A stretch of 45,826 bases of DNA from Rhizodiscina lignyota (GCA_010015805.1 ML978140.1:372001-417826), one strand, 5' to 3'. Numbered from the stretch's first letter, positions 1 through 45,826 are shown. Program-made: numbers and translations. The notes: a model not told the origin generated them from the letters alone.

Positions 1-748
1 AATCCCCGGCAGACCTCGGCTTGTCGATCAGCCGGGGTGCTGCGTCTCAGTCAGTGCAGGAAGCGATCAAGTCATCTAGAGTCACGACCGCAACATGAAT
101 AAAATTCGTTCAAGGAAATCAGATTGTTCTCTACCCGTTATGAACATAATTCCGTTGATCCAATGCCCCGTTTGTGCGTGACGTGTGATACTCCGAGCAA
201 CACCGAGAGCCGACCATTAGGATATCGAAACAGGAAAAAACAAGACGTCTTCAGCTTCCATCCCAGCAGCCAGGGCGATAGCCATCGCGAACCCAAAAAC
301 GATGTAGACGCGCGCACAGAGCCGGAATGCTCGTCGCAGCAGAAATACAATGTTAGAATCCGAGAATGGCGGTGCCTCGAAGATGTCACGTATCCGTCGT
401 GGGCAACAAGGACTGCGACTCACGACTAAGACACGAAGACACTCGACAGTGGATGAAAGAGAATTCTCCAACGAGAGTAACTAGCTCTGCTGAAAGAATG
501 AGACGCCATCTGAGCTGCTGCCAGCTAAGCCCAGTGAAGTAAAAGCAAAGTAGACAAATTTGGGGAATGATGCACCGATGAAAACCCAGAACGCCATATT
601 TTTGCTGTCATGACAAAGACACTGATGATGTGGATCGGGGGAGAGGTAGGTACACTGGGTGCAAGAGTGCAGAGGGTGGTCCGGGGCTTCTGTGTATTGT
701 GTCCTCCTCAGGCATTCCCCGTGCTCATGGTAGAGCGATCCAGGCCGT

Positions 749-2421
749 TTAAGAGACATATTCGTCGTGATGCTCCTTGACCCACTGTCGCAGGAGGATG
801 GAGGCTGTTAAATAGTTAGAATTGCTGAGTGATAAGGGATAGTAAGGCACTGACCTTTCATAAACTTCTTGCTGGCATACTTCTTGAAGAAGGCTTCGTG
901 AGCGACGGGACCATGGAGATAGTCGATCATCAGCTCCAAGACAGGTCGAATCTGCTCCTCTGAGTAACCAGCGTAATGAGCAAGGGTGGGATCCTAGTAA
1001 ATGTGTAAGTCAGCCTGATTCTACTAGGTGAAGGACAGATGTCCTTACCCATTCGCCCTTCTCGAGCACAAGGCGCGCGAAGTACATCGCAGCTGCGGCA
1101 ATTTGGCTCGAGGGATATTGCATAAAGCGGTAATCGAGACAGCCAATCTCGAGGAGATATTTGCCAAGAGTACGCGTGTTGATGTCGTAGTTGTCAGCTT
1201 TGGAGATCCTCCGGAGGAAATTCATCGGGTTCGGGTGGCTGAGGTCATAGTCCAGGGTGGAAAGGATGAAGCGCTCGGCATCGAGAATGTCTTGCTCCGT
1301 GAAGCCGTCGTCGCCGGTGACGTGTCTAAAGTTCTGCACGTGTGGCGAAAGGACTTCCTCATACTTTGAGGCGATGAACATGGCGGTTATTCCCACCAGT
1401 TGCAGCTTGTCCAACTGAACGACCTTGCAAGAGAGGAAACGATCGATGATGTTGACGGCAAGGAACATCGTCTCAGGAAGGAGCCGGAAGCGCGTGTGAA
1501 CCTCAAGCAGCCAATCGACGAGGATGCCTCGCATCTTCCACTCCAGCTCTGGCTGATTGTCAATGTAGTCGGGGTTGGCCATGGTCGTCTGCTCAAGCTC
1601 GCGAAGGTACTCGAAGATCTCGCCAACATACTCCGACACCATCAAAGGGTCGTCGTGGTCGTCTGCATCGAGGTCAGGGATCATCTCATCCTTCTCCGCA
1701 ACCTCTTCGATGAGCTTGGCTTCAATCTCTTCTTCGACGACATCCTTCTCCACCTTAACGGTCTTTGTGACCTCGACAGTAGTCTTCTTCGACGGTGGCT
1801 CGACGTTTTCATCTTCTTGAAGGGTCTCTTGCACAACCGACTTTGAACTTGAGGATGATGCAGTGTGTCGCTTCTTCGTCGCGTGGCCGGCAATGCCTGA
1901 CCCACTTGCCGGGCGCTTCAAGTCTGACGCAGCAGTGTTCTTGTCCTTTGAACTTAGTATGGAACGCGTAGAGGCTTGACGAGACACCTTCTGGACTCGC
2001 GTAGGTTGTGCTGCCTTTGAGACGAGACCCTTCTCCGCCAACGGCTTCTTCGCGTCTTTCGTGTTCCGTTCCGCCGGTGCCTCGTTCTTCGCGACATTGC
2101 TGACGTCTCCGAGTGCAGCACGCTTTCTCGGCTGAGCTCCCTTGGATGTTGTTGTTGAGATATTGGATTTTGAGCGCTGAAGGGGCTTCTTGCCCATGTC
2201 AACATTGATGTTGTCGAGTGCTATTCCTTTGCCAGCAGCTTTAGCACGCGTCAAACGCTGTGATCCGGCATTCTCATCATTCTCATCCGTTATGGGCCTT
2301 GTCCGGTTACGTGCCTGAGAATTAGAGTCAGCCACAGTGCATGATAGCTTTGTTGTGTTACACGAGACGAAGCGGTCAAAACATTCCGGAGGTCGAGATA
2401 GGGACAACTTACAGGAGGCAT
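749..2421 (-). CDS. nimE: G2/M B-type cyclin (NimE/Cdc13/Clb2-like), ~489 aa, 4 exons: 2421-2413, 2314-1049, 993-855, 804-749
   Basis: Destruction box RAALGDVSN and cyclin box MRGILVDWLLEVHTRFRLLPETMFLAVNIIDRFLS...ASKYEE. Canonical GT-AG introns join in frame to give MPPARNRTR... and a C-terminus ...AFFKKYASKKFMKASILLRQWVKEHHDEYVS*. Confidence 0.95.
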
Positions 2422-2928
2422 GATGAAGGGTGATGGTAGAGCGATGGAAGGCTGCTCTAAATACGCTTCTGCTATGAGTTAGAGTATGTTCGTCGCGAGT
2501 TATGAGGTCTCTACACGCACGATTACCTAGCGAACAAAGTCAGTCAAAACATCAATGGATGGAAGGAAGGAAGCTTACGATTATGGTCGTCTAGCTGTAC
2601 TGTGCACTAGATGGCTCAGCGGATGTTGAAATGGCTCTTGAAGATGCTGCAGGCACGAGAATGGCGTGCTGTGTTACTGCTATACGCCAAAGCAACGAGG
2701 CGTGAAGCGAGGACTCTGGCGGGTAATTGGGAAATCTCTGTTCAGACTTTAAAGCTCTACGTTAGCAGGTGGACGATGGAAAGTCCAGCGGCATAGCAGA
2801 GAATAAGTAGTCGCGTTGATGGAAGGTTGGAGGGTTTGTGATGATGGAGGGAAGAAGAGCTAAGCTGCAGCGTACCAGGTGCGCGACGTTCAATGTTTTT
2901 CTTGGCAAAGGCGTGGTAGGCGCGGCGC

Positions 2929-3073
2929 TTTCGCGAGTGACGTGCAGCTAGTGCGAATCAACAGAGCGTTGAAACGTGACTGCGAATAGAGGCGTCTCGA
3001 TTCTCAATTGAAAGAAGCGGGGAAATTTGCGATGGTAATGCGTGCTCTCCTGGCGCTTCTGAGTCTCGCGAAA
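2929..3073. promoter_or_regulatory. Two SCB-type CGCGAAA elements in the divergent cyclin/RML2 promoter
   Basis: TTTCGCG at 2929-2935 and CGCGAAA at 3067-3073, with further CGCG cores nearby, upstream of a cyclin gene. Function is inferred. Confidence 0.4.
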
Positions 3074-3310
3074 TTGTGGTTCGCTGTATTCGTGAGAGCT
3101 TCGCCAGTGCGAGAGTGAAGAGTGCTTCCGACTGAGCGAGGCGTCGCGGCGAGTGATGCCAGAGCAACCGAGACCCGCTAGCCTGCAATCGGAATGCCAC
3201 GTGACTGCGTTCCGACCGCGAGGCGCGGACTCTGAAAAAGTTCAAGATGGCACTCGAGCTGCTGCACAGCACGCTCTCGCACCACAGCAGCTCCTCGGCC
3301 GGGAGTAGAC

Positions 3311-4538
3311 ATGCTCCAACCACGATTGCTGAGTCGAGTGACGCCTTCATTATGCAATTGCGTCTTTTCTTCCCTTCGTTCGTACGCGACAGCCGCCGCC
3401 GCAGTTACTGAGTCCTACGTACCTCCAGTCACTTCCACAGAAACAACGCATGCAGTGCAAGGCGGAGGCCCTCGAAGAGACACCGAGACCCAGATCAAGA
3501 CGTACAAGCCTCGGACGCCTGGTGTTCGCCATCTGCGCCGGCCCATTCATGAGCATTTATGGAAAGGCAGGCCATGGAAGGCCTTAACCCAAGCAAAGAA
3601 AGGGCACAGTAGGGGCGGAAGAAACAACGTTGGGAGAATCACTGTTAGACATCGTGGTGGAGGTCATGCGCGGCGTATACGCACGGTCGACCACGTTCGA
3701 AAGGAGAAGGGTCAGCAGGAGGTTGTGAGGATCGAATACGACCCCAATCGAAGTGCTCACATTGCTTTGCTGAGGCACGAGACGACCGGCCGAATGAGCT
3801 ACATCACCGCGGCAGAGGGGATGAGGGAAGGCGATAACGTGCAGAGCTACATGGCAGGAATACCGAAGGATCTGCTCGACAGCATGGGAGGAGTTATTGA
3901 TGCCGGTATGCTGGCTGCGAAGACTGCGCTTCGAGGGAACTGTTTGCCAGTGCATCTCATTCCGCTCGGCACCCAAATATACAATGTGGGGATGACTGCG
4001 AGGGGCCGTGCTGTGTTCTGTAGGAGTGCCGGCACCTACGCCACCATTGTTTCCAAGGACGAGGAGACCGGGGAGAAGAAGATGAAGCATGTCACAGTTC
4101 GCTTGCAGAGTGGAGAGGTGCGGAAGGTGCATTATCTCGCGCCGGCGACTATTGGAGTTGCAAGCAATAAAGCGTTTGCATTCCGACAGCTTGGTAAAGC
4201 GGGAAGGAAGCGATGGCTGGGTATACGGCCCACAGTGAGAGGTGTCGCGATGAATGCCGGTAAGTATCCAATCTCACCATTGGCGAATTGAACTAACTCC
4301 GCGCAGTGGACCATCCTCACGGTGGTGGCAGAGGCAAGTCGAAGGGCAACCGCATTCCCACCAGCCCATGGGGCACTCCGGTACGTCCAATGCAGATCAC
4401 TTATTAATAACATGGAGAGCTAACTACGGTCAACAGGCAAAAGGAGGCTACAAGACGCGGGACAAGCGAAAATCAAACAAACATGTCGTTCAAGAGCGGC
4501 ATAGGAACCAAGGCAAGAGAAGGGTGAAGTCGAGCTAA
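3311..4538 (+). CDS. RML2: Mitochondrial ribosomal protein uL2m, ~374 aa, exons 3311-4259, 4307-4380, 4437-4538
   Basis: L2 motifs [30 protein letters not shown] and [19 protein letters not shown] after splicing. R/S/L-rich N-terminal presequence. Confidence 0.96.
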
Positions 4539-6009
4539 GCCACCGCTCGTCTCTCGTCAATTGTTGTAGGAGCCGATCAATCACGTCGCGCTGCTGAGTG
4601 TATTTTTATATAAAAATGCTACGTGTGCCAAAGAGGCAAGTCGTTTCCTGTACCTGCGTATCTTACTCTGCCTGCCCGGCTGTGAGTCGAATCAGCGTGG
4701 TACGGGCGTAACAGTGCGTCGTCCCCACGCACTGGCACGACTCGTCACCGCTCCCGCAGAGTGCTCGTCGCTGCGAGGCTGCCACTTTCGTCGAGCACAC
4801 ACCCGAAAGATGCGGTGGAGATTTGCCACGGAACGCATGCGGCGCCATGCGGCCATTCCGACCCCGCAGGCTGGCCTTGCCAGTTCGTGTGCATCTCATG
4901 TCCTTAGCCACGATTCCTGGTGGCAGTCCGTCTCTGTGCATCGGATTTTAGCTCGGCTTGCCCGAAATGGTTCGCATCTGCCACTGCCATTGTGAGTGTC
5001 GCCCGCGTAAAATAGCAATGCCCTTCACGTGCCGTCTAGCTGCGTCCGACGCCGGCCAATGGCCACAGCGCGGCAGGGGAGGGTGCGAAGTGTGTGGAGG
5101 CCGTGTGGGAGAGCATCTCGCACCGCTTTGCGCGCTCTTAGTCGGCGATTACAAAGCGAGCAGCGTCGATGACTCTTGCTGTGGAGTCGCGGGCCCTGCG
5201 TGCGAGCATGGAGCGGCCATGGGTGCCCGCCACTGCGAAACTGCATCGCGGCGCCAGATGTCCTGCGCCAACGCCGCCCTTCGGATTGGAGCTGCACAAT
5301 TCGGCGGCAGGCGCCCAAGCAAATGCCAGTGACGACATTTGCGCTTGCGGCCCCCAACTCGCGCTGCAGCGCAGCGATCCTTCGCCCAGCCGCACGCGCT
5401 GTGTCTGCTCGCCGGAGAGTAATGGTGGCATGCTCGAAGGGGTGACATCGGGCAAGTCGATCAATCAGAGGGCAGTGCTCGAAAGGGCGCCTTCGCTTCT
5501 GGCCTTGAGTAAGTAAGCACACAACAACCAGCGATCCAGCACGCCAGCAGCACCTTAAATCTTCCAACCAGCCAGGTGCGCCAGCCCTATCGGTCCCCTT
5601 CCGCACCGTTGGTTCCCTAGGCCCACTCGCAAGGCCCACCTTATTCCTACAAACCCCGTCGTCAGCGGCCCGGGCGTGGGCGCTGCTCCAATTCCCTGAA
5701 TCGACATCAACGCACGTCTTGTAGCCTGAAAGCCTCCCTCACTTTCCTCGTGTCAACAGCTGTCCTCGTCACGACTCCTCCCGCCACAACTTCGATATCT
5801 ACTTCGTCGTGCTCGAGCGGCCTCTACATCCACCCTTTTCGCCGCACTTCCAGCGCGCAGGATCACCCACGGGAGATTCGCGCTGAGCTTAATTCGCCGC
5901 TGGGTCGAAGCGGCATAACTCGCATTCCGCATTACGCTCCACAACGCCCAAGATTTCCAAAGAAGGAACACAGCTCGCAGTACCGGGGCCCTTCTAACCA
6001 TCAGTCACG

Positions 6010-9000
6010 ATGCCGTCGTCTCCGTCTGGCTCGCCAGACGAGTCGTACTTCAACGATCTATCGCAGCAGCCCTCCAACAACTCGACGTCGCAGAATGGCT
6101 CCAAAACGGGCACCTCCAACGGCGACGCTGCCCCTGAGAGCGAAGCGCAGGCGCGCCCGAAGCGGATCGCATGTGTGCTCTGCAGAAAACGAAAGTTGCG
6201 CTGCGACGGTGCGCGGCCAGCATGCGGGACCTGCAAACGCCTCAGCCATGACTGCGCGTACGATGAGGTTCGCAAAAAGAGCGGTCCAAAGAGAGGATAT
6301 GTAAAACTTCTTGAGGCTCGACTACGTACGTCACGATGCCTCGGAGACTTTACTGCAATGGGGGACGCCGTGCTAACCACCAATGCGCTTACAGAGCAGG
6401 TCGAAACACTCTTGAAAAACCAAGATCCCATGGGAGATGTGCAGAGAAAAGGTTCCGATGATGCTCTACCACAATCATTCACCATCCCAACGAGACCGAT
6501 CGTCACCAGCGCCCCGTCGACGGACACGATCAATGTCAACCTATCCAACATAGACCCCCAGCTTCTTCCCCCAGGGACAGGGGCTACAACAGATTCTTTC
6601 TTGGGTGTGAATATGGGTGCCTCTATGGAATCACATGGCGGCGAGGACCAGTTCTCGTGGGAGATGATAGGACTGGGACTTGAGGAGCCTCTCCCCCTCC
6701 AAGAGACGATTAATGAGCTGTAAGCATTATTGGCAAGAAGTAAAGTCTCCGAATTGGCGTTCTAACTTTGCGCAGTCATCGCATTTTCTTTGAGAAGATC
6801 CACCCGTCAATGCCCATAGTACATCGTCCGCGATATCTCGCCGCCATGAACCTGGCGCCGCAGATGAGGCCACCCGTCGGATTACGTTATATGATGTGGT
6901 GCATGGCTGCTTCAGTTACGGACAAATACGAAGCAATGCAAGAGCACTTCTATCACCGTGCGCGGAAATACCTCCAAATGGACGAGATGAGGGGCCACGG
7001 CGAAGCAACCATCACCATTGGAACGTGCCAAGCATGGCTGCTTGTTTCGATGCACGAGTTCAAGCTCATGTACTTCCCTCGCGCATGGATGAGCGTTGGG
7101 CGCGCGTGCCGCCTTGCTCTGATGATGGGCCTCCACCGGTTAGACGGCGCTGGACTCGATGTCAAGCAGTGCATCCCTCCACCACGAGACTGGACGGAGC
7201 GCGAGGAGAGAAGGCGGACATTCTGGATGGCCTTCTGCGAGGACCGGTACGCGAGCATCGGAACTGGCTGGCCAATGATCGTCGACGAGCGAGATGTAAG
7301 CTTGAACCGTGCTACAGGGCTGAATTAGAGTTGTATCCCCTGAGCTGACACAACAAATAGATAATGACAAATCTTCCTGCAGCGGAAGACGCTTTTGACA
7401 AGAGCAAGCCAATGCCTACCACGACTCTCGCTGAAGTGACGAAGCCAGGTGGAGCGGCGCAACTGTCGCAGTTTGGAGGAGTGGTGTTGATGGCTTGTCT
7501 GTTCGGTCGCAATCTCACCCATCTCCACCGGCCAACGCAAGAAGACCAAGACGACAATCTCGAAGGCGCGTTTTGGCAACGGCATCGTGATATGGAGGGC
7601 ATTCTTGCAAACACTGGACTGTCACTGCCAGATCACTTGAGGCTTCCAGCTGGTCTCCCCGATCCGAACGTCATTTTCCTCAACATGAACATTCACACAT
7701 CGGCAATCTGCCTGCATCAAGCAGCGATATTCAAAGCCGATAGGTACAAGCTGCCTGCGAATGTTGGCTCGGAGAGTCGAGTGCGATGCATGACCGCCGC
7801 TGCTGAAATCGCTCGGATAATGCGCATGCTTGTGCATCTCGACCTCTCAAGCGTAAGACTGAGACTTGCATCTTACAAGCTCAATTCGCTAACCCTATTT
7901 ACAGATGAATCCTTTCATTTCATTCTGTCTCTACGTCGCCGCTCGCGTCTTTGTACAATATCTCAAATTCCGACCCAAGGATCAACAGATGATCTCGTCA
8001 CTCCAGTTCCTCCTCACAGCCATGCAGGCTCTGAAGAGGAAGAATCCGCTCACGGAATCATTCATCGTTCAATTAGACTTAGACCTCGCGGGAGCTGGTA
8101 TTGACGTCGGCCAGCCAAAGCTGGACTACTACAATAATAACATCGTTGTGAGTTATCGCCAAAATATGTATAATTCGGCTGCGACTAACGAGATCATCAG
8201 GGCGAAATCCCTCAAAACACCGATTCCGTAAGATGCAGCCCACTATTTGAGATCCGGGATTCACAGAATCCTCAGCAACAGACTGCTGGGAAGCAACAAC
8301 AAGTCCCGCCTGTATATGGGAACCATGGCTTAGCGAAGCATTCGAACCCGGGCTTCCCTGGAACCGACAGTCCAGGGCCTCCATTCCATAATAACCGCCC
8401 GAGTATCAGCATGATTGACCCAGGAAACAGCTCGTCATTCGGTTATCTGAACAACACCCCAGAATCGATGAATCTTCCGAATCGACAACGGACAGGCCTG
8501 ACACCTACCATGGCTGGCGGCACAGTGACTGCTCTCTCCCCATCCTCAAACGAAATGGACATGTCCCCCGACGCGGGCGCCGCGAACGACCAAGCGACCC
8601 CATCTACGGTGGCATCGCGCCAAGGCTCCTCCTCACACACCTCCTACACACCCCCCGGCCAGCAAGACGATCTCACCAAATCCTCCTTCGCCACCGCATT
8701 CGGCACCGTCTCAGCCACCACCTCCTCTGCATCCATCTCCTCCGGCATGCCTCTCGGCCCCACCACCGCCACCACATCCACCGACCAGGCCTTCTTCCCC
8801 GTGTCCAACGAGGACATGGACTTCGCCAACATCAACGCAAACTTCTTCCCCGACTCGGGTGCCAGCATGAGCATGACGGGCCAGACGCCTGCGGCGCTTG
8901 GTAGCACGGAGGAGTTCCAGTTCCCCACGGCCTGGGATATCAGTATGAGTGGCACGGGCGTGAGCGGCGGGACGGGGCTGACGCCGATTGTCGAGCCGAA

Positions 9001-9076
9001 TTGGAATAGTATGATGGAGGGGTGGGAGGGTATGGGGCCGTCGCATACGATGAACGCTTATGGACGGAGGGAGTAG
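6010..9076 (+). CDS. Zn(II)2Cys6 transcription factor with fungal-specific middle homology domain, ~923 aa, exons 6010-6325, 6395-6719, 6776-7295, 7361-7852, 7905-8147, 8201-9076
   Basis: CVLCRKRKLRCDGARPACGTCKRLSHDC cluster and EERRRTFWMAFCEDR motif. Five GT-AG introns with CTAAC/CTGAC branch sites keep the frame. S/T/acidic C-terminal tail. Confidence 0.93.
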
Positions 9077-9970
9077 CGTTGTCAGTGCGACGATATGATC
9101 GGATGGGAGGCAAGGTTTTGAATGACTTGGAATGGAGACGGAATGATATCACCTGGCGCAACATGGGCGTTTTCTTTCGGGGAATGGGTTGCAATATCCG
9201 AACCACAAAAAATGGGTGTAATAAATTCTCCTGTCGCCACGATCGGACACGGAGTGCGGAATCTTCGCGAGAGTTCCGCTGGCGTTCTTTCTTTCTCTTT
9301 GGGAGGGAACATGATTTCGTTGCTGCTCTTATGAGAAGTTCAAACACTTCTTGCGCGCCTGTAGCGGCGTCGCCCCTGGTTATCTGCTGCGCAATGTATT
9401 ATAGCTACATCCAATCTCCACGATGGTGTGTGTCGAAACGAAATCGGAATTAGACTTGCTTCGTGGTTCGTCATCAGGCCAACTTGCTTCGTATTCCTAA
9501 ACGTGCCTTCGATGTCCATAGTAATTATGATGGGTAGACACGAGGGAAAGTCTGAAGATCCCTTGCTGATCTCGTCTGAAACTAAGGCATAATTTCACGT
9601 AAGACGAAGTAGTGTCGTCGCAGTTCATCGAAAGTATACTGCCCCAGCTCGTTGATAGAAAGGTTCATTATCTCCTACTTCAGATACTTCCTCACAGCAG
9701 GAAACGGTGCGCTAATGCCGTGAACAGGCCAAACTCATAAACAAAACTCCAGCAATGCTCTCATCCAAGCCATCCAAAAAGCTCTCGTAATCTTGGGTAT
9801 CCGTATCCCCAGAACCCCCGTAGGTATCCATAGGTATTGTAATTCATGCCAGCCCCCCTTTTCTGTGCAAAGCATCTATGTACAGTGTATCTCTACTGAG
9901 TCTACAATCGTCTATGCGAATGCAAATTCCCCTTCCATTCCATCGCCCTTCGCTGCAAAGATCCGAAAGC

Positions 9971-11860
9971 TCACCAGCACCTCCACAGCAAGTGCGACGC
10001 TCCTAGCCCAACCATCCCGGCCACAGCCGCCAGGAAGAGGCTCTCGCGACTCCACTCCATCAGACTGCCCGCGCCACCTTTCTTCTGCGACGGCGTACTC
10101 GGTCCCGGATCCGGGTTCTGGCTCGCGCTCGTCGCGCTCGCGAGAATCGTCGTCGTCACGCCCGCAATCACAGCCGTAGTCGGCGTGGGATTCGACTTGG
10201 CGTCGCTCTTGTGGTTCGCCGTGCTGAGGCGCGGGTCGGTCGAGTTGGGCAGCACGACAGCGTTGGAGCCGAGCACCCATCCGAGATTCGCGACCACGGC
10301 TTGCGAGTCGCGCACGCGGATGGAGGCGTGGCCGTCGCTGTCGATGCGCACTGTCGTGGAGGCGGCGTGCATGTCGCCGGAGGGAGAGCCGTCCTTGTCG
10401 GAGAAGGTGAGGCCGTTCCACACGGTGCCGGAGGTGGAGTCTGCGCCGTCGGCGGTCAGGGTGGACAGGTACAGGACTTGGTTTTTGAAGTCGGGCAGGT
10501 CGAGGTTGAAGGTGACGCTGTCCTGGTCGCTGGCCGACGCGTTGACCATGATCGAGTTGATGAGCACAACAGATTGGAACGTACCGTGCGCGTAGAAGGC
10601 GTACGCACGGATGTTGCTGTTGCCTCCAGCATCGAGCTCAGCGACTCGCGCTGTGCCGTTGCAGTTTCCGATGAGCTGGGCCATGACGGCCCACGCGTAG
10701 TACGAGGGGCGAACATAAGGCGCGACGCCGTTGCGCTCGACGGGAGCCCAAGGCGCAGACCAGGAGTTGTCCGTCATGTGCATATCGACGGAAGAAATGT
10801 TCAGTATCGCGGCGTAGAGGAAGAAGTTCAGCGTCCACAAGCTCGCGCCGAAGGTGTCACTGATGCCCTGCAGCCCGATCGGACCAGCCGATCCCATCTC
10901 GCGGAGATAGTAAGGGTAGCCGGTACCCAGTGCAATAGCGACTTGCGATGCCCAATATGCGAATTGCGCCTCGGTGTTGTCGAGATCCATCAGATAATCT
11001 AATGTCAGGCCGCCAACGCTCACGTTGACAAAGTAGAAGTAATCGTGTTGGTTCCAACCGACGATGTAAGTGTCGTGAGTGCCGTTTGCAGTTTTGTTGA
11101 TACCGTCGCTCATGAGAAGCGCGATTGCAAATGTCTTGCCTATGGTGCTTGCCGTGGTACCTGGCTCGAAGTAGTTTGAAGAGTAGTTATTCGGCGTCAG
11201 GACCTGATTCGCGACTGCTGCTGCACGTGCCAGCCACTCATTTGTATAATCCAGCCCATCGTAAGTCGGCGGGCGGAAACCATTGCCGAGATAGAGATCC
11301 GGCTCATTTCCAATCTCGAACGAAATGACGGTCGGTGTTGTTACTTGTTTGAGCACTTCTCTCGCTACGGTAGTGATTCGGGTCACCCAGTCGTTTTCAT
11401 TATAGGCCATGTTCAGTCCAAAAACGATGGGAGTTGCCGTAGGAAGCCGGTTAAGGGCCTTGAAGTAGGTATTGCCAAAGAGATTGCGATCTGACGGAAC
11501 ATTCCCCTGTCCTGTTGAATGGGGGTTGCTGACGAGACCCCAGCTGTCCACAGTTGAGTCGTAAACCATGCTGTCCTGCGCATTTCCTCCTATTCGAAGC
11601 TGCGGCGGCACACCAGAATAGTCTGCCAGGTTCTGGAATAGCTGGATTGACAGAGCATTTGTCTGCGAGTAGCCAAGGAACGAGAAGAGATTGGTGGGCT
11701 CAATTCCCATGCCCGCAAACGAAGGCGCAACAATTTGCGAGAGATTGGCAACTGAAGCCCCCTTGGCCGCCGGGGTGAGTGTGATTTCAGAAGCATTCTG
11801 AGCTGAACTGATAGCTGCGAATGAAAGACTGAGGACTGCGAACGGCAGCCGAGACAACAT
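9971..11860 (-). CDS. Secreted, probably GPI-anchored glycoside hydrolase family 79 (beta-glucuronidase-like), 629 aa, intronless
   Basis: Signal peptide, LRIGGN, acid/base motif FEIGNEPDLY, nucleophile region YLREMGS, GISDTFGASLWTLNF, S/T-rich stalk and hydrophobic C-terminus. Confidence 0.88.
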   Translation of the reverse strand: MLSRLPFAVLSLSFAAISSAQNASEITLTPAAKGASVANLSQIVAPSFAGMGIEPTNLFSFLGYSQTNALSIQLFQNLADYSGVPPQLRIGGNAQDSMVYDSTVDSWGLVSNPHSTGQGNVPSDRNLFGNTYFKALNRLPTATPIVFGLNMAYNENDWVTRITTVAREVLKQVTTPTVISFEIGNEPDLYLGNGFRPPTYDGLDYTNEWLARAAAVANQVLTPNNYSSNYFEPGTTASTIGKTFAIALLMSDGINKTANGTHDTYIVGWNQHDYFYFVNVSVGGLTLDYLMDLDNTEAQFAYWASQVAIALGTGYPYYLREMGSAGPIGLQGISDTFGASLWTLNFFLYAAILNISSVDMHMTDNSWSAPWAPVERNGVAPYVRPSYYAWAVMAQLIGNCNGTARVAELDAGGNSNIRAYAFYAHGTFQSVVLINSIMVNASASDQDSVTFNLDLPDFKNQVLYLSTLTADGADSTSGTVWNGLTFSDKDGSPSGDMHAASTTVRIDSDGHASIRVRDSQAVVANLGWVLGSNAVVLPNSTDPRLSTANHKSDAKSNPTPTTAVIAGVTTTILASATSASQNPDPGPSTPSQKKGGAGSLMEWSRESLFLAAVAGMVGLGASHLLWRCW

Positions 11861-13209
11861 GATGAATGTTAGGGAGGCGAATGCACGCTCGCTAGTCTAA
11901 AATCCTGGGGTATAATTGACGAAACAGAAAAGCTTCCGGCGCCGAGAGTAGCTTTGTATTTCTTATTGATTCTGCGGTAGCAGAGGTGTTCCAGTTGTGC
12001 GGGTTTGTCGTCAGCTATCCATTTTGTGGAGCTATATCTGCACAACAGAGAGTTAAGCCTCACACTGACGCAATCGTACAATTGATAATGATTCCAACGC
12101 AAACAGAAAAGATGACCAACCTTCTTGATCTCGCAAGCACACGTCCACCGCCGGCCAGATGAGATGTCGCAAGAGAGGGGAAGAGAGGGCAGCGCTGGAG
12201 ATTGCGCGGCGTGGGATCATCTTATGGTAATGTCGCTGGCGTGCGTTCGCGCCTTCCAAGGCCTAGGAGGCTGAAAGACATGGGGGGTGGGGCATGCAGA
12301 ACCGGACCTCTCCACCGTCCAGTGTGCAGACAGAGGGCAAAGCAAGCTGATTCAAGCGGCAGATCAATCAACAGGGCACCCGAGATGCCGCAATGTCGCG
12401 GTTGACAAACTCGCCCGCCCTTCCCGGCACGCTTCGAAATGACGTTGGCACTGCTTGTGGGGGTTTGATGTGCCGTCAGCGAACAGCACAATCGACCCAA
12501 TTTTCGCTCTCTGCTGGCTCAGTTGGTTCGCCGGCCGGTGCTGGACGGGCTCACGGTCAGTCATGTGGTGTGGAGAGCTGTTTCGAACTGCAGCGCAGCC
12601 ACAGTGCGGAGCTCAAACATGCAGCGACACACGGGCGCTTGCCGGGTTCAGGATAAATGCAGATGATGGCAGAATGATGATTCCTCGGATTACGCTCAAT
12701 CTTGCATTTTCTGCCATGTTTTCCAGCAATCCAGCATTGCTAGCGCCGCACGGCCAGTGCTCTCGGCAGCGCTTCTCCACAAAACCGGCAGCAAAGCCAC
12801 ACCTCCACGACGCGCGTTTCCTCTTTGCGCGGCGGCACGAGTCGCTGCATCTCTACAGCATCCACGTGCCCTATCTGCTCGTGCTCACAGCTTCCAAGGT
12901 CCGGAGTTGCATCCGGCAATCAGGTCGACAGCACTCTCTTTCTCACTGCCATTAAGGTAGGTCTGCTTATCGTTGTCGGCATCCTCTTCGAGGCATTAAT
13001 GAAGAAGGGACATGTGACAAATTGCTGTGGCTATCCCGGCCATGTCAGCGAGTCATGACCGAGAGATCGTTTATTGGGCGTAACTCTTTTTTGCTTGACG
13101 CATTTCCATAGCTTCCTTTTTGATGAAGATTTCATCTGGACTGTGCTCATTCGTGCACGGAAATGATAGATTTGTTTGGATCTCTAACTTTTAGCACCCC
13201 AACCGTTCA

Positions 13210-14622
13210 TCAATATCCCCTACCTCTATTGACAACGTTGAGCAGCGTCTCACCCCTCTGCAGTCTCCCAATGTTAATACCTAAGATATCCACACTGCGT
13301 CTAATGTATCCCGTCGCCGCACCGCTAACATGCGGTGTGATCGTCACATTCGGCAGCTGCCACAATTCATGGTTGTCCGGAAGAGGCTCTGGATTTGTAA
13401 CGTCTAGGGCCGCACCGCGAAGTGATCCCTCCACCGAGCCCGGCGAGTTTTTTAAGTACCGTATGAGCGCGTCCTGATCAATGACCTCGCCCCTTCCAAT
13501 GTTGGACACGAAAGCCTGGCGCTTTTGCGCGAGGATACGAAATTCGGCGTCACCCAGCATTTTGCGGGTCTGCGGCGTAGCTGGCACAGTGACAACGAGA
13601 ACGTCAATGTCTTGTTCAAGGAAGTTGTGCAGACTAGCCTTGTCCAGACCGGAGTACCAAGCCGATGGGATTAAGCCGTCCGGATCGCCGGAGCCAGGCT
13701 CGAAGTAAGTCGTGTCTCGCCTGGATTCTGGTGTGCGTTTCTCCGAGCCTGTGAATGCAATGACGTCCATTCCGAAGCCCTGTGCGGCTTGCGCGATGTG
13801 ACGGCCAATGCTGCCATAGCCAAGGATGCCCATTCGTTGACCCCTAGGTTTCATGAGCTTTTTTTCTCTACTAGGATACAAGAACTAGGGCTCAAACGTA
13901 CCTCAGCTCTGTCGCTCTGCCATAGTGATCCGCAAAGTATCCCCAGCGCGATTCATCTTGCCACTTGAGCATCGTCTTGAATTGATGTGTCTGCGCAAGA
14001 AGCGTCAAAAAAACCCATTCTGCTATCTGAGGCCCGTGGCAACCAGAACTGCTCGTCATGACTACCTCAGGGTGGGCGAACCACGGCGTGGATGCGAGGT
14101 GTTCTGTCCCGGCAGAGTAGACGTGCACGTATCGAAGCCTTGGTGCTTCCTCGGGTTTTGGAAGCATACGGAGCGTCATCAGAGATGTGACGTCTTGGAA
14201 TATGCCTGCATGGACGTTTAGATGAGGTTTGCTACGGAAAGGTGATGCGGTGTACCTGGTGGAAGTGGAGTATCATTCTGCCACGCATTGAGAGGGTGAA
14301 CTTTTTGATCAATCCATGTGAGCTTTAGGCCTGGGATTGATTCGCGAAGCTCGTTGGTATATTCTTCTGGCTCTGAGAAGGGAAGGATGCAAAGGACATT
14401 TTCACCGCTCAAATCTACATTTGTTCCTCCAGTGCCCACCTGAGATGATCTGGCAGACTTAGAAAATGACCGTAGAATTTGACGCTTCGCTGTTACGGAC
14501 AACTGTGCTTGAAGACACGCCCTACATGAGGAACATTCACTTTTGGAGTACGCTGAGAGCAACGATGGCCTGAGCATGCGCTGCAGCAGGCATTGACGGT
14601 GGAAAAGGGAGAACGACGACAT
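13210..14622 (-). CDS. D-isomer-specific 2-hydroxyacid dehydrogenase, ~434 aa, exons 14622-14256, 14205-13902, 13843-13210 (start uncertain; alternative ATG at 14577)
   Basis: Rossmann motif GILGYGSIG, NIGRG, LDVTNPEPLP, catalytic TPHVSG, substrate-domain SSSGCHGPQIAEWV. Introns of 50 and 58 nt restore the frame. Confidence 0.9.
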
Positions 14623-15331
14623 GATAGCAGTGCCAGCCGCAACGCCAAATACACTATGGAAAGACGCTTCGCTGGTTTTGAAAGAGTGCTTGAGAAAGGG
14701 AGAGACAAAGCCTTCGAATGAGGGTTTGACACCGTTCGCTATCGGTCTCACGCCCTACGACAACTATCCTGGAAGCTCTTGGCCGTCCATGCTCCCTGAA
14801 GCGACTCTAACCGCGATGTAGACAGTATATAGACCCGGTTCCGCGGAAAGATGAGAAGGGAACAGGCGTGGAACAGCTGTAAAGGTTAAGAGATGGAAGA
14901 AGGTAAAGAGGAGAGGTCGATAAAAGTGGAGACGAGGAAACTGACGATTGCCTGATTCGGAACGGCCTGATTTCGCGGGGATTACCATCAGGATATATAT
15001 TGTATTTCACATTTCAAAGAGACAGTGAAGAAAAGTGTTATTACGATGATAAATGCTTGAAATCTCACCTAAAATTTTGGAATGTCGCCTGGAAGATCGT
15101 CGAATGCAGTGCTCCAATAAAGTTCGCCCATTTCTAAAACGTCATGAGCACTACGTCATTTGTGTACGAAACCGTACGCGTGAGCAGTTTCCAGCCTTGT
15201 ACCTTGCGCATATAAAGAGAAACACTCCTGTTTCCTTATCTTCAAACTCCTGCGAAATTTTCTATACCATCCAAAGCAGAATCGACTACTCAAAATCAGA
15301 ACCCGAATCATTCCCACTTCAAACATACAAC

Positions 15332-15638
15332 ATGCCTCTCGTTGTTCCCGGCATCACGAACAAGGGTAACTCCCAGACCGAGAAGTGGCAGAACGACCTT
15401 ATGGGTAAGAAGATTGGCGATGCCTCAAATGAGACCGTGAGTCGCTCCATTTCTTCAATAGCTGGACTCAAATGTACCCAATTCGGCTTACTCTTCTTAG
15501 ACATTCGCGAAGAAAGACCTCCCATCCGAGAGCCGGGTCATCAAGGAGGGCGATATGTTCACGCAAGACCACAAGCCAGATCGACTGAACATCCATGTCG
15601 GAGACGACGGCACTGTCAACAAAGTCACTCATGGTTAG
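15332..15638 (+). CDS. Small (80 aa) peptidase inhibitor I78-like protein, exons 15332-15436, 15501-15638
   Basis: Spliced product MPLVVPGI...WQNDLMGKKIGDASNET|TFAKKDLPSESRVIKEGDMFTQDHKPDRLNIHVGDDGTVNKVTHG*. The RV..G...T.D...DRLN pattern is that of the I78/potato-I fold. TATAAA at 15211. Confidence 0.8.
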
Positions 15639-16332
15639 GTCCGAGGAGAGGCATTCGTTCTGAGTTGTGTGCTCGGCCTACTTTAATATTTTCGTTAGAT
15701 ACGATATGATGAATAGACGTCACCCAAGTTCAACCTTGTTAGAATCTATCAGTCCATTTGTCAGAAGTGAGTTTACTGTGAGCATCCGATGCGTTAAGAA
15801 CTTGCCATCATATAACTCCATTGTCTGTCCACGCGGGCATCCGCTTGTAGCGATCTGAGACCTATTTATCACTCTTTGAAGAAACATATTGGCTGATTAT
15901 CTCATAAATCACACCCCTAACCCTAGCGAAGTGGCGCCTTACTATACGATACGATAAGCGAGAATCTGAGTGGCGCTTCGTCACGTCACTTCAACTCCCC
16001 CTTTGACCTGCATATTATCAGCACGAGCATTTCTCAAATCGCGAGGCTGAAATCTGGGCTATAGCGGTTGTGTACATATAGTTCTGTATCATGAGGCTTG
16101 GATCCTGCTGCCTGCCAATATCTGTTGGCGCCCGACCCCTGTCCTCTACAATCCTGCGAGGCGTAATCCAGCCTCGCGCGCGAACCCTCTGGTATATCTA
16201 GTTTTGATTGTCCCATATACTCGTTGACTCTTCCGTATACATGTTCCATTGCGTCAGAGGCTAGTTTTAATCTCAAACTCAGATGTTCCATCACCCCTCG
16301 GTGACCAGCCTACCCAAGCCTCCGTATCCTCG

Positions 16333-17611
16333 ATGAGCCACAATTCTACGTTCAGCAATGCTGCGCTCACATGCAATTTCACGTCAGTTGGCGAGGTCTT
16401 CACTACCGCCAATGCCACAAATCAGAGTGTGACGGGAATAGTACAAAAATGCCCAGACGTTTGCGCCCTAACATGGGGCGTTGGCAATCCCGACCTCTCT
16501 GGAATCGGAGTAAGGACCAAAAACCGCGTTATGCATCCTGGCTAATCTTGCAAAAGGTCCTCATCGCCTACATCTCTCAGACAGTTTTAACGCTTCTCTT
16601 CGGCCCGATACTACTAAGCGGCGTAATAATCGCCAAAAGGCTCCTCCGGCCAGATGACGAGTTCAAAACGACCTGCGACCTGCAATCTCAGTTCCATGCC
16701 ATTTCTGGACTTTTTTCTCTTCCGGTGACAGTCGCGGCTATTGTTCGCGTGCATCAGGGCGCGACGCTCTTCGAGCTGAGTTTCATGCAGTCGCTTTTAT
16801 TGACGCAAATCCTCGGTTCGCTATCCGACTTCTCCACCATGACTGGCGTGCTCGGCACAATGACTGGACTAAAAGAGTGCGCCCGAGGGAAAAAGAAATT
16901 CGTAGAAATCACAAAAGGGGATGAGTGGGCCGGGAGAGGTGTAAAGCGCCTCCTATTATTGCTCACCCAAATCACTCTATATTCAGTATTCTTAACACCA
17001 TTCAGTATATCAGAGGACTCCTTGACGAGTTATAAAGAATACTTCAAGGCATGCCCAAAATACAGCAGTCTGTCTCCTGTTTTGATATTCTCAAGCGATG
17101 CAGATTCACCGTTCTGGAATTACCTTATAACTATTTGCCTTGTTCTCGTCGGGGCACTCTTCATTGGCTATGGGGCCTGTTGGCTCATCGTTCTGGATCC
17201 ACTTATCGCTATAGCCATCTCTCTCGGTCTATGTGGCGGAGTTGTATTCTACACGATAAACATGTATAAGAAAAGGTTGTTGCTTCGGACGCTTGTTGGG
17301 CCTCAGGATCAAGACAATGAATGGGGATTTGGGCAAGTCGTTCCTTTTTTCCTCTGGCTACCGCTATTGGTCAGATCTTTCGAGATTCCTGTCAAGGCTT
17401 GTATGTCTTTGGTAAGTTTGACCACTTTGTGAACAAGGCCACTGCTAACCAGTGTCGTCATGCTTAGGATCCAGAGGATTCTCGGGACAATAGCTCCAGT
17501 GTGGAGGAGGGTTTAGCGGCCGATTCGGCCACGATTGGGCGCTCTTCCCTTGCTGCTGGTGGCCGAGAAGTTGACAGTAGCAGTGTTAGATATAGACGGA
17601 GGTCGATATGA
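16333..17611 (+). CDS. Uncharacterised ~7-TM fungal membrane protein (NPDLSGIGV...WGFGQ family), ~391 aa, exons 16333-16509, 16557-17411, 17468-17611
   Basis: Splicing joins GNPDLSGIG|VLIAY. About seven hydrophobic segments, with QDNEWGFGQVVP before the last helix. The last exon depends on which donor is used. Confidence 0.8.
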
Positions 17612-17916
17612 AATTTTTAGAATCTGAGTACCGTAGCTTTGGGCTTCCTCGTTGTACCCTAAAGACGGCCGCTAACCCTCCACGGCAAGGAGTGGATACC
17701 TCTCCACAGGGTTAATCTGGTTAATCTGACTGAGGCGTTGTTTGCAAAGGAGGAGAAAAGTGCCTTCGTGGGTCTATCGGTCGTAGCAAAGCCGTGCGCT
17801 GATAGACGAAGCCACGGCGTTCTTGGCGTACAACGAGGAAGCCCAAAAGCTACGGTAGTATCACGTGGATGCGCGTTTATCACGTGATTACTCGCACTCC
17901 CAACTTCCAGGTTTGG

Positions 17917-17922
17917 ACGCGT
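17917..17922. promoter_or_regulatory. MCB element (ACGCGT) just upstream of the UBA-protein gene
   Basis: Exact ACGCGT 45 nt before ATG 17967, a second ACGCGT in intron 1 (18136-18141), and two CACGTG sites just upstream. Confidence 0.35.
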
Positions 17923-17966
17923 GCCCAACTACAGTCTGGTCTATGTATGCCAATGCGAAACACACA

Positions 17967-20713
17967 ATGAGGAACGAAGTGCAAGACTCCGACGATGACG
18001 AAGATTTATCAAGCCCAATTCATGCTCCTCTGAACGCGAAAAATCCTGATGACAATGTGGAAGTTGAGGATGCCTTGAATGCGTCGCTAAATGGCACAAG
18101 CTCCACAGGTGCGTCATACACTTATTCATCTCTTCACGCGTCAATGCATTTAACTACATATTAGAGTTACTCCGACGCGGCATCCAAGAAGCAAAAGACG
18201 CGCTTTTCGCTTCTAATAGCGCCTCGAAGCGCCCTCGAGGCTCCCAGGACGACGCGATGGCGAGTGCAAATTCCTCGACTGCGCAACGCGCCAAGCGGCG
18301 AAAGACGACGGCAGATGTCGAGGTGGCGCCGACATTATCAGCGAAGAAGCTTGAGCGGAGGAAGACGGTCAAGACGTACGGCCAGACGAAGTCTTCAGGA
18401 CAACCACGGTCAGAGGCAGGCAGCAGCGCGTTTGAAGCGTTGAAAGGGCCGGATGACAATACCTCGACGAGCCAAAGTTCGACACGACACGAGTCTGAAT
18501 ATATAAGCGCGCATGAGGCCATTGAACAAGCGCTAGCACCCCTCGAGTCCGAGTATACCAGTGCGCAGGAGATGATCGGACAAGCGCCCGGAGACCAAGG
18601 CGAAGGATGGAATCTCCCACCGACAATGCTACAAGAGTTCGCGGAGCACTCACCGGGGATGTTTCCTTCCGACGTGCAACAGTCAAGTACGGTCCCCGAA
18701 GACACAATGGTGCAGAGACAGCTTCTCGACGACGCCCTGTACATGACGATTGTGAATGGCGCGGGAAACATTCCGTCCGCACGGCCAGCCAGTACGGCTA
18801 GTTCGTCGTTGCATTTGTCGCAATTTCTGACTACCCAATCGGCGAAGAGTCCATCAGTAGCAAAATCAGATCCATCCAAATCTCCAGAGAAGCACAGTGA
18901 GGGATTGTCTAGTGACATCATTTCAAAGGGGCTACCAGATTCGGTTCCCGGCAAGATGGGACCGCCGCCGTTGAACAACGGAACCCCACAACGTCGTGGG
19001 CTTCGATCTGCCACGCCCAAGGTCTCGCCAGCTCAGCAAAGTGAATCTCCGGCTCACAATATGCGCTCTACAACACCACAGGGCTCTCCTCCAACCAGGT
19101 CTTCGGGCCGCCTGCGGCGTACAAAGACGTGCAGTGATGTCAAACCTTTTCCTTCCCAAATTCCCGCGCCGTTGCTTGAGGAAGCCCAGTCTAGTAGTAG
19201 ACAAATGGACCCACTGACTGAAGTTGATGATCTACTGGTCCGATCAAGTCGCAAACGAGCTATATCAAATATTGAAAAGGACGAGGCGCAGGCCAATGTA
19301 GATAGCGAGAGAGCTGCTTTAATGAGCGAATCCAACGAGTTACCTGTCCAACCAATCAGCAGAGGAGCAGCAAAAAACCCCGAAAGTGATAATGCAATCA
19401 CTATAGGCAGCAAACGAGCTCCATCGGAGGTTGAGGACAATGGGTTACCGGCGGCCCCAAGTCGCAAACGTGGCCGACCAGAGTCTCTAAAGAAGTCAAA
19501 AGACAAGCTGCCCGTCGCAGGTTCCGATGAACTTAACTCGGATGATATTGCGGCTATCGGCCTTCCAAAAGAGCAATACAAACCTCGTTTAAGCCGACGT
19601 CGCTCTGAGCAAGTCACGTCTCTCGACGACATCGATTACTCCAAAGTGCCTGAGCGCGCAGCAAGGGCGAGGGCCAAGCGCCGAAAGACGGTCGATCCAG
19701 CAGCGATGGGAGAAGTTTCTACCGAAAGTCCTAACAAGGCCAAGGTTGACATGGTGTCCAGCATGGGTTTCACTCCTGCAAGAGCCAAGAAGGCGTTGCA
19801 GGAGAGCAATGGCAGTATGGAAGCGGCGGTGGAGTCGTTGATCACTGGCCCAAAAACGAGGTCGAAGGACGAGGCTTCGAAACTCACTGTGGATCTACAG
19901 GATGAGAGTGAAATTGCTGTCAAGTCTCCTGAGGAGCAACTACAGCAGACTGAGAAAAGGGAGCAGTCATTCGGTTCAGGAAGAGGCAAGAGAGTTCTCG
20001 AATGCGTCGAGATCCCTTCAAAATTGGCTCTTTCTGCTGTGGAAGAAGCCGGTGTACCGGCCGAAACAACATTGAATCCTGGTCCTGGAGAATCTTTGCA
20101 GCCTATAAAGAAGAGAAGAAGCCAGCCAAAGAAGGTAGAGCAAAAAGAGGTCGTGCTAGAAGAACCTATTACAGATGATACAGCCCAAGCCCCGCCCAAA
20201 ATTGACGAGGATGAGCTACCGACCACCAAAAATGCAATTCCAGCGGACGTTGACGAGCCTGACGATTCGCCGCCGAAGAAAAGAGGCCGTAGGCAACCTC
20301 GTTCTATCCAAACGTCCGAGACCAAGCAGCTTGAAGTCCATCGCGACAAAGCTGATGCACTACCTGACATTGATAGCAACAACGATGGCTCGGCTCCCAA
20401 AGCAAGCGCCTCTCGCGACGCACTCGCCGAAGTCGACGCAAATACGAAAATCTCGGAAGCGACTCCAGTTCAAGACCAGGAGTTGAAGAGTGACCCGCCT
20501 CCAGCAACGCCAGAGCAAGTGCACAAGAACGCGACACCTGTCACACCGACGTCTAGACCGAGAGATGCGGCTCCCAACGGCACGTCCTCAGAAAGCGCGA
20601 ATGCGAGAAACTCTGCGCAGCATTCTCCGATCAGCAAGGGCAAGGTGCCGTACAGGGTGGGTTTGAGCAGGAGGGCGAGAATTCAGCCGCTGTTGAGAAC
20701 ATTGAAGAAGTAA
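17967..20713 (+). CDS. Largely disordered nuclear protein with UBA domain, AT-hook-like motif and conserved C-terminal RVGLSRRARIQPLL motif, ~896 aa, exons 17967-18108, 18165-20713 (alternative ATG 17943)
   Basis: UBA signature VSSMGFTPARAKKALQESNGSMEAAVESL, plus RKRGRP, GLPKEQYKPR and several basic NLS-like clusters. Intron 18109-18164 links MRNEVQDSDDDE... to the 818-aa ORF. Confidence 0.82.
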
Positions 20714-21102
20714 AGTATTATCTGTGCTCTTGGCTGAGTTTGTAAGTCATGATTGACGATGTATGTTGCACGATTGCTTTATTTGTGGTCGACAGAGGCC
20801 CAAGTATAGCTACTTACGTAGGAAGAATCCACAAGAGCATATTCCTTAACGTTGAGTCTCCTCTATCTTCCGGAATATTCTTAATGCCTGAAGGATTTTC
20901 ACTGGCTATGCACCCGCCCGAAGTGAACAATTGTTTGCTTGTAACAGTCACTTGACAGCTTGGCTGCCCCGGCTTGTAACAGGCTTACGTATAGTTGCAC
21001 GACCTCTCACTTCTGTGCTCATAGCATCTTCATTCCTTCGATTTGCGCCGCCCATGTCATTGAGTACAGCCATTTTGCGACTAATCACTATTGCACTACG
21101 GG

Positions 21103-21933
21103 ATGATGGACGAGCAGAGGAGATTCTATCATAACCTTCCAAAAATCAACATTGACGGACACTCGAATGAATCTCGATGGGCACATTGGAAGTTTGGGCT
21201 GACACATACGTTCCAGGAAACAAGCGAAACGCACGACGAAGAGCCCGAGTCTGACCCTGATGCGAGACGTCCACACCGCCGAAACAGAAGCCAAAGAAAA
21301 AGCCAAGAGAGGAAACTGTCATCATTGATCCAAGCCCCCTCAGAGCAGCGGAACAAGAAGCGGAAGCGACAAACAGAGATTCCAACAGAGGAGTCTGAGA
21401 TAGTCACGGAAGAGCACAAGAAGGCGAGGGTGGAATCTCATCGACCACGGTCCGGAAGTCCCTCTGCTGAGCATTCAAAGTCGCAATCACAGCCTCGAAA
21501 GTCGCAGTGGGAAGACACTGAAAATTTGAAGGAGAAGATAGAGAAGAGGAAGGAAGAGAGGGAAGAGACGCTGAAGAGGCTGACAAGGAACGGGCCCAAG
21601 GGACTGTTGCAGAGGAAATGGCCTCCTGGTGAAAGTCACATCGATAAATACTATGGTCGTAGTTGGAGTTGTAGTATGTGCTTTGCTGATGATACAGGAA
21701 TGGAATTTGTTGACAGCGTTGGACTGCCTGTATCATATTGGTTCATGGCTATGATGTCTGGTGTGGTAATCATGAGCCTTCTTCCACATTCACAGCCCGT
21801 TTCATGGCGGCTGTGCGTTGGGCTCCCCAGGCCAGGGATGATGCTAAGGTCCGGTCGTCAGTGGAAAGGCCTGATACGCTTTACGCGCAGGCAAAAATGC
21901 CAAGAAAATAATCGCGCGCTAAGCCGAATCTAG
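21103..21933 (+). CDS. Hypothetical K/R/E-rich protein; exon structure unresolved (possible intron near 21674-21716)
   Basis: Open frame of about 277 codons with a charged, NLS-like core (RNKKRKRQ). The 3' part looks intron-interrupted. No family recognised. Confidence 0.4.
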   Translation: MMDEQRRFYHNLPKINIDGHSNESRWAHWKFGLTHTFQETSETHDEEPESDPDARRPHRRNRSQRKSQERKLSSLIQAPSEQRNKKRKRQTEIPTEESEIVTEEHKKARVESHRPRSGSPSAEHSKSQSQPRKSQWEDTENLKEKIEKRKEEREETLKRLTRNGPKGLLQRKWPPGESHIDKYYGRSWSCSMCFADDTGMEFVDSVGLPVSYWFMAMMSGVVIMSLLPHSQPVSWRLCVGLPRPGMMLRSGRQWKGLIRFTRRQKCQENNRALSRI

Positions 21934-22224
21934 CTGATCCGAAGATAGGCCGGCGGTGATCCGACCTAATATATATTTTCCCACAACAACGCGCTCTCTT
22001 TCCCTTCTCACAACTTTGCACAACAACACAGTCGTACATGCACGCGACTGTACTATCGGCCCAACCCAACTATAAGCAAACATATCATAAGTGATCTTGC
22101 CTTGTCGTTGCATTTTGTGTCCGTACACCCATTTCACCAAAAATGAAGTTTACCAGCCTTCTAGGTTTACAGACGCGTCGATCGCTCTGCGACTTTGACG
22201 CGAGCCACCGTGGCAGACGTCGAG

Positions 22225-23877
22225 ATGGCAGGCGCCGAGATGGCCGAAGTTGGAGGCCCAAATCCGATCCTTTACCGAAATCTAGAAAACACCGTCTTCG
22301 TCATAGACATACCTACTTCCATCGCGGTGGCTCAATCGTTCGAGCACCTTCGACAACTGCTCTCAACAGTTGCAAGGACCAAACCCATGAAAACTCCAGT
22401 ACCCGAAAACGCGGACGCCCTAGCGGAGTTCTATCAGATCAACAACGATGTTCATGATGAGGAGAAGTTTAACATCGCGCAAGCCTTGGACGAGGTTCGT
22501 AAAGCGATGCCTGGTCGAGAGTGGTGCCTTCCTCGCTTCATCCATGCCTCACCTCCTACACAGGGCCAGTCCCCGGAAGCTGCCAGCACTGTACTGGAGC
22601 TGGAGCCGGGCTTTCTGACCAAGCTCTCCAAGTACGAGTACGACGACAAGGACGATCTCTACGAGTTCTTCGGTCGCCCAGCACCGCCGGTGAGAACTGA
22701 TGCGCCTCTAGCATCAGACGATGACACGGGGCCACCGACAGAACCAGCTGAGTCTGTCCAGCCTGACGAGCTAGTAGAGGATAGCAAGAAGCGCAAACAC
22801 CGCAGCGCGACGCCACCGGTTGATGAGCCTAAGCCTGTGAACAAGAAGCTGCGTCAAGACGATGATGGCACTGTGCACCTCAAAGAGTACAGTGGCATAG
22901 GAGAGGCACTAGAGGACAAGACAAAGGAGGATGTTGAGCGAGCAGAGGAGCCTGCTACAGGAGAGGAGGAGTTCAAGCATGCAGAAGCAGAACTCTGGTA
23001 CCCGGTGTTCCACAATGAGACCGACAGCACGCGTCGCCTCTCTGTCCTAGTCGCGAAATCGCTTCCCGCTTCCGACGCTAAACACTTCTTCATTCCTCCC
23101 AAGTCGACCTTTGTTCTTAGCGACATTTGGGGAGAGGGATTCTTTCGTGGTGAGGTCAGGCATGCTGCCAACGAGAACGAAGCACCCGGGGCTCGCCGCT
23201 TCAATCTCATCTTGATGGATCCGCCGTGGCCAAACAGATCTGCCAAGGATTGGGAATTCGGAAAGACGAACGGGTACACCGGTTACAAGAGCAATGACAG
23301 TATGTGGGAGAGTTATCATATGCTCAGAAACCTCAGCTTGGATATGCACCTCGCTCCCGGTGGCTTTCTTGCTGTGTGGGTGACAAACAACGAACAAGTA
23401 CGTGAGCTTGTGGTGGGGGATTCAGGCCCGGCGAAGAATCAGTACAAGAAGGAGTACAAGAAGGACTTTCTATTCAAGCAGCTTGGAGTAAAGTTGGTTG
23501 AGGAGTGGATGTGGGTCAAGACAACGCCGAAGGGTGACCCGGTGAGAGAGTTGGGAGTCAAGTGGTGGAGAAGGCCTTATGAGGTGTTACTCATTGGCCA
23601 GAAGACTGACGACGAGGGCGGAGGAGAGGAGGAGGAGGAGGAGGAGGAGGAGGAGGAGGAGGAGGAGGAGGTCAAGAGGCGCGTCATGTTTGCGGTCGGC
23701 GATATTCACTCGCGCAAGCCTTGCCTCAAGGCGTTGTTCGAGGAGATCTTGCTCGGCCGGAAGGAGAACTACAGGGCGCTCGAGATCTTCTCGAGGTATG
23801 GCGTGGCGGGCTGGTGGTCTTGGGGCGACGAGGCCATCAAGTTCAACTGGGACGGCTACTGGCGCAAGCCCGAGTAG
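22225..23877 (+). CDS. MT-A70 family N6-adenine methyltransferase, METTL4-like, ~550 aa (start may be 22225 or 22240)
   Basis: Catalytic LILMDPPWPNRS, AVWVTN, EEWMWVKTTPKGDPV, RPYEVLLIG, HSRKPCL, LEIFSR and WWSWGDE. N-terminal ILY.N...VFVIDIPTSI motif as in fungal METTL4-type proteins. Confidence 0.92.
   Translation: MAGAEMAEVGGPNPILYRNLENTVFVIDIPTSIAVAQSFEHLRQLLSTVARTKPMKTPVPENADALAEFYQINNDVHDEEKFNIAQALDEVRKAMPGREWCLPRFIHASPPTQGQSPEAASTVLELEPGFLTKLSKYEYDDKDDLYEFFGRPAPPVRTDAPLASDDDTGPPTEPAESVQPDELVEDSKKRKHRSATPPVDEPKPVNKKLRQDDDGTVHLKEYSGIGEALEDKTKEDVERAEEPATGEEEFKHAEAELWYPVFHNETDSTRRLSVLVAKSLPASDAKHFFIPPKSTFVLSDIWGEGFFRGEVRHAANENEAPGARRFNLILMDPPWPNRSAKDWEFGKTNGYTGYKSNDSMWESYHMLRNLSLDMHLAPGGFLAVWVTNNEQVRELVVGDSGPAKNQYKKEYKKDFLFKQLGVKLVEEWMWVKTTPKGDPVRELGVKWWRRPYEVLLIGQKTDDEGGGEEEEEEEEEEEEEEEVKRRVMFAVGDIHSRKPCLKALFEEILLGRKENYRALEIFSRYGVAGWWSWGDEAIKFNWDGYWRKPE
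23626..23670 (+). repeat. Perfect (GAG)15 microsatellite encoding poly-Glu inside the MT-A70 domain
   Basis: Fifteen uninterrupted GAG codons between RPYEVLLIG and the HSRKP motif. Confidence 0.97.
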
Positions 23878-26800
23878 CCTCAAGGTAGTGAGATGGTCGT
23901 AGTGCGGGCGGTCTGGGGGTCCTGGGGGACGCGGTGATCAATTCTAGTAGCAAGGCTACTAGAGCGAGGCTAAGTAGCCTCAAAATTACTCAGATGATCG
24001 TAAAGTGTCAAAGATTTTTCGGCTTTGAAAATGAGTGAATTCGTGAAATTGCAGCTGCTCTGTTGTATCGAAGATTGAGCAAACTGGCTCGGATATTTAA
24101 ACAAGGCAGGTGCATTCTCTAACATAATGCAAGCGATCCAAAAATCAAAGACCATTATTAGGCGTAGCACAAACGAATACCAAACCATTGATCTGGGCCG
24201 CAACATTCGCATTTCTGCCGAGCAGTTGCTTGAACATACACATGCTCGACTTATTATACAGTAATAAGTATCGTGATGCTTGATATGGCGGCCTTTCAAC
24301 TATCCTCTTACGCTTAGTTCCTTGAAGATGGGTGTGTTAGTCATTTCACACCCTGTTCTGTACGCGTACATGAGCTCGATGCTACTGTACGAACTGCTCT
24401 TCACAGGGCATGCAATGCACGGTAAGTAGCGAGCATCACAAGCCTTGGCCGTGCAGTCTTCCACTTCTCTCGCTAAAGTTGATCTTGATAAAGAGGCTCG
24501 CTCTATTCTCAAACGCGTTGCTCCATATTCGTACAAGAGCTTATTCCTACTGTATGACATCAACAAGCCAACAGTGTGCTTCAATATGCAGTGGCGACTA
24601 TCCCGAGCCTCGACCGACTGGTCTTCCAACTATCTCCTCAAGGTAACTCCTACTGACGAGGCTTTCTCTGTTCTTGAACGCCTTGCTCCACACGCATAGC
24701 TGTTCCTCTTCTAAGAATTGAACCAATCTTCAACTTTGCCTGAGGTCAGTTGCAGAACGAATTCCATCATAGCTCCTGCTCCATGTCGGCCGACAGGAAC
24801 GCCGAAAAATGCATCTTGTGGGTTGTCGGGCCGAAGCAACTCCGCAACGGCCCGAGTATATTCACATCCGACTCCCGACACCACTTACGCGGATCCGACC
24901 CTGCCGGGTACTGATTCCGAGCGAGAGATATCGAGATGTGAGATGTTGATCTCGAGAATGAGCCGTAAGTGTGCTTAGACTGTGAAATAAAGCGACCGCT
25001 AGGAAAGCGTGTCGGTCACTAATTTTTCTCGAAGCTTTTGAGACACTAAACAGCAAAAGCGTATCTCTGTAATCAACAACGCATATAAAGCCTTTCAGTA
25101 GTTTCGCTATTATTTAGTACGCCCTAAAAGACGTACAACTGAGCTTCCAGATAATGTCTCATTTACCTTGAACGCAAGAGATGATCACTCTCGAGTGTTA
25201 CTACTTGTCTGGCGGTCAAAATTTTGGTGTCTTCTAGATTTTCTACATTGCGCATTAACATGTCGGATAAGCGCGCTTCGGGTAACGAAATGCGTTTGTG
25301 CAATTGCAAAATCATAGACAAAGGTCCACATGGTATCCACTTGAGTATCCACTATATTTTTTCCAAGATCTTGCAGGAGACACCGAGGTTGCAGAATCTG
25401 AGCTGCGATGGATTTATGGTGGAGCCCGGTTACCTGGCACCGGGGAGAGCTTTGTGGGAAGAATACCGACAACGGTCTCTCTTGCCGTTCGAGATCATAA
25501 CGAGAGACTTGCCTAAAAGAGGGTTGTAGCGTGTTATCCACCGATTCCACCCGTAGCCGACCGTTTGCGGGTGTACGGGAACAAGAGAAGGACCGATTTT
25601 CGGAAGCATGAAAGAGAGCGGAGCGGACACCTCTACGGAGACTAGACAGCTCTTGAATATTGTATAGACTTGTGAAAGACGGGAATAAAGACTAACGATT
25701 CATGCAAGAATATCACGACTCATGCTCGAAAATAGACGTTGAAGTGGAGGGGAGGAATGTCACTATTGAGGTCCAGAAGAGTGTGGAGCACATGAAATAG
25801 ATAACCGAGACCGATTTCACATGATCCAGAATGCTGAACTCGCCTCGTCGCATCGAGAGCTTGCCTCCTCGAATAGAAATCCACCCCCCACAATCAATAT
25901 TGACATTAATGCAGTGGTGACTCGTCTCAGGCAGCTTGGGCGTCTTTCTGTCACGAGCTTGCGTACTTCGGACTGCCTGGATGTGATCAGAGTCCTCGTG
26001 GCTCAGCAGGCAACGTGTACAAAGGCAACCGAGCGGCCTCCAGACAACTCAGCGGCCTCTGACAACTCATGGAGGGTGCAAACCACGAATAGAAAGTTTC
26101 TGAGCACAACCTTCTCAGAAGCGACGGCTTCTGATTTGAAAGCGGCATCTGCTCTGGGCTCGCTCGCTAAAACATTGAGTGGTATTGTTAGAGCACAAAG
26201 CAAGCTTTCACTTTGCCTACTATTTTCTAGACTCCGACCCTGATTCAGAGTCATGCTGAGTTGTTCATGAGCCAGACGAAGGACAGTAGTCAGCAGTCAG
26301 TCTCATGGATGATGGATGGCCGCGAGGAGCCCTCGGTGTACGCGCCCGAGGCTTTCTTCTGCCTGCGGCGGCATTTGCTTTGTACCCAAGCCTTCCGAAG
26401 CCGGCAAAAGAATCATCGAGGGTGAGGGGTTTGGGCGATGGGTGTAAAGGCTTTATGAATATGGGCAAGCGTCCACTTCCGTAGGGGTGGCCCATCAGCC
26501 GGCGGCGAAATTATTTCGGAACCCACTGAATTCTGTACCCCAGATATCGTGCTGCTTCTTCCAGGTAAGCGACGATTTTCAGGGTCCAGCCATCCTCCTC
26601 GCCGGGTTGCGATGGCTACCTAAGGCTGAGAAAGCACTTTAGGCGGGAATAGCGATGCGACACGGGTCCGGACATCCTGCTTTATGAGTTTTCGCACGAG
26701 TTGGAGGTTGCAACGCTCCGCCCTGCGCTGACGGCGTCTTCGGCCTGCTGACTGTTCAATACTGACAATACATCTCGGACAACGGAGCAGCCCAATGGGG

Positions 26801-27057
26801 TATTCGTAGGCCAATACGGCGAAAGCGGCCACGGAGATTTTTGTAGGCACCGTACTTCGCACGTATCGCACGCAGCAAGTCGCATACACGCTGTGGCAAA
26901 GGTGTGTAGATTACGCGGCATGAGCTATGTTTACAACACGGAATGCTGATGATGCAGAATGATGGCATCTCGTGTGAGAAGGAAGCCGAAAGAGAGCAAT
27001 AGTGATGGATGATATTCGGATCCGAGTAAAGCAAATACATGGTGGACTTTTGTGCTG

Positions 27058-27089
27058 CTGCCGCTCTGCCACTCTGCCACTCTGCCACT
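27058..27089 (+). repeat. Tandem 8-mer repeat (CTGCCRCT)x4
   Basis: ctgccgct ctgccact ctgccact ctgccact in intergenic DNA. Confidence 0.9.
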
Positions 27090-28137
27090 GCAGAATATCG
27101 CCGGTGCCGGAGCAGCAATACACTCACGATAATTGACGGTGACATTACTCGTGCTAGTTTGTTCTGCGGGCCAGCGGCACTGGTGCCGCGAAACATGAAA
27201 CTGCACAAAAGCGAAAGGAAAGGTTATTGTATGCTTTTGCTTCGCCGGGCAGACCCGAATGGGATGTCGCCTGTGTGCGACGGGAGGGCGACACCCATGC
27301 GAATCAAGGCGAGACAGCCGAGGCCTCGCATCCCACGCGCGCACACTCATCTGCCACGCTGTTTTGCGACGTGTATGGTTGTGTAGCATCTGCCACGGTC
27401 TGAGCAATCATCCAGCTTGGTCATATGGTTGGCGGTCAAGCGCCTGTGAGTTGTCGCTGCCTGCCACGCTGAATGTGACGGGGAGTCGCCTTGGTCGCCT
27501 GGCCGGGGCGCCAAACAGAAGCAACCGTGAAGTATTTGCTGCCTCAAGGCGGTGGAAAAGCAGTTTTCTCGGTGTTTGATTGAATGGAAGAAAACCCCAC
27601 AGCCTGCGCGGAAGTCGGAGCGGGGGTCCCATTCGCATGACTCGGTGAGCGTGCTCGCCAATGCCCTGCGCACGGCCAGAGTGCTCCGGAAGATTCGCTG
27701 ACTTTTCGGGGCGGTGTGGGTTGCTTTTCGCCTTGCGCGGGCTTTCTCCCGCGGAAGGAGGCGCGGCGGTGAATGTCGTGGGATGCGCAACCGGAAGAGT
27801 CATCCAGACCGATTTGCATAGTTAAGACACTCGAGCCCCGAGGCGTGCTTCGTGATTAATTTTGCTGGCCAGCACAGCACGCGCACATAATACTGCCTTG
27901 GATCCCGCGACGTCTGTTCCAAGATTTTTGGTTGTTTGCCATCGGCCGATACCAAGCGCTGCTTCCTGACGCGTTCCCTGTATATTAGTCGCGTCTCCGT
28001 CATAGACACCGTTTACGGCCATAACCCGGAGACAGAACAACACATACATCACAACAACAACACGGCAAGATATATACTACTTAGCCACACCCAAATCCGC
28101 CGCGAAGGCGAAACCCTCCACAAATACTTCCGCCATC

Positions 28138-28593
28138 ATGTATTTAAGTGTCTCACCCAAATCTTCTCCCGCTTCGCCTACTCTCTCGATCGGTTTCCCA
28201 TCATCCATGGAATCGATACGAAGCACCACTTCGCACAGCGCGCCTAGTGCATCAAAAGGCAGCGCCTGTGCCTATCCCAGCTGGCCGACGGCAGAGTCCC
28301 TTCGACCGTTTGGCAGCTTCGCAACCATTCCCTCATCCTTCATCAGCGACGCAGAGCTCTTTGGCGACGACGAATTTGGCTACGACGGCGAGGAAGTGCA
28401 CGCGCCTTACCTTGAACAGCCACCGCCGCCTCCTCGCCAGTACGCCATGCCGACGCAGATGGCCATGCCACTGCTTCCGATCTTTGCTGCACCAGTAAAG
28501 ACGGAGAAGAAGAGGAGAAAGAGCTCGCGAAAGCAAAGCAACCGGGCCAAGCCCATGACTCCCATCAGCGAGTCGCCAGAGACCCCCGAGTGA
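28138..28593 (+). CDS. Small S/P-rich fungal hypothetical protein, 151 aa
   Basis: ATG in good context (catcATG) after a CA-rich leader. Motif-like blocks SACAYPSWP, SSFISDAEL, basic KKRRKSSRK and terminal PMTPISE. Confidence 0.75.
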   Translation: MYLSVSPKSSPASPTLSIGFPSSMESIRSTTSHSAPSASKGSACAYPSWPTAESLRPFGSFATIPSSFISDAELFGDDEFGYDGEEVHAPYLEQPPPPPRQYAMPTQMAMPLLPIFAAPVKTEKKRRKSSRKQSNRAKPMTPISESPETPE

Positions 28594-31500
28594 ATGATGA
28601 CGACTTTACGAATTCATGACAGCGAAATGGTGAGTTCCACCACTGACGATGTGGCTCTGACACGGAAACTAATATGAAAGCAGATTTACCAATGATACCC
28701 AACGATACCATACTCATGATACCCACTGTCCATCAAGGCAGTTTAATGTCAACGATTTCACGTCACCGCATTGCATCGCACTGCATTCGCGTTATACCTT
28801 ACTGTCGCTGGTCGACAAAGGTGAAGTTGGAACAAAGTTCCATGCCATTTCTTATTTAGAAGGCGCAACATTCCTCGCGCCTTCCTCGCGCACCACCGAA
28901 CGGCTCTCTCCGTCGGCGCGCAAACTTCATCACCTTTGTTCCGAGCCACGCGACGGCAATCATGGAGATTTAAGTCTCATCTTCGTCTGGCGTTCGGCCG
29001 CTTTGGCGGTCGACGTTCCTCATCACGGACCACGGCAGCAATCTCAATGCACGCACGGGTCTCCGACCGGCGGTGCGCAGCCGTTGGGAGTGGAAATTGC
29101 AAATTCGTCATTCAGCGGACCGCTCTCGCGTCCTGCCAGCCACAATCACTCGCACGAGCTGGCGCTCGGTCTGGAGAACCTCGTCGCGATCCTGAAGCCC
29201 TACGCGCATCGCATCGGTATGGTGTCCATACGCGATGCGCAAGCAGTCAGGGGAAGATTCGAAGGACTGGAGGCAAAGGAGAGCACTGGCGGCTACCAGG
29301 ACGGTCTAGCCCTCTTTAAGAGGCAAATGTTGATGTCTGGCCTTTTCGGCAGGCAGAGCAGGGTTTCTGATGATCGTGGATGGAGTGTGAAGGTTGGTGC
29401 ATGGATCGATTAAGAATCGACGGCTGGAGCGGGACGCAGCGGCCCCCGGGCGGGAGGGAGGCTTGAGCCTTGACGAGCAGAGTATGGCGCGGGCGCTTAA
29501 GCCTTGTCGCCCAGGCCCATCGCGGGACTTTATGCAATACATGCAAGACAGTCAACAAATATCAATGAAATTGATAAGACACTATTCCAAAAATCCCAGG
29601 TGAAAATGCTGCAAGCTCGTATTGCCATTGGATGATTTTCCTTCGTGATGCTGAACACTAAAAAGCCGTCACGACTATCCCAGCCTCACCCGTAACGCTC
29701 GAGTCAAGCAGACCTGCCTCGTCGCGGGAATGGAGAAGGTTTCCGCTAACCCTTGGAGATGTGTTTAAAGGATGCTCGCATGCTGGCAGATCTGATGGCG
29801 AGAGGCTGCACGACGATCAAACCATCACAGACCGTCTCTTAAAAAAATTGCGTGCAGGTACCCATGTGCGGTGATATCTTAGGCGACCTCACCGATCAAG
29901 CAGGTCAAAACGAAGGCATGTAAGCAATATTCGTGAAAATGGAGCTTCGTCCGACGACGAAGATAATCCAGACAATGGGACAACTCATGTTTCTCCTGAC
30001 GAGTACATGTCGGCGACGTTGGAGCTGCGGCCGTCGCTGCATCCTTATGTACCGTCGCGTGGTGGAGAGCTGTCAGTATCCTCAAAGGACCGACGAAGAC
30101 GCAGCTGCAGAGAATTCTCGGAAGCAGCGAAGCCTTCTCTGCGCCGGGACATGTCGCAAGATTTATCGATAAAAGCCTTGAAAGCCTCACCTGCAAGCCC
30201 CGGCTGATATAGCGCAGGGAGCTGCCGAACCCGGTCGAGATGTGATACCGATTTCTAGAAGCTCAAAGCCATGTAGCCATGGACGGTATTGCAAGAGGCG
30301 ACTGTCGCACTCAAGGCACCTGGGGGCGTCGAAGCCCCTCTTTATCCAGGTTCTTTGGCAGGCCGACGCTGAGGGAACGGTGATTCATTTGATTGATTGC
30401 ATGGCTTGGGACGCTCTAGTCTTGGGCAGGATACACCACGTCCACGCGATGCTGCCAGCCCACCATCATGCACCACGCTGTTCCTACAGCCCGCGAGCTC
30501 GACGAGGACGACGGCTTGGTAGAGAGCTCCGCTCGTGTAGCAACGTGACCTGCCGTGCCATGCGTCCTGAGCTGGTTGTTGCTGTCGTGTAACTCGACCT
30601 GGTCACCGACCTCCTGTTCGGCGGGCAGAGCGCTCAATAATGCGCTGTCCCAGGCGGCCCTTGCGGTTGGGAGCGCAAGCTATCCGAGGGAGTCGCCGCA
30701 CTCAATCTGATTCATCGGCGGCTTTTGTGCCCACTGCTCTCCTTTTATGTCCTGGAGCACCGCCTCCGTGGCCGCAAGCAGCAAGTCTCAGGGCGTTCGC
30801 GACAGACAGGGCGGCGAGGGTCCAGCAGAGGAGTGTGTGTGGCTTATGGTGTTGTTGGAGCGTCGAGGGTAGGGGCACTGCTATTTTTGCGGAGGCCATG
30901 CGCGCCCTCCCATTGGCGGGCGGGGGGCAGCGCGGCGGCCAAGTCCATGACCCGAAAATGCAAAGCGTCGCGCCATTCACAAGAAGCATGTGAGCATGGC
31001 CAATGGTGAGCATCGCACAGCTCGTCCACCCTTGCCGTTGCTCATCTTTGTGGGCTTCGAGGAGCGTTGAGCGGGCAAATGGGCAGCCAGCAGCACGAGG
31101 CTCACCACTGATTGCCTCGCCGGCCGACGAAGCTCTCCTCACTCTCGTACCGCGTGCCGGCAAATCCTCATGGCTCCTGCTGCACTCTCACCTCGACCTC
31201 CACTTTGCCCACCCCGGCTCGTGACTTGCACACGCCGACCTCGACGCTGATTGCACCACCCATCTCCCCGGTAGGTAGATGCTTTTCCTTCTCTGCGCTT
31301 TTAAATTATCATGTCTTGAAACCTCTCGCTCCTCTCGCTCTGCTTCAGACCGCTGTGGAGGAGGACTGATTCATGAACGAGCGGGCTCTGACGAGAGCAC
31401 TGTTCGTCGCCCACCAGCTCTAAGCGCCGGCATCTGATTCGAGGCAGCCGTGAAGCGAATTCAGAACTTCGCTGAGTGGTACCTCCAAGCGCCCTGCTGC

Positions 31501-31914
31501 ACATATCCTCCACAGTTCCTGCACGTTTTGACCCTTCGTTGTACCTATTCTCCTCCCACCCTCAAAGCAGGCGGGCGCATGCAGTTCCGCCCACACACGG
31601 ACGACACCCCCAGGTTGAGGCTTGTGCCATTGCAATTCGAGTTGCACATTCGAAAGAAAGGCTTGTCTGCTGGGCCAATCTCAAACGCACGCTTCAGAGC
31701 CGGCTTCCCTTGTCCTGGCGCACGAGAGACGTAGGGTAGGTACCGCATCGTTAAACCCTCCGATTTTATATACCCATATATGCTCCACACCACCCCAATT
31801 GCTATTCCTGGTGGGATTTTTTTTTTCGTTACAGCCCTACGCCCGACCTCATGCCATCGAACATCTTCAACTGGTATAATTCTAACGTCGTGCCTAGCTA
31901 GTCGGCCTGCGGTT

Positions 31915-34900
31915 ATGTCTTCCGTCGGACGGACGCGCTCTGCGTCTCGATCGTCGAAACGGTCAGATGTCCCACCACCACCTCCTCCCCCTCCACAGCC
32001 GGTCTTGACGCCGCAACACGACGGGCGATTAGAAGCTTGTGCTGCGAGCGCATCCTTCTTCTTGTATGCGCAACGAAATGTAATCCTATGCCTTCACCAC
32101 GATACCCTCAATATCGAGCGACGCTTCGACCGACACCAAGACGATGTTATGTGGATAGTTATTGATAATGTGAGCGATCATGGAGCTGGAAGATTTGTTG
32201 TCAGCTACGATGTTGGGCAGATAGCGATTGTATGGGATCTCATGACCGGTGACGAGGTTGCGAGATTCGAATCGTATGAGGATCTTCGAAGTGCAGCGTG
32301 GATGAAGAATGGAAATGTCGCGTTTGGTAAGAGATATCTTGCTAATATGACGCTTATTCTGTGTCGCTGACAGACGCGCAGGTAATGCTGTTGGCAACGT
32401 CATTCTTTTCGAGCCGTCCACTAAGGAACATCTTTCGACGAGGACGATATATGACCCCATAACCGCACTTGCCCCAGGATCAGACAACCACACATTTGCA
32501 ATAGGGTAAGGTATCCTCTGCTGCCTGTGGATCACTCTGCTTGACGCTAATGGCCCTCAAAGATATCAAAACGGCACCATTTTCATTGCAAAGCTCCAGC
32601 CAACCTTTACTATTCTTCACACAGCATCCAGCTCAAGATATCAGCGAGATAATCCGCTCTCTGTGGTCGGCCTTGCATGGCATGGCTCCTCATCGAAGCA
32701 AAAATCTGACATGCTGGCGAGCCAAACCGCAGATGGTGACTTGCTTGTTTGGAGCGTGCCGAAGCAGCAAGGAGCCGATGCGCCCAGCATCATCAGAGAG
32801 CTTGGCAACTTTCAAGGACGCGGTCCCAGTCAGTGTTGGTTCGGTTGGTCCAAAACCGGGCGCATTGTGCAGTTGCAGGAAGGGTGAGTTTCTCAGCAGA
32901 GCCTCTATGATTTGGCCCCAATGCACCTTCGGCGACTTCTTCTAACAATTCATTACAGGCAAACGCTCGCGCATGATGTACGTACGAAAAAGGTAGTGAG
33001 CGTAGCAGTACCGACGATCGATGGAATAATCGGAATGGCAAACTTCGGTCCGACCGCGACCGTGTTTACGCTTGGTCGTGGTCATACGGTTCAGCAGTAC
33101 GACATTAATCCAGCCAATACACCCATGCTGGTCCGGGAAGCGCATCATGTATTGGCCAATTTGCCGCCGTCACCCCCTAATTCGATCGAGGAGCAAAGGG
33201 CCGCCGAAAGAAATTCGAAAGGGTCACGGGGCTCCGGTTCGGCAATGCCAGTCTTCTTGGAGGCGGTGAGCAGTGAAGATGAGGGACCCCAGGGCATGTC
33301 GCCTCTGGCAAAGATATCTCAGGAGATCGATGCTATCGAGGACGAGATGCGTGATCAAGTTCCTCCTATGGCCAGCCCAGTCTCCAGCAGGAGCTCTGTT
33401 ACCTCCAGCACCCGCTCGTCAGGTCGCCGATCTGGCGGGAGCAGACATCGAAACGACCGCACGACATCGCGTAAAGCACCCTCAATCTACTCTAGTACCT
33501 CCGGAGCTCAAAGTGAGACGACCTTCTTCTCTTCAGGTTCCAGCATCCGAAGTGGATCGTTGGCCAGTGGAAGAGAGAGCGTCTCGTTGAGATCTGTGTC
33601 ATCAGCAGCTTCTTCGAGACACGGTACCTCAAGATTACGACAAGAACTCCTCCGCAGTCCCGACGAAGCTAAGCAGACCAAGTTGATGGACCTGTTCCCT
33701 TATGTCAAAGCGCGCCTGAGTGAAGTTGAGTTCAGATCTCCGAGATACGAAGGCCTTTCAGTGGACGACCTAAGACTGCAAATGCTCAGCATTGTGTTTG
33801 GATGGGACGAGGATATTGAGGATCTCATCCATGACGAGCGTAAGTGTTCCGCGCAAATTAATGACAACCGTAGTAACGTTTGGTCAAATAGATTCCCGGC
33901 ATCAGCCTGGAACAGCCAGCTCCGTCCTCTTATCAAAGTGGCTCGGCGACTCTGAAGCGGACATGGCAGCAGCAATGATTGGCTCCGAATCGATGACTTC
34001 CGACGACTGGATGTTCCTCGCTCTCAGCAGCATGAGCAATTCGCAAAAGTCACAGAAGAAGGTCGCAGAGACTTTCGTACAGAGACTTCTGGAGAAAGGC
34101 GATATCCATCCTGCAGTGGCGATCCTCCTCGGGCTCGGTGAGCCAAGCGACGCAATTGAGGTATACGTGTCGACACATTACTTCATGGAAGCAGTCCTTT
34201 TGACCTGCTTCATATACCCGCGAGACTGGCAACGAATTTCACATTTGGTGAGGAAATGGGGTGAGAGAGCGGTCATTGAGAAGCAGCCTAACCTTGCCGT
34301 TCGCTGCTTCTCATGCACGAGCATTGAAGCGTCCGAAGCGTATCTCTCACCTCGTGCACAGGATGCCGCTTATGCCGCCCAGCAAGCGCACATTTTGGGT
34401 GCTCTCAGCCCCCCACTGTCACCTCCAGGCTCCTCGGGCCTACCACAGAGGATGAAGCCGGAAATGGCTGGATTGAAGCTCATCACGAACTTTAACAACC
34501 AAAAGCAAAATCCAGCGACTGCGATTGGTGTCACGCCAATCGCTGAATCAGCTATCACTCCCGGCGGCGCGAATCTCAGACCTCGTCGTATCGACCCAAT
34601 GTCCGCACGAACTGCTACCCCTGGCGGCTATACTCGAACCCGTATGCCATCCCAGTCGAGACTTGATCGAAGCGCCATTGCAGAACACACTCCTCTTGCT
34701 ACAAATACACGATCGGCGTTGCCCTTAACTGCAGTGCAAGCTTCCAGAGACGCGTTCGACCGACCATCATCGCGTGCGAGCAGGACCAGCAGAGCTCACT
34801 CTCTCAGCAGCGCTGCAAGCGTGGCAAGCGCAGCAAGCCGGAGCGGAGACCTGAGGCCACCTGAGCAAGAGTTATCAGTGCTGAGTCCAGTAGCTTATGA

Positions 34901-37520
34901 CCCTAAGGCACCCAAGCAAGCTGAAGCGCTTCCCTCGCCAGCGCATGGAGTGTTCGACGCACTGAAGTCTAGAAATAGGTCACGGAACGACTCTCGAGGA
35001 CGCAAGCCGGACAGTCTGGATCTCAGCCTGAAAGATGCCGTAATTGTTGAGACTGGGCCTGAGACTGCGGACACTGGCTACCAGACAGAAGTCACTGAGG
35101 CGACGACTGCATCGCGCTTGACCGCAGAACGCCTTGGGGCACCAAGCCCTCCGTTGACAGGTGTGAGCTTGGCAAGCGCCAAGGTCAGGAGTATTGACAA
35201 CTACATTAGCAGTCTCCAGGAAGCAAACTACTATGCTGAGCAGCAACGACAGGTAGACAGAGAGCGCGCCTCGAGCCGTGGGGCCAGAGCTCCAAGCAGA
35301 AATCGCCATCGCGAACACTCGGAGAATCGCGGCCGTAGCAACGTGCGATATATCAAGTCCGCGAAGCGCTCACCTTCGTCACCCGTGTCAATGTCCCCTG
35401 ATGACCCTGCACTTCAGGTCACCAGAGACACTTTTGACGATGAGAATTTCTACAGAGTTACGTCTCCAGTAGATGCCGCTCCAGCGCCCAGAGGACGTAG
35501 CAGGAGCCATCCACGAGGAACATCGAAGCAGCGATCTGCCTCTAAGACCTCCAGACGACCCGAATCACCTGGAAGTATGAGATCAGGCCGGTCATCAAGC
35601 AAAGTGAAGCCATTGAAGATTCCTAGCCGTCGCACGAGTCCGGATAGGAACTTGCTCAGCGCTACACGTGGCAGAAGCCAGCTTCGCGAAGGGTCCTTCC
35701 AGCGATCGCCATCGTCACCGCTGCCCATGTCCGCACAAGCTCAATTCTACAAGGACGATGAGGTGGATGACAAAGCTCACTCTGCGGGCTCGGCTGGGTC
35801 TGGCTCTGATCGCGAGCGTGGTGAAGGCCGCGAACGGATCGGAGAACGTGTGAGATCCCGCCAACGAAGCACCAGCCGAAGGCATGACGGTCGATCGGCG
35901 AGCAACCGCCGCGAAAGATCTCCTGACCGCCATCGGCCGCGAGAGCGATCGGTGAGCAGGAATCCCGCAAGGGAACCACTTCCCGACTTGTCAGAGGAAG
36001 GTTCAGGCTCGCCCCTACCTCGCAAGGCATCGACAAGGACGGCATCAAGGTCTCGAATGCCCAAGCTGCAGACAAATCTCTCTGACAGTCTTCTTATGAC
36101 GCGAAAGGCGCTCGCTGCAAAGGAGCTTGAGGAGCGCCGCTTGTCTCTTGCACGTCGCACGCCCGCACCGGTTACCCATCCTGATGAGATTGAGAAGAGC
36201 CGCTCTCCATTGATGGCACGCTCTCCCCTGGCGATGACTGACTCGATCCAGACGCCGCTCTCAGCAATTAGCGATCGCCGACCAGAGTTCCCAGCTATGC
36301 CTCCTCAAGACAAAGTCACTGGAACGTCCACCTCATCTGTCCCGATCGGCCTTCCTGCGACCCCTCGTGCGATGAGGCATCCCAAGTATATGACTGCTGA
36401 TCCCAACGAAGCTGAAGATGTTCCTGCCATCCCAGAGATCCCCAGCAACTTTGCACAAAGGGGAGAAGATCTCAGCAAGGAAGCTGAAGACGTTCCGACA
36501 CTACTCCCAGCAACGACCTTTGGCCAGAAGGCACCACCGCGGTCTGCTTCCGTGCCACTCGAGCGAATCGCTGGCCAACGTCGTGGCTCTCTTGGTAATA
36601 ATACTTCCTCACACGTACGGAAGAGCTCGGCATCGGGGCCGGTTGTAGTCGCCAGCATCGATGAGACCATCTCCGATAGCCAAGTCGTCATCATCGAGGA
36701 ACCAACTTCTCCTGCCGCCCCTCCACCACTCCTCCCAGAGCTCCAACACCTCGCCGGACCTCCTCCACCTCCACCTCCTCCAAACGTGTACCAACGGCGC
36801 ACCGAGAACAATGGCGGCGCACCCAGCGGCGTCATCAACATCGCCATCGACGAGAATGGCCCGCTCGAGCGCCATGGCACCCCGGCCACCGCTTCAACCA
36901 CAACTGGCACCGTCCCAACACTCTCCAGCTCTTCTCGCGCAACTACACCAGCCATCGACTCCATGCGCGGCCCCACCCCCTCCGCATCCCCTCAGATGCA
37001 CCGCCGCGGCCGCGGTTCCGTTGGCGGCGACCTAGGAAGCAAATTCCGCAACGTGCGCGACCGCATGCGCTCAACGAGCCGCTCGCGCGTCAAGTCCCCT
37101 CCTCTCGAGAGCTTCACACCCTCACCGTACGAGAGTGTCACCATGCCGACCAACTTTCCCCCGCAATTTCAGCGCACCGCCAGCCCGCCCCAGCCAGCGC
37201 ACGACTACCAGAGCATGATGCCGCCGCCCCCTCCGCCTGTCCCGAGCCTGCCAGTGCATGAGGGTGAGATGGGTGCGTTGGTCGAGGTGCCGAGTAAGAG
37301 CAACACGCCGGCACCGTATGGGGGTTACAGGAATCCTAAAGAGATCAGGGCAAATATGGCGGCTGAGCAGCAGGTGCCCCAAGAGAGCTTGGAGCAGCAG
37401 CCGCCGAGCAAGAGCACCACGCCGTATCAGGGGTATAGGAATCCGAAGGAGATCAGGGCGAATATGCCGCCTGATATGCTGCAGCAGGGGGTATACCAAC
37501 CGCCGGCTAGTATGATGTGA
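31915..37520 (+). CDS. Large WD40-repeat protein with central helical (Gemin5-TPR-like) region and long R/S/P-rich tail, ~1788 aa, exons 31915-32326, 32382-32505, 32563-32883, 32959-33839, 33892-37520
   Basis: WD-type blades (VVSYD..IAIVWDL, LASQTADGDLLVWSV). Four GT-AG introns keep the frame. Helical block VQRLLEKGDIHPAVAILLGLGEPSDAIEVYV. The Gemin5-TPR resemblance is from memory and unverified. Confidence 0.85.
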
Positions 37521-38394
37521 GCACGGCAAGTGCGAAAGAGGTGTGAGAAGAGTTTTCCATGAGAATCGCGGTGTTATGAGCATCGCACTTTGGCACGCGT
37601 TTGCATGACGGCTACGCGCAGCGTCTCGGGAGTTGGCGCTTCACTTCTCAGCGCCCTTTTTATTCCGAAAGCAACAGATTTGCATCTAACGGCCTCCTCC
37701 ATTCACCATTCGAGTATCTTGGCATGTATATCCTTTTCTCGCGATGGTCCGGGCGGACCTCGCGTCTATTATGACGATGAGCGTTGCTTTTTGGCAATTT
37801 GTCTTTGGCCATTTCGGAAAAACGCACACACATGGCTTTCTTCTTACCTCACATTCATGGCGGATACCCTTCTGAGACGACGACGACACCATTCTATTCA
37901 TATTGAAGCCTTTTTTATTCTTGTTATATTTCAGCGAGCAAGCGAACGAGCGAGCGAGCGAAAGGGGAATGCAGCGGAATCCCAAATTGTACATATCGAG
38001 AAACTGCATTCCTCACTGCGACCATTTTGGTATTCACTTTATCTGACGAGCGATTCAACTTCTCTCCTCTATTCCTTGCTTCGAGCGGAAACGTCTACAC
38101 GAAACAGACCAAAAAAGATAGGACCAAGCCTCGCGGCAACACCTTTCGCTTCTTGTCAGAGCTCAACGCTCTGATCCTCTTGCTAATGCTTGATAGCGGG
38201 CGTTGGCGCGTGTTCGAATCTTTTTTGAAACTTTCTAAGTCGCTCATTCCACACACGTGTATGTAGGCGCTTGGATAGGAAGGAGTGAATCGTATGGTTT
38301 CCTCAAATGTTTGTGTGTCCACAACATGTGATGCTGCTGTGAACTTGGCCAGGTGTCAGTCCAGTCGTGCCATGAAGTCTTTGCGGAGTGCTGT

Positions 38395-40284
38395 TCAAAT
38401 AGCGGCACCCTCATTTGCAGGCGTCGCAGGCGTCGCAGGCGCTGCTGGAGGAGTAGCAGGACTCCCTCCTGCGGACGCAGCACCTCCCCTTGCCATACCC
38501 CCTCGCCCGCCTCTACCACCTCCCCTACCTCTTCCGAAATGTCCGCCACCACCTCTTGGAGCCTGCGGCTGTCCCCGTCCGCCCGTACCGCCTTCCCGTT
38601 TCTCTAATATCACAACAGCGCCCTCAGCAACCTTCACCGGACTCGCTTTGATCGCCGCCTCGAGGCCCTCGGGCGATTCAAAGGTGGCATACGCAAAGCC
38701 CTTGCGCTTGTCGATCTCGACGTTCTCGACGTTTCCGAAGGTGGAAAGAGCAGTTTGGAGCAGCACTTCAGTGATGCCTTGGGAGGGGTTGGCGTGCTTG
38801 AGGAAGGCTTGGCGGCCTGACGATGGCGGAGAGGATGTTGATTGCGAGGGAGATGGCGTAGCTGTTACGCTTGCTGCTGATGTTGCTGATACAGCTGAGG
38901 GCGTGGGACTCGCACGGGCCGCAGCTGGTCCGGTTGGAGGTCTCTGTGGTGGGTGCTGTTGCGCTGCTGGGCCTGTGGGGGCTTTCTTCAAGATTGTAGG
39001 TGCAGGTGCTGCGGCAGACGGACTTTGATCACTATTCTTTTCCGCAAGAGCGGCTTTGTGCGCTCGGCGTTCGGCACGCGTGGGCTTGTTGTCCTTCTTC
39101 GGGCTGCGAGTGTCCGATGTCGAAGCTGCTGCCGCCGCTGGAGCAGTTGGCGGAGTTGCAGGAGCAGCATCCTTTGGTGCTGTTGATGGCTCCGTGTGTT
39201 TGGCAGAGTCTCCTGCCAGCTCACGTTTGCCACGTCGTCCGCCAGCTCCAGGGCCAATGCCCAAGTCTCGCTGGAGCATCTTCGCCGCGATGCTGGCATT
39301 GCCACGCTCTCTCTTACGCTCCGCTGCTGGCTTGGGTGGTGTTGCAGTCGGAGTATTCTCAGTTGCGGGCGTAGAAGCCGAGGTAGACGACGCAGCAGCC
39401 TCTTTATTAAGGACCTTGACCGCCTCTTTCGCTGCTCGATCGGCTTTGCTTAACTTCTTGCCCTTCTCTGGAGACGCTGTTGCGTCCCGTGCTGCTTTTG
39501 CGGACGCCTTCTTCCCCTCGCCCTTCTCACTGCTCTTATCCTCCTTCGACTCCTGGCGTGCATGCTTGCCGCCCTTTCCACCAGACGAACCTTTCTCTTT
39601 CGCAGCTTTCTCCTTAGCTGCCTTCTTCTCCCGCAGATGTTCTATGAGCGGTGTGGTAAGGACTTCCTTTTTATCTACCGCATCTGCGGACTTACCGTCA
39701 ACTTCTGCCGCTGTAGGCTTAGGAGCAGGATTTGTGAGGCTCTCAAGGAAAGCTTGGAATTCACTGTCTTGGTCTATGAGGCCCTGGCGAGCGTCATTTC
39801 TACGCTTGCCGCTTGGTATGCGCGTGTACGGTGCGAATTCGAGGGATGGAGGACCAATGAGCGCGGCATCTTTCATCGTATTCTTTGCGTCGTTAAATGT
39901 AGTCGTGCGAACCTTCTCGGAGAGTGCTTGGAGATGAGTTTGCGAGGTGAGGTGGATATACGCCCGCGAAGGTCTAGAGGGTTTCGCCAAACTGATAGAT
40001 TTAGTATACTCAATATAGAGTCAATGACTGCGTCCGTACTCTCTCGACACTTTGCCTGACTTGTATTCCCTCCAATCGACTTTCCCCTGGCCTACTTTCC
40101 ACTCATCTCCCAGGGCAGCTTCGAATTCCGCTTGGGTGAGGCCTGGTGGTAGACGGCGCAAGACAAGCTTCAAGCGTGGGGCGGACGCTTTACCCGGCGA
40201 CGTATTGCTTGAGTTTGAATGTTTCTGGAGGACAGCGGTAGGCATTGGCAGGACGCCGCCTGCTGCATGTGATGGAGGCACCAT
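38395..40284 (-). CDS. UPF3: Nonsense-mediated decay factor Upf3 with extra C-terminal RRM and RGG tail, ~613 aa, exons 40284-40040, 39991-38395
   Basis: Smg4/UPF3 domain RLKLVLRRLPPGLTQAEF...GKVSR(D)LAKPSRPSRAYIH...EFAPY...GLIDQDSEFQAFLESL...TTPLIEHLR. 48-nt intron. Confidence 0.93.
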
Positions 40285-40756
40285 GTTGCTGTCATTTAAT
40301 CGTGGGGAGGTCGGAAGCTGGAGTTGATAAAGTGAAATTGAAGATGCACCGAAGCGATGTGCAGTGACGAATGCCGGTTGGCCCCTGCACCCACCATTTG
40401 GCGGCGTGGGCGGCTCGGCGGCACCCTGAGATCTCGTGGGCACCCATGGCCACCGCATCCACCGCAGAACGATATCTAATTCTACGCCATATCCATATAC
40501 CTACCATTCCCTCGACAGAATGCCGACTTTCGTTGTACGATTGGCATGCTAACCATCCTCACGACCTCGTCCCGCTCCTAATACACAGCCGTACTCTCAC
40601 CACCTCCACCTTCACCTCCGTACTCGCTGACATATCGCCGCCCCCTTCGCCCTCCGTCTGGTCACACGATAGACCCCAGACCCCTCCGCAATTCCCCAGC
40701 TTTTCGCACAACTTCCACAAGACTGACGCGCTGCGCAGTCTAGCCCCATCAACAGC

Positions 40757-42293
40757 ATGACCAGAGACAGCGATGTCCCGCAGCCGGGCCCGGCGCGGTT
40801 ATCAAAAGGAGCAGGACCAGACGAATGGCTCGAGCAGGCGAAGCAGTGCAAGTATCTGCCCGAGTCGGACATGAAGCGGCTGTGCGAGATTGTGAAGGAA
40901 CACCTCATGGAAGGTCGGTTTTGAATTCTCAAGATCATCCCAAAACGCGGCGCTCTTTGAGCGAGGCTTTAGACAGCGCCGGGTACCACTACTAGGACAG
41001 TTACACACTTACGTTTGACTATGCAGAATCCAACATCCAACCCGTTCGAACGCCCGTCACCGTCTGTGGCGATATTCATGGCCAGTTCTACGACCTGCTC
41101 GAACTCTTCCGCGTCGCAGGCGGCATGCCTTGCGACCCGTCCGTTTCTCCCACCCCAGCGCCAGATGCCGCGACATCTCCTCAAGCCTCGCCAGCACCGA
41201 CAAGGCCGATGATTAGGGCGGAGGACATTGAGCCACCTACGCAAATCACTGACGTCAAAGTCAAGAGGAAGATGAAGAGGCGCTTCCAGAGAGACCCTAA
41301 TTATATTGCACCGGTGAAGAGCGACGAAGAGGACGAGGATGAAGATATGGAGGATGACGTGCGCGGGAGGATACGGAGTAGGAGTATGAATAGCGGCATG
41401 GGGGACGAGGACGATGAAGAGGAAGAGGAGAGTGGAGGAGGAAGTGGAGACGCTGGGAGCCCGAGCCAGAACTACGTATTCTTAGGTGACTTTGTGGACC
41501 GGGGATATTTCAGTTTGGAGACCTTTACGTTATTATTATGCTTGAAGGCAAAGTGAGCGCCTAAACTGCATATCCCGCAAAAGCCAATACAGTGCTAATA
41601 CGTCTCACAGATTCCCAGACCGGGTTACTCTCGTCAGAGGCAATCACGAATCCCGCCAGATCACCCAAGTATATGGATTCTATGAAGAGTGCCAGACAAA
41701 GTATGGCAACGCATCAGTATGGAAGGCGTGCTGTCAAGTCTTCGACTTCCTTGCACTTGCCGCTGTCGTTGATGGCAAGGTACTTTGCGTGCACGGTGGC
41801 CTGAGTCCCGAAATCAGGACACTGGATCAAATCCGTGTAGTCGCGAGGGCACAGGAGATTCCGCATGAAGGAGCGTTCTGCGACCTGGTGTGGAGTGATC
41901 CTGACGAGGTGGATACCTGGGCGATCAGCCCGAGAGGAGCAGGTTGGCTATTTGGTGACAAAGTCGCTACCGAGGTAAGTTTCCCGTCCCTCCACGCACA
42001 CATTTTTTTGACCAGAGTACCTGACCTTTTCCCAGTTCAACCACGTAAACGGTCTCCAACTCATCGCCCGAGCGCACCAGCTCGTACAGGAGGGCTACAA
42101 ATACCACTTCAAGGACAAGGACGTCGTGACCGTGTGGTCCGCGCCAAACTACTGCTACAGATGCGGCAACGTCGCGAGCATAATGAGCCTGGGCGAGGAC
42201 TTGGATCCAAAGTTCACCATATTCAGCGCCGTGCCGGATCACAGGAGGGCTGTGCCGCAAGGGAGGGGAACGAGAGGAGAGTACTTCCTCTGA
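40757..42293 (+). CDS. SIT4: PP6/Sit4-type Ser/Thr phosphatase catalytic subunit, ~434 aa, exons 40757-40913, 41027-41552, 41611-41974, 42036-42293
   Basis: GPDEWLE N-terminus as in Sit4, plus GDIHG, GDFVDRG, RGNHE, HGGLSP, RAHQL, SAPNY and a C-terminal YFL*. Confidence 0.95.
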
Positions 42294-43039
42294 GGCGTTA
42301 GCTAAGCGTAATCCGAGTCCAGGATGGTTTGGCGGTTGCGGGTTGGAAGGACTAAGGGGATGCGAAATAGATCTTGCATATTGTTTGGGACGATGATACG
42401 AGAGCGCCGGGCAAAGAGCCCAGGCGGTTGTACCATACGCTTCTTTCAGTCGGTGTATGAATATTCATTTTGATGTGACTGGTGATGGCCTCTTGAACGG
42501 ACTTCGAGGACGTATGTTCATTCTAACACGAGTCTGTAACCGTAGAGCACAGGCTCATTTTGTGTCCCAACGTGTTAGCCGATAGTGGAGGACTATTTGC
42601 CAGAGGGTTTGAGGTTGCATGCGTTCTTTACTATTACGGAGCAATCACAGTTTCGAGAGAAACCTTGATGCAGGCCAGCCAATCTTGGCGGATCCGGGGA
42701 ATTGGCTATCGTCCGTTGTTCAACGCAGAACGGAGCGTGCTGTTCACCGAAGCGGTTGCTACATGAAATGTGCAAGCTGATACTCGACTGATATAACTGC
42801 ATGTCTTGAACACCCACGATTGATCCAGTCTTCTTTAGAACAGTATGGAATTAAAGCCTGCTTCTGCACATGTGATGTCTTTCAGATCCTTCAGCCTCGT
42901 CTCGATTTAGCTCGCTCAGCCTTCTCTCTTAAAAGATCAAAACTTTCTGTCCTTGTTTAATTGACGTTTCGATCACTTGAGACAATGTTAACCATTTAGA
43001 AACATCATGTTCCAGTAATGCTGAACACAGGCTCTAATC

Positions 43040-44672
43040 ATGCCGGAGCCGATAACCATTGTGAGCGCCGCGCTGGGCACAGCTACAAGCGCTCTCAGCC
43101 TAGCGAAGGCCACGTCCGATCTCATCACCGGAATCAAGGCGGCACCAAATCACATCACTAGGCTCTCAACTGATCTGAAGGGGCTCTATGTCGTGCTCGG
43201 AACGTTGGAATCTGCATTGGCAATTGAGACCCAAAACATTACCGAAAGGCTTCCAGCGCAGATGGCTGAAAACATGCAAGAGCTTTTGGACAATTGTGTG
43301 GAATGCCTGAATGATGCAACGATGTTGATCCGGGGCTACGTTGGCCATGACAGGCGTGCCAATATCGGACGCTGGAAAGCCATTAAATGGGAATTGCATA
43401 AAAAGAGCGAAGCAGCGGCGCTTCAAAAGAGTTTGTGTGGCTACAAGTTGACATTGGGCATCGCTTGTTCATCATTAAATTTGTAAGAGCTTCTTGATAC
43501 AATTGTGCTGTTAGCTGCTATGTTTAGGTTGCCTGACGTATGTTAGCTTTAACTCCTCGCACACAATAGATCATGTTCAACATCTCCATCAGGACCTGAA
43601 CCATCTTGGATCTGAGCTAGGAGCGGACTTTCTCCACTTCAGGGACCGGCTCGAGGATACGGAAGTGAGATTTGTCGCGCTTAGCCCTGCACAGCGTCTC
43701 GTTGAAGGAGCATGGGACGTAGAGAGTGACCATGGCCTTCCGATGAGACGATTCTTGTCAGGGACGGCATCCATTATTTCCAAACGATCGACAATTTCCA
43801 TAAGCCCCAGTATGATACTTTCTGAGCTAGAACCTTTGGATGACGATTCAGTCATGGAGAACGGTCATGTCGAAACAAGCAGTGAGAATGGCTCGTACAC
43901 AACCGTTATGGCCATTAACAGTATGGACACGCCTAGCGGTGCCCAGATCAATTCGACTCAATGTGTCTTGTCGAGCCCGGTGCCCCAAGGAGCTTTCGTG
44001 GACTTCTCGTTACCGGAAATTCAAAGGGATCCAATATCATTCCAGCTGGAAGTTGCATCTTCTTTCCAAGGCATGTCAGCTCTCCAAGGCGAAGTAACTC
44101 CACAGGAGTCTTCGCCTGTAAATGAGTCGGAATCCAAGACATCGCATCGGCGTAATTCAGCTTCCACCCCTTCACCACTGCGAATGGGCGCAGGCCAGAT
44201 GAGCTTGAGAAAACTGCAGCGCAAATTCAATTTCCGGGATGTAAAATCGATGAACGTTCTGTCTGGTCCACAAAATGCCGGCGATAACTCCAAGGACACG
44301 GAAGCTGCTGACGAAAATATCCGAATTCCTCGCCGTAGTAATGGCACCGAAAGGAGCGACGAGGACTCCGGCCAACCTCTGCCTGTCCTATCGGAGCGAC
44401 AGTCATCGCTGAGCACAGCGATAAAGGTGCTGGCCTTCAATGAACGTGTAGAAGTTGTTTGCACATGGTCGAATAAGGAATACGATAGATATACTGCTGT
44501 TAATACCTGTGATCTTTTGAACCCAATGCTCGTGCATCAGATAAAGGAGGAAGTCAACTCCTTCAAAATGGTAGGCCTCCTCAGCACGATCGCATCGATG
44601 CATTTGAATGACTTGACTGTTTAGGAAATGGAAGTCCATGCTGAGTCGAGATGTTTCACCCACTTTTTCTAA
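43040..44672 (+). CDS. HeLo-like N-terminal domain protein with Bni4-like C-terminal PP1-binding tail, ~504 aa, exons 43040-43482, 43547-44570, 44625-44672
   Basis: N-terminus MPEPITIVSAALG...ITGIKAAPNHITRLSTDLKGL matches the fungal Helo_like_N/SesA-type pattern. Spliced C-terminus VLAFNERVEVVCTWSNKEYDR...CDLLNPMLVHQIKEEVNSFKM|EMEVHAESRCFTHFF*. Confidence 0.8.
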
Positions 44673-45255
44673 GAGTGAGACATGCGAGCGGCATCACATA
44701 GAGCCACGAGGCCACTTTTGGGAGATGGACGGCTGGATCACCGAAATGACTGGAAAATGGCGCGATTAAATATGAAACTGAGTCGTCTAAGGGTCCTTCT
44801 GCATGGGAAGCGAGTGCAATGAGGAGATGGCCACCAGTCGTTGAAGTGCGAGTTGATCCGCAGAGACATTTGAGGCTAGCGATCGACCGTGTATTGTCAA
44901 TCTCATTTCACCAGAGGCTCCACTAGAGCTCAATTAGGTAGGCTGAGTGCCTGAGATTGGGTATTGTCTAGAAACCAACAAGCACAGTGTTGAGCCGCAT
45001 TGCGACAGAATTGGATTCAGTCATCATAGGTACCTGGAAGGAAGGCGATGAAGTCCAGATTGTAGACATTCTTCTAAATAGTATCTCGATGGGATTTACA
45101 TCATGGAGCAGAGCACAGCTTCTCCGATATTGACTATTCCCGGTGAATGTAACAATTATTGAAATTCATGTGTTCGTGCTCGAACGGTCTAAGTCCAAGA
45201 GTAATTATTGAAATAAGTTTTCATATTATATATTGTACGTGTTTGCCAAGACTCT

Positions 45256-45524
45256 CGCTGTAATGGCGGATTGGAGACGGTTCCTTAAATTAATGTCGAA
45301 ACCCCTGTTCTCTTCGGAGAAAGTGATTCTGCGCCCGTTCGAGCTGTGAGTTGGCCGCTTCCACTCAGCCAGGCAACTGCTGATGCTGGACGGCCCTGAG
45401 AAGGGAGAGTAACGGCTAGGATGGCAACATCGCACCCTCTCTCCCACTCGCAGCGGCTGCAGCGGATTACGCAGTGTCTCTTGGGGTATGTAGGTGTTGA
45501 TGTGAACATGTCAACATTCTTTTT
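45256..45524 (+). ncRNA. SCR1: Fungal signal recognition particle (SRP) RNA, ~270 nt, Pol III
   Basis: 5' CGCTGTAATGGCG is the minimal fungal Alu hairpin with UGUNR. Helix 6 is GGCCG...CAG-GCAA-CTG...CGGCC (45353-45395). Helix 8 is GGGAGAG...AGG-ATG-GCAA-CAT-CGCA...CTCTCCC (45403-45445) with the SRP54 symmetric loop. Long 5'/3' complementarity (helix 5), TATATAT at about -29, B-box-like GTTCGAGCT at 45337, and oligo-T at the 3' end. Confidence 0.9.
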
Positions 45525-45532
45525 ATTTTTTT
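45520..45532 (+). terminator. Pol III oligo(T) terminator of the SRP RNA
   Basis: T5-A-T7 immediately after the 3' strand of helix 5. Confidence 0.75.
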
Positions 45533-45826
45533 GCCCAAATTTTTTTCCTACTTCTAATTTTTTTTCCCTTTCCATCCTTCACTCTGCTTTATGTTTTAAT
45601 AGCCCCTCATCACTGTATGCTTAGTCTAAGGTTGAAGTGCGATCTCTTCTCAATACAGTACACGACGAGTACTCGCAGGTTCTGTCTGCTTTATTGCTTC
45701 TTCATGAACCCCCGACGTTGAGAAAACACTTCGACATTCGATTCAATTGTATTTTGACAAGAAGCTATGTTTACTTCGCCACTGTTCTCGACCTCAGTGC
45801 CAATAACGAGTTGTTGCACCCCCCCC

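Follow-up and report, generated by a model that had tools for sequence, protein, structure and literature searches.

The window analysed here, a stretch of 45,826 nucleotides from the wood fungus Rhizodiscina lignyota (GCA_010015805.1, ML978140.1:372001-417826), carries on its plus strand, at positions 43040-44672, an intact gene of three exons and 504 codons, with a predicted product of 504 aa. The public record of this gene is NA57DRAFT_81798, a hypothetical protein of 506 aa. The frame has its first ATG at 43040, after an in-frame stop; all exons are open and both introns run from GT to AG, which upholds the intact three-exon gene of about 504 aa proposed in a first-pass annotation of this DNA. 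The stretch is also carried, in one identical contig, by a DNA sequencing run that may be the source of the assembly and that shows no splice joints. The features discussed below are the following.

40996-42298, plus strand: upstream neighbour, a PPP-family phosphatase catalytic subunit of PP2A type (Metallophos)
43040-43482, plus strand: exon 1, aa 1-147 plus two bases of codon 148, with most of the PF17111 domain
43483-43546, plus strand: intron 1, 64 nt, GTAAGA...TGTTAG, used by the database model
43547-44570, plus strand: exon 2, one uninterrupted frame ending ...FKM, with the end of PF17111, the linker and the start of the tail
to about 43655, plus strand: end of the PF17111 domain, in exon 2
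43656-44411, plus strand: Ser-rich linker, in exon 2
44418-44570, plus strand: first 51 residues of the putative PP1-docking tail, in exon 2
44424-44438, plus strand: RVxF-like KVLAF, in exon 2
44571-44624, plus strand: intron 2, 54 nt, GTAGGC...TTTAG, phase 0 after FKM
44625-44672, plus strand: exon 3, the last 15 tail residues (EMEVHAESRCFTHFF) and the stop at 44670-44672

When the upstream neighbour is compared with solved structures, PP2A catalytic subunits score 181 bits and PP1 about 123 bits. Being of PP2A type and not PP1, this phosphatase is not the partner to be expected for the tail, and we take the adjacency as coincidence. Farther upstream lie UPF3, a Gemin5-like TPR protein, an MT-A70 methyltransferase and a UBA protein, and also a GH79-like hydrolase, a Zn-cluster factor, ribosomal protein L2 and a cyclin.

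Reading frame, linker and head

Four frame-preserving GT-AG pairs were listed for the first gap, the pair at 43483-43546 being the one in the database model, and intron 1 is supported because the PF17111 match (aa 3-184) spans the junction of exons 1 and 2. From inside that match, an open frame of 369 codons leads to the tail. The linker in between (residues 185-436) holds 42 Ser among its 252 residues, a count that agrees with its initial description as S-rich, and its codon-usage score per codon is +0.112 in frame versus -0.27 in the other frames. By the same measure the head scores +0.103, the tail +0.120 and a neighbouring gene +0.112, with intergenic DNA between -0.16 and -0.37. Because the codon usage of the linker is coding-like solely in the 369-codon frame, one coding region is supported, and the length of this frame together with its exclusive coding character places the gene far beyond chance. 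It is likely that head and tail form a single polypeptide. One could envision instead two products: translation from an internal start in the linker would yield a short PP1 binder made of the tail alone, and the head would be produced on its own or remain untranslated. The linker does hold several in-frame Met codons; however, the frame is continuous, codon usage is uniform and coding-like from exon 1 to the tail, and the PF17111 match enters exon 2, so we give this arrangement hardly any credence.

The head belongs to PF17111, a HeLo-like domain formerly called Helo_like_N and now PigL_N in Pfam. The family profile aligns to aa 3-184 (E 4.6e-10, 39.7 bits; curated Pfam cut-off 27.2; profile positions 2-174 of 209), and exon 1 alone still reaches E 6.9e-9 and 35.8 bits, above the same cut-off. 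On exon 1, the related family SesA attains E 0.0097, which is under its cut-off, and HeLo proper (PF14479) gave no Pfam match on exon 1 at E <= 10 nor on the database protein at E <= 0.01. A HeLo-like N-domain had been predicted together with a Pfam check on it, and the prediction is borne out by PF17111, with SesA weak and HeLo absent. The closest ESM Atlas clusters to the head all carry PF17111 (scores 0.83-0.87), a lead only, and an AlphaFold2 single-sequence model of residues 1-220 is all-helical, with six helices between residues 4 and 190, at a mean pLDDT of 44.2 that makes it unreliable. The exon 1 product begins with a hydrophobic N-terminal helix that is rich in Ala, Gly and Ser.

Membership in PF17111 does not imply a role in cell death, since many of the proteins that it heads are of unknown role. 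According to PMC9815663, PF17111 is the HeLo-like domain found in fungal NLRs and in amyloid-triggered partner proteins, and it aligns with the executioner domain of MLKL; the known PF17111-headed fungal cell-death executioners normally bear a C-terminal amyloid trigger (PMC9815663). The window protein is like these HeLo-like (HELL, PF17111) cell-death proteins and MLKL in its N-terminal PF17111 domain, which lies above the Pfam cut-off. It is unlike them at the other end: whereas HeLo-like proteins, as described in PMC9815663, have an amyloid motif and an adjacent NLR or form the N-terminus of an NLR, the window protein ends in a predicted PP1-docking tail. No NOD (NACHT/NB-ARC) module was detected in the same protein, the database protein carrying PF17111 only and exon 2 no Pfam family, and neither an NLR (NACHT/NB-ARC) nor a second PF17111 gene was found among the 50 of 170 window ORFs scanned. 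The role of integrated sensor or decoy once proposed for the tail therefore finds no NOD or NLR module in the protein and no NLR in the ORFs scanned to which it could belong, and the proposal has no support here. That the head has membrane or cell-death activity is a tentative idea, to which we give less than even odds.

The C-terminal tail and its intron

Exon 2 was queried against 1.84 billion representative proteins at E <= 0.001. The 82 matches consist of the protein itself, one unrelated repeat protein and 80 proteins matched via query residues 202-341, that is, via the tail; in these 80 the alignment falls at the C-terminal end or close to it. With a tail profile of 69 positions, made from 12 complete BNI4 tails, 8000 proteins were scored, of which 2311 passed E <= 0.001. 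Many of the best 120 of these 2311 bear the name 'Protein BNI4' or 'bud neck involved protein' (NCBI/UniRef names), and the sources, by name, include Sclerotinia, Fusarium, Colletotrichum, Chaetothyriales, several lichen fungi, Xylona and others. In S. cerevisiae, BNI4 serves Glc7/PP1 as the subunit that brings chitin synthase III to the bud site (PMC6506691).

Against solved structures, the tail profile finds the PP1-binding peptide of Phactr1 (6zef_C, E 9.3e-10; 6zee_W, E 1.3e-9) and a PP1-Phactr1 fusion (6zej, E 4.7e-8). The resemblance to Phactr and BNI4 that had been noted at the outset is thus real homology, because a profile of BNI4 tails finds Phactr1 in its PP1 complexes. The spliced model itself scores 87.1 bits over aa 439-504 (66 residues, profile positions 4-69 of 69) and matches up to the stop. 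This confirms the first-pass assignment of the tail to the PP1-binding C-terminus of fungal BNI4 and animal Phactrs, although the profile was required to show it: Pfam has no model that matches the tail, nor exon 2 as a whole, and the 67-residue exon-2 part of the tail alone gave, against solved structures, two weak matches at chance level and no Phactr. In yeast, the PP1-binding domain of Bni4 can be replaced by the Phactr1 tail (Larson 2008, as cited in a passage of PMC7599070).

The tail keeps, in order, the RVxF-like KVLAF, a VEV strand and EYDR, the 'Arg motif'. KVLAF is aligned residue for residue with R-N-[I/A]-[S/T]-F of the BNI4 family, and the strand that follows it reads VEV, identical to the VEV of Phactr1. 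The RVxF-type motif of Phactr1 is LIRF and equally non-canonical (structural section of PMC7599070). Because KVLAF aligns with the family's own motif and is followed by VEV, the docking site is no more degenerate than that of BNI4 itself, and the earlier label of a degenerate RVxF should be dropped. The tail sequence had been quoted correctly, but the start given for it, 44421, is an Ile codon, and the K of KVLAF is at 44424. The tail probably binds the PP1 catalytic subunit, for which the retained contact positions described below speak indirectly.

In common with animal Phactr1-4, the phosphatase and actin regulators, the window protein has a homologous PP1-binding C-terminus (profile E about 1e-9; structures 6ZEE, 6ZEF and 6ZEJ), and its tail retains the equivalents of Phactr1 Y534, R536, L545, I553, R554 (as K), E556, N558, F560, K561, E564, H568, S571, T575 and F577. 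Unlike Phactr1-4, it is without RPEL actin-binding repeats, and its N-terminal part is unrelated to theirs. It also departs from Phactr1, as do all fungal tails, in having Cys at the position of the Trp motif and His/Phe in place of R576/H578; for this reason the composite substrate surface should differ from that of Phactr1.

The extreme end of the tail is present only in the spliced product. The database model reads through intron 2 and ends ...FKMVGLLSTIASMHLNDLTV, i.e. in 21 unrelated residues; the last three bases of the intron are an in-frame TAG, so that an unspliced message stops 21 codons after FKM. Such a read-through model scores 55.1 bits against the tail profile and covers positions 4-54 only. 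Exon 3 contributes 32 bits and extends the match to the last profile position, and the predicted spliced protein ends in THFF followed by the stop, as in the BNI4 family. That the last 15 aa appear only on splicing had been claimed at the outset, and the scores of 87.1 bits spliced versus 55.1 bits read through bear this out.

The same position is interrupted among the 80 tail matches. In 13 of them FKM is joined directly to EMEVH, and these directly spliced proteins end within one residue of a THFF-type ending. Six others read through an in-frame intron, starting with V in five cases and with A in one, and all six end in Q before EMEVH; the V at the start and the Q before EMEVH are as expected of a GT...AG intron. 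The remaining 61 read through or stop after FKM, and 58 of the 61 start with V. As read from these predicted proteins, the intron position between FKM and EMEVH is common to the window gene and the BNI4 family. Because the family intron position came along, the tail appears to have been copied as DNA and not as a processed message. In Phactr1, the corresponding last residues matter for PP1 affinity.

Relation to BNI4 and divergence of the tail

A full-length BNI4 profile was made from 45 proteins; it has 828 positions and contains many conserved blocks upstream of the tail. The window protein matches this profile at positions 767-828 only (aa 443-504, 81.8 bits), and none of the conserved upstream BNI4 blocks was found in it, the second 'match' to the profile scoring -3.0 bits. 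Among 29 other tail-bearing matches of at least 300 aa, 25 match the full-length profile far upstream, some of these being in its training set; two match via the tail and one short block, and two (P0004 and P0076) via the tail alone. By the architecture of its predicted product, the gene is not a BNI4 orthologue. A captured, diverged BNI4 tail had been suggested from the start, and it is indeed solely the last 62 of the 828 positions that match. The companion claim, that canonical BNI4 has no such N-domain, also holds in the proteins surveyed: PF17111 was found in none of the 33 long tail matches scanned, and the precomputed Pfam domains of the best 120 of the 2311 tail-family members include none at all.

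The protein is therefore both like and unlike fungal BNI4. It shares with BNI4 the C-terminal PP1-binding domain, the RVxF-like site, the YDR motif, THFF followed by the stop, and the phase-0 intron after FKM. In contrast to BNI4, it is 504 aa long versus roughly 700-870 aa, is without the upstream BNI4 blocks, has a PF17111 head, and has a tail only 52% like the family consensus.

This last figure comes from a comparison set of 130 complete tails, the window's included, in which the consensus was taken from the 129 others; the sample leans towards that consensus. The window tail is identical to it at 34 of 66 positions (52%) and is the most diverged of the 130, the next most diverged reaching 62% and the median being 94%. 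There are 52 residue columns with a conservation of >= 95%, and the window tail departs from the family residue in 20 of them, R28Y, G29T and R36L among these.

These figures bear on the alternative that the gene is the sole BNI4 of R. lignyota, remodelled by loss of the long N-terminal part and gain of a PF17111 head while retaining the job of BNI4. None of the best 120 of the 2311 family members comes from R. lignyota, and the window holds one BNI4 tail only. However, the match to the full-length profile is limited to positions 767-828, whereas 25 of the 29 other tail proteins match far upstream, and canonical tails from several fungal classes resemble the consensus to about 75-95%, as compared to 52% for the window's. 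Such a pattern fits a freed paralogue, and we consider a remodelled sole BNI4 improbable.

Divergence as great as this might also reflect decay. Under this alternative, a BNI4-type 3' fragment would have come to lie behind a PF17111 gene as a functionless chimera, silent or drifting, with the frame and motifs as leftovers. We compared the changes in the tail with a set of contact positions, defined as the Phactr1 residues listed in the relevant section of PMC7599070 as PP1 contacts or as holding the folded-back C-terminus: F522, Y534, R536, W542, L545, I553, R554, E556, L557, N558, F560, K561, E564, H568, L570, S571, L574, T575, R576, F577 and H578. They derive from a mammalian complex and were mapped by eye via the shared profile positions of two HMMER alignments. 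The family residue is retained in the window tail at 18 of the 21 contact positions versus 16 of 45 others (Fisher p 1.7e-4), and two of the three contact-position changes are conservative (L to V, Y to F). Within the columns conserved at >= 95%, the family residue is kept at 18 of 20 contact versus 14 of 32 other positions (p 0.001). Since the family conserves these contact columns most strongly in any case, what the test reveals is family-like constraint and not binding itself. As judged by residue conservation, the tail is under BNI4-family-like constraint, with the PP1-contact positions spared.

The case for a functionless chimera is thus that the gene is an orphan and has the most diverged tail, changed in 20 of 52 highly conserved columns (>= 95%). 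Several observations argue in the opposite direction: the three exons are open, both introns are GT...AG, the stop falls exactly at the end of the family, the changes avoid the PP1-contact positions (18/20 kept vs 14/32, p 0.001), and the codon usage of the linker equals that of neighbouring genes. The extent of the divergence itself speaks against a recent, still undecayed insertion. On balance we regard a functionless chimera as unlikely.

The orphan status rests on several searches. No orthologue was found, in that among the 1.84 billion representatives only the protein itself lies below E 1e-10, and word-based homologue searches with exon 2 and with the tail returned the protein itself only. 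P0076 (357 aa) was considered as a second fusion; it matches via its tail only and was rejected as evidence either way. Its tail is 51% identical to the window's, and FastTree pairs the two with a support of 0.894, both being the two longest branches. The N-terminal 285 residues of P0076 gave no Pfam match at E <= 10 and Atlas scores of 0.81 or less, which is chance level; its source contig was not found, and the four metagenome loci obtained in its place code for a long BNI4-like protein of the ordinary kind. No description of an architecture combining HeLo or HeLo-like with a BNI4/Phactr-type PP1-docking domain was found in the literature, as far as the available portions of the sources go; PMC5742258 has 'helo' and 'bni4' once each. 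Both modules are known, and their union in one predicted protein appears to be new, which we consider of moderate interest.

Proposed function of the fused protein

The explanation that we favour, with a probability of roughly 0.55, is that the gene encodes a lineage-specific regulatory subunit of PP1 (Glc7) with a HeLo-like head. Its C-terminal 66 residues would be a diverged copy of the BNI4/Phactr-type PP1-binding domain, which would have arisen when the 3' end of a BNI4-type gene was duplicated at the DNA level, and would have been joined to a PF17111 head via the 250-residue Ser-rich linker. By analogy with the solved Phactr1/PP1 complex, the tail would be unfolded when alone and would wrap PP1 through KVLAF, the VEV strand and the Tyr-Asp-Arg 'Arg motif', while an amphipathic helix and the folded-back extreme C-terminus would lie across the hydrophobic groove of PP1 to yield a holoenzyme. 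The head would give this holoenzyme a place or an effector activity, probably membrane association by the N-terminal helix, and the bound PP1 may keep the Ser-rich linker, a likely substrate in cis, dephosphorylated. If the linker is dephosphorylated in cis by bound PP1, then the state of the head would, we propose, depend on PP1; that PP1 gates the head in this manner is nonetheless a doubtful part of the proposal, to which we assign a low probability.

A more extreme form of such gating would make the protein a guard of PP1: a membrane-attacking HeLo-like head, silenced by the PP1-bound tail and by dephosphorylation of the linker, that fires when PP1 is inhibited or hijacked, e.g., by microbial toxins. 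Such a guard would give concrete shape to the sensor role suggested in the first-pass annotation. It is consistent with this that the PP1-docking segment sits where PF17111 executioners carry their amyloid trigger (portion of PMC9815663 on these executioners), and that the C-terminal part of the tail in Phactr1/PP1 lines a cavity whose hydrophobic PP1 side is part of the tautomycin/tautomycetin site (structural section of PMC7599070). However, the gene is an orphan of a single species and no NLR or amyloid partner was found nearby among the 50 of 170 ORFs scanned, and we think a PP1 guard very improbable. If true, it would be a cell-death switch of a fungus that responds to the lost activity of an essential enzyme and not to amyloid templating.

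Regarding the favoured explanation, BNI4/Phactr tails are known for making PP1 a targeted, sequence-specific holoenzyme, and HeLo-like heads have, to our knowledge, so far been described as triggered by amyloid motifs or NLRs. A natural fusion of the two would connect fungal Ser/Thr phosphatase control with a necroptosis-like head and would provide a compact test construct. It would also suggest that the BNI4 tail is a self-contained unit for PP1 docking that can be moved together with its intron. The scope of these considerations is one gene in one species.

The intron has consequences for annotation as well. The last 15 residues of BNI4-type tails are absent from the R. lignyota model and from 61 of the 80 tail-bearing database proteins, and in 6 further database proteins of the 80 they are displaced by a translated intron.

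Last intron of BNI4-type gene models

The last intron of the PP1-docking gene (window 44571-44624) has been overlooked in the public model of this gene, NA57DRAFT_81798, and the same intron has been overlooked in most of the BNI4-type database proteins that we examined (P0002-P0082). Among the 80 proteins matched by exon 2 through the tail, 61 stop or read through and a further 6 read through in frame, leaving only 13 of the 80 in which the intron is spliced. Because the intron is missed in these models, the last 15 residues of the tail are absent from them or displaced; in Phactr1, the corresponding residues contribute to affinity for PP1.

An uninterrupted tail at the FKM position (FKMEEMDVH...THFFV) was found in a long BNI4-like protein encoded on metagenome contigs, namely L003 and L004 of the four loci returned when the contig of P0076, a tail-bearing hit, was sought.

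L003, 3-2237, +, long BNI4-like protein
L004, 3-902, +, long BNI4-like protein

These are either transcript-derived contigs or representatives of a lineage without the FKM intron.

Diverged and consensus-like tails on other proteins

P0076 itself (357 aa) provides a second example of a strongly diverged BNI4-type tail, 51% identical to that of the window; canonical BNI4 blocks are absent, and no family could be recognised in the N-terminal region. FastTree paired the two tails with a support of 0.894, but theirs are the two longest branches. P0076 could represent a second captured tail, or the BNI4 of a distant lineage. In P0004 (716 aa), the tail is consensus-like, but the first 636 residues have no match to the profile derived from an alignment of full-length BNI4 sequences (45 proteins).

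Surroundings of the PP1-docking gene

Genes lying upstream in the window include:

38398-40500, -, UPF3 gene (Smg4_UPF3 and RRM), two open frames
40996-42298, +, PP2A-type PPP phosphatase catalytic subunit gene (PP2A versus PP1 comparison)

The PP2A-type gene, which may be Sit4/PP6-like, shares its strand with the PP1-docking gene and precedes it by ~750 bases. The split of the UPF3 gene across two frames suggests an intron near 40020. Between the PP1-docking gene and the window end, neither of two ORFs scanned contained a Pfam family. This downstream portion includes a T-rich low-complexity stretch at 45520-45560, and the window ends in a run of C (45820-45826).
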